Positions 1-36,998 of a stretch of 36,998 nt of DNA are shown here, one piece after another. The notes beneath the pieces are model-generated. The model ran no database searches, had not been told where the DNA came from, and was given only the letters and a program-made list of their open reading frames with translations. The stretch lies in assembly GCA_016203665.1 (NCBI GenBank), contig JACQMJ010000007.1, forward strand, positions 1-36,998. Direction: 5' to 3'. Made by a program: the position numbers and the translations under genes. Position 1 is the stretch's first letter. Every line of letters begins with the position of its first letter. The DNA is from Candidatus Sungiibacteriota bacterium. GTDB taxonomy: Bacteria; Patescibacteriota; Minisyncoccia; Sungbacterales; SURF-37.

Positions 1-2826
1 CAGGCCGTTGGTGAGGGACAGGCCGGCCGCAGTGATCCCGCCCGCATACGTCGAAGTCCCTGTGCCGCGAATGTCGAGCGTCTGGGCAAATACGCCCAGG
101 CCCTTGACCAGGAGGCCGCCGGAGGAAGTGGTGGCTTCGCCGACGCCGAGGCCGGCGGTGAAGTAGCCGGAGCCGACGGTGGAGAAGGTAACTGCCGGAC
201 CGGTTGTGGCGATTCCGATATTGCCGGAGGAATCAATGGTCAGGCGCGGGCTGGCATTGGAGGCGGTGTAGAAGTTTAACGAGGTTGTTGAGAAAAGGCT
301 CTGCGTGATCAAACCCGCGCCTTCAATGGTGGAGGTGCCGTTAGCCAGGAAGGGGCCGCGGACGGTCAAGAGGTGGGAAGGGGCGGTGGTTCCCACACCA
401 AGGTTGCCGGCAGCATCAAGGACCATGCGCGGCGCGACCGTCCCCGAGGTGTAGAAGGCTAGGGAGCCAGTAGCGGAGAGGGAGCCGCCGATGTTGAGCC
501 CGCCAAGGAGCGTGGAGGTGGCGTTGGCTAGGAAGCCGCCGTTGATGGCGAGGAGCGAGCCGGGGGAGGTCGTGCCGATGCCAACGCTTCCGCCGACGGT
601 AGCAAGGAGAGCCGAGGAGGTTGCGGTGAGCGTGCCGCCGAAGAAACCGCTGCCCGCGGTATAGACGTTTCCATGGATCGCGAGGAGCATTGCGGGCGTA
701 GTCGTCCCAATGCCGACATTGCCGGTGGTGTAATAGATGTCATTGCCGGAAGTTGTCCACTGCGAACTTCCCCCGCCGGCGGGACAGCCCTGGCAGGCGC
801 CGAGAATCTCGAGCGAACCGACGCGGAGGTGCTGCTTTATGTCCTCGCTGCCGATATTGGTCGATGTGGCGCCGGCTGATCCGTAAAGGATGGGTCCGGC
901 TACGCCGAGAAGAGCGGCCGGAGAGGAGGTGCCGATGCCGGCACTGCCGCTCGTGAGCGTGAAGCCGGTAAAGGTGGTGGTGCCGGTGAGCGTGCCGCCG
1001 GCCAACGACAGGTAATTCGTTACGGTAATGGAATCAGGGATGTCGGCATCGACGAGATTGAGCTGATTGGTCCCGGTGAGCGTTACGTTCGTTATGTTCG
1101 TGATGTTCTGCGAGTGCGAAAACGCCCGCAAGCTCGCCTTTGAGTCGAGCGCGCTCCACAGATTCGCGATGTCGGTGGTGGCTTTGGAGAGACGGGATTC
1201 CAAAGAGGTGAGAGGCGAGAAGATGGAGGGCAAAGGCGCCGAAACCTCGCGGATGATTTCCCGGACCACGACCGGCGCCGAGGGAGCAGTGCCAGTTGGT
1301 GTAGCCGCTGAGGGAGGGGTCTTGGCAAGGATTTTCGGTGCTGTTTCATTTATTGCCGGCAGCAGTATCGGCGGGTTCGGACTGGTAACCTTTTTGATGT
1401 GGTTGCCGATGAATAGCCGTACGGCGTCAAAGGGGTTTGCGAAGGCGAAAGCGGCGGTGCGGGAAACGGCTGCCGCGCCCGATGCCAGCGATCGGCTGTT
1501 CTCCAACAGCATGGCAACTCTTCCCCGGGGGGTGATGGCTGACGGTGGCGATGCATTTATTCCGTCCATGCGTGTGGCCGGCGGGGCAGAATCAAGGTGG
1601 TGAAAGCTATTTTTAATCATCAGTGAGAGCGTATCATCCGGCTGAAGCCATTGGGTTATTTTCGCGGCGGTTCCACGGAGAATTTGCTCGTATTTTCGGT
1701 CTGAATGGAGGTATACCGGTATACCTCTGGGTAGGGGCGGCGCTGATAATTGAAATTCTGCCGCCATGCGTTTGCGGACGCCTGCGAATACATCCGCGCG
1801 TATGACATCGCGGAGCGGCGTGAACGTGCGGCTGGGCTGGTTGGTGGTGATAGTAACGGCGGCGAACTGCCGGTTGGCCTCGAGGTACGGCGAAACCGCG
1901 CGCCATAGGCGTTCAAACGTAACGGCTTCCGGCGTTATGAATATCTGCGGCGTTTGCGGCGCGGATGCGTCAAACGCAGCGTGCGTCCTGCCCCGAATCG
2001 GAAAAGGCTTAGTAAAATGAAGCGGCAGGGCGATGGCATCGCGAAATATGCCAGCGGGCACCGCCTCGCGGATGGATGACACAAGGGCCATGGGCGGCCG
2101 GAGGCTGATTTCGGGGAAACGCGGCAGCGCCGCAATATGCCGTTCACGCAGTACATCCTTCAGGAATGCGAACGCCTCGCGGGGATTGGGTGTAAATAGC
2201 GGAGGCTGTTCGGCATAAGGAGGCAGGGACAGCGGGCGCCGCTGATTGCGAAAGGAGGCGGCGGCAGTGGCTAGTATCCGATCCCGGATGGAGGTGAATC
2301 CCATTGCCGCCTGACCCCAAAATTGCGTCCCCCAGGATGGTTTTGGGGTTTGCCCATCATTTCCGCCCACAAGGGCGGAGCGTCCGGGCTGCAGCGGGGT
2401 GAGCGCATGGCGCGGCCCCGCGAGAAACGGCTGTCTGAACGCGCCGTCCAGGACAATTCCGGGCAGGCGGATGTCGCGGAGAGCGGGAAGGGCGTCGGCG
2501 AAATAGGGGACGCTCAAAAGCGCCGCCGCAGCGGCGAGTACCGCCGAAATTTTCCATGTCCGCTGGGGTCGCCGCAGGGGCGCCTGCTCCACCGCAAGCT
2601 GTTTGGCGTGGGAGCGGGCACGCCGCTCGGTAACGCATAGCGTCTCCTCGGCAAGGCGAACGATGTATGCGAATTCCTCCGGCGTGTAATACCGCCAGCC
2701 GTATGCATCCCGCCGCGCCGGCGGGATCTTGCCCTCGGTTTCCCAGCGGATGAGGGTGGTTTTCTTCCGCCCCAGCCGCTTCATGAGGTCCGCGAGCTGA
2801 TAAGTTTTCTTTTGGTCGTCCGACAT
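1..2826 (-). CDS. Large membrane-anchored protein, 3' end off window: N-terminal MerR-type HTH, one TM helix, tail-fibre-like Gly/Thr repeat region
   Basis: In plus-strand codon phase 1,4,7... there is no TTA/CTA/TCA from base 1 to 2967, so the minus frame is open. ATG at 2826. Absent from the ORF track because it has no in-window stop. N-terminus MSDDQKKTYQLADLMKRLGRKKTTLIRWETEGKIPPARRDAYGWRYYTPEEFAYIV matches the MerR HTH signature. TM helix WKISAVLAAAAALLSVPYF at 2500-2556, preceded by RRPQRTWK. The distal part has YLSLAGGTLTG and repeats GNVGIGTTTP, GSVGIGTTSP, GNLGVGTTAP, GNIGIATTGP. Confidence 0.75.
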   Translation of the reverse strand, partial: MSDDQKKTYQLADLMKRLGRKKTTLIRWETEGKIPPARRDAYGWRYYTPEEFAYIVRLAEETLCVTERRARSHAKQLAVEQAPLRRPQRTWKISAVLAAAAALLSVPYFADALPALRDIRLPGIVLDGAFRQPFLAGPRHALTPLQPGRSALVGGNDGQTPKPSWGTQFWGQAAMGFTSIRDRILATAAASFRNQRRPLSLPPYAEQPPLFTPNPREAFAFLKDVLRERHIAALPRFPEISLRPPMALVSSIREAVPAGIFRDAIALPLHFTKPFPIRGRTHAAFDASAPQTPQIFITPEAVTFERLWRAVSPYLEANRQFAAVTITTNQPSRTFTPLRDVIRADVFAGVRKRMAAEFQLSAPPLPRGIPVYLHSDRKYEQILRGTAAKITQWLQPDDTLSLMIKNSFHHLDSAPPATRMDGINASPPSAITPRGRVAMLLENSRSLASGAAAVSRTAAFAFANPFDAVRLFIGNHIKKVTSPNPPILLPAINETAPKILAKTPPSAATPTGTAPSAPVVVREIIREVSAPLPSIFSPLTSLESRLSKATTDIANLWSALDSKASLRAFSHSQNITNITNVTLTGTNQLNLVDADIPDSITVTNYLSLAGGTLTGTTTFTGFTLTSGSAGIGTSSPAALLGVAGPILYGSAGATSTNIGSEDIKQHLRVGSLEILGACQGCPAGGGSSQWTTSGNDIYYTTGNVGIGTTTPAMLLAIHGNVYTAGSGFFGGTLTATSSALLATVGGSVGIGTTSPGSLLAINGGFLANATSTLLGGLNIGGSLSATGSLAFYTSGTVAPRMVLDAAGNLGVGTTAPSHLLTVRGPFLANGTSTIEGAGLITQSLFSTTSLNFYTASNASPRLTIDSSGNIGIATTGPAVTFSTVGSGYFTAGLGVGEATTSSGGLLVKGLGVFAQTLDIRGTGTSTYAGGITAAGLSLTNGL
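1708..1727. repeat. 20-bp perfect palindrome GAGGTATACCGGTATACCTC (core GGTATACCGGTATACC), copy inside the large ORF
   Basis: Read directly; it is self-complementary. The 16-bp core is identical to the copy at 2945-2960. Confidence 0.9.
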
Positions 2827-2852
2827 GCGATTACTGTAAAAACGAAAAGCGC

Positions 2853-2928
2853 TCCAGCATGTTTGCTGGAACGCCTTTTTGGTTTTCCCGATTGGATTAG
2901 GGGAAAGGAATTCCAGCATGAATGCTGG
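2853..2928 (-). repeat. Two near-identical short hairpins (CCAGCA-TGNN-TGCTGG) 60 nt apart in the leader of the large ORF
   Basis: TCCAGCA-TGTT-TGCTGGA at 2853-2870 and CCAGCA-TGAA-TGCTGG at 2913-2928. Both lie between the upstream palindrome and the ATG at 2826. Confidence 0.6.
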
Positions 2929-2942
2929 CTTTTCTTTCCCTT

Positions 2943-2962
2943 GTGGTATACCGGTATACCAC
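2943..2962. promoter_or_regulatory. Candidate operator: 20-bp perfect palindrome GTGGTATACCGGTATACCAC, 117 nt upstream of the MerR-fusion start
   Basis: Perfect palindrome in the non-coding region just past the in-frame stop at 2968-2970. The same 16-bp core occurs at 1710-1725. Confidence 0.5.
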
Positions 2963-3084
2963 TTTTTCTATGCTACCATCGCGCGCGGCATTGGCAATAG
3001 AGGTGTGGATAACCCAGCGGCCCCAAATTGGCTCCCCGGGTAAGTCCTGCCGACAGTTTTAAGCCTGTTGCGGCAAGCCCAGAC

Positions 3085-3116
3085 ATATAAAACACCGCCC
3101 CGCGAATGCGGGGCGG
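3085..3116 (-). terminator. Rho-independent terminator of the 3124-3324 gene
   Basis: 9-bp GC stem CCGCCCCGC / GCGGGGCGG with a GAAT loop, followed on the minus strand by TGTTTTATAT. Confidence 0.6.
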
Positions 3117-3123
3117 CGTCCGT

Positions 3124-3324
3124 TCATTTCAGCAAAGCCTTCAGCGATTTTTTGCGCCGGCGCTTCAGGAGCGTGCCGAGCTGCCAGGCGTCATGCCCGG
3201 CGAATGATCGGCGGTAGCGCTTGTGGAGCGTTTTAACTTTGGTATCGCTCCGCTTTTTCCTTAAGCGGCCGCTGGTCTTGTCCCGCGCTCTCCAGCCTTT
3301 CATTTTGGGTGCGTCTTTGACCAT
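3124..3324 (-). CDS. Small highly basic protein (66 aa), function unknown
   Basis: ATG-to-TGA ORF with its own terminator 8 nt downstream. K/R-rich sequence ending SLKALLK. No family assigned. Confidence 0.5.
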   Translation of the reverse strand: MVKDAPKMKGWRARDKTSGRLRKKRSDTKVKTLHKRYRRSFAGHDAWQLGTLLKRRRKKSLKALLK

Positions 3325-3373
3325 ACCATTATAGGCAATTACAGGTAATCACTGGCACCAGTGTATATCGGAT

Positions 3374-3403
3374 TTGACTGCCATGCCAATCTAGCGTGAT
3401 AAT
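3374..3403 (+). promoter_or_regulatory. Sigma70-like promoter candidate (TTGACT, 18-nt spacer, GATAAT)
   Basis: TTGACT at 3374-3379 and GATAAT at 3398-3403, about 48 nt upstream of the ATG at 3451. Confidence 0.4.
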
Positions 3404-3450
3404 ATCCGTAGCTAGTAATGTGGCAAAACTCCAGAAAGGGAGGGGGTGAC

Positions 3451-3912
3451 ATGATGCGTCGCTTGAGCGTACTCGCGCTCGCCGCAGTCCTCCTCGTCGC
3501 CCTTGCTGTGCCCGCCTACGCCGGCGGCCGGCATCGTGGCGGCAACACCGCCACCAACGTGGCGCTCGGGCTCGCGAGCTTCGCGGTGTTCAACCAGCTG
3601 ATGGGCTCCTTCACGGACAACCACCGCGATAACCACCGCTGGCACACCCGGACGTTCGTCTATGAGCAGCAGCCGGTCGTCTTCGCCGCACCGGCGCCGG
3701 TGGCCTACCAGATGGCACCGGTGGTCGTTGCTCCGCCACCGCCACCGCCGCCGCAGACGGTCTACTACCCGCACGGCCGGTACGAGTTCTCCGGAAGCCA
3801 GTGGGTGTGGATTCCGAACGCGCCCGCAGCACCGCCGCCATCGGCCTCCGCGTGCCAGCCGACGGGGAAGTACGTCAAGACCCCGCAGGGCATCTTGCCC
3901 GAGTGCCAGTAA
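3451..3912 (+). CDS. Secreted proline-rich protein with a C-terminal Cys-bracketed GKYVKTPQG loop
   Basis: SD AAAGGGAGGGGG lies 5 nt before the ATG at 3451; the track start 3418 lacks an SD. Signal peptide MMRRLSVLALAAVLLVALAVPAYA, a PPPPPPP run, and C-terminus CQPTGKYVKTPQGILPECQ shared with the 27079-27699 protein. Confidence 0.7.
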   Translation: MMRRLSVLALAAVLLVALAVPAYAGGRHRGGNTATNVALGLASFAVFNQLMGSFTDNHRDNHRWHTRTFVYEQQPVVFAAPAPVAYQMAPVVVAPPPPPPPQTVYYPHGRYEFSGSQWVWIPNAPAAPPPSASACQPTGKYVKTPQGILPECQ

Positions 3913-3926
3913 GGTGCTGCCGCTCA

Positions 3927-3965
3927 CCGGACAGGTTCCGCGCCTGTCCGGCTTTTTGTTGTTTT
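3927..3965 (+). terminator. Rho-independent terminator
   Basis: CCGGACAGG / CCTGTCCGG stem followed by CTTTTTGTTGTTTT. Confidence 0.7.
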
Positions 3966-4044
3966 GTCCGTAAGAATACCGCGCCGCTTGCGGTGCGGTT
4001 GTTCATGTTCTGGCGCACCCGTGGCATACTAAAACCATAATTGT

Positions 4045-4905
4045 ATGCCGAACGGAGTTGCCAGTATCGCCATACTTTTCGCCGCAGCGCTTGTCGTCTG
4101 GGGCTGGACGCGTTTGGTCCGGCGAGCCGGCCGGGCCGAGCGGCGGATTGTCGAATTAGGCGATGAGATAAAGCGCTTGCAGGAAGAAATCGGCCGGCAC
4201 GACGCCGCCAAATCCGAATTTATCGCCATGGCCAGTCATCAGCTGAAAGCTCCGCTCGCCGTGATCCATGAATACGTGCGCCTGTTCCTTGAAGGCGCGC
4301 TTGGACCGGCGACTGCTCTTGCCCGCCAGTCCATGCAGAAAGTATTTGCTGCCTCCGGCCAGCTCCTCGGCACGGTGAGTGAATTTTTTGAACTCGCGCG
4401 CCTTGAGCAGGGACGCCTGGAAGGCGCGGCGGAGCGCGTGGCGCTGGATGCGCTCGCGGCTGGAATCATCCGCTCGTTTGAGCCGCAGGCGCGCGCCAAG
4501 GGCATTCATATCTCATTTGAAAATCGCGGCGCGGATCGCCGCGCCACGAAGGCCGATCCCGTCCGGCTTAATACGGCATTGGCGCATCTCGTTGATAATG
4601 CCGTCCGTTATACCGCCGCCGGACGAGTGCATGTCGAGCTCCTGCCGGAAATCCGCGACAATCGCGGCTGGCTGAAGTTCGCCGTTTCGGATACCGGCAT
4701 CGGCATCCGGCCCTCCGACATCGGTTCGCTCTTCACGAAGTTCGGGCGCACCGAGGAGGCGCGGCGCATCCGGCCGGATGGCCTCGGCCTCGGCCTTTAC
4801 GCCGTAAAGCGCATTATCGAGGAGCACGGCGGCGAAGTCGGCGTCACATCCCCCGGCTTGGGGCAGGGGAGCGTATTCTGGCTGCGCCTGCCTTCAACGC
4901 TTTAA
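4045..4905 (+). CDS. Sensor histidine kinase (HisKA + HATPase_c), N-terminal TM anchor
   Basis: H-box FIAMASHQLKAPL; N/G boxes DNAVRYT, DTGIGI, GLGLGLYAVKRIIEEHGG. Confidence 0.9.
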   Translation: MPNGVASIAILFAAALVVWGWTRLVRRAGRAERRIVELGDEIKRLQEEIGRHDAAKSEFIAMASHQLKAPLAVIHEYVRLFLEGALGPATALARQSMQKVFAASGQLLGTVSEFFELARLEQGRLEGAAERVALDALAAGIIRSFEPQARAKGIHISFENRGADRRATKADPVRLNTALAHLVDNAVRYTAAGRVHVELLPEIRDNRGWLKFAVSDTGIGIRPSDIGSLFTKFGRTEEARRIRPDGLGLGLYAVKRIIEEHGGEVGVTSPGLGQGSVFWLRLPSTL

Positions 4906-4942
4906 TCTCTTTTTGCACCAAAAACGTCGTGCTACACTCGCT

Positions 4943-6370
4943 ATGGCCATGGAGCGGATGCTAACGGCTGAAACGCCGAAGAACATAGGAAAGCGGGTCC
5001 TGGCGGCCGGATGGGTTTCGGTCCGGCGCGATCACGGCAAACTCATTTTCATTGACCTCCGGGATGCCGGGGGGGTTTTACAACTGGTGTTCCGGCCGGA
5101 TAACGAGGCACTCTACACCGAGGCGGAGCGGCTCCGGCCGGAGTGGGTTATCGCGGTGGAAGGTACTCTTCGCGAGCGGCCCAAGGGCATGGAGAACGCC
5201 GATCTTCCGACGGGGGGCATTGAAATGCCGGTGGAGAAACTTGAAGTTCTGAATGAAGCCGAAACCCCGCCCTTCCCGCTCGACACGCCCGGGCTTGACA
5301 TCGAAGAAGAACTGCGCCTCCAGTACCGCTACCTGGATCTCCGTCGGCCGCGCCTGCAGAAAAACATGAGCCTCCGCCATCAGGCGGTGCAGTTCATCCG
5401 CCAACACCTGTCAGAGCGCCGCTTCATTGAAATTGAGACGCCGGTCTTGACCAAGACCACGCCCGAGGGCGCGCGCGATTTTCTCGTGCCGTCGCGCCTG
5501 CAACCGGGGAAGTTTTACGCCCTGCCGCAGTCGCCCCAGCAGTATAAACAGCTTTTGATGGTGGCCGGCTTTGAGCGCTATTTCCAAATTGCGCGCTGTT
5601 TCCGGGATGAAGACCCGCGGGCCGATCGCGCCTACGGCGAATTCACCCAGCTTGATCTTGAGATGTCATTCGTCAGCCAGGAGGACATCCTGCGTCTGGC
5701 CGAAGAGCTCTTCACTAACCTTGCGGCCGAGATATTCCGCGAAAAGCGGATTTCCCAGACGCCCTGGCTGCGCCTCTCCCACCAGGAGGCGATTCAAACG
5801 TACGGCACCGATAAACCGGACCTCCGCCGGGATAAGAACGACCCAAATGAACTCGCCTTCGCTTGGGTGCTTGATTTCCCCCTTTTCAAGGAACAGGAGG
5901 CGGGGGATTTTTTCCACGGTTCAGGCACATCAGCCTTCGCGCCCTCGCACCATATGTTCACAGCACCTCATCCGGATGACGCGGCACTCCTTGATACCGA
6001 TCCGACCAGGGTGCGCGGTCTGCAGCATGATATGGTGTTGAATGGTTTTGAAGTCGGCGGTGGCAGCATACGGATCCACCGCGCCGACGTGCAGGAGAAA
6101 ATTTTCGGCCTCATCGGATTCAGCCAAGAGCAGAAGCGCCAGTTTGCCCATATGTTAAAGGCCTTTAGCTACGGCGTACCGCCGCATGGCGGCATTGCCC
6201 CGGGCATTGACCGTTTCCTCATGGCCGCACTCGGCGAGCCGAGCGTTCGGGAGATGATTGCCTTCCCAGCCTCATCGGGGGGTAAAACGGCCGTCATGGA
6301 TGCGCCTTCTGACGCCAACCCGAAACAGCTCGCCGAACTCGGCCTCGATGTGAAAACTCAAAAACCATGA
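4943..6370 (+). CDS. aspS: Aspartate--tRNA ligase, bacterial type but lacking the GAD insertion domain
   Basis: Class II motifs FYALPQSPQQYKQLLM, FRDEDPRADR, GGGSIRIH, GIDRF. First ATG at 4943; the track start 4913 is TTG. DKPDLRR runs almost directly into WVLDFPLF. Confidence 0.92.
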   Translation: MAMERMLTAETPKNIGKRVLAAGWVSVRRDHGKLIFIDLRDAGGVLQLVFRPDNEALYTEAERLRPEWVIAVEGTLRERPKGMENADLPTGGIEMPVEKLEVLNEAETPPFPLDTPGLDIEEELRLQYRYLDLRRPRLQKNMSLRHQAVQFIRQHLSERRFIEIETPVLTKTTPEGARDFLVPSRLQPGKFYALPQSPQQYKQLLMVAGFERYFQIARCFRDEDPRADRAYGEFTQLDLEMSFVSQEDILRLAEELFTNLAAEIFREKRISQTPWLRLSHQEAIQTYGTDKPDLRRDKNDPNELAFAWVLDFPLFKEQEAGDFFHGSGTSAFAPSHHMFTAPHPDDAALLDTDPTRVRGLQHDMVLNGFEVGGGSIRIHRADVQEKIFGLIGFSQEQKRQFAHMLKAFSYGVPPHGGIAPGIDRFLMAALGEPSVREMIAFPASSGGKTAVMDAPSDANPKQLAELGLDVKTQKP

Positions 6371-6972
6371 AAGCGGGGAAATTGCAGCAAGTCGCCGATT
6401 TTATCTACGAGTGTGGAATCCTAAGCAAGACGCCCCGCTCGGGCTTGTGGTTCCTGGGGACAGGTAACCAGAGTGTTGCCGAGCATTTGCTGCGCACCGC
6501 TTTGATTGGTTATGCGCTCGGCTCGGAAACTCCTGAAGTAGACCCCAAGAAGGTGGTTCTCCTGTGTATTCTCCATGATTTAGGTGAAGCAAGGACTTCA
6601 GATCTGAATTATGTCCACCAGAAATACGGACGCCTTGCTGAAGCTCGGGCCGTCGAAGATATCGCCAGGAGTGTACCATTCGGCGCTGATATCCGCCGCA
6701 ACTATAAAGAGTTTGAGGAAAAGAAAACACTTATAGCGAAGCTCGCTAAAGATGCCGACCAACTTGAGTGGGTTGCGACCCTTCGCGAAGAAGAGGTTAG
6801 GGGTAATACGAAAGCGCGTACCTGGGCCGAGATCGCTTGGAAGCGGTTGAAAACCCCCATCGGTAGGAAGGTCGGGAAGGAGCTCATGCGCATCCATCCA
6901 GATAACTGGTGGTTCAATCGGGAGGATCGATGGTTTGTGGATAGGAAGCAGCGAGATAAAAAATGGCGTTAG
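6367..6972 (+). CDS. HD-domain phosphohydrolase (YfbR-like 5'-nucleotidase family)
   Basis: HLLRTALIGY ... LLCILHDLGEARTSD (H..HD..D pattern). The start overlaps the aspS stop (ATGA). Confidence 0.85.
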   Translation: MKAGKLQQVADFIYECGILSKTPRSGLWFLGTGNQSVAEHLLRTALIGYALGSETPEVDPKKVVLLCILHDLGEARTSDLNYVHQKYGRLAEARAVEDIARSVPFGADIRRNYKEFEEKKTLIAKLAKDADQLEWVATLREEEVRGNTKARTWAEIAWKRLKTPIGRKVGKELMRIHPDNWWFNREDRWFVDRKQRDKKWR

Positions 6973-6976
6973 CGAA

Positions 6977-7750
6977 ATGGCGTACCAGGTCAAGCAGGAA
7001 AAATTCGAAGGTCCGCTCGACCTCCTGCTTGAGCTCATCCAGCAGGAGAAGCTTTCCATCAACGAGATTTCGCTGGCCAAGGTCACGGATGACTTCATTG
7101 GCTACCTGAAGGCACTACAGACCCGCCTGCCGGGTGGGCTGGCCGCGGGCGAGGCCGACCAGCTCGCCCAAATTAAAGAGAGCGAAACTTGGGCGGGTCA
7201 GGAAGTGCTCGCCGAGTTCCTCGTCGTTGCCGCACAGCTCCTCTTGATCAAATCGCGAAGCTTACTGCCGCAGTTTGCGGCGAGTCCTGAAGAGGAGGAA
7301 TCCATTGCCGAGCTTGAGCGGCGCCTGGCCGAGTACCAGCGTTTCAAATCGCTTGCGGTTGAACTCGGCCGTATGGCCAAGGGCGGGCCGAAGTCCTTTT
7401 CCCGCGAGGCCTACGCCGGAACGGCGCCGTTATTCTACCCGCCCAAGCGCTTTAGCATCGCCATGCTGGCCGAAGCTTTTTCGGGCGTCCTGGCCGTGCT
7501 GCCGAAGATAGAGAAGCTCGCGGAGGAAAAAATCCGGAAAATCATTTCGCTTGAGGAGAAAATCCAGGAACTACAGGCCTTTCTGCAGGAGCGCGTTGAG
7601 CGCGCTTTCTCGGAAATCGTTTCCGGGGCCCGTGAGAAGATAGAGGTCATCATTTCGTTCTTGGCGCTCCTTGAGCTCGCCAAGCAGAAGTTCGTCACGG
7701 TCGAACAGCAGCACCGCTTCGGGGACATCAAAATAAGGAGAGCAGCCTAA
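6977..7750 (+). CDS. scpA: Segregation and condensation protein A
   Basis: N-terminus MAYQVKQEKFEGPLDLLLELIQQEKLSINEISLAKVTDDF is the typical ScpA signature. First ATG after the HD gene stop. Confidence 0.88.
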   Translation: MAYQVKQEKFEGPLDLLLELIQQEKLSINEISLAKVTDDFIGYLKALQTRLPGGLAAGEADQLAQIKESETWAGQEVLAEFLVVAAQLLLIKSRSLLPQFAASPEEEESIAELERRLAEYQRFKSLAVELGRMAKGGPKSFSREAYAGTAPLFYPPKRFSIAMLAEAFSGVLAVLPKIEKLAEEKIRKIISLEEKIQELQAFLQERVERAFSEIVSGAREKIEVIISFLALLELAKQKFVTVEQQHRFGDIKIRRAA

Positions 7751-7753
7751 TGC

Positions 7754-8182
7754 ATGCGGCGGAGAAATTTTGAAATCCTTGTTCGGGCTGTAATACTCCA
7801 CCGCGGGAAGATTCTCCTATGCTGGCTTAAGGATTTCTCATTCTACTTTCTGCCGGGCGGGCATGTGGAAAGCGGCGAGAGCGTACGACGCGCTCTAACT
7901 AGAGAGTTACGCGAAGAGCTACGCGCTTCCGTGAGAAGCCAAAAAGTGATCGGCGTAGTGGAGAACATCTGGAAGGACGGCAGAAAGAAACGCCATGAAC
8001 TCAACGTGGTCTCCCTCGTAAAAATCAATCGGCACGATGCCACAACGCCCCTACGTCATATTGAATTTCATTGGATAGAAGTTGCCAAACTCGCCAGAAA
8101 GAGAGTATTACCGTATGCGTTAAAGAAGTCTATTCAGCGGTGGCTGAAGGATCGTAAATTTTTTTGGGCTTGGCAGCGATAG
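7754..8182 (+). CDS. NUDIX hydrolase
   Basis: Nudix box GGHVESGESVRRALTRELREELR. Confidence 0.85.
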   Translation: MRRRNFEILVRAVILHRGKILLCWLKDFSFYFLPGGHVESGESVRRALTRELREELRASVRSQKVIGVVENIWKDGRKKRHELNVVSLVKINRHDATTPLRHIEFHWIEVAKLARKRVLPYALKKSIQRWLKDRKFFWAWQR

Positions 8183-8202
8183 TGAACTACACTCTGTACT
8201 AA

Positions 8203-8218
8203 AATACTATATAGTATT
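8203..8218. promoter_or_regulatory. AT-rich palindrome AATACTATATAGTATT overlapping the YerC-like gene promoter region
   Basis: 16-bp perfect palindrome, 15 nt upstream of the ATG at 8233. TAGTAT at 8220-8225 lies 7 nt from the ATG. Confidence 0.5.
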
Positions 8219-8232
8219 GTAGTATTAAGTAT

Positions 8233-8742
8233 ATGGCAAAGTTTGCAGAGAAACTATCCAGAAAAGAACGGGATCAATTGCTATTTGAGTTCTTCCGGGG
8301 CCTCGGCATGGTGCGTGGTACAGAGGAGGTAGCGAAAGTGTTCGGCGATCTTGTTTCCCGCCAGGAACTCGAAATGATCGCCAAGCGACTCAAAATCGCG
8401 ACGCTGCTGATTGAGGACAAAACCTACGACGAAATTAGAAGGCACATGAAAGTTAGTGCACCGACGATCGCCCGCGTAAGCGCCTGGCTGCAGCAGGCCG
8501 GGGAAGGTTTTCGGCTTCTCCACGCGCGAGTCAAGCGCGCGGGCGGAGAAGTGACCCGCATTCATACTCCGCTTCAGCGAAAGTATCCACTCTACTTCTG
8601 GCCGCAGCTATTGATGCAAGAAATTTCTCGGATAGCGACGGAACGGCAGCGAGCCAAGCTGCTGGATGTCATTGATGACTTCGACCATAAGACAAAGCTT
8701 TATAAAGAGCTCCGGAAATCTCTCTCCTATCCTAGGACTTAA
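8233..8742 (+). CDS. TrpR-like YerC/YecD family DNA-binding protein with a roughly 70-aa C-terminal extension
   Basis: VFGDLVSRQELEMIAKRLKIATLLIEDKTYDEIRRHMKVSAPTIARVSAWLQ resembles the YerC/TrpR HTH region (recalled B. subtilis YerC). Confidence 0.8.
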   Translation: MAKFAEKLSRKERDQLLFEFFRGLGMVRGTEEVAKVFGDLVSRQELEMIAKRLKIATLLIEDKTYDEIRRHMKVSAPTIARVSAWLQQAGEGFRLLHARVKRAGGEVTRIHTPLQRKYPLYFWPQLLMQEISRIATERQRAKLLDVIDDFDHKTKLYKELRKSLSYPRT

Positions 8743-8762
8743 ATACTATATAGTATTTAAGT
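8737..8762. promoter_or_regulatory. 26-bp perfect AT-rich palindrome ACTTAAATACTATATAGTATTTAAGT spanning the YerC-like stop codon, upstream of scpB
   Basis: Read directly. Its 11-bp arms ACTTAAATACT are identical to those of the murD palindrome. Confidence 0.55.
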
Positions 8763-8775
8763 GTAAGTGATCGGT

Positions 8776-9324
8776 ATGAATTTAAAAGCGACAATCGAGG
8801 GCATCCTCTTCATCCAGGGCGAGCCCCTGGCTATTTCGCGCCTGGCCAAGATCACCGGCGCCAAAAAAGCGGAGGTTAAATCGGCGCTCCGCGAACTTGC
8901 GGCCGAATACCGCGAGCGGGGGATCGTGCTCGTGGAGAATGGCGAGGAGTGGCAGTTTGCGACCAATCCCGCGGTAAAGCCAATGGTGGAAAAATTCGTG
9001 ACAAGCGAACTTTCCGAGGACCTTTCCCGGGCGAGCCTTGAGGTACTTTCCATTGTTGCCTACAAAGGGCCCATGAGTCGCATCCAGGTTGAGTATATCC
9101 GCGGCGTGGACTCGTCTTTTACCCTGCGTAACCTATTGATCCGCGGGCTCGTGACCCGCGAGGAAAACCCGGCTGATCGGCGTTCCTATCTTTACCGCGT
9201 TTCCGCAGACTTTCTGAAGCACCTCGGACTTACGAAGCTCGAGGAACTGCCGCAGTACGAGGAGTTCAGAAAAAAGGAAATTGAGATCCCGCCCGCCGAG
9301 TCGCCCGCCGGCAGGCAGTCATAG
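8776..9324 (+). CDS. scpB: Segregation and condensation protein B
   Basis: MNLKATIEGILFIQGEPLAISRLAKITG is typical of ScpB, with winged-helix repeats. ATG at 8776; the track start 8767 is GTG. Confidence 0.88.
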   Translation: MNLKATIEGILFIQGEPLAISRLAKITGAKKAEVKSALRELAAEYRERGIVLVENGEEWQFATNPAVKPMVEKFVTSELSEDLSRASLEVLSIVAYKGPMSRIQVEYIRGVDSSFTLRNLLIRGLVTREENPADRRSYLYRVSADFLKHLGLTKLEELPQYEEFRKKEIEIPPAESPAGRQS

Positions 9325-10254
9325 ATGTCCTGGCTCCGCCCCGCAATACTTTCCATCGCCCTCGGTGCCGTGCTCGTCGGCATGGGCTGGTTTGCTACGA
9401 AGCCGACGCTCCAGGCCGAACCTTCCGCGCCTCCAGCCCCGCGCCTCATCCGGCGGGACGAAAAGCCGCTTGAGGTCACGGCCGAGGCCGTATTCATCAC
9501 CCGGCTCCGCACCGGCGAGGTGCTCTACCAGAAGAACGCCGATGTGCGCCTGCCCATTGCCAGCTTGACCAAACTCATGACGGCGCTCGTGCTCGCCGAG
9601 GAGTCCGAGCCCCTTAGAGAAGTGGTATTCTCCGCGGCCGCCAAAGGTGTCGGCGATGCCGATTCCAAACGGAGCGCCGCGGCGGCGGGGGAGCGATTTA
9701 GGGCCGAGGATGTGGAGAAAATGCTCCTCATCTCCTCGGATAATGATGCCGCCTACGCCGTGGCCGAGCATGTTGCGCTGGCTCGGCGCGCCGAACTCGC
9801 AGAATTTAAAGAGCGCATCAATTTTTTTGTCGGCCTCATGAACGAACGGGTGCGGGCATTGGGTATGGCGGACACCCATTTTGCCAATCCGGCCGGTTTT
9901 GACGATGCCGCAAATTACTCGACAGCGGCGGATATCGTGCGCCTAGTAGCGGCCATCACCGCCGAACGCCCCGAGCTCTGGACGTTCTCGCGGATGTCCG
10001 AGACGTTCATTTTTTCCATCAGCGGCGGGCGTTATGAGCTGGTTAATACGAATCCGCTCCTCTACGAATACCCGGCGCTTTACGGTTCCAAGACCGGCTA
10101 TGAGGATGAGGCCAAGGGCGCGCTCCTCATCCTCTACCAGCTCTCCCGCGGCGAACTCTTCGCCATTGTGCTTCTCCGCTCGAGCGATCGCTTCGGGGAC
10201 GGATCATCATCCATCCGGTGGCTCGAAGGGAATTTCGTGATAGGATCGCCCTAG
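9325..10254 (+). CDS. D-alanyl-D-alanine carboxypeptidase (serine peptidase S11), membrane-anchored
   Basis: SxxK (SLTKLM), SxN (SSDND) and KTG (KTGY) motifs. N-terminal TM. Confidence 0.85.
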   Translation: MSWLRPAILSIALGAVLVGMGWFATKPTLQAEPSAPPAPRLIRRDEKPLEVTAEAVFITRLRTGEVLYQKNADVRLPIASLTKLMTALVLAEESEPLREVVFSAAAKGVGDADSKRSAAAAGERFRAEDVEKMLLISSDNDAAYAVAEHVALARRAELAEFKERINFFVGLMNERVRALGMADTHFANPAGFDDAANYSTAADIVRLVAAITAERPELWTFSRMSETFIFSISGGRYELVNTNPLLYEYPALYGSKTGYEDEAKGALLILYQLSRGELFAIVLLRSSDRFGDGSSSIRWLEGNFVIGSP

Positions 10255-10255
10255 T

Positions 10256-11329
10256 ATGCCGGTTGGCACGGATCTTATTCTGAACGTTTTCAAAGTCTTC
10301 GGCCTCTCGGCCGTGGCCTTCTTTTTCGCCATTGCCTGGACGCCGCTTCTAACTAATGTTCTCTATAAATACAAGATGTGGCGTAAAGCCGTGCGTACGC
10401 GCGCCCCTGACGGCCACGGCACGCCGATCTTCGCCCAACTCCACAAAGAGCGCGAGGTTTCGACACCCCGCATGGGCGGTCTTTTGATATGGGTCACGAC
10501 GCTCGTCATCATCTGCAGCTTTTGGCTGGCCGCCCGGCTTACCGTTAGTCCCATTTTGGACAAGCTGAATTTCCTGTCGCGCAACCAGACGTGGCTGCCG
10601 CTCTTCACGCTCGTGACGGCATCACTCCTCGGTCTGATTGACGACCTTCTCCAAATCTACCAGCGCGGCACCTACATTGCTGGCGGCCTGAAGTTCCGCG
10701 TCCGCGCATCGGTGATCGTGTTGATCGCGCTCATGGGCGCCTATTGGTTTTACTACCGCCTTGAGGAGAGTGCTCTCTATATTCCTGGGCTCGGCGATGT
10801 TGTCATCGGCCTCTGGTTTATCCCGCTCTTCGTCGTCACTATGCTCGCGACGTTCTCAACCGCCGTCACCGACGGCCTGGACGGGCTGGCCGGAGGCGTA
10901 TTTGCGGCCATTTTCGCGGCCTACGGCGGCATTGCCTTCTTTCGGGGGCAGGTTGACCTGGCGGCTTTCTCGGCCGTGCTCCTGGGCGCGCTCCTCGCCT
11001 TTTTGTGGTTCAACATTCCGCCGGCCCGCTTCTACATGGGCGAGACCGGCATCCTCGGCCTGACGACGACGTTAACGGTCATCGCCTTCCTCACCAACTC
11101 TGTCATCGTATTGCCCATCATCGCCTTTGTCCCGGCCGTGGAAGCAGGTTCAGTGATCATTCAGCTCCTCTCCAAACGCTGGCGCGGGAAAAAAGTGTTC
11201 CGCGTCGCCCCGCTGCACCACCATTTTGAGGCCATCGGCTGGCCGTCCTACAAAGTGACCATGCGCTTCTGGGTGATTAGTATTGTATTTGCGATCATAG
11301 GCATGGTGGTTGCGCTCGTTGGAAGATAG
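10256..11329 (+). CDS. mraY: Phospho-N-acetylmuramoyl-pentapeptide transferase
   Basis: Polytopic membrane protein with GLIDDLLQI and TDGLDGLAGG motifs. Confidence 0.93.
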   Translation: MPVGTDLILNVFKVFGLSAVAFFFAIAWTPLLTNVLYKYKMWRKAVRTRAPDGHGTPIFAQLHKEREVSTPRMGGLLIWVTTLVIICSFWLAARLTVSPILDKLNFLSRNQTWLPLFTLVTASLLGLIDDLLQIYQRGTYIAGGLKFRVRASVIVLIALMGAYWFYYRLEESALYIPGLGDVVIGLWFIPLFVVTMLATFSTAVTDGLDGLAGGVFAAIFAAYGGIAFFRGQVDLAAFSAVLLGALLAFLWFNIPPARFYMGETGILGLTTTLTVIAFLTNSVIVLPIIAFVPAVEAGSVIIQLLSKRWRGKKVFRVAPLHHHFEAIGWPSYKVTMRFWVISIVFAIIGMVVALVGR

Positions 11330-11355
11330 GGGCGGCAATGCTACGGTAAAAAAGC

Positions 11356-12936
11356 ATGAAGTTCGATACGCTCATCCGGGACGGCACTATTCTTGACGGC
11401 TCGGGCCAGCCGCGAATCCGAGGCGACATTGGCATTTCCGACGGCGTTATCGCGGCCGTGGGCAATCCCGCGCTTGAGGGCGCGGAGGCCAAGAAAACTA
11501 TTTCCGCAGCCGGCAAATTCGTTTGCCCGGGATTCGTGGACATCACGAGCCACAGCGATACTTCGGGTTCGCTCTTTTTGAACTCCGATCAGGATTTCCT
11601 TCTGACGCAGGGTGTAACTTCTATCCTCGTCGGCAATTGCGGCTCATCCCTGGCGCCGCTTGCCTCGCGGGAGGCGGCGGCGTCTTTCCGCAAGTGGAGT
11701 ACCGGCGCTGAAATCAACATCAACTGGCTCACCGTGCGCGACTACCTCGCTGAGCTTTCCAAGCGCCCCCTGGGCCTGAATGTAGGGACGCTCATGGGGC
11801 ACGGCACGCTCCGCCGCGGCATTACCAAGGGCGAGTCCCGGCCCCTTGCCGCCGAGGAACTGGCGCAGCTTTCCTTGCTCATCAGCCAGGGCCTGCGCGA
11901 TGGCGGCTTCGGACTGTCCCTAGGTTTGGTGTACGGCCATGAGGCCTCGGCCGCGCCGGAGGAGATCGCCGCGTTCGGGAGAGTTGTTGCCGGAGCCGGC
12001 GGCGTAGTGAAAGCGCACCTGCGCAATGAAGGGCGGGATCTGGTGCCGGCCGTGAACGAGATTATGCAGTTAGCGCGGGAATCCGGGGCGCATGCCATTG
12101 TTTCGCACTTCAAAGCCGTCGGCCGCAAAGCGTGGCCGCTCTTCCGGCGCGCGCTCGACATGATGGAGCATGCCAGCGAGAACGGCACGCCGATACATTT
12201 TGATATTTCGCCCTACCAGCGGACCGGTTCATTCATCTATCTGTTATTGCCGCGGTGGGCACGCGAGGGCGGGTTTGATGAGCTCGCCCGGCGCATGGCT
12301 GATCCGGCAAGCCGCGCGGCGCTCGTGGAGGAGCTGAAGCGTATGACGCTTCACTATGAGCGCTACATTATCGCGAGCGGGGCCGCCCCCGGCCTAAACG
12401 GCCGAACCATCGCCGAGGCCGCGGCGCGGGCCGGAACAAGCCCTGAAGAGACCGTGCTCAATCTCATTGCGGCCTCCGGGGGGCGCGCCACCATTTTCGG
12501 CAAAACCCTTTCTTTCAGGAATATCGCAGCGGGCATTTCGCATCCCTTAGGCGTTATTGCCTCGGACGGCAGCGGGGTAACGGCTGAGCTCGCGCGCTTG
12601 GGGGCGCTCGTCCATCCGCGATCAACCGGTTGCTTCCCGCACTTCCTGCATAAGTTCGTGCGCGAAAAGGAGGTTGTTTCCTGGGAGGAGGGAATACGAA
12701 AGATCACGGCTTTTCCAGCCGAGCTTATCGGATTTACCGGTCGCGGCCGCATTGCTCCGAAGTTCGCAGCTGATATCGTCGTCTTTGACCCGGGTGAGGT
12801 TCGCGACCGCTCCACCTACCAGAACCCCTATGTGCACTCGGCCGGCATTGAAACCGTCATCGTGAACGGCGTGGCGGCCGTCGAGTCGGGTCAGCTCACC
12901 GGTGTTGCCGGCGGCCGGGTGCTGAAGAAAGTGTAA
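11356..12936 (+). CDS. Amidohydrolase, N-acyl-D-amino-acid deacylase (D-aminoacylase) family
   Basis: GFVDITSHSD and GNCGSS motifs and the 526-aa length match the D-aminoacylase family (recalled). The first His of the HxH motif is Thr here. Confidence 0.78.
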   Translation: MKFDTLIRDGTILDGSGQPRIRGDIGISDGVIAAVGNPALEGAEAKKTISAAGKFVCPGFVDITSHSDTSGSLFLNSDQDFLLTQGVTSILVGNCGSSLAPLASREAAASFRKWSTGAEININWLTVRDYLAELSKRPLGLNVGTLMGHGTLRRGITKGESRPLAAEELAQLSLLISQGLRDGGFGLSLGLVYGHEASAAPEEIAAFGRVVAGAGGVVKAHLRNEGRDLVPAVNEIMQLARESGAHAIVSHFKAVGRKAWPLFRRALDMMEHASENGTPIHFDISPYQRTGSFIYLLLPRWAREGGFDELARRMADPASRAALVEELKRMTLHYERYIIASGAAPGLNGRTIAEAAARAGTSPEETVLNLIAASGGRATIFGKTLSFRNIAAGISHPLGVIASDGSGVTAELARLGALVHPRSTGCFPHFLHKFVREKEVVSWEEGIRKITAFPAELIGFTGRGRIAPKFAADIVVFDPGEVRDRSTYQNPYVHSAGIETVIVNGVAAVESGQLTGVAGGRVLKKV

Positions 12937-12951
12937 AAGCGGGCCAGCTAA

Positions 12952-14325
12952 GTGAAGCTTTCAGAATTCAAAGGCAAAAATGTTTTAGTAATGGGGTTAG
13001 GACTCCATGGCGGAGGCATTGGTACTGTGCAGTTTTTCGCGAAATTAGGAAGCCGCGTTGTCGTCACTGATCTCAAGAGCCGGCGCGAACTTGCGCCGTC
13101 GGTCGCAAAACTGCGGCGATTCAAAAACATCACCTACCGTCTCGGCGGCCACCGTCCGGCTGACTTCCGGAACGCGGACTTCGTTATTCAGGGCCCGGGG
13201 GTGCCGGTAAATTCGAAGTTTTTGAAAATTGCCGAACGGGCGGGTATGTCGGTGCTATCGGATGTGGAGATTTTTTTTCTTACGTGCCCGGCGCCGATCA
13301 TCGGCATCACCGGCACGAAGGGAAAGTCTACGACTACCTGGCTATTGGGGCAATTTTTAGCGCGTGAACGGAAGAGGCGCATATGGGTCGGCGGCAATAT
13401 CAGGAAATCAATGCTCGCCTTCCTGCCGCAGGTGCGGAAAAGGGACATCGTCGTTCTCGAACTTTCCAGTTTTCAGCTGGATGCGCTGAAGCGCCGGAAA
13501 ATGAGCCCGTCGGTTGCCGTTATCACGAGCATCTTTCCCGATCACCTGAACCGCTATCCATCTATGGCGGCTTACATTCGCTCCAAGGCGAATGTTTTCA
13601 AGTTCCAAAAGCGGAACGGCGTGCTTTTCATACCGGATCGGGATCCGCAGCTTGGGCGCCTGGCGCAATCTGCGCCCGGCAAGGTCATCCGGGTTCAAGC
13701 TCGGCGCGCGCTCCGCCGCTATCGTGATGCGTTATCGGTGCGCATTCCGAATTTTCATCTTTCCAATATCGCGCTCGCCGTGGCGGTCAGCCGGCACCTC
13801 GGGGTGGGGGAGCGCGCCATTGGCGATGTACTTAAGCGCTTCCGCGGCGTGCCGAGCCGCATGCAGCTCGTGCGAAGAGCCGGCGGGGTCGAGTTTATCA
13901 ACGACACTACGGCCACGAACCCGCGCGCCGCCGAAGCGGCGGTCATCGCGACCAAGCGCCGCATCGGCCGCGGACGGCTGGTCGTGATCGCCGGGGGCTA
14001 TGACAAGGGCTTGCCGGCAGGGGATTTCGCGGAGACGCTCGCGCGGCACGCCGCGGCAGTGGTATTCCTCCCCGGCAGCGCCACGCGGAAAATGATAACT
14101 GCACTCCGATTTTCCCTCCGCCAGCGATACTTAAATACTGTACAGTATTTAAGTATCGCAACTCTGCGGGCGCGTACAATGCCCGAGGCGGTGAGGATGG
14201 CCTACCGCGCCGCCAAGCCCGCCGGCACGGTGCTGCTCTCGCCGGGGGCGGCGAGCTTCGGGCTTTTCAAGCATGAATTTGATCGCGGCGAACAATTCGT
14301 GCAGGCAGTACGGCATCTCCGGTGA
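12952..14325 (+). CDS. murD: UDP-N-acetylmuramoylalanine--D-glutamate ligase
   Basis: GLGLHGGG N-terminus, P-loop GITGTKGKSTT, C-terminal VLLSPGAASFGLFKHEFDRGEQF. GTG start. Confidence 0.9.
   Translation: MKLSEFKGKNVLVMGLGLHGGGIGTVQFFAKLGSRVVVTDLKSRRELAPSVAKLRRFKNITYRLGGHRPADFRNADFVIQGPGVPVNSKFLKIAERAGMSVLSDVEIFFLTCPAPIIGITGTKGKSTTTWLLGQFLARERKRRIWVGGNIRKSMLAFLPQVRKRDIVVLELSSFQLDALKRRKMSPSVAVITSIFPDHLNRYPSMAAYIRSKANVFKFQKRNGVLFIPDRDPQLGRLAQSAPGKVIRVQARRALRRYRDALSVRIPNFHLSNIALAVAVSRHLGVGERAIGDVLKRFRGVPSRMQLVRRAGGVEFINDTTATNPRAAEAAVIATKRRIGRGRLVVIAGGYDKGLPAGDFAETLARHAAAVVFLPGSATRKMITALRFSLRQRYLNTVQYLSIATLRARTMPEAVRMAYRAAKPAGTVLLSPGAASFGLFKHEFDRGEQFVQAVRHLR
14124..14159. repeat. 36-bp perfect AT-rich palindrome inserted in frame in murD
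   Basis: GCGATACTTAAATACTGTACAGTATTTAAGTATCGC encodes (Q)RYLNTVQYLSI(A). It shares 11-bp arms with the 8737-8762 palindrome. About 25% GC in a roughly 60% GC gene. Confidence 0.9.
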
Positions 14326-14391
14326 TTGGACAATTCGTTAGCCGTGTGCTATCCTCCGTAAAGAAACCGGCTCTGGAGGGGGAGGTCGACC

Positions 14392-14526
14392 ATGACGGCA
14401 GTCATCCTCGCAAACATCGCGGAGTTGCTTGCGGGTACTGCCGTCACGGTACTCGCCATCGGGCTAATCATCATCGTGATGTCGCCATTCTTCACGATGC
14501 AGCGACCGAACGGCGCGGGGAGGTGA
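14392..14526 (+). CDS. Micro-ORF, 44-aa single-TM peptide
   Basis: GGGGGAGG SD lies 6 nt before the ATG. Sequence MTAVILANIAELLAGTAVTVLAIGLIIIVMSPFFTMQRPNGAGR. Below the ORF-track size cut-off. Confidence 0.45.
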   Translation: MTAVILANIAELLAGTAVTVLAIGLIIIVMSPFFTMQRPNGAGR

Positions 14527-14530
14527 CGGG

Positions 14531-14641
14531 ATGCGCAATCATGTGAAAAACCCGTCGAAAGTCGGCGCGGGAGTTTTTCGGGGCCTCGCCGTCGGAGGCG
14601 CCATCTGGTCGATCATCATTCTCTTGATGGCGCTTCAGTGA
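14531..14641 (+). CDS. Micro-ORF, 36-aa single-TM peptide
   Basis: GGGGAGG SD overlaps the stop of the preceding micro-ORF (AGGTGACGGGATG). Sequence MRNHVKNPSKVGAGVFRGLAVGGAIWSIIILLMALQ. Confidence 0.45.
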   Translation: MRNHVKNPSKVGAGVFRGLAVGGAIWSIIILLMALQ

Positions 14642-14663
14642 GGAGAGGAGCGGGTAGCCAGGT

Positions 14664-14698
14664 GCGGGAGGCCGCAGCGGTCTCCCGCCTTTTATTTT
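14664..14698 (+). terminator. Rho-independent terminator after murD and the micro-ORFs
   Basis: GCGGGAG / CTCCCGC stem followed by CTTTTATTTT. Confidence 0.6.
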
Positions 14699-14700
14699 CC

Positions 14701-14709
14701 TGCTACAAT
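14701..14709 (+). promoter_or_regulatory. Extended -10 element TGCTACAAT placed for a leaderless ftsW mRNA
   Basis: TACAAT at 14704-14709, then 6 nt, then the ATG at 14716. No SD. Sits immediately after a terminator. Confidence 0.45.
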
Positions 14710-14715
14710 GACGCT

Positions 14716-15801
14716 ATGCGCCGCCGCGTGGATTATCCGCTCCTCGCAATTACCCTCGCCCTCACCGTCGCGGGCCTGTTAATCCTATCCTCGGCTTCGG
14801 TTGTTATCTCCCAGAAGAACTTCGGTACGCCCTACTACTACGTGCTGCGCCACGGTATCGCGGCGCTCGCGGGTCTGGGCGCGCTCTTCGTCTGCCAAGC
14901 CATTCCATATAAGCTCTGGAGAAAGTTCTCCCTGCCGTTGCTGGGGCTATCCATGTTCCTTGTGGCCGCTGTTTTTATCCCCGCGCTCGGCCTTGAGTTC
15001 GGCGGCGCCAGGCGCTGGCTCGACATCGGGCCGCTTTCCATTCAGCCCTCGGAGATCCTTAAGGTATCGCTTATACTGTACCTGGCGAGCTGGCTTGACC
15101 GGAGGAAGACGCGGCCCAAGGGCTTTGCCACGGCCTTCGTGCCGTTCCTCCTGATCATCAGCATCGTCGGCGCGCTCTTGGTACTGCAGCCCGACATCGG
15201 CACGCTCATCGTCACCGCCGGCGCGGCGGCCATCCTTTATTTCCTCGGCGGCGGGCGCGCCTCGCAGCTCGCCTCACTCGCCGCGCTCGCCGTTGTCGCG
15301 CTTGCGGCCATCGTGAGCGTGGCGCCCTACCGCGTGGCGCGCCTGCTCGTCTTTTTAAAGCCCGATCTCGATCCGCAGGGCATCGGCTACCACATCTCGC
15401 AGGCCCTGATCGCTATAGGTTCGGGCGGCTTCTGGGGCCGCGGCTTCGGGCAGTCCATCCAGAAGTTCAACTACCTGCCCGAGCCTATCGGGGACTCCGT
15501 CTTTGCTATCATAGTCGAGGAGTTCGGGTTTCTGGGGGGGATTGCGCTGGCCTGTGCTTTCCTCATCTTCTTCCTGCGCGCGATGGCCGTGGCCCGCCGG
15601 GCGCCGGACTTCTTTGGAAAGCTTCTGGTGGCCGGCATAGCCTCGCTGATCGCGCTCCAGGCGTTCATCAACATGGCGGCCATCACTGGGCTCATGCCGC
15701 TGACGGGCATTCCACTGCCCTTTATCTCCTACGGCGGCACGGCGCTCGTCGCAACGCTCGGGGTGGTTGGTATTATGCTCAATGTGTCGAAACACACCTA
15801 G
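14716..15801 (+). CDS. ftsW: Peptidoglycan glycosyltransferase FtsW (SEDS family)
   Basis: Polytopic SEDS protein in dcw context. Start moved from the track GTG at 14638 to the ATG at 14716 (MRRRVDYPLL) on terminator and promoter evidence. Confidence 0.88.
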   Translation: MRRRVDYPLLAITLALTVAGLLILSSASVVISQKNFGTPYYYVLRHGIAALAGLGALFVCQAIPYKLWRKFSLPLLGLSMFLVAAVFIPALGLEFGGARRWLDIGPLSIQPSEILKVSLILYLASWLDRRKTRPKGFATAFVPFLLIISIVGALLVLQPDIGTLIVTAGAAAILYFLGGGRASQLASLAALAVVALAAIVSVAPYRVARLLVFLKPDLDPQGIGYHISQALIAIGSGGFWGRGFGQSIQKFNYLPEPIGDSVFAIIVEEFGFLGGIALACAFLIFFLRAMAVARRAPDFFGKLLVAGIASLIALQAFINMAAITGLMPLTGIPLPFISYGGTALVATLGVVGIMLNVSKHT

Positions 15802-15810
15802 ATGCCGAGG

Positions 15811-15903
15811 TTAAAGGCGAAAGGTCAAAAGGTAAAAGTTAGGAAGCTCCGGCGCAACGCCGGAGCAACCCTACCTTTGCCTTTTCCCTTTTCCCTTTTG
15901 CCC
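15811..15903. repeat. Intergenic palindromic element between ftsW and murG
   Basis: Central 9-bp hairpin GCTCCGGCG-CAA-CGCCGGAGC at 15846-15866. It is flanked by an A/G-rich arm (AAAGGCGAAAGGTCAAAAGGTAAAAG) and an imperfectly complementary C/T-rich arm. Confidence 0.5.
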
Positions 15904-15914
15904 TGCTTTACGCC

Positions 15915-17033
15915 ATGCGCATAGCCTTTACCGGCGGCGGGACAGGCGGTCACATCACTCCCATCATCGCCGTGGCCCGCGAGATACGGCGCATCGCCGA
16001 GGAGGAGCGCATCCTTGATCTTGAGCTGTATTACTTCGGCCCGGAGCTCCTGCCGGCCGAGCTGGCCGAGGCGGAACAAATCATCTCGAGCCGCATCCGG
16101 GCCGGCAAGTTGCGCCGCTACTTTTCGCTTTGGAATTTCACCGATGTCTTCAAGATCGCTTTCGGCATATGCGAGGCGCTCTGGAAGATGTTCGCGGTCA
16201 TGCCCGACGCCCTTTTTTGCAAGGGCGGTTTCGGGAGCTTCCCTTTGGCGCTCGCGGCGCGAATCTACCGCATCCCGGTTATGGTGCACGAGTCCGACGC
16301 TCGGCCCGGGCAGGTCAACCGCTGGGCCGGGCAGTGGGCCAGGCGCGTCGCCATCTCCTTTGCCGGTGCGGCCGAATACTTTCCGGCCGAGCGCACCGCG
16401 CTCACCGGCGTACCCATACGGAGCCGCATCAGCGGCGGCAGCCGCGGCGAGGCCGAGGAGGTGTTCGGCGTCTTTTCCGGGCGGCCCGTCATCTTCGCTA
16501 TGGGCGGCTCGCAGGGTGCGGCCATCGTCAACCGGACGCTCGTTGAGGTCCTGCGCGATCTCCTAGCCAGGTACGAGGTCATCCATCAGGCCGGCCCAGA
16601 ACGCTATGAAGATTTGCGCCTCGAAACCATGCCGCTTGTTGAGCGGAGCGAGGCGGCCTACTACCACCTGGTGCCGTTCCTGGATGAAGATCAGATGCGC
16701 TCGGCCTATTTCCTGGCCGACATGATCGTGGCCCGCGCCGGGGGAACGGCCATCTTTGAAATCGCCGCGGCCGGCAAGCCGGCCATCCTGGTCCCCATCA
16801 AGATCGCGGCCCAGGACCACCAGCGCGCCAATGCCTACGAGTACGCCCGAACGGGTGCGGCCATCGTCATTGAAGAGGATAACCTGACGCCTTCCGTGCT
16901 GGCCCATGAAATCCATACGCTCATAGCCGATCCGGCCCGGAGAGCGCGCATGACCGAGGCGGCAAAGTCTTTTGCCAAGCCCGACGCGGCCCGCACCATC
17001 GCCCGCGAGCTCCTTTCACTCGGTTTGCATTAG
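15915..17033 (+). CDS. murG: UDP-N-acetylglucosamine--N-acetylmuramyl-(pentapeptide) pyrophosphoryl-undecaprenol GlcNAc transferase
   Basis: MRIAFTGGGTGGHITPIIAVA N-terminal signature in dcw context. Confidence 0.92.
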   Translation: MRIAFTGGGTGGHITPIIAVAREIRRIAEEERILDLELYYFGPELLPAELAEAEQIISSRIRAGKLRRYFSLWNFTDVFKIAFGICEALWKMFAVMPDALFCKGGFGSFPLALAARIYRIPVMVHESDARPGQVNRWAGQWARRVAISFAGAAEYFPAERTALTGVPIRSRISGGSRGEAEEVFGVFSGRPVIFAMGGSQGAAIVNRTLVEVLRDLLARYEVIHQAGPERYEDLRLETMPLVERSEAAYYHLVPFLDEDQMRSAYFLADMIVARAGGTAIFEIAAAGKPAILVPIKIAAQDHQRANAYEYARTGAAIVIEEDNLTPSVLAHEIHTLIADPARRARMTEAAKSFAKPDAARTIARELLSLGLH

Positions 17034-17066
17034 CTTTACGGATTACTGGTTAATACGGATATAAGG

Positions 17067-18491
17067 ATGTCTTCACCAACAGTAAGAACCCGTTTTGCCC
17101 CCAGTCCAACCGGTCCGCTCCATGTCGGCGGCGCGAGGAGCGCTCTCTTTAACTACCTCTTCGCGAGAAAGCACGGCGGGAAATACGTGCTCCGCATCGA
17201 GGATACGGATCTTGAGCGTTCCGATCCGGAGTATGAAATAGATATTTTCGAGAGCTTCCGCTGGCTGGGCATCCATGCCGATGAAAGCCCCGAGGAAAAC
17301 GGCCCTTATGGGCCCTATCGCCAAACCGAGCGGATTGGCGCCTATCGCCCTTACCTCGAGCGCCTGATCAGCTCGGGACATGCTTATTATTGCCCTCATA
17401 CGGAAGAAGAACTCGAAAAAGAAAAGAAAGACCTCATGGCCTCGGGCAAAAATCCTGTTCATATCTGCTCCTATCGCGATAATTCTGCGCCGGCCGATAA
17501 TAAAAACGGTATTATCAGATTCAAAACACCGCCCGGCCGTATGCTGGAATTCGACGACCTTATCCGCGGGCCGATATCATTTCGGTCCGATCTCCTAGGC
17601 GATTTCTCAATTGCGAAAAATTTCGAAACGCCGCTTTATAATTTCGCGGTAGCCGCAGATGACCATGACATGGAAATATCCCATGTCATCCGCGGCGAAG
17701 AACACATTTCAAATACCCCGAAACAGATGCTTATTGCCGAGGCCCTTGGATTTACGCTTCCGGTCTTTGCCCATCTGCCGCTCATCCTCGGCTCCGACCG
17801 TACCAAGCTCTCCAAGCGCCACGGCGCTGCTTCCGTGCGCGAATTCCGGCAAGACGGCTATCTGCCGGAAGCCCTGGTAAATTTTATGGCCTTGCTGGGA
17901 TGGAACCCGGGGCATGACCGCGAAATTTTCTCGCTCAATGAACTTGTCGAGGCCTTTGACATTTCGGACGTACAAAAATCCGGAGCCGTGTTCAACCGCG
18001 AAAAGCTTGATTGGATGAATGGCGAATACATCCGAAAGAAAACGGTAGACGAACTCGTACCGCTCGCAAGATCATTTCTCCCGGAATTCTCCGATGAAAA
18101 GATCGCATCGGCTCTTTTACTTGAACAGCCGCGTCTGGCCAAATTATCCGAGCTTCCCGAACGGGCCTCTTACTTAGGAGAAGATCCTGACTACGAAACA
18201 TCGCTCCTGCGTTGGAAGGATATGAGCGATAAAGAGATACAAGAATCGCTGGAGCAGGCGCAAAAAATCATTGAGGACGTTCCTGAAAACTCATTTACTC
18301 CCAAAGAGTTGGAGCACCGGTTCCTTGAAGCCATAGGAGCAGGGGATAAAGGAAAAGTCCTTTGGCCGCTTCGCGTCGCTCTGACCGGAAAACGAGCTTC
18401 ACCCGGGCCGTTCGATATCATGGCCGTCCTTGGCAGTGAGGCCACGCGTTCGCGAGTGCAGAAAGCCCTCAAAAAAATAAGCCGGCCCTGA
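17067..18491 (+). CDS. gltX: Glutamate--tRNA ligase
   Basis: RFAPSPTGPLHVGGARSALFNY (HIGH region) and KLSKR (KMSKS). Confidence 0.93.
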   Translation: MSSPTVRTRFAPSPTGPLHVGGARSALFNYLFARKHGGKYVLRIEDTDLERSDPEYEIDIFESFRWLGIHADESPEENGPYGPYRQTERIGAYRPYLERLISSGHAYYCPHTEEELEKEKKDLMASGKNPVHICSYRDNSAPADNKNGIIRFKTPPGRMLEFDDLIRGPISFRSDLLGDFSIAKNFETPLYNFAVAADDHDMEISHVIRGEEHISNTPKQMLIAEALGFTLPVFAHLPLILGSDRTKLSKRHGAASVREFRQDGYLPEALVNFMALLGWNPGHDREIFSLNELVEAFDISDVQKSGAVFNREKLDWMNGEYIRKKTVDELVPLARSFLPEFSDEKIASALLLEQPRLAKLSELPERASYLGEDPDYETSLLRWKDMSDKEIQESLEQAQKIIEDVPENSFTPKELEHRFLEAIGAGDKGKVLWPLRVALTGKRASPGPFDIMAVLGSEATRSRVQKALKKISRP

Positions 18492-18508
18492 TACCATAGA
18501 GCGCACCA

Positions 18509-19825
18509 ATGAAAGGTTCGTTTTCATCTATTGTATTATCAGCGCTGCTCCCTCTGGGAGCACTGCTTTTTGTCGCATCATTCGCGGAGCCACTGAAGAG
18601 CGAAGCCCAGACGCTGGGGCCGGCAGAAAATGGGGGAGGGGATATCCGCGATCAAATAGATGATAAAAACCAGGAAATAAAGCGCCTGGAGGCCGAGGCG
18701 GCGAAGCACCGCGCCGCGCTCGATGAAATCGGCCGTGCCGCCGACACCCTCGCCTCGCAAGTTGCCGCGTACGAGCGCGCCATTAAGAAGCTTGATACTG
18801 ACATCCGTCTCACCAGCGCCAAGATCAGCCGCACCAATCTCGAGATCCGCGAGCTGGCCGCCGGCATCCGGGAGAAGGAAACGTCCATCGAAGCCCAGCG
18901 CGAGCGGCTCGGCATTCTCGTCACCACGCTCGCCGCGGGCGAGCGTGAAACGCCGCTCGAGGTCCTCATGAAGAACGAAACGCTTTCTGCGTTCTTCTCA
19001 TCACTCGATGCGCTCCGCGGCGTCCAGCGCGACCTCCTCGCGTTACTGGCCGAGCTTCGCAGCACGCGCCAGGAGCTGAAAGACCGTAAAACTACGGCCG
19101 AGTCAAAACGCCTCGAGCTTTCAGCGTTGGCCGAGGATCTCGCTGACCAGAGACAGCTCCAAGATCAGCAGCGCCGCGAGCGCGCCCAGCTTCTCGCCGA
19201 GACTAAGAACCAGGAGCGGCGCTATCAACAGCTCCTGGCCGAGGTTGAGCGCAAGCGCGACGCGCTGCAGCAGGAGATCAATTCACTCGAGTCCGGCCTG
19301 AAACCCGATTTTGACCGTTCGGCTCTGCCCGCGCCGGGGCAGGGGATCCTCGGCTGGCCGCTGCCGAATCCCATTTTCATCACTCAATACTTCGGCAACA
19401 CCTCCTTTGCCCGCTCCGGCGCCTACAGCGGCAAAGGGCATAACGGCATTGATCTCCGCGCCGCGGTCGGGACGCCGATTTTTGCCGCGGAGCGGGGAGT
19501 GGTGCGGGCGGTAGGGGATACGGACCTGGGATGCCGTCGCGCCTCCTACGGGCGCTGGATCCTCATTGACCATGATAACGGCCTCGCCACCCTCTCGGCC
19601 CACCTCTCGCTCATCAAGGTCGGCGCGGGCGACGGCGTGAACCGCGGGGAGCTCATCGGCTATTCCGGTAAGACCGGCTACGCCACCGGTCCGCACCTCC
19701 ACCTTTCCGTCTTCGCGCGCCAGGCCGTGAGCGTGGGCCAGCTCGTCAGCCGCGTCTGCGGACGCACCATGACCCTGCCGCTTTCGCCATTCGGCGGCTA
19801 TCTGAATCCGCTAGACTTTTTCTAG
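18509..19825 (+). CDS. M23 family metallopeptidase with an N-terminal coiled coil (EnvC-like architecture)
   Basis: Signal/TM segment, long heptad-rich region, GHNGIDLRAAVGTPIF and GPHLHLSVF motifs. Confidence 0.88.
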   Translation: MKGSFSSIVLSALLPLGALLFVASFAEPLKSEAQTLGPAENGGGDIRDQIDDKNQEIKRLEAEAAKHRAALDEIGRAADTLASQVAAYERAIKKLDTDIRLTSAKISRTNLEIRELAAGIREKETSIEAQRERLGILVTTLAAGERETPLEVLMKNETLSAFFSSLDALRGVQRDLLALLAELRSTRQELKDRKTTAESKRLELSALAEDLADQRQLQDQQRRERAQLLAETKNQERRYQQLLAEVERKRDALQQEINSLESGLKPDFDRSALPAPGQGILGWPLPNPIFITQYFGNTSFARSGAYSGKGHNGIDLRAAVGTPIFAAERGVVRAVGDTDLGCRRASYGRWILIDHDNGLATLSAHLSLIKVGAGDGVNRGELIGYSGKTGYATGPHLHLSVFARQAVSVGQLVSRVCGRTMTLPLSPFGGYLNPLDFF

Positions 19826-19847
19826 TCTTCAAACGTCCGCCAAAGTC

Positions 19848-20831
19848 ATGCGCGCCTTTTTCCAAACCCTGCTCCTCCTCGCCGCTGCCGTTATCGCCGC
19901 CAAGGTGACGCTCTATGCGCGTCAAGGGCCGATTATCCGCGAACCGACGCCGACAGCCGAGGTGCGGGGCATCGAATCTCCCATTCCAGCGCGCCCGGTT
20001 CCGCCGCCCGCGCCTTCGCCTCCGCCGGCAAAGCCCAAACCACCGCACGCGCCAAAAGCATCTCCGCCGCCCCAGTCGCCGCCGGTTCCGGCGGCCGTCG
20101 AGCTCCCTCCGCCGCCATCTCCAAGTCTGACGAACCAGCAGTTTTACGAGCGCTACGCCGGCGCCGTGGTTCAGGTTTTCTGCCGGACCCAGCGGGAGAT
20201 TTTTGCCGCATCGGGTGTCATCGTGAACGAGCGCGGCCTCGTGCTCACGAACGCCCACGTGGCCGAGATCGTCCGCGCGAGCGGCGCCGAAAACTGCCGC
20301 GCCCGCCACGAAAATCCAGCCAGTGAGTTCGCCAAGCTCGAGATCGTCTTCATTGCCGATACTTCGCTGAAAATAGCGGACACCGCCGTGTCGCAGCGCG
20401 ATGTCGCGTTCCTGCGGCTTATTGAGCCGACCGAATCATTTCGTTTCGCGCCCATTGCCGTCGGCTTTGTCGAGCGGGGTATAACACTCCTCACTCTCGG
20501 CTATCCGAGCGAGTTTCTGGAGAGCATTTCCACGACCCAGCATTCAAATCTCGTTTTCTCAAGCCTCCGCGTGGACGACTACGTGGACGTTGACGGCAAT
20601 GCGGCAACGGCCGAGGCCTATGATTCCAAGGGCGGCATTGCGCTCCAGCAGGGGAGCTCCGGCACCGCGCTCTTCACACCGTCGGGCGAAGTCGTCGGCC
20701 TCATCTTTGCGACGACTAAGGGTGCCACCACGGCCGATCGCGAGGGCATCGCTCTTACTACGCCCTACATTGATAAAATCATGCGGTTGGAAGCAGGGGA
20801 GGGGCTCGTAGAGTTCATAACGAGCCGCTAG
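19848..20831 (+). CDS. Trypsin-like serine protease with a Pro-rich linker
   Basis: Signal/TM segment, PPPAPSPPPAKPKPP linker, and triad contexts TNAHV, DVAFLRL, GSSGTALF. Confidence 0.8.
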   Translation: MRAFFQTLLLLAAAVIAAKVTLYARQGPIIREPTPTAEVRGIESPIPARPVPPPAPSPPPAKPKPPHAPKASPPPQSPPVPAAVELPPPPSPSLTNQQFYERYAGAVVQVFCRTQREIFAASGVIVNERGLVLTNAHVAEIVRASGAENCRARHENPASEFAKLEIVFIADTSLKIADTAVSQRDVAFLRLIEPTESFRFAPIAVGFVERGITLLTLGYPSEFLESISTTQHSNLVFSSLRVDDYVDVDGNAATAEAYDSKGGIALQQGSSGTALFTPSGEVVGLIFATTKGATTADREGIALTTPYIDKIMRLEAGEGLVEFITSR

Positions 20832-20966
20832 GCATGCGACCGCCGCATGATCTATTTTTGGCGAGCCGCCCGGGCAGGTCAAAAACTTCCGATCGTTAAA
20901 TTTTGACCGTAGCCGGTCGCATAACCTCCTTTCCCATAACCTCCTTTCAATGGTGGTACGGTTTTA

Positions 20967-21917
20967 CTATGCGTTTTTGCCGTGAAACTTTTTATGGATT
21001 TCCCGGAGTTTTTTACTCGTGACGTGGGCGTAGATTTGCGTCGCGGCAATGCTTTTATGTCCAAGGAATTCTTGAATAGTTCTTAAATCCACGCCCTGGT
21101 TCAGCAGATCCGTGGCAAAGCTGTGCCGCATGACGTGCGGCGTGGTGTTGGGCGGGAGGCCGGCGAGGATGGCATAGCGCTTTATCATTTTCTCAACGGA
21201 TCGCACGGTCAGCCGCCGCGGCGCATGGCGCGGGCCGCGGAAGTTTATAAAAAGCGCCTTTTCCTGGTCAGTACGCGCTGCCAAGTACCGCCGGAGCCAT
21301 TCCAGTGCCCGCTCCGAAAAGTAAACAGTACGGACTCGCTGTCCCTTGCCGATGATCCCGAGCTCGAAATCTCTTGTTCCGGCGCGGAGTCTAAGCTGAT
21401 TTCGATTCAGGGATACAAGTTCCGCGACGCGCATCCCGGTCGAAAAAAGAGTTTCCAACATGGCGCGATCCCGGACGCCTTGCGGCGTATGAATGTCCGG
21501 TGCGGCGAAAAGCTTTTCCAGCTGGTCCAGGAGAAGAAAGCGGACTTGGCGCTCGGCTTTGTCCCGCGCAAGGGTTACTTTTTCCGCGGGGAGCGATAAA
21601 ATGTCGCGGTGCGAAAAATAGTTGAGCAGGGACCGCAGAGCTATCAAATAGTAATTTTGGGTGGATTTTTTGAGAGGCTGTTTAGTACGCGGAAGGTACT
21701 GCCGCGCCAGGAAAACGCGGTAGTTCCAAATGTGGTCGGGAGAGAGTTCATGGGGTTTTAGATGCTCCAAATTTTTCAATTTAAGCCATTCTAGAAATTT
21801 ATTAAGAAAGCGTGAGTAGTTTTCTTGGGATTTAGAAGATAAACCGCGTTCCACATCCAGCCAGTCTAGAAAATCAGCAGCATGGCGGGGGATAGGTTGG
21901 GCGCTTGGTTTTAGCAT
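20967..21917 (-). CDS. Tyrosine recombinase, XerC/XerD family
   Basis: SAM-like N-domain. C-terminal RHSFATDLL and GHKSIAATQIYAHV give the R..HxxR..Y catalytic signature. Confidence 0.9.
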   Translation of the reverse strand: MLKPSAQPIPRHAADFLDWLDVERGLSSKSQENYSRFLNKFLEWLKLKNLEHLKPHELSPDHIWNYRVFLARQYLPRTKQPLKKSTQNYYLIALRSLLNYFSHRDILSLPAEKVTLARDKAERQVRFLLLDQLEKLFAAPDIHTPQGVRDRAMLETLFSTGMRVAELVSLNRNQLRLRAGTRDFELGIIGKGQRVRTVYFSERALEWLRRYLAARTDQEKALFINFRGPRHAPRRLTVRSVEKMIKRYAILAGLPPNTTPHVMRHSFATDLLNQGVDLRTIQEFLGHKSIAATQIYAHVTSKKLREIHKKFHGKNA

Positions 21918-21930
21918 CGGGTGTCTCTTA

Positions 21931-21958
21931 AAGTCGCTTAAGTATAATTATGCGAACA
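21931..21958. other. dif-like recombination site candidate adjacent to the xer gene
   Basis: AAGTCGCTTAA-GTATAA-TTATGCGAACA. The reverse complement of the right arm, TGTTCGCATAA, matches the recalled E. coli XerC arm GGTGCGCATAA at 9/11; the other arm matches at 6/11. Inner arms TCGCTTAA / TTATGCGA are inverted around a 6-bp spacer. Lies 14 nt upstream of xer. Confidence 0.35.
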
Positions 21959-22040
21959 ATAGGATATTCGTGCAACACCCTTATCCCCAACCCAATGGCT
22001 CCATACCTCATAATAAGCGGTAGCTTTGATCTGATACGTC

Positions 22041-22080
22041 GGCATTAAAAAGAGCGCCAGGGGGTTACTCCACTGGCGCT
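22041..22080 (-). terminator. Rho-independent terminator of the 22065-22472 gene (stop codon in the loop)
   Basis: AGCGCCAG / CTGGCGCT stem, followed on the minus strand by CTTTTTAAT. Confidence 0.6.
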
Positions 22081-22472
22081 ACGAGCTCCGTGAACAATTG
22101 CTGGTTCTGGCGGATGTAAGCGATCAGGCCGAGGAGCGCGGTATGGCACTCCTTGCATTCACCGATATGCAGGAGCGTCCGCTCGTCTTCGTCCGGCGGC
22201 AGCTGGAGCCGCAGGTAGGCAGGGATGTGCGCTGCAACCCAGGCACATGGCAGGGTATGCATCTCCTGGAGGTGGCGCCAGTAGCTCCGCGCTCGCCAGA
22301 AGTCCTCCGGATGCTCCAGGCGGCCGATGAGGTACAGGCGCGCGCCGAGGGTGGGGTCGCAGGACTTACAGGCTATCTTCGGGTATTTAGGCTCGAGTTC
22401 TTCGTCCCCTTGCTCTGTATCCTCTTGCTCTGCCACGCCGGTTACTCTCCCCGGCAAGCCGTTGGGCTCCAC
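22065..22472 (-). CDS. Small cytoplasmic protein with a C-terminal ZAS-type (zinc anti-sigma-like) C-x25-H-x3-C-x2-C motif
   Basis: GTG start with GAGGTGA SD. CAWVAAHIPAYLRLQLPPDEDERTLLHIGECKEC has the same spacing as the recalled RsrA C11/H37/C41/C44. Extra CKSC pair near the N-terminus. Confidence 0.6.
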   Translation of the reverse strand: MEPNGLPGRVTGVAEQEDTEQGDEELEPKYPKIACKSCDPTLGARLYLIGRLEHPEDFWRARSYWRHLQEMHTLPCAWVAAHIPAYLRLQLPPDEDERTLLHIGECKECHTALLGLIAYIRQNQQLFTELVAPVE

Positions 22473-22507
22473 TGATCAATCACCTCGCTCTCTCCGGGTG
22501 CTAACCT

Positions 22508-22618
22508 TTTCACCCCGTTACAATCCGGACGCCCCACCCTTTAGGGCGGGGAGGAAGGGCGAATCCCACTGCCCCATTGGAAACCCCGGCCTTTAGGTCG
22601 GGCTGTAACGGGGTTCAC
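22508..22618. repeat. Nested hairpin element, copy A (outer stem ACCCCGTTACA / TGTAACGGGGT; two inner CC-TTTA-GG hairpins)
   Basis: Outer stem at 22512-22522 / 22604-22614. Inner hairpins at 22532-22551 and 22585-22602. Flanks match copy B at 30061-30118. Confidence 0.75.
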
Positions 22619-22667
22619 TTTCATTTAAGACGGCATCTCCGGAGAAAAAGTTTCATTGCGCCGCCGG

Positions 22668-22698
22668 CAAAGAGAAAGGCCGGGGATGCACCCCGGCC
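22668..22698 (-). terminator. Rho-independent terminator of the 22722-22964 gene
   Basis: GGCCGGGG / CCCCGGCC stem, then on the minus strand TTTCTCTTTG. Confidence 0.65.
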
Positions 22699-22721
22699 CT
22701 GGATCAAGAGCTTGCCCGCCG

Positions 22722-22964
22722 TCAGACTGGCGGAAGGAGCACTTCGGCGAGTCGGTACCAGAGCCACCCTCCGGATACCGAGCCGAACCGCCCGAGGAGC
22801 GCCCATAGGCCAAGGGCGATCGCTGCGGCGATGGCTGCGTTGACGAGCGTCAGTCGTTCGCGCTTCTTGTGGGTCGCGGCCGGGAGGAGAACTCGGCCGG
22901 GCGGGCTACCACCTCTTTGCGCAATCCGGCGGCGTTCCCCCGCTGTTAGCCGTGTAAGCGCCAT
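22722..22964 (-). CDS. Small membrane protein (80 aa, one TM)
   Basis: GGAGGGGGTGAG SD, its own terminator, and TM LTLVNAAIAAAIALGLWALLG. Confidence 0.6.
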   Translation of the reverse strand: MALTRLTAGERRRIAQRGGSPPGRVLLPAATHKKRERLTLVNAAIAAAIALGLWALLGRFGSVSGGWLWYRLAEVLLPPV

Positions 22965-23039
22965 TGGAGCTCACCCCCTCCGTTGTCTTTGCCCCCACCC
23001 TACCCTACAATCAGGGCAATTCAACCTGGGAAATCCACA

Positions 23040-24254
23040 ATGCGCACATCCTACTCGGCGCTGGAAACCTATAAGCTCTGCACGCAGAAATTCAAGTTTC
23101 AGGTCATTGACCGCATCCCGGCGTCAAAACCCAAAGCCGCCATCTTCGGCACGCACGTGCATAGGACCCTGCGCTATATGTTTTCGGCCGATCCCCTCTT
23201 CCCCACTCTGGATCAGGTGCTGGATTTTTTCCGCAATAACTTCCCTCCGCCGGATCAATTTGACGCCTCGCCCGAGGAAAAAGATCTCTATCTCGCCTCC
23301 GGCGAGCGCATGCTGAAAAATTTTTACGCCCGAAACGCGCCCTGGAACTTCTCGGTTGTTGATCTGGAATCCCATTTTGAAGTTCTCATGGAGGATACGC
23401 GGCGGCGCGAAACGCACGTGCTGGCCGGCCGCATTGACCGCATTGATAAGACCGCGACGGGTTATGAGGTGATTGATTATAAGACCAACCGCCGCCTGCC
23501 TTCGCAGGCCGCGGTGGACGCTGACCTCCAGATGTCCATCTACGCCCTGGGATTGCAAAAGCGCTGGCCGCACCTGGAACCAGAGGATGTTACCCTCTCG
23601 CTCTATTTCCTGAAGCACAGCGAGAAGCTCTCCACGCGCCGCACGGCCGCATCAGCGGCCGAGACGGCCCGCGAGGTACTCGGCGCCATTTCGGAGATTC
23701 AGGGCAAGCTCGCGTCGGGCGAACGCTTCGAGCCGATCCCCGGCCCGTACTGCGCCGTCTGTCCGTACCAGCCAATCTGCCCGGCCTGGCGCCACCTCTA
23801 CCGGAAGCAGGAAGCCGGAATCAAGAGCCAGGAAGAAATTGACGCCGCCATCAAAGAGTACTTTTCGCTCCTGAAGGCCCGCGAGGCGCACCAGGCGCGC
23901 CTGGACGAGCTGAAATTGCAGATTCGCGCCTATATGGAAGCCCAGGGGTATGACCGCCTCTTTGGCGAGGACGGCTACATCGCCCGCACGGTCCAGAAGC
24001 GCTTCGGCTACGATTTTGATAAGGTGCGTGCCGTACTCGAACCGCTTGGCAAGTGGCCGGAGATCCTCGTAGTCGATAGTAAACGTCTGAAGACACTTCT
24101 GCCGGCGATCCCGCCGGAGGCGCGTTCCGCCATCGCCGAGGCGAGAACGCTCATCCGCGAGTTCACCGTGCTCACGGCCAGCGCGAAAAAAATTCCGGCG
24201 CCGGAATCTGCTAGGGCGGCATCTGTTCCACCCCCACCGCAGGAGCCGGCGTAG
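23040..24254 (+). CDS. PD-(D/E)XK nuclease, Cas4/AddB-like with Cys cluster, plus a roughly 150-aa C-terminal extension
   Basis: MRTSYSALETYKLC, GTHVH, GRIDRID, VIDYKT, QMSIYAL, and CAVCPYQPIC (1+3 Cys as in 4Fe-4S Cas4-type nucleases). ATG at 23040; the track start 22983 is TTG. Confidence 0.85.
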   Translation: MRTSYSALETYKLCTQKFKFQVIDRIPASKPKAAIFGTHVHRTLRYMFSADPLFPTLDQVLDFFRNNFPPPDQFDASPEEKDLYLASGERMLKNFYARNAPWNFSVVDLESHFEVLMEDTRRRETHVLAGRIDRIDKTATGYEVIDYKTNRRLPSQAAVDADLQMSIYALGLQKRWPHLEPEDVTLSLYFLKHSEKLSTRRTAASAAETAREVLGAISEIQGKLASGERFEPIPGPYCAVCPYQPICPAWRHLYRKQEAGIKSQEEIDAAIKEYFSLLKAREAHQARLDELKLQIRAYMEAQGYDRLFGEDGYIARTVQKRFGYDFDKVRAVLEPLGKWPEILVVDSKRLKTLLPAIPPEARSAIAEARTLIREFTVLTASAKKIPAPESARAASVPPPPQEPA

Positions 24255-24950
24255 CGGGAAATAGATAATAGAGAATATAAAATATAAAACGCCGGGGTTT
24301 GGAACCTCGGCGTCCGGCCCTGGCGGGCACTGGCCTGGCCGGAGCAGATGTATGATTACGTACCAGTCCTCTGGTTCCCAAGGCGTTGGCCGTTCCCAGG
24401 ACCATATTGAAACGTAGCAGACGGCCGTTTTGTCCCCCAATCTGGCCGGGACTGCCGCAAAGGTAACCCCGAACATCCGTCCTTCGGCGGTGGCCTCGAC
24501 AACGGCGCTGGCCAGGCCGCTGAAGCGTACGCCTCGAGCGAAGAGCTGCAGGAACTGCAGCGTAAGGGTGCTCCGCTCCATGGTCGCGCGGGAAGCCGCA
24601 TCCAGGAATAGCCAAAGCGTCTCCACATCCCCGCGGGCAAAGGTGGCCTGGTAGGCGAGCGCGCGCTCGCGCAGTCCGGCCACGGAGTGCGGTGGAGGTG
24701 TCGGAGGAGCGTCGGGAACCGGAGTACGGGGGGTGTCTGGTGCGGGTTCGACCCGGATGTCCGCGCCAGCGCCGCCCGCGGCGAGTAGGATGATCGCCGT
24801 TACCGTGGCCAGGATAAGGATGGCGATGACAAGCCGGTGGGCTGTCCGCTGTTCCACCCGCGTTCCGGCCAATGCGGCGAGGGTTCGAACGAAGCCGCAC
24901 CGGTTCCTGTGCAGCTTGGAACGGAATCGGGATACGGGATGGTACGCCAT
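23652..24950 (-). CDS. Membrane-anchored hypothetical protein. Only about 24300-24950 looks coding; the formal ORF reads on through a terminator and antisense to the nuclease gene.
   Basis: AAGGAGG SD 6 nt before the ATG at 24950. TM LVIAILILATVTAIILLAAG, Pro-rich linker, then a globular domain of about 120 aa. Downstream of about 24300 the translation is Arg-rich antisense-like sequence. Confidence 0.5.
   Translation of the reverse strand: MAYHPVSRFRSKLHRNRCGFVRTLAALAGTRVEQRTAHRLVIAILILATVTAIILLAAGGAGADIRVEPAPDTPRTPVPDAPPTPPPHSVAGLRERALAYQATFARGDVETLWLFLDAASRATMERSTLTLQFLQLFARGVRFSGLASAVVEATAEGRMFGVTFAAVPARLGDKTAVCYVSIWSWERPTPWEPEDWYVIIHLLRPGQCPPGPDAEVPNPGVLYFIFSIIYFPLRRLLRWGWNRCRPSRFRRRNFFRAGREHGELADERSRLGDGGTRLRRDRRQKCLQTFTIDYEDLRPLAKRFEYGTHLIKIVAEALLDRAGDVAVLAKEAVIPLGFHIGANLQFQLVQARLVRLAGLQERKVLFDGGVNFFLALDSGFLLPVEVAPGRADWLVRTDGAVRAGDRLEAFARRELALNLRNGAEYLAGRLGR
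24276..24313 (-). terminator. Rho-independent terminator (minus strand) in the AT-rich gap after the nuclease gene
   Basis: ACGCCG.GG / CC.CGGCGT stem, then on the minus strand TTTTATATTTTATATT. Confidence 0.55.
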
Positions 24951-25040
24951 CCGCTGCCTCCTTTCCGTAGAACTCGAGAGATTTGGCTATTCGCTTCCTA
25001 GCACGGCGGGCGAAATTATGCAATCACAAATTCCCCCTTC

Positions 25041-26099
25041 CTACTGTATAGAGGAGGTTTTTGTCGCCACGAAGCGTATGAGGATTACGTTCCCCTGCGG
25101 GTCCTCAAGCGGCAGGTCCTTGATATGGTTAAACTGGCGGTCGCCGTCGTCGGCGTGGAGCATGGCGAAATACACTCTCCCCTCCTCGGTCGGCCGGAGG
25201 AGCTCCGCCGTGCCGCTGCCCTGGCCGGCGTCAAAGCGCTTGGCGCCGAGGATGCGGCCGGGCCCGCCGCCATCGCTCTCATGGATGACCATCCAGCCGT
25301 CCCGCTCGAGCGCGACAAGACTGACAACTACCGTGAGCCCGGGCGGCTGGTCATTGACCGCAATGGCGTTTGCGCCGGCGAGCATGCTGCCAGTGCTCGG
25401 CGGCGGGATTTCCAGGCTTGCCGACGGCGCTGGCGTAGTTCGGCTTAAACTCTGTTCTGTTGGCAGTCCGGCAGTGCGGCCGAGCCAGAATCCTCCGGCA
25501 AGGCCGATGATGATGAATACGGCCGCCGCCGCCATTTTTTGATATGGATCCATCATGGCATTAAGGATTACGGTTTGCCGGTATCGTAGCAAACGGCGGG
25601 GATAGAAAAAAGCCGCGGCCCGGATGGGCAGCGGCTCGAGCCGACGGAACACCGCCTCACCCGGCGTAAGACCCTTCCACACGCGGTGACCCTGATATTC
25701 ACCTAAGATCGCCCCGAGCGTGGCATCGTAGGCCGCGTGGCTGGCGAGGAAGAGCTCCTTTTCGCCGAGCGGGCGCGCCTCGAACGTGAGCACGCGGAGC
25801 TGTGAAAGGCCGTCCTGTTCCATGGCTACGCTGATGGTGAAGTGTGGCGGTCCAGAGCCCGGTCCTGCCGCCTTTTCCTCTGCGGTGACGTGCCAGCGGC
25901 CCCGGGCGGCGCGTTCGCCGCCGTGCTCCCACCAGCTCCGGACCATGCTCCGGTATTCCGTAAAGAACTGCTGGAACCGCGGACTGGTGTTCGCCGGCGG
26001 GTGGAAGGTAAGCTCCGGCGCGTTCCCCTCCCCCGCCATCGCCCCAGGCACCGCGGTGAAAATTAACAGGAACGCCAGTACTGCGAGAACTCGCCACAT
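25041..26099 (-). CDS. Exported two-part protein: signal peptide plus N-domain, internal TM, C-terminal DUF7282-like beta domain
   Basis: GGGGGTGGAG SD before the ATG at 26099 (MWRVLAVLAFLLIFTAVPGAMA). Internal TM AAAAVFIIIGLAGGFWLG. C-terminal GWMVIHESDGGGPGRILGAKRFDAGQGSGTAELL...YFAMLHADDGDRQF resembles the recalled DUF7282-type domain. The track ORF starting at 26330 overlaps the RR gene. Confidence 0.68.
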   Translation of the reverse strand: MWRVLAVLAFLLIFTAVPGAMAGEGNAPELTFHPPANTSPRFQQFFTEYRSMVRSWWEHGGERAARGRWHVTAEEKAAGPGSGPPHFTISVAMEQDGLSQLRVLTFEARPLGEKELFLASHAAYDATLGAILGEYQGHRVWKGLTPGEAVFRRLEPLPIRAAAFFYPRRLLRYRQTVILNAMMDPYQKMAAAAVFIIIGLAGGFWLGRTAGLPTEQSLSRTTPAPSASLEIPPPSTGSMLAGANAIAVNDQPPGLTVVVSLVALERDGWMVIHESDGGGPGRILGAKRFDAGQGSGTAELLRPTEEGRVYFAMLHADDGDRQFNHIKDLPLEDPQGNVILIRFVATKTSSIQ

Positions 26100-26205
26100 G
26101 GCTCCACCCCCAGATGGATAGTTTGGATTTTTGCGAGCGTAGCATAATCTTGCCAAAAGAAAAACGGGCATCACTGGGAGCGACACCCGTTCGAACCGGC
26201 CCGGA

Positions 26206-26571
26206 TCAGGACAGGAGTTCGGCGATCTTAGGGCCGATATCGTCCCACGAAACGGGTTTAAGGAACACCGCGTCCGCTCCGGCGGCCAGTGCGCGGGCGT
26301 TGGTCTCCGGGGAGTTATCCCCGGTAACAAGGAGAGCTTTCACATCCGGATAATTGCGCCTCACGTGGCCGATGAGCTCGATACCGTTCATGCCCGGCAT
26401 TTGATAGTCGGTGATGACGAGGCCGATGGTGTTCTCGGCGGCAAGCCGCTGGCGCGCGGTTTCGCCATCAATGGCCGTCAGCGTCTCGTAGCCGCTCGAC
26501 CGCACAAGCTCTTCAATGGCAGCCAGGACCTCTGGCGTGTCGTCAACAACGAGGATCCGCTTCAAGCTCAT
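26206..26571 (-). CDS. Stand-alone response regulator receiver domain (CheY-like)
   Basis: ILVVDD, phospho-acceptor context LVITDYQMPGMNG, and FLKP Lys. GGAGAGGAG SD. Confidence 0.9.
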   Translation of the reverse strand: MSLKRILVVDDTPEVLAAIEELVRSSGYETLTAIDGETARQRLAAENTIGLVITDYQMPGMNGIELIGHVRRNYPDVKALLVTGDNSPETNARALAAGADAVFLKPVSWDDIGPKIAELLS

Positions 26572-26667
26572 CGCTTCTGCTCCTCTCCGGTTGCCGTGTC
26601 CAAGGCCTTCCCTTGGAGGAACTCAATGACCGCGGCCGCTGCAAGGACCCCGGCCGGGTCGTGGGTA

Positions 26668-26696
26668 TCTATAGCAAAAAATGGCGATTCTGTCAA
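26668..26696 (-). promoter_or_regulatory. Sigma70-type promoter TTGACA, 17-nt spacer, TATAGA driving the response-regulator operon
   Basis: On the minus strand: TTGACAGAATCGCCATTTTTTGCTATAGA. Lies about 97 nt upstream of the RR ATG. Confidence 0.5.
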
Positions 26697-26723
26697 ACTC
26701 GCCGCACGAAAATACCGTCGCGG

Positions 26724-26915
26724 CTAGCGTTTTAACCGATAGACCGAGAACGCAAGATAGCCCGAAATGATGAGCGCTGTCCAACTCACCCACATCGGCA
26801 CGGTCCAGCCGCCGATCAGGGCGGGCCAGCCATAGATGATCCGCAGGGCATGCAGCAGGGCGATCGCCGAAAATATAACACCCGATACGCTCGCGTATGT
26901 ATTTCGATTAAGCAC
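26724..26915 (-). CDS. Small membrane protein (63 aa, two TM)
   Basis: Two clear hydrophobic helices and a basic C-terminus YRLKR. Confidence 0.6.
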   Translation of the reverse strand: MLNRNTYASVSGVIFSAIALLHALRIIYGWPALIGGWTVPMWVSWTALIISGYLAFSVYRLKR

Positions 26916-26936
26916 AGTTCTTATAATCTCTTGCAG

Positions 26937-26988
26937 AGCACCACGGCCGGCTCGCCTCGCCGAAGCTTTGGCGAAGCGCGGGAAGGCC
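26937..26988. repeat. 52-nt intergenic repeat, copy 1 (REP-like, hairpin around an AAGCTT core)
   Basis: AGCACCACGGCCGGCTCGCCTCGCCGAAGCTTTGGCGAAGCGCGGGAAGGCC. Identical to 31207-31258 except for one base. Confidence 0.85.
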
Positions 26989-27019
26989 GTAGGTCTCTAT
27001 GATAACAGGTTTGCGGCGT

Positions 27020-27060
27020 AAAAAAAATCGGGCAGCATCGTGGTCGTACAGATGCTACCC
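27020..27060 (-). terminator. Rho-independent terminator of the lipoprotein gene
   Basis: Minus strand GGGTAGCATC / GATGCTGCCC (one G-U pair), followed by GATTTTTTTT. Confidence 0.75.
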
Positions 27061-27078
27061 GTGTCCTTTGCGGGACCG

Positions 27079-27699
27079 CTACTCGCAGAGCGGCATGAAG
27101 CCCTGCGGCGTCTTCACGTACTTGCCGCTCGGCTTGCAGGATGTGGCCGCGGCCGGCGGCGCCGTAGCTCCGGTTGGCTGGGTCGGCGGAGGCGGCGGCG
27201 GAGGCGGAGGAACGTAAGCCGGAGCAGGCTGTGCCGCCGGCGCCGGCGCGCCCGGAACCAGATGCCCGGCGGCGTACATGCAGCTTTGGAACTCCACATT
27301 CCAGCGCTGCTGGATGCGGCTTGCGTCGGCCTGCGCCTGGTGCGTGCCGGCGCCGAGGCCGCCAAAGAGTCCAGCTCCCCCGCCTGCGGCCGCGCCTATT
27401 CCGGCTCCCTTGCCGCCGCCGACAGCGCCGCCGAGGGCAGCGCCTGCTGCGGCACCGAGTAACGTGCCGATAACCGTGGTTGCGGCCTGTTTCTCCTGCA
27501 CCATGGCCGGATCGCCGGCGCGGGCAGTGGCCAGCCGACGGCAATTCTCGTCATCCTGGTTGAACTGCGCCTGGGTCTTGCCGCTGCCAATGAACACAGG
27601 CGCAGTCGGTCCGACCGGGCCGTAGGTGGCGCAGCCGGTGAGGAGAAAGATCGCGAGGAGCGGGGGCACGGGCAGCCGTGCCCACTGGCGTGACATCAT
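27079..27699 (-). CDS. Lipoprotein with a glycine-zipper region, poly-Pro tract and C-terminal Cys-bracketed GKYVKTPQG loop
   Basis: AAGGAGG SD. Lipobox LLTGC, glycine zipper GAAAGAALGGAVGGGKGAGIGAAAGGGAGLFGGLGAG, a PPPPPPPPP run, and C-terminus CKPSGKYVKTPQGFMPLCE. Confidence 0.8.
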   Translation of the reverse strand: MMSRQWARLPVPPLLAIFLLTGCATYGPVGPTAPVFIGSGKTQAQFNQDDENCRRLATARAGDPAMVQEKQAATTVIGTLLGAAAGAALGGAVGGGKGAGIGAAAGGGAGLFGGLGAGTHQAQADASRIQQRWNVEFQSCMYAAGHLVPGAPAPAAQPAPAYVPPPPPPPPPTQPTGATAPPAAATSCKPSGKYVKTPQGFMPLCE

Positions 27700-27723
27700 G
27701 GGGTCCTCCTTTCCTTCCGAGAG

Positions 27724-28071
27724 TTATCGCTGCTGCGGCGGCGCGGTCTCCGGCAGTACCTTCAGCCAGGCGTTCCCCGCACACTCCCGCACATAGGGGT
27801 AGAACCCCTGCGGGCTGTTGCACCAGTACCAGACGATCTCGCGGGTTGGCTCGGCCGCGGGGCGCTGGCCGTAGGTCTGGGGCGCGGACTGTATCACGAT
27901 CTGCGGCGAAACATACACCTCCGGAGGGTAGAGCGGCCCGACGGCGTGCGGCCACCAGCCCCACCCCCAGAGAGGGTGGCCATAGTACCAATGGTAGGCC
28001 TCGGCCGGCGCCGCCGCTGTGAGTGCAAGAACGACGAGCAGGAGAACAGCGAGCGTACGCGGTGTTCTCAT
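27724..28071 (-). CDS. Small secreted protein with a W/Y-rich N-terminus and a CNSPQGFYPYVREC loop
   Basis: GGGGAGGGG SD before the ATG at 28071. Signal peptide MRTPRTLAVLLLVVLALTAAAPAEA. The track start 28182 lacks support. Confidence 0.7.
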   Translation of the reverse strand: MRTPRTLAVLLLVVLALTAAAPAEAYHWYYGHPLWGWGWWPHAVGPLYPPEVYVSPQIVIQSAPQTYGQRPAAEPTREIVWYWCNSPQGFYPYVRECAGNAWLKVLPETAPPQQR

Positions 28072-28239
28072 CCATCCCCTCCCCGGGAGCGGCTGGCTGG
28101 TCGCTGGAAGTTGCTGGAATATAAGATCTTCTCCTTTCAGCGTAGGCTTTCCTCTGTCGCTGTCAAAAGGAGTTGCGCACACGGAACATTACATCCGTTG
28201 GCCGTGCTCTAATTATTAGCAGAACGTCGGCTCGTCGCA

Positions 28240-29427
28240 TCACCACCGCCGGCGGCTGAAATGCCTGCGGGCATGCTTGGGGCGAAGCGGCGGCGGAAAA
28301 GCCGGGGCCGCAATCTCCGGGAGGTCGGGCAGCTGTGATACCGGCAGGGGTTTTCGGATCAAGCGTTCAATGGCGCGGACCTCACTCCGCTCCTCGGGCA
28401 TGGCAAAGGTGATGGCGTGCCCTCCAGCCCCGGCGCGGGCGGTGCGGCCGATGCGGTGCACATAATCTTCTGAAGTTGATGGCAGGTCGTAATTCAAAAC
28501 GAGCTCTATGCCTACGACATCAATGCCGCGCGAGGCAATGTCCGTGGCGACGAGCACGCGGTATTTCCCGGATTTAAATCCCTCCAGCGCCTCGCGGCGC
28601 TGGGCCAGCGAGCGGTTGGAATGTATTTCGGCGGCGTGAATATCCAGGGCGCGTATTTGGCGCTGGAGGCGCTTGGCGCCGTGCTTGGTACGCGTGAAGA
28701 TCAGCGTGGAGCCGGAATGGTTTTGGAGGACCTTGGCTAGGAGCTTGGATTTATGCTCGCGTGGGACAATGAAAAGCTCCTGCGTTACGCGTTCGACCGT
28801 GGTGCCGGTCGGCGCGATCTCAATGCGGATGGGCAGTTTCATGTAACGCGAAGCCACTTCCATGATTTCCACAGGCATGGTTGCCGAGAAGAGCATGGTC
28901 TGGCGCTCGCGCGGCAGAGCGGCGATGATCCGCTGGATCTGCGGCATGAACCCCATATCCAGCATCCGGTCGGCCTCGTCCAGGACTACTATTTTTACGG
29001 AGTCCAGGCGCACGGTCTTCTGGCTTAAGTGGTCAATGAGGCGGCCGGGAGTGGCAATGATGATATGCGGATTTTTCTTTAGCGCCTCTATCTGCGGCGC
29101 CAGTGAGAGGCCGCCAATAAGAACGGCCGTGCGCAGGCCCAGGCCGTGCCCGATTTTGCGCAGTACCTCGTCCACCTGGAGCGCCAGCTCCCGCGTCGGC
29201 AGCACCACCAGCCCCTGTCCTTTGATTTGCGCCAGGCGCTGGATCATAGGCACGCCAAAGGCCAGGGTCTTGCCCGTGCCGGTCTGGGCAATGCCAACGA
29301 GGTCCTTGCCCTCCACGGCAATGGGAATGGCCTGGGCCTGGATCGGCGTGGGCGTTTTAAAATGCAGCCGCTGGAGGATCTGCATCAGCGCGGGTGCAAT
29401 TCCAAGCCCATAGAAGTCGTTTTGCAT
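28240..29427 (-). CDS. DEAD-box ATP-dependent RNA helicase
   Basis: AQTGTGKT, PTRELA, VLDEAD, SAT, and HRIGRTARAG motifs. Confidence 0.92.
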   Translation of the reverse strand: MQNDFYGLGIAPALMQILQRLHFKTPTPIQAQAIPIAVEGKDLVGIAQTGTGKTLAFGVPMIQRLAQIKGQGLVVLPTRELALQVDEVLRKIGHGLGLRTAVLIGGLSLAPQIEALKKNPHIIIATPGRLIDHLSQKTVRLDSVKIVVLDEADRMLDMGFMPQIQRIIAALPRERQTMLFSATMPVEIMEVASRYMKLPIRIEIAPTGTTVERVTQELFIVPREHKSKLLAKVLQNHSGSTLIFTRTKHGAKRLQRQIRALDIHAAEIHSNRSLAQRREALEGFKSGKYRVLVATDIASRGIDVVGIELVLNYDLPSTSEDYVHRIGRTARAGAGGHAITFAMPEERSEVRAIERLIRKPLPVSQLPDLPEIAAPAFPPPLRPKHARRHFSRRRW

Positions 29428-29461
29428 ACGGGTTTAAGTCAATACCGTTTGCGGTCTTCCG

Positions 29462-30010
29462 TCAATCGTTCGGCGGCAAAAGTTCTGGGAATTGTTGTCT
29501 TGCTTTTTGCATCTTGGGCGTGATAACGGCCTGCGAATAGGGCGCGTCAGGGTTGCGGGTGTAGTAATCACGGTGATACTCTTCGGCCGGCCAGAAGCGC
29601 TCCAACGGCTTTATCGCGGTGACAATGGGGTTTGGAAATTTTTTCGCCGCGGTGAGCTCGGCGATAAAACTTTCGGCGTTCAGCCTTTGTCTTTCGTCCG
29701 TATATAAGATGATTGAACGGTACTGCTCCCCTACATCCGCTCCTTGGCGGTTCACCGTCGTCGGGTCATGGGCCATGAAAAAGACCTCAAGGAGTTTGCG
29801 GAACGGGATGAGCATGGGGTCGTATTCGATCCCAATGACCTCGGCGTGTCCGGTGCGACCCGTTGACACTTGCTCATGCGTCGGATTTTCCGTATGGCCG
29901 CCGGCATATCCGGGCGTTACCCGTATCACGCCCTTCAGGCCCAAAAATACCGCCTCGGTGCACCAGAAACAGCCCCCGCCAAAAACAATGGTTTCGGTTC
30001 TGTCTGGCAT
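29462..30010 (-). CDS. msrA: Peptide-methionine (S)-S-oxide reductase
   Basis: GGGCFWCTEAVF active-site motif; 182 aa. Confidence 0.93.
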   Translation of the reverse strand: MPDRTETIVFGGGCFWCTEAVFLGLKGVIRVTPGYAGGHTENPTHEQVSTGRTGHAEVIGIEYDPMLIPFRKLLEVFFMAHDPTTVNRQGADVGEQYRSIILYTDERQRLNAESFIAELTAAKKFPNPIVTAIKPLERFWPAEEYHRDYYTRNPDAPYSQAVITPKMQKARQQFPELLPPND

Positions 30011-30060
30011 ACTACCATGCTACCGCAAAAGCTCTGTGCCCGCTGGCCTATCGTTTGAAG

Positions 30061-30118
30061 TTTCACCCCGTTACAACCCGGCCTTTAGGCCGGGTTGTAA
30101 CGGGGTTTACAACCGGGC
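30061..30118. repeat. Hairpin element, copy B (perfect 19-bp stem, TTTA loop) plus a partial third arm
   Basis: ACCCCGTTACAACCCGGCC-TTTA-GGCCGGGTTGTAACGGGGT at 30065-30106, then TTACAACCGGGC. Confidence 0.85.
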
Positions 30119-30163
30119 TCGCACTCACGTTTGTCTTTTCTGAAAAGAAAGACCCGGTTCAGT

Positions 30164-30460
30164 TCAGTTAAACCAGGTCCCGAATGCGAGGCCGCGAGCG
30201 ATAAGCGCCAGCAGCAGGCCGACGCCGACGCAGACGATGATGATCCCGATGTTTACCTGCTTATTAGCATCGGCGGCGTCGCCCAAAGCACGGATTACCC
30301 GGAACGTCCGCATATATTCTGGCTCATTCCAAAGTTTTCCGTGCCGGACCATCGCTCGCGCTTCCTCTGTGGAGAGTTTATGAAATAACCCGGCAAGGAG
30401 CGCCCAGACCGTCCCGACAGCCACGAGCATGCCGCCGATGATCCATCCGGCAATGACCAA
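30164..30460 (-). CDS. Membrane protein (98 aa, TM at each end)
   Basis: TTG start 6 nt after a GGGAGG SD. Two strong hydrophobic helices flank a charged loop. Confidence 0.55.
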   Translation of the reverse strand: MVIAGWIIGGMLVAVGTVWALLAGLFHKLSTEEARAMVRHGKLWNEPEYMRTFRVIRALGDAADANKQVNIGIIIVCVGVGLLLALIARGLAFGTWFN

Positions 30461-30500
30461 TGTTTTCCTCCCTCTTGCCTGCGGGTGTTCTTTCCGGCGA

Positions 30501-30752
30501 TTATGGCTGGTCGCGATGCGAGGCCAGCCAATCCATCAGGCGCTTCCTATGCTTATCAATGGACCAAGCATCGCCATGCTTGAAAAGTGTCGGATACGCG
30601 GTCTGGAACTGCTTCAGCGCCGCGACCGACGCCCGCGGAAAGCCGGCGGGGAGTTTTTGATTATAGGATTCGAGAAAAACCAAAATCGGCGTGGCGAGCT
30701 CATTTCGTTCCCGTTCGTAGTCCCGTGTCCGCATAGACACCAAAGTTAGCAT
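30501..30752 (-). CDS. Hypothetical protein (83 aa)
   Basis: ATG ORF with plausible composition, but no SD and no recognisable motif. Confidence 0.35.
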   Translation of the reverse strand: MLTLVSMRTRDYERERNELATPILVFLESYNQKLPAGFPRASVAALKQFQTAYPTLFKHGDAWSIDKHRKRLMDWLASHRDQP

Positions 30753-30855
30753 GAATGCGGGAAAATAGCAACAAAGCCGGCAGTCCCCGCGGTGCCTGTT
30801 CTCCTATTCGCGCGAATTAGCCGGTAGTTCGGAGTGATGTCGGATGCTTGGCCGG

Positions 30856-31023
30856 CTAAGTTTTGTACGCAAAATTTAGGAGGGCGAGAAAACCGAGGTA
30901 CAGGAACGGCGGCAATGCGATGGGTTTTATGGTTGAAGTGTCAGTATAAGTTCCCCGCTCGGGGCCGTACTTCTCGAGTTTCTCTTTTGGCCATTCGGCT
31001 TTAGGGAGTTCTTTAATTTTCAT
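30856..31023 (-). pseudogene. Possible RadC-family N-terminal remnant (55-codon ORF)
   Basis: MKIKELPKAEWPKEKLEKYGPE resembles the recalled RadC N-terminal consensus M.IK.LP..ERPREKL...G. Similarity is lost after about 22 aa and no JAB domain follows. Confidence 0.25.
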
Positions 31024-31037
31024 TGTACGGATAGCGT

Positions 31038-31077
31038 TTTATATTCCCGGCAGAAAACCGCCGGCATGAGCCGGCGG
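31038..31077. repeat. Left copy of the roughly 40-nt direct repeat (truncated terminator hairpin)
   Basis: TTTATATTCCCGGCAGAAAACCGCCGGCATGAGCCGGCGG. Matches 32185-32225 in blocks of 9, 15 and 11 nt. Confidence 0.75.
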
Positions 31078-31206
31078 ATGAATGCCAGCCCGGAGCGAAA
31101 TCCCGCCGCAGGCGGGACGAAGCGGAGGAGATTATATAGACCGCGGACTGCGGCGCGCCCGAGCGAAGCGAGCGGTAGGAATACGCCGCAGGACGCGAAG
31201 GGCGAT

Positions 31207-31258
31207 AGCACCACGGCCGGCTCGCCTCGCCGAAGCTTTGGCGAAGCGCGGGTAGGCC
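31207..31258. repeat. 52-nt intergenic repeat, copy 2
   Basis: Identical to 26937-26988 at 51 of 52 positions. Embedded in a GC-rich hairpin-dense stretch at 31080-31260. Confidence 0.85.
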
Positions 31259-31270
31259 AGTGATGCGCGG

Positions 31271-31299
31271 CAAAAGAAAAGGGCGGGCACGCGCCCGCC
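31271..31299 (-). terminator. Rho-independent terminator of the 32081-31308 two-gene operon
   Basis: GGCGGGC / GCCCGCC stem, then on the minus strand CTTTTCTTTTG. Confidence 0.7.
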
Positions 31300-31307
31300 G
31301 ATGGCGA

Positions 31308-31661
31308 TCAGTTGTTGACCGCGGCTTCCGCTTTCCGGAGATGGTCGGTCACGTCCACCCATTGGCCCCGTTTGAGATCGTCAGTGAGAAGGGCGTCAAC
31401 GATGAACTTGACCTTCCCTTTCCCGAGATCTGTTTCCACCTCGGCGCGGAATTCAATACCAGCGAGGGGGCCGAGGCAGGAAATTCGGAACTGCGTCTCG
31501 AGGAGGCCCTCGATGTCGTCGTCTTTCACCCGCCGCCGCCCCGCGCCTTTCTCTCCCTGCTGACGCATCATTTCGGTGGCCGCGGCGAGAAGAACGTTTC
31601 GCATCCGGTCGTTCAGCGAGACCTGCTGGACCATGAGGCAGTACAGGCCGTCGAAGAGCAT
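31308..31661 (-). CDS. Hypothetical protein (117 aa)
   Basis: AAGGAGG SD 5 nt before the ATG. 10-nt gap to the upstream gene. No family recognised. Confidence 0.6.
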   Translation of the reverse strand: MLFDGLYCLMVQQVSLNDRMRNVLLAAATEMMRQQGEKGAGRRRVKDDDIEGLLETQFRISCLGPLAGIEFRAEVETDLGKGKVKFIVDALLTDDLKRGQWVDVTDHLRKAEAAVNN

Positions 31662-31670
31662 TACGCCTCC

Positions 31671-32081
31671 TTATTCTTCAATTTCTGTCATGGCCGAGGA
31701 TGCGCCGAAGACTTCCATTGGCCGCTCGATCTGGTCGCGCAGGTAGTCGCGCTGGGCCCATGATGCGAACGACTTCACGAGCTCCGCGAAGAGCTGATGG
31801 ACGAGATAGAGCTGTTCGGACGGCACTCGTGCGAATTCCACGATGCGGTTGACGAAACCCACGACAGGCAGAGACGGGTTAAGGAGCGGTAGTTCCAGTG
31901 GTTCTTCTGCGAGACTCATCCTCCCTGCGACATCCAGCAGCGCTATGAGAAGCTGGATGATGGCGCGCTCGTAATCCGCGTCCGCGTCCCCGGCTCCCTC
32001 GGCCCATTCATGAGCTTCGTGGGCGAGCCCCCGGATGAACTCCTGTTGTGTGAATGAGCGATGACGCCAGGCTTCAGTCAT
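31671..32081 (-). CDS. Hypothetical acidic protein (136 aa), weak MazG-like helical-pair resemblance
   Basis: GGAAGGAGA SD before the ATG at 32081; the track start is 32111. GLAHEAHEWAE ... LLIALLDVAGRMSL loosely recalls all-alpha NTP-pyrophosphohydrolases, but the second acidic motif is absent. Confidence 0.55.
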   Translation of the reverse strand: MTEAWRHRSFTQQEFIRGLAHEAHEWAEGAGDADADYERAIIQLLIALLDVAGRMSLAEEPLELPLLNPSLPVVGFVNRIVEFARVPSEQLYLVHQLFAELVKSFASWAQRDYLRDQIERPMEVFGASSAMTEIEE

Positions 32082-32184
32082 GGCATTCTCCTTCCGCTGT
32101 GACGCTAGCACGGCGGACTCAATGTAAGCAACACCGCCGCGCGGGAATCCCGCGCGGCGGCAAAGCAGTCCTTTGGCTTGTTGA

Positions 32185-32233
32185 TTTATATTCTCTGACA
32201 GAAAACCGCCGGCGTGAGCCGGCGGTTTTCTGT
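32185..32233 (-). terminator. Strong hairpin terminator of the Cys-repeat gene; also the right copy of the roughly 40-nt direct repeat
   Basis: 16-bp stem ACAGAAAACCGCCGGC-GTGA-GCCGGCGGTTTTCTGT at 32198-32233, directly after the stop at 32236. Confidence 0.75.
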
Positions 32234-32235
32234 AT

Positions 32236-34503
32236 CTACCGCCTGCCTTTTAGGAACCGCGTAAAACTCTGAAGCGCGTTTGCGGCATTTTCCTGGATGC
32301 CGCCGGGGCGCGAGCTTGTCGGCGCCGATGGCAGGATGCAAGCCGTTCCATTCCACGAGCCGCCGCTCTCGGTGCAGCGCTTGATCTCTTCATCTGCGGA
32401 CGGCGGGATCGCGGAGGGATAAGCCGTTTCTGGAGGCAATGGGTAGCTTCCTTCGGGAGTCAGATTGCGGAGGCGTTCGGTCTCCTCTTGCATTCGGCGC
32501 TGGGTTTCGGCCTCAATTTGCTTCTGGATTTCGGCGTCTATCTGCTGCCGGTTTTGCTGCTGGAACTCCTGACGGATGCGATCGGCATCGGCTCCGCCGG
32601 GGAATTGGCTGTCCGTTGCCCCGCCACCGGGGAATTGTCCTTCCGTAGCGCCTCCGCCCGGGAACGGTACTTGTCCTTCAAATTGGCGCCTGAACTCTTC
32701 GGGTATTTGCCCTTCCTTCCCTTCCGGGAGCTGGCGCCGTCGGAGGGCCTCCTCTTCAAACTGACGCTGGATTTCTTCACGGATGCTTCCGGGCTTCCCT
32801 TCGCCGTCAAATCCAGGCGGCGGACCGCCGTGGTCCGGACCTCCGGGCGGGCCGGCGAGCGCGGCGCATTTCTCGGCGTTTTCCGGCTGCTGGCAAAGAG
32901 CCATGCATTCCTCGCGCGAGCGGCAGTTTAAAGTTTTGGCAAAACCAGCTTCTTCCGGATTTATCTGCCCGGATTTAACGGAAAATTGAACGCACTCCTC
33001 GCTGTTGGCTGGATCTTTGCAAAATTCCTCGCATTCGTCCCTGGAACGGCATCCGCCCGGACCCGAGCCGCCGGCCTGGCGCGCCATCTCGGCGTCCTCG
33101 GATGAAATGAGGCCGGTTCGCTCGGCAAAGGAAACGCAATCCTCAACATGCTCCGGGTCGCCGCAATAGGCCTCGCACTGCTCCTTGGAACGGCATCCGC
33201 CCGGGCCAGCGCCTCCGGTTTTACGCGCGAGTTCGGCATCTTCTTTTGAAATAAAGCCGCTGCGTTCGCCGAAGTCAAGGCATTCCTCAAGGTGTCCCTC
33301 CCCGCCGCAGTAGGCTTCACATTGCTCTTTTGAACGGCACCCGCCCGGCGTCTCGCCGCGCTCCATCAGCGGGAGGAATTTTTTGGCCTGTTCAAGCTCC
33401 TCCGGCGGTATTAAGCCGTTTGATTCGGCAAAGGCCAGGCATTCGCGCATGTTCCCCGGCTGCTGGCAGTAGGCCTCACAGCTTTCTTTTCTGGTGCATC
33501 CGCCCGGCGTTTTGCCTTCCTTTATAAGCGGCAGCATTTTTTTGGCTTGAGCCAGCTCTTCCGGCGGTATCAGGCCGGATCGTTCGGCAAAGGCCAGGCA
33601 CTCTTCCATGTTGCCCGACTGCTGGCAATAAGTTTCGCATTGCGCCTTCGTGGTGCAGCCGCCGGGGAATTGAACGCCTTCGCGCCGCACTTTGGCCACG
33701 GCCTGCGCTTCTTCAAGCTCTTTTCCAGAAAGGAACCCGTTCTTCTCGGCAAATTCCAGGCACTCGTCAATGCGCGTGATGTCCTCGCAATAGGCCGCAC
33801 AGCTCTCGCGGCTGGTGCATCCGCCCGGCCCCCTGCCGCCGGCTTCGGCAAAGCGGCGGCCCTCGGCTGCCTCCTCGGCCGTAATAAGGCGGTGCGATTC
33901 GGCATAGGCGATGCATGTTTTAATGTTGGCCAGCTCTTCGCAGTAAGCGCGGCAGGAGACTTCACTGCCGCAGTTTCCAAGCTCGGCAATGGGGTATTTT
34001 AATTCAGCCTTGACTGCCTCGGCTTCAGCTTCGCTTTTTGCCGGTCGAGAAGTTGGCGTCTCGGCTGCAGCTTCGCTCTCTGACGCTTTCTCTTCCGGAG
34101 CCGGCGGCGGTGCCGGCGGCTTGAGCCGCTTTGATCTCGTAGCCCCGTCTTCGGGCGGCGGGATTTCCAGCTCATCGGTGTTGCCAGAGCAGTCGGTAAT
34201 GCTTGCCGCCATGACCGGCGTGAAGTCGGCCGGGTCCGCGAATAGGACGTTCGTATTCTGGAACACTCGCGGGCACTTGGCGATCTCGCCGCCGTAGGGC
34301 CCTTTACCGGATGGCACAAGCGAGAAAGATTTGATGCCGTCGCCGTCATTGATGGTGAGCGTGAAAAGGCCATTGGAATCTTTTTTCAGCGAAACAAAAG
34401 CGCTGGCGGCGCCGGCTGTCCCGGCGGCAAACAGCATGGCCGCGGCGAGCAAAATTGCGCCAGCGGCATGCGCCGGCTTGAGGCTAATCAAATGGGTTTT
34501 CAT
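32236..34503 (-). CDS. Secreted 755-aa protein with eight tandem 4-Cys modules and a Q/E/R-rich C-terminal region
   Basis: Signal peptide MKTHLISLKPAHAAGAILLAAAMLFAAGTAGAASA. Eight modules with strict C-x5-C-x3-C-x8-C spacing (e.g. PGGCRSKEQCEAYCGDPEHVEDCVSFAERTGLISSEDAEMA). QFPGGGAT repeated three times. Confidence 0.8.
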   Translation of the reverse strand: MKTHLISLKPAHAAGAILLAAAMLFAAGTAGAASAFVSLKKDSNGLFTLTINDGDGIKSFSLVPSGKGPYGGEIAKCPRVFQNTNVLFADPADFTPVMAASITDCSGNTDELEIPPPEDGATRSKRLKPPAPPPAPEEKASESEAAAETPTSRPAKSEAEAEAVKAELKYPIAELGNCGSEVSCRAYCEELANIKTCIAYAESHRLITAEEAAEGRRFAEAGGRGPGGCTSRESCAAYCEDITRIDECLEFAEKNGFLSGKELEEAQAVAKVRREGVQFPGGCTTKAQCETYCQQSGNMEECLAFAERSGLIPPEELAQAKKMLPLIKEGKTPGGCTRKESCEAYCQQPGNMRECLAFAESNGLIPPEELEQAKKFLPLMERGETPGGCRSKEQCEAYCGGEGHLEECLDFGERSGFISKEDAELARKTGGAGPGGCRSKEQCEAYCGDPEHVEDCVSFAERTGLISSEDAEMARQAGGSGPGGCRSRDECEEFCKDPANSEECVQFSVKSGQINPEEAGFAKTLNCRSREECMALCQQPENAEKCAALAGPPGGPDHGGPPPGFDGEGKPGSIREEIQRQFEEEALRRRQLPEGKEGQIPEEFRRQFEGQVPFPGGGATEGQFPGGGATDSQFPGGADADRIRQEFQQQNRQQIDAEIQKQIEAETQRRMQEETERLRNLTPEGSYPLPPETAYPSAIPPSADEEIKRCTESGGSWNGTACILPSAPTSSRPGGIQENAANALQSFTRFLKGRR
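32851..33978 (-). repeat. Intragenic tandem repeat region (8 modules of 43-54 codons)
   Basis: Protein residues 176-551. The DNA also repeats, e.g. recurring GCATCCGCCCGG-type segments. Confidence 0.8.
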
Positions 34504-34768
34504 AAGTTCCGATAAAAGGATTTGTCTCGGTATTTTTAAAAGGGTTCGCTTCAGTCTTGAAAGGATTGGTTTCGGGCAGTTCGTCTTTCAGCGGATTTTG
34601 GGCTTTCTCATAAATTTCTCCGCCGATGGTCTGGGCCGGCACTTCCGGGGGCTTTACGGAGCGCCGCTGCCAGTACCAAATTCCTGCCGCAGCGAGTGCT
34701 GCGGCGAGTACCAGGGCGGCAATGAGGCGCGACTTATTCCCTGCCAGTACCCCTCCTCCTATATTCAT
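34484..34768 (-). CDS. Small TM-anchored protein with four NPF motifs
   Basis: MNIGGGVLAGNKSRLIAALVLAAALAAAGIWYW TM, then ETNPFKTEANPFKNTETNPFIGTYENPF. The 3' end overlaps the next gene's start by 20 nt. TATACT lies 7 nt upstream of the ATG at 34768. Confidence 0.6.
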   Translation of the reverse strand: MNIGGGVLAGNKSRLIAALVLAAALAAAGIWYWQRRSVKPPEVPAQTIGGEIYEKAQNPLKDELPETNPFKTEANPFKNTETNPFIGTYENPFD

Positions 34769-34838
34769 ATTGTTCAGTATATACCATATCCAAGGTAACA
34801 AGCCTTGAGATATTCACAGTCCGCGGCGGTTTTTGGTT

Positions 34839-35174
34839 TTAAGCGAAGAGCGCACTGAGCCCGATGGCGAGCGCGGCCAATACCGCGAGGATGAAGAAAA
34901 AAACCAGCCCCACCGCGCTCCAGAAAATAATTTTTAGCGCTTCTATCCTGTGGCCGCCAAAGAAAAGGTAGGCCGGATACGCCAGAACAGTGGAGCTTGA
35001 AATGAGCGCCGAGATGACGAAGGCAAGGAGAAAAAGCGTGATGCCGGCGATCGGATGGATGGCAACGGCGCGCGCCTCTGTCAGGGTCCGCATTTGATAG
35101 GCAAGCGTCGCGAAGAGTGCGACGTAGGCGGCGATGCCGGCCGCTTGGAGAAAACCGACGGTTCGAGGTTTCAT
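34839..35174 (-). CDS. Integral membrane protein (111 aa, 3-4 TM)
   Basis: Hydrophobic throughout, with a basic N-terminus MKPRT. Confidence 0.6.
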   Translation of the reverse strand: MKPRTVGFLQAAGIAAYVALFATLAYQMRTLTEARAVAIHPIAGITLFLLAFVISALISSSTVLAYPAYLFFGGHRIEALKIIFWSAVGLVFFFILAVLAALAIGLSALFA

Positions 35175-35231
35175 GCCAAATTATACCACTGTGCACTGGC
35201 GGCAGTTTGTGATGCGCGTCGGCCAAAGGAT

Positions 35232-35702
35232 TTAATTGATGCCGAGCATCTCCACCTCAAAGATGAGCGTGGCGTTCGGCGGGATGACGTCTCCGGCGCC
35301 AGCCGAGCCATAGCCAAGCTCGGGCGGAATGGTAAGGCGGCGCTTCTCCCCTATCTTCATGCCGAGGAGGCCCTGATCCCAGCCGCGGATAACCATGCCA
35401 TCTCCAAGGCGGAAGGAGAAAGGCGCGCCGCGATCCAGGCTGGAGTCAAATTTGCGGCCATCATCAAGCGTGCCCGTATAGTGGACGGCCAGGGTATCGC
35501 CGGATTTTGCGCCTGCGCCAGTCCCCTCTTTCAAGGTTTCGATCTTGAGATCTTGGTCCATAGATTTTTCTTGGGCCGTTGCATTTTGTCCGGGGCGGTC
35601 AACTTCCGCGGTTTTATTCCGATAATCAAAAAAGTAATAGGCGCCGGCTATGGCGATGATTACCGCGGCGGCAAGCGCAGCCAAGACGCTCTTACCAGAC
35701 AT
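35232..35702 (-). CDS. FKBP-type peptidyl-prolyl cis-trans isomerase with an N-terminal membrane anchor
   Basis: [62 protein letters not shown]. Start at the ATG at 35702 ([24 protein letters not shown]); the upstream track extension is Arg-rich. Confidence 0.88.
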
Positions 35703-36061
35703 GTCCTTTACTCTATAACGAAGCAGCGAAGAAAAAAAAGCGCCGGAGGAGTTATGCGGTATGCATCGCCGGCCACGAGCGCCGCTGGCAGCCACGGTTG
35801 CGCCTGCCCGCCTCTGATGAGAACCTTTCAAGGCAAGGCCGTTAGGGCGTTTTTGAAGACGGCTCCCCTCTCCTTAGCGAGGTCTGCCCGCCCGAAGCTT
35901 TCTTGTCCGCATAGCTTTAGCAGCGGCGGAAGCGAAGGCGGGGGTCTTGGTCAGGGTCATTTTCATGGTTCTGGAAGTAGATGGGATAATTGGGACATAA
36001 GAACGGGTATTTTTCGTATCTCATTTTCGTACTCTTCGACCTACTAAATTATGAGGTCTTT

Positions 36062-36101
36062 TGAAAAGAAAAGCACCCCGACCGTTGTTTTGGTGGGGTG
36101 C
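36062..36101 (-). terminator. Rho-independent terminator of the methyltransferase gene
   Basis: GCACCCC / GGGGTGC stem, then on the minus strand TTTTCTTTTCA. Confidence 0.65.
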
Positions 36102-36118
36102 GTAACGAGCATTCATCG

Positions 36119-36916
36119 CTACTTCTCGAAAACGATGAGCTGATTGGTGTACGGCGGGAGTTCACCGCGAACGCCCTTCGACCATCGGTTCTCGATGATC
36201 CAATCGTTGCGAATCGGCTTCGCCTCCCGCACGGTGAGACCGAGAACGCCCGCAACCTCGCGATAAAACGAAATCGGAAGCGCGGTGTAGACCTCGCGAA
36301 GCTCGAGATCCCAATGCTGGGTATAGTCCTTCTTTGCGAGGAACTCTACCGCCACGCGCACCGGAAGAGTGCCGCGGCGCGTCGCGGTTTGATGCATGAC
36401 CGTGACGGGTCCCTTCGATTCCGGCCACCGGCTCTCGAAGTTACAGAAGCGCTGGTAGGTCTCGAGATCGAACTCGAGTTCGAGTGTTGTCCCGTCTTCC
36501 TCCGGCGACCAGATGTCGCGGATGATGATGGAGCCGCCCGACTTCAACTCCCGCGCGGAGTTAGCGAGGCACACGACCGCGGCCGCGCGCGAGCAGCCGT
36601 GATACGAGTAAACCTCGTGCATCACGGAGCTCAAGATGACGTGGTTCACGAATCCGTCGGCGAAGACCGGATCCATGATGTCGGCGTGAATCGCACCGGG
36701 CTCGTCCTTCCAGAGTGAATCCGAGAGATCGACGCCCACGATCTTGTGACCCTTCGTTGCGAGGTACCTCGCGAGCGCACCCGTACCGCAACCGCGATCG
36801 ACGACGAGTCCGCCCTTGAGCCACGGTTCGATGTCATTGATCTTGGCTTCGAGGGCTGCGTCCATCGAAGCTCCGTATGCATCGTAGAACCGACCGAACG
36901 GAAGCTTGGCTTCCAT
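36119..36916 (-). CDS. Class I SAM-dependent methyltransferase
   Basis: VVDRGCGTGALARYLATKGHKIVGVDLS (motif I plus the acidic post-I residue). The second ATG at 36916 is preferred because AAGGAG lies 6 nt upstream of it. Confidence 0.85.
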   Translation of the reverse strand: MEAKLPFGRFYDAYGASMDAALEAKINDIEPWLKGGLVVDRGCGTGALARYLATKGHKIVGVDLSDSLWKDEPGAIHADIMDPVFADGFVNHVILSSVMHEVYSYHGCSRAAAVVCLANSARELKSGGSIIIRDIWSPEEDGTTLELEFDLETYQRFCNFESRWPESKGPVTVMHQTATRRGTLPVRVAVEFLAKKDYTQHWDLELREVYTALPISFYREVAGVLGLTVREAKPIRNDWIIENRWSKGVRGELPPYTNQLIVFEK

Positions 36917-36998
36917 GAGCATCTCCTTTGGTGTTTAGTTTTACTGAAGGAGCAGTCTTTTATTGCGTGAATGGCAGTGTTGCAGAAATATATTATAA

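What the first reader, a model, noticed from the sequence alone, without database searches (positions are those of the whole stretch)
1..2967. Unlisted >942-codon ORF fusing a MerR-type HTH, one TM helix and a tail-fibre-like repeat ectodomain
This is the longest ORF in the window, and the supplied track omits it because it runs off the left edge. I checked every plus-strand codon in phase 1,4,7... from base 1 to 2967 and found no TTA, CTA or TCA. From the ATG at 2826 the product has three parts:
- An N-terminus with a textbook MerR HTH pattern (LIRWETEGKIPPARRDAYGWRYYTPEEF).
- A positively flanked TM helix at residues 91-109.
- More than 800 residues ending in YLSLAGGTLTG and GN(V/L/I)GIGTT.P repeats, which are typical of phage tail-fibre or collar-like surface proteins.

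A cytoplasmic MerR DNA-binding head tethered through the membrane to a fibre-like outer domain would be a one-component transmembrane regulator, with a ToxR/CadC-like topology. I do not know of a characterised example with this domain combination.
Basis: partly seen in the sequence, partly recalled or inferred. Interest (0 to 1): 0.8.

Follow-up and report, generated by a model that had tools for sequence, protein, structure and literature searches.

The report
MerR-headed membrane-anchored fibre protein in Patescibacteria
A candidate-phyla-radiation (Patescibacteria-like) bacterium encodes a long surface fibre, related to those predatory bacteria use to grab prey, whose inner end is fused through one membrane helix to a small MerR-type DNA-binding domain; this recurs across the group and may link surface fibres directly to gene control.

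Summary
The minus-strand frame from 2967 to 1 is open for 989 codons, scores as coding in every 100-codon block, and is base-identical with no indels in a second public assembly that breaks at almost the same point. From ATG 2826 the 942-residue product has six parts: a MerR-type winged HTH (9-51), one hydrophobic segment (93-110), a basic orphan region (111-485), a proline-rich linker, a helical neck, and five "GnvGiGT..P" units homologous to Bdellovibrio MAT and phage tail fibres.

The fusion is not a one-off. The HTH clade is almost confined to Patescibacteria. In 56 reference genomes, 19 loci have the HTH fused to a hydrophobic helix and a variable outer domain. About 27 have a ~70-aa HTH gene directly upstream of a gene for an N-terminally anchored surface protein, some homologous to the fused ones.

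GTATAC tandem repeats are enriched at these promoters. Here GGTATACCGGTATACC lies just after the -10 box and again inside the ORF.

Best reading: a membrane-anchored fibre adhesin with a built-in autoregulator. Host-contact sensing (the ToxR-like idea) is possible but untested. Signal-peptidase cleavage after the helix is not excluded. I rate this a new variant of a known kind, with moderately high interest.

The parts
1..2826 (-). Coding sequence of the HTH-helix-fibre protein. It is 5'-complete from ATG 2826, gives 942 residues, and is truncated at its 3' end by the contig edge. An alternative upstream ATG at 2919 would add 31 residues.
   Evidence: The sequence is identical in a second assembly. 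Relatives start 2-6 residues before the conserved 'Y(R/Q)L.DL' motif, which matches ATG 2826. The NCBI gene caller chose 2919.
2674..2802 (-). MerR-type winged helix-turn-helix, residues 9-51: helix 11-18, recognition helix 22-31 and a beta-wing at 37-47.
   Evidence: Pfam MerR_1 and MerR. Family profile against PDB: MerR 4ua1, E 2.3e-7. AlphaFold2 pLDDT above 90 for residues 10-60. All Foldseek top hits are MerR-family domains, including RacA, BldC and SoxR at 1.7-2.5 A rmsd.
2584..2682 (-). A single long helix after the wing (residues 49-81), followed by a basic, low-confidence linker leading to the membrane.
   Evidence: helix 49-81, pLDDT 79-93. The Pfam MerR_1 match covers only model positions 1-42 of 69.
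2497..2550 (-). Hydrophobic segment, residues 93-110 (ISAVLAAAAALLSVPYFA). It is either a signal-anchor or an internal signal peptide, with A-D-A|L at 110-113.
   Evidence: It corresponds to the N-terminal signal or anchor of the split-form partner proteins.
1372..2496 (-). Basic orphan region, residues 111-485 (net charge +18, pI 11.2, 11% Pro). Putative wall-spanning or wall-binding stalk.
   Evidence: No relative was found in 1.84 billion representatives or in the metagenome scan. Only L002 aligns weakly, over residues 4-267. Composition. It scores as coding in frame.
952..1371 (-). Pro/Ala-rich linker and helical neck, residues 486-625. It holds the conserved motifs VV.EIIREV, ESR.SK..TDIANLW and NL.DADIPDSITVTNYL..GG.L.G.
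   Evidence: Shared with L002 (44%, E 1e-25) and P0002/L004 (40%, E 6e-43). A helix at residues 537-564 is the only semi-confident element of the C-terminal model.
1..951 (-). Fibre repeat region, residues 626-942. It has five 'PR.tiD..GnvGiGT..P...L.V' units and a Cys-x-G-Cys motif, and its tip is missing.
   Evidence: Profile against PDB: Bdellovibrio MAT fibres Bd2133 (5e-7), Bd3182 (1e-4) and Bd1334 (9e-3). PHROG 9942 tail fiber, 5e-10. Repeat positions.
2970..2997 (-). Sigma-70-like promoter candidate: TTGCCA, 16-nt spacer, TG-n-TAGCAT.
   Evidence: This is a consensus match only.
2945..2960 (.). Tandem palindrome GGTATACCGGTATACC, beginning about 9 nt downstream of the -10 box (the flanking GT/AC extends the palindrome to 2943-2962). 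Candidate operator for the HTH.
   Evidence: There are only two copies in the window against 0.04 expected. GTATAC repeats are enriched upstream of family HTH genes.
1710..1725 (.). A second identical GGTATACCGGTATACC inside the ORF (codons ~367-373), read in a different frame from the upstream copy.
   Evidence: Flanks are unrelated beyond a few matching bases beside the 16-mer, so this is a DNA-level feature and not a protein repeat.
2838..2940 (-). Structured 5' leader: a two-tier hairpin (2901-2940) and a terminator-like hairpin with a U-tract (2838-2887), just before the start codon.
   Evidence: Fold energy -57.9 kcal/mol against -29.0 +/- 3.4 for shuffles, z = -8.6. The terminator-like hairpin is conserved in L002, L004 and L005, with compensatory changes at 6 of 14 pairs. 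No Rfam match.

Best explanation
The gene encodes a type II (N-in, C-out) membrane-anchored surface fibre of a Patescibacteria (CPR) bacterium. Outside the cell there is a basic stalk, a short helical neck, and a trimeric beta-helix fibre of the kind found in Bdellovibrio MAT adhesins and phage tail fibres. Its likely role is adhesion to another cell.

At the cytoplasmic end sits a minimal MerR-type winged HTH. In sister genomes this HTH is a separate ~70-aa gene immediately upstream of the anchored surface-protein gene, so it is the dedicated regulator of that gene, here fused to it.

The HTH most likely binds the tandem GGTATACC repeats just downstream of the gene's own -10 box, and the second copy inside the ORF, to autoregulate transcription. 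Because the fibre is expected to trimerise, fusion would bring several HTH copies together at the membrane. DNA binding would then track the amount or assembly state of the fibre.

Shown: the ORF, the domain identities, the recurrence of the fusion, the fusion/fission relationship, the charge asymmetry and the motif enrichment. Inferred: trimerisation, DNA binding to GTATAC repeats, autoregulation and the adhesin role.
For: - The ORF is real and continuous.
- The MerR wHTH is supported by sequence, profile and structure. The MerR signature residues (T-L-x-R-W-E, G-x-I-P, G-W-R-Y-Y) are invariant or nearly so across the clade.
- 24 of the 28 relatives of at least 190 aa have one hydrophobic segment after the HTH. 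Across 40 non-redundant fused proteins the net charge is +2.4 before the segment and about 0 after it, which indicates a cytoplasmic HTH.
- The clade is almost confined to Patescibacteria genomes. 19 loci are fused, and about 27 have a short HTH gene whose next gene (0-204 bp away, same strand, sometimes overlapping by 1-13 bp) encodes an N-terminally anchored protein.
- The L029 partner is 43% identical (E 1e-46) to residues 95-343 of fused L003/P0006, starting at the helix. The L042 and L047 partners also match.
- The fibre is homologous to MAT structures and to PHROG tail-fibre families. A split-form partner carries Peptidase_S74.
- GTATAC upstream of HTH genes: 17 observed against 1.9 expected (P 2e-11). 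Against other genes in the same loci the ratio is 10/56 to 11/241, OR 4.5, P 0.002. The sites form tandem ~8-bp units at or just downstream of -10 boxes, in both fused and split loci.
- BldC is a precedent for a minimal MerR-like domain that binds repeats as a multimer (PMC5859096).
Against: - There is no direct evidence of DNA binding or regulation.
- In some loci (L006, L050) the GTATAC motif coincides with the -10 hexamer itself, so part of the enrichment could reflect promoter sequence rather than an operator.
- Only 10 of 56 loci carry the motif.
- The membrane helix is predicted from hydropathy alone, and AlphaFold confidence there is low.
- The hydrophobic segment here is short (18 residues) and is followed by an A-x-A motif, so the HTH and fibre may be separated by signal peptidase.
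- The fibre tip and any S74 domain are missing because both assemblies break in the repeats.
- Trimerisation is inferred by homology only, and the single-sequence model of the C-terminus failed.
- The window's Patescibacteria origin is inferred only from its relatives, since no marker gene was placed taxonomically.
Confidence: 0.5

Rival explanations
1. Outside-in sensor. The intact protein is a ToxR/CadC-style membrane-bound one-component regulator. Binding of the fibre tip to a host cell changes the oligomeric state or geometry of the cytoplasmic HTHs and switches a regulon for attachment or parasitism.
For: The topology matches ToxR/CadC. The fibre class is used for prey recognition in Bdellovibrio (PMC10769870). 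Cultivated Patescibacteria are episymbionts whose host-recognition mechanisms are largely unknown (abstract of PMC12206443). HTH copy number varies (two tandem HTHs in P0002, L015 and L016), which suggests that valency matters.
Against: The split form, with a free HTH and a separate fibre gene, is at least as common and cannot transmit a signal through the membrane. No recognisable sensor domain is present. The only two exact operator-like sites in 37 kb lie in the gene's own promoter and body, which points to autoregulation rather than a regulon. A 375-residue, probably flexible stalk lies between the membrane and the fibre.
Confidence: 0.2
2. Cleaved precursor. The hydrophobic segment is an internal signal peptide. 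After Sec export, signal peptidase I cuts after A-D-A (residue 112) and frees the fibre. A ~112-residue HTH-plus-signal-peptide stub stays in the membrane and may be released by further proteolysis. One regulator molecule would then be made per exported fibre subunit.
For: The segment has the n/h/c layout of a signal peptide: RRPQRTWK, a 14-residue h-core, Pro at -6, and Ala at -3 and -1. L002 (…LWSQA|A) and L004 (…SFA|S) look similar. L015, L016, L028, L011, P0039 and P0048 have textbook A-x-A sites. The segment corresponds to the N-terminal signal sequences of the split partners, e.g. …EKASA|VNS in L014.
Against: Family-wide, the uncharged segment has a median length of 23 residues, which is anchor-like, and only 12 of 40 proteins have A-x-A near its end. 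No SignalP or DeepTMHMM was available. A fibre released from the membrane would need another means of attachment to the cell.
Confidence: 0.2
3. Artefact or dual-product gene. The HTH and the fibre are really two genes, joined in silico by an error that removed a stop, or the fibre is translated on its own from an internal start (GTG at residue 79).
For: In split relatives the two genes are 0-30 bp apart or overlap by 1-13 bp, so a small indel can fuse them. The spacing from the HTH to the helix here (~30 residues) is about what read-through of such a junction would give. An in-frame GTG at residue 79 would give a normal signal peptide, MEQAPLRRPQRTWK….
Against: Two assemblies that differ by 3 SNPs have the identical uninterrupted frame. 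The coding signal is continuous. Continuous HTH-linker-helix alignments exist with L002 (residues 4-267), L005 (5-117), L037 and L050. Fused forms occur at 36-60% GC in unrelated CPR lineages. No Shine-Dalgarno precedes the GTG, though most genes here lack one.
Confidence: 0.06
4. DNA-membrane tether. Like RacA, the MerR-like domain anchors specific chromosomal sites to the envelope rather than regulating transcription.
For: RacA's MerR-like domain is among the best local structural matches (rmsd 2.0-2.2 A). The protein is membrane-bound.
Against: There are only two sites in 37 kb, both in its own gene. Free cytoplasmic ~70-aa paralogues dominate the clade, which does not fit a tethering role.
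Confidence: 0.04

Closest known systems
Bdellovibrio bacteriovorus MAT (mosaic adhesive trimer) fibres such as Bd2133, Bd3182 and Bd1334, and the related phage S74-type tail fibres
   Same: They share the repeating beta-helix 'capping-loop' unit (…PR.tiD..GnvGiGT..P...L.V, compared with the MAT consensus V-G-G/N-pi-x-x-P-x-x-x-L). There is profile-level homology to three solved MAT structures (PMC10769870). Both are long, modular, surface-displayed fibres in a bacterium that lives on other cells. A relative's fibre carries Peptidase_S74.
   Different: MATs begin with a signal peptide followed by a conserved ~130-aa beta-rich domain and have no DNA-binding domain. This protein instead has a cytoplasmic MerR HTH, a hydrophobic helix and a basic orphan stalk. 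The tip domain is unknown because the gene is truncated.
ToxR / CadC / TcpP membrane-bound one-component regulators
   Same: The topology matches: a cytoplasmic N-terminal DNA-binding domain, one membrane helix and an extracytoplasmic C-terminal domain.
   Different: Their DNA-binding domain is of the OmpR/PhoB winged-helix type, whereas this one is MerR-type. Their outer domains are compact sensors, whereas this one is a fibre of more than 800 residues. The function here is untested.
BldC (Streptomyces), a 68-residue MerR-like protein
   Same: It is a minimal MerR-like wHTH without an effector domain. It superposes structurally at 2.0-2.5 A. It binds tandem repeats as cooperative multimers (PMC5859096), which could apply to the tandem GGTATACC units. 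The stand-alone ~70-aa CPR relatives are the same size.
   Different: The family profile did not retrieve BldC by sequence at E<=1, while classical MerR proteins were retrieved. BldC is soluble and is not linked to surface-protein genes.
Classical MerR-family regulators (MerR, CueR, SoxR, HiNmlR)
   Same: The N-terminal wHTH signature and fold are shared.
   Different: There is no effector-binding domain. The Pfam match stops at model position 42 of 69. The promoter candidate has a 16-bp spacer with the palindrome downstream, rather than a site inside a 19-20 bp spacer.
RacA (Bacillus subtilis chromosome-anchoring protein)
   Same: It has a MerR-like wHTH linked to the cell envelope and is a good local structural match.
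   Different: RacA reaches the membrane indirectly through DivIVA, has no transmembrane or extracellular part, and binds many sites near the origin.

Membership tests
MerR family (Pfam MerR / MerR_1) | N-terminal winged helix-turn-helix with the MerR signature | tested here: met
   MerR_1 scores 23.4 bits against GA 21.6 on the full protein. The isolated module scores 29.2 (MerR_1) and 33.5 (MerR, GA 28.2). 38 of 38 clade members match both models. Profile against PDB: MerR 4ua1, 2.3e-7. The fold is confirmed.
MerR family (Pfam MerR / MerR_1) | Long antiparallel coiled-coil dimerisation helix after the DNA-binding domain | tested here: inconclusive
   The model has one 33-residue helix (49-81). 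However, the Pfam match ends at model position 42 of 69, and stand-alone clade members end at ~65-72 residues, leaving no room for such a helix.
MerR family (Pfam MerR / MerR_1) | C-terminal effector or ligand-binding domain | tested here: not met
   The HTH is followed by a linker, a hydrophobic helix and the extracellular region, and no effector domain was detected.
MerR family (Pfam MerR / MerR_1) | Operator inside an over-long (19-20 bp) -35/-10 spacer | tested here: not met
   The promoter candidate has a 16-bp spacer, and the palindrome lies downstream of the -10 box. These are consensus predictions only.
ToxR/CadC-type membrane-bound one-component regulators | Cytoplasmic N-terminal DNA-binding domain, single transmembrane helix, extracytoplasmic C-terminal domain | tested here: met
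   Based on hydropathy and the charge asymmetry (+4 before the segment, 0 after; family mean +2.4 against 0). This is a prediction only; no dedicated topology predictor was available.
ToxR/CadC-type membrane-bound one-component regulators | OmpR/PhoB-type winged-helix DNA-binding domain (Trans_reg_C) | tested here: not met
   Only the MerR, MerR_1 and HTH_17 models match.
ToxR/CadC-type membrane-bound one-component regulators | Signal-dependent transcriptional control while membrane-bound | not testable with these tools
   This needs genetics or biochemistry.
MAT / S74-type trimeric beta-helix fibres | Repeated capping-loop motif within the beta-helix, and sequence homology to solved fibres | tested here: met
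   There are five units. Profile hits: 8OND 5e-7, 8OJN 1e-4 and 8OML 9e-3. The motif definition comes from PMC10769870.
MAT / S74-type trimeric beta-helix fibres | Signal peptide followed by the conserved ~130-aa beta-rich N-terminal domain | not tested
   No sequence or structure of that MAT domain was on hand. In that position this protein has an HTH, a helix and a basic orphan region with no detectable homologues.
MAT / S74-type trimeric beta-helix fibres | C-terminal S74 chaperone/protease or an alternative adhesive tip | not testable with these tools
   The 3' end is missing in both assemblies. The split-form relative in L043 has Peptidase_S74.
MAT / S74-type trimeric beta-helix fibres | Trimeric assembly | not testable with these tools
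   Only monomer prediction was available, and the single-sequence model had pLDDT 34.
BldC-like minimal MerR-like proteins | Small wHTH lacking dimerisation and effector domains that binds tandem repeats as a multimer | tested here: inconclusive
   The fold matches, and tandem 8-bp GTATAC units lie at the promoters. However, BldC is not retrieved by the sequence profile, and DNA binding is untested.

The most novel reading that the evidence does not exclude
These proteins are a Patescibacteria-specific class of contact sensors. A trimeric adhesin fibre that grips the host cell is wired directly, through one membrane helix per chain, to MerR-type DNA-binding heads. Host attachment or fibre assembly is then read out at the chromosome without any kinase or second messenger. 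This would be the first MerR-type membrane-tethered transcription factor and the first host-contact signalling device proposed for CPR bacteria.
Probability: 0.2. Interest if true: 0.85.

Novelty: new variant of a known kind. Interest (0 to 1): 0.62.

Why it matters
How ultrasmall Patescibacteria recognise and hold on to their host cells is largely unknown, and so is how they regulate genes with so few regulators. This locus shows that they carry fibres related to the prey-recognition fibres of Bdellovibrio. It also shows that a lineage-specific clade of minimal MerR-like proteins is consistently fused or adjacent to genes for anchored surface proteins, with a candidate operator.

That yields concrete, testable hypotheses about surface-protein control and possibly contact sensing. 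It also gives a defined protein-DNA pair (residues 1-85 and GGTATACCGGTATACC) that can be tested in vitro without cultivating the organism. For annotation, it shows that 'MerR family transcriptional regulator' calls in CPR genomes often mark the start of a giant surface protein.

Tried and rejected
- **Full-length word-indexed search:** it returned only the window's own protein, because the candidate list was saturated by repeat words.
- **Residues 1-121 in the same tool:** nothing was returned, so that search was wasted.
- **Exhaustive HMMER with residues 1-560:** relatives of the HTH only. The middle region is an orphan.
- **Metagenome scan with six middle-region peptides:** no orthologue.
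- **Neck peptide scan:** five distant fibres, none with an HTH in cis or nearby.
- **Completing the 3' end:** this failed. The 80-kb NCBI contig starts 106 bp inside the window, and the Logan contigs do not reach the gene.
- **Viral contigs:** no relative of the HTH clade. Together with the housekeeping neighbourhood, this rejects a phage or prophage origin for the locus.
- **Rfam:** nothing matches the leader.
- **Single-sequence AlphaFold2 of residues 535-942:** pLDDT 34, unusable, so no fold search was run.
- **Signal peptide versus anchor:** only a home-made charge, length and A-x-A count was possible, and it did not settle the question.
- **Classical MerR activation at a long-spacer promoter:** rejected, because the spacer is 16 bp.
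- **Literature:** four searches found no description of a membrane-anchored MerR-type protein or of this fusion. Absence from this open-access library is not proof of absence.
- **Taxonomy:** cluster look-ups returned no names.

Full report

Translating the minus strand from base 2967 to base 1 gives 989 sense codons. A stop lies immediately upstream, and in-frame ATGs lie at 2919 and 2826. At 60% GC a stop-free run of this length has a chance probability of about 1e-14 (my arithmetic). It is the longest ORF in the window.

Under a codon model trained on twelve housekeeping genes of the window, frame 1 scores best in all nine 100-codon blocks, and nearly all other frames contain stops. A second public assembly (GCA_964559385.1, contig CAZLFX010000004.1, 80,104 bp) begins at window base 107. 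It matches the window over 16,866 bp with three substitutions, all outside the ORF, and no indels.

The frame is therefore continuous in two assemblies that are not byte-identical. Nothing suggests a join or frameshift near 2450-2600. Both assemblies end inside the fibre repeats, so the 3' end stays unknown.

Relatives begin 2-6 residues before the conserved Y(R/Q)L.DL motif, which favours ATG 2826 as the start. Most genes of the window lack Shine-Dalgarno sequences, so its absence there carries little weight.

**2. Anatomy of the 942-residue product**

| Residues | Feature | Evidence |
|---|---|---|
| 9-51 | MerR-type winged HTH | See below |
| 49-81 | Single long helix, then a basic linker | |
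| 93-110 | 18-residue uncharged segment, +4 net charge before and 0 after, ending in P-Y-F-A-D-A | |
| 111-485 | Basic region (net +18, pI 11.2, 11% Pro) | |
| 486-625 | Pro/Ala-rich linker and helical neck with conserved motifs | |
| 626-942 | Five units of the type PR.tiD..GnvGiGT..P...L.V | |

For the HTH, Pfam MerR_1 is above its gathering score. All 38 aligned clade members match both MerR models. The clade profile hits the MerR structure 4ua1 at 2.3e-7.

An AlphaFold2 model built on 57 sequences has pLDDT above 90 for residues 10-60. It shows helix 11-18, recognition helix 22-31 and a beta-wing. Every top Foldseek match is a MerR-family DNA-binding domain. The best local superpositions are on SoxR, RacA and BldC at 1.7-2.5 A.

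The basic region (111-485) has no detectable relative in an exhaustive HMMER search of 1.84 billion representatives or in a metagenome scan. Only L002 aligns weakly across residues 4-267.

A profile of the neck and fibre part hits three solved Bdellovibrio MAT fibres: Bd2133 at 5e-7, Bd3182 at 1e-4 and Bd1334 at 9e-3. The matching unit is the 'capping loop' those authors defined for trimeric beta-helix fibres related to phage S74 fibres (PMC10769870). PHROG 9942 (tail fiber) matches at 5e-10.

**3. Setting**

The neighbourhood is ordinary chromosome: a histidine kinase, a class II aminoacyl-tRNA synthetase (D/K/N type), ScpA/ScpB, a D-Ala-D-Ala carboxypeptidase, MraY, MurD, FtsW, MurG, GltX, an M23 peptidase and XerC-like integrase. 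The HTH clade has no relatives in the viral contig collection. The locus is therefore not a prophage.

**4. The fusion is a family trait**

All 101 non-self hits of the exhaustive search match through the HTH only. Of the 28 that are at least 190 aa long, 24 have one hydrophobic segment downstream of the HTH. Several continue into fibre sequence that is homologous to this ORF:

| Relative | Residues of this ORF matched | Identity | E-value |
|---|---|---|---|
| P0002 (= L004) | 535-779 | 40% | 6e-43 |
| P0034 | 626-892 | 40% | 1e-40 |
| L002 | 486-647 | 44% | 1e-25 |
| L002 | 4-267 | 30% | 4e-23 |

A scan of one genome per species found 56 loci. Nearly all are in Patescibacteria, including Parcubacteria, Saccharibacteria, Falkowbacteria, Buchananbacteria, Komeilibacteria and Colwellbacteria. 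Nineteen encode HTH-helix-X proteins of up to 1639 aa, at 36-60% GC, and some have two tandem HTHs.

About 27 loci encode a stand-alone HTH of ~66-140 aa. In those, the next gene lies on the same strand, 0-204 bp away or overlapping by 1-13 bp. It encodes a protein with an N-terminal hydrophobic helix. This partner is usually ~360 aa with no Pfam match. In L012, L042 and L043 the nearby gene is a 1560-1919+ aa giant. One giant has Peptidase_S74, and L042 has strong tail-fibre PHROG hits.

The partner in L029 is 43% identical (E 1e-46) to residues 95-343 of the fused L003/P0006 protein, starting at the helix. The partners in L042 and L047 match the same region.

This is a genuine fusion/fission relationship. 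The 'TM helix' of the fused proteins corresponds to the N-terminal signal or anchor sequence of the split partners. More distant fibres of the same class have no HTH at all. Where a source names members of the clade, the name is 'MerR family transcriptional regulator'.

**5. A candidate operator and a structured leader**

Upstream of ATG 2826 lies a sigma-70-like TTGCCA-16-TAGCAT. About 9 nt after it comes GGTATACCGGTATACC. The identical 16-mer recurs at 1710-1725 inside the ORF in a different reading frame. These two 16-mers are the only matches in the window (up to 3 mismatches allowed), against 0.04 expected.

Across the 56 loci, GTATAC occurs 17 times in the 250 bp upstream of the HTH genes, against 1.9 expected (P 2e-11). 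Five control palindromes are not comparably enriched. Against the upstream regions of other genes in the same loci the figures are 10/56 and 11/241, giving OR 4.5 and P 0.002.

The sites form tandem ~8-bp units:

| Locus | Sequence |
|---|---|
| window | GGTATACC GGTATACC |
| L042 | GGTATAGT GGTATACC |
| L043 | AGTATACT GGTATAGC GGTATACT |
| L029 | GGTATACT AGTATACG |

They lie at or just after -10 boxes, in both fused and split loci, and mostly in loci linked to long fibres. In L006 and L050 the motif coincides with the -10 hexamer itself, which is a caveat.

The 143-nt leader folds into three hairpins with z = -8.6. The terminator-like hairpin just before the start codon is kept in L002, L004 and L005, with compensatory changes at 6 of 14 pairs. 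No Rfam family matches.

**6. Mechanism**

Most likely (about 0.5), this is a membrane-anchored adhesin fibre with a built-in copy of its own small regulator. The positive-inside asymmetry places the HTH in the cytoplasm: family mean +2.4 before the helix against 0 after it.

The split loci show that the HTH's ancestral role is as a small soluble DNA-binding protein encoded directly upstream of the surface-protein gene. The same promoter motif is conserved in fused and split loci, which suggests that the fused HTH still acts on that DNA.

A fibre of this class is expected to be a trimer, by homology with MAT and S74 fibres. Fusion would therefore cluster HTHs at the membrane. BldC shows that minimal MerR-like domains can bind tandem repeats cooperatively (PMC5859096).

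DNA binding, autoregulation, trimerisation and adhesion are all inferences.

**7. Rivals**

The topology fits, but the abundance of split forms, the lack of a sensor domain and the self-directed operator sites argue for something simpler.
- **Cleaved precursor (about 0.2).** In this protein and its closest relatives the hydrophobic segment has the n/h/c layout and A-x-A motif of a signal peptide. Family-wide, however, the segments are anchor-length (median 23 residues), and only 12 of 40 have A-x-A near the end. This is unresolved without SignalP, DeepTMHMM or proteomics.
- **Artefact or internal start (about 0.06).** Small indels can interconvert the split and fused forms, and an in-frame GTG at residue 79 exists. 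Against this, two assemblies agree and the fused forms are phylogenetically widespread.
- **RacA-like DNA tether (about 0.04).**

**8. Comparison and novelty**

The fibre part behaves as a member of the MAT/S74-type beta-helix fibre class at the level of the repeat unit. The HTH is a MerR-family DNA-binding domain but lacks an effector domain and a long-spacer operator. ToxR/CadC membership fails on the DNA-binding domain type, so only the topology is shared.

I found no description of a MerR-helix-fibre protein, or of this CPR HTH/surface-protein linkage, in four literature searches. I rate it a new variant of known kinds (membrane-tethered DNA-binding proteins and trimeric fibre adhesins). 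Interest is moderately high because the layout is recurrent, lineage-specific, and linked to the open question of how Patescibacteria attach to hosts.

Noticed in passing
window 2945-2960 and 1710-1725: The identical 16-bp tandem palindrome GGTATACCGGTATACC occurs twice, 1.2 kb apart and in different reading frames. These are the only GTATAC sites in the 37-kb window. One copy lies just after the -10 box and the other deep inside the ORF. The intragenic copy could be an auxiliary operator, a looping site or a roadblock, but it remains unexplained.
   Followed up: partly
window 2838-2966 (minus strand); also L002:5868-6000, L004:5855-5997, L005:5835-5960: The 5' leader folds into three strong hairpins (z = -8.6). 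One is a terminator-like stem with a U-tract 12-60 nt before the start codon, and it is conserved with compensatory changes in three relatives. No Rfam family matches. It could be an attenuator, or the 3' end of a small RNA driven by the same promoter.
   Followed up: partly
L013, L014, L017, L018, L022, L026, L027, L032-L036, L038-L041, L045, L048 (e.g. L013:5998-9130): There is a conserved Patescibacteria gene cassette. A ~70-aa MerR-like HTH gene is followed 20-35 bp later by a ~360-aa protein with an N-terminal signal or anchor. In most of these loci a second ~340-aa protein of the same kind comes next. Neither has a Pfam match, and their C-termini end in G.Y..TLTY-type strands.
   Followed up: partly
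P0024 (1015 aa): This protein consists almost entirely of about 14 or more tandem MerR-like HTH repeats and has no hydrophobic segment. It is an extreme multi-HTH array in a more distant branch of the same clade.
   Followed up: no
window 3124-3324 (minus strand): A 66-residue, very Lys/Arg-rich ORF (MKGWRARDKTSGRLRKKRSD…) with its own strong terminator at about 3090-3125 sits between the fibre gene and a divergent promoter region. It is called as a gene in the NCBI assembly, and no homologue was seen in related loci.
   Followed up: no
window 3451-3912 (plus strand): A small secreted protein (153 aa) with a clear signal peptide (MMRRLSVLALAAVLLVALAVPAYA|GG), a poly-proline run and a strong Shine-Dalgarno (AGGGAGGGGG). 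The Shine-Dalgarno is unusual in a window where most genes have none. A terminator lies at 3927-3951.
   Followed up: no
window, whole: Most protein-coding genes lack a recognisable Shine-Dalgarno sequence upstream of the start codon. Several start with TTG or GTG in tightly packed or overlapping arrangements.
   Followed up: no
window 23652-24950, 25041-26330, 26921-28075, 32236-34503 (minus strand): Several large ORFs (432, 429, 207, 174 and 755 aa) have no Pfam family, or only a DUF (DUF7282). They were not examined further.
   Followed up: no
window 1 / L063 1 (contig ends): Two assemblies of this organism end within 106 bp of each other inside the fibre repeats. The closest relatives (L002, L004, L015, L016, L028) also run off contig ends inside their fibre genes. 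These genes are therefore systematically truncated in short-read MAGs and probably under-annotated.
   Followed up: partly
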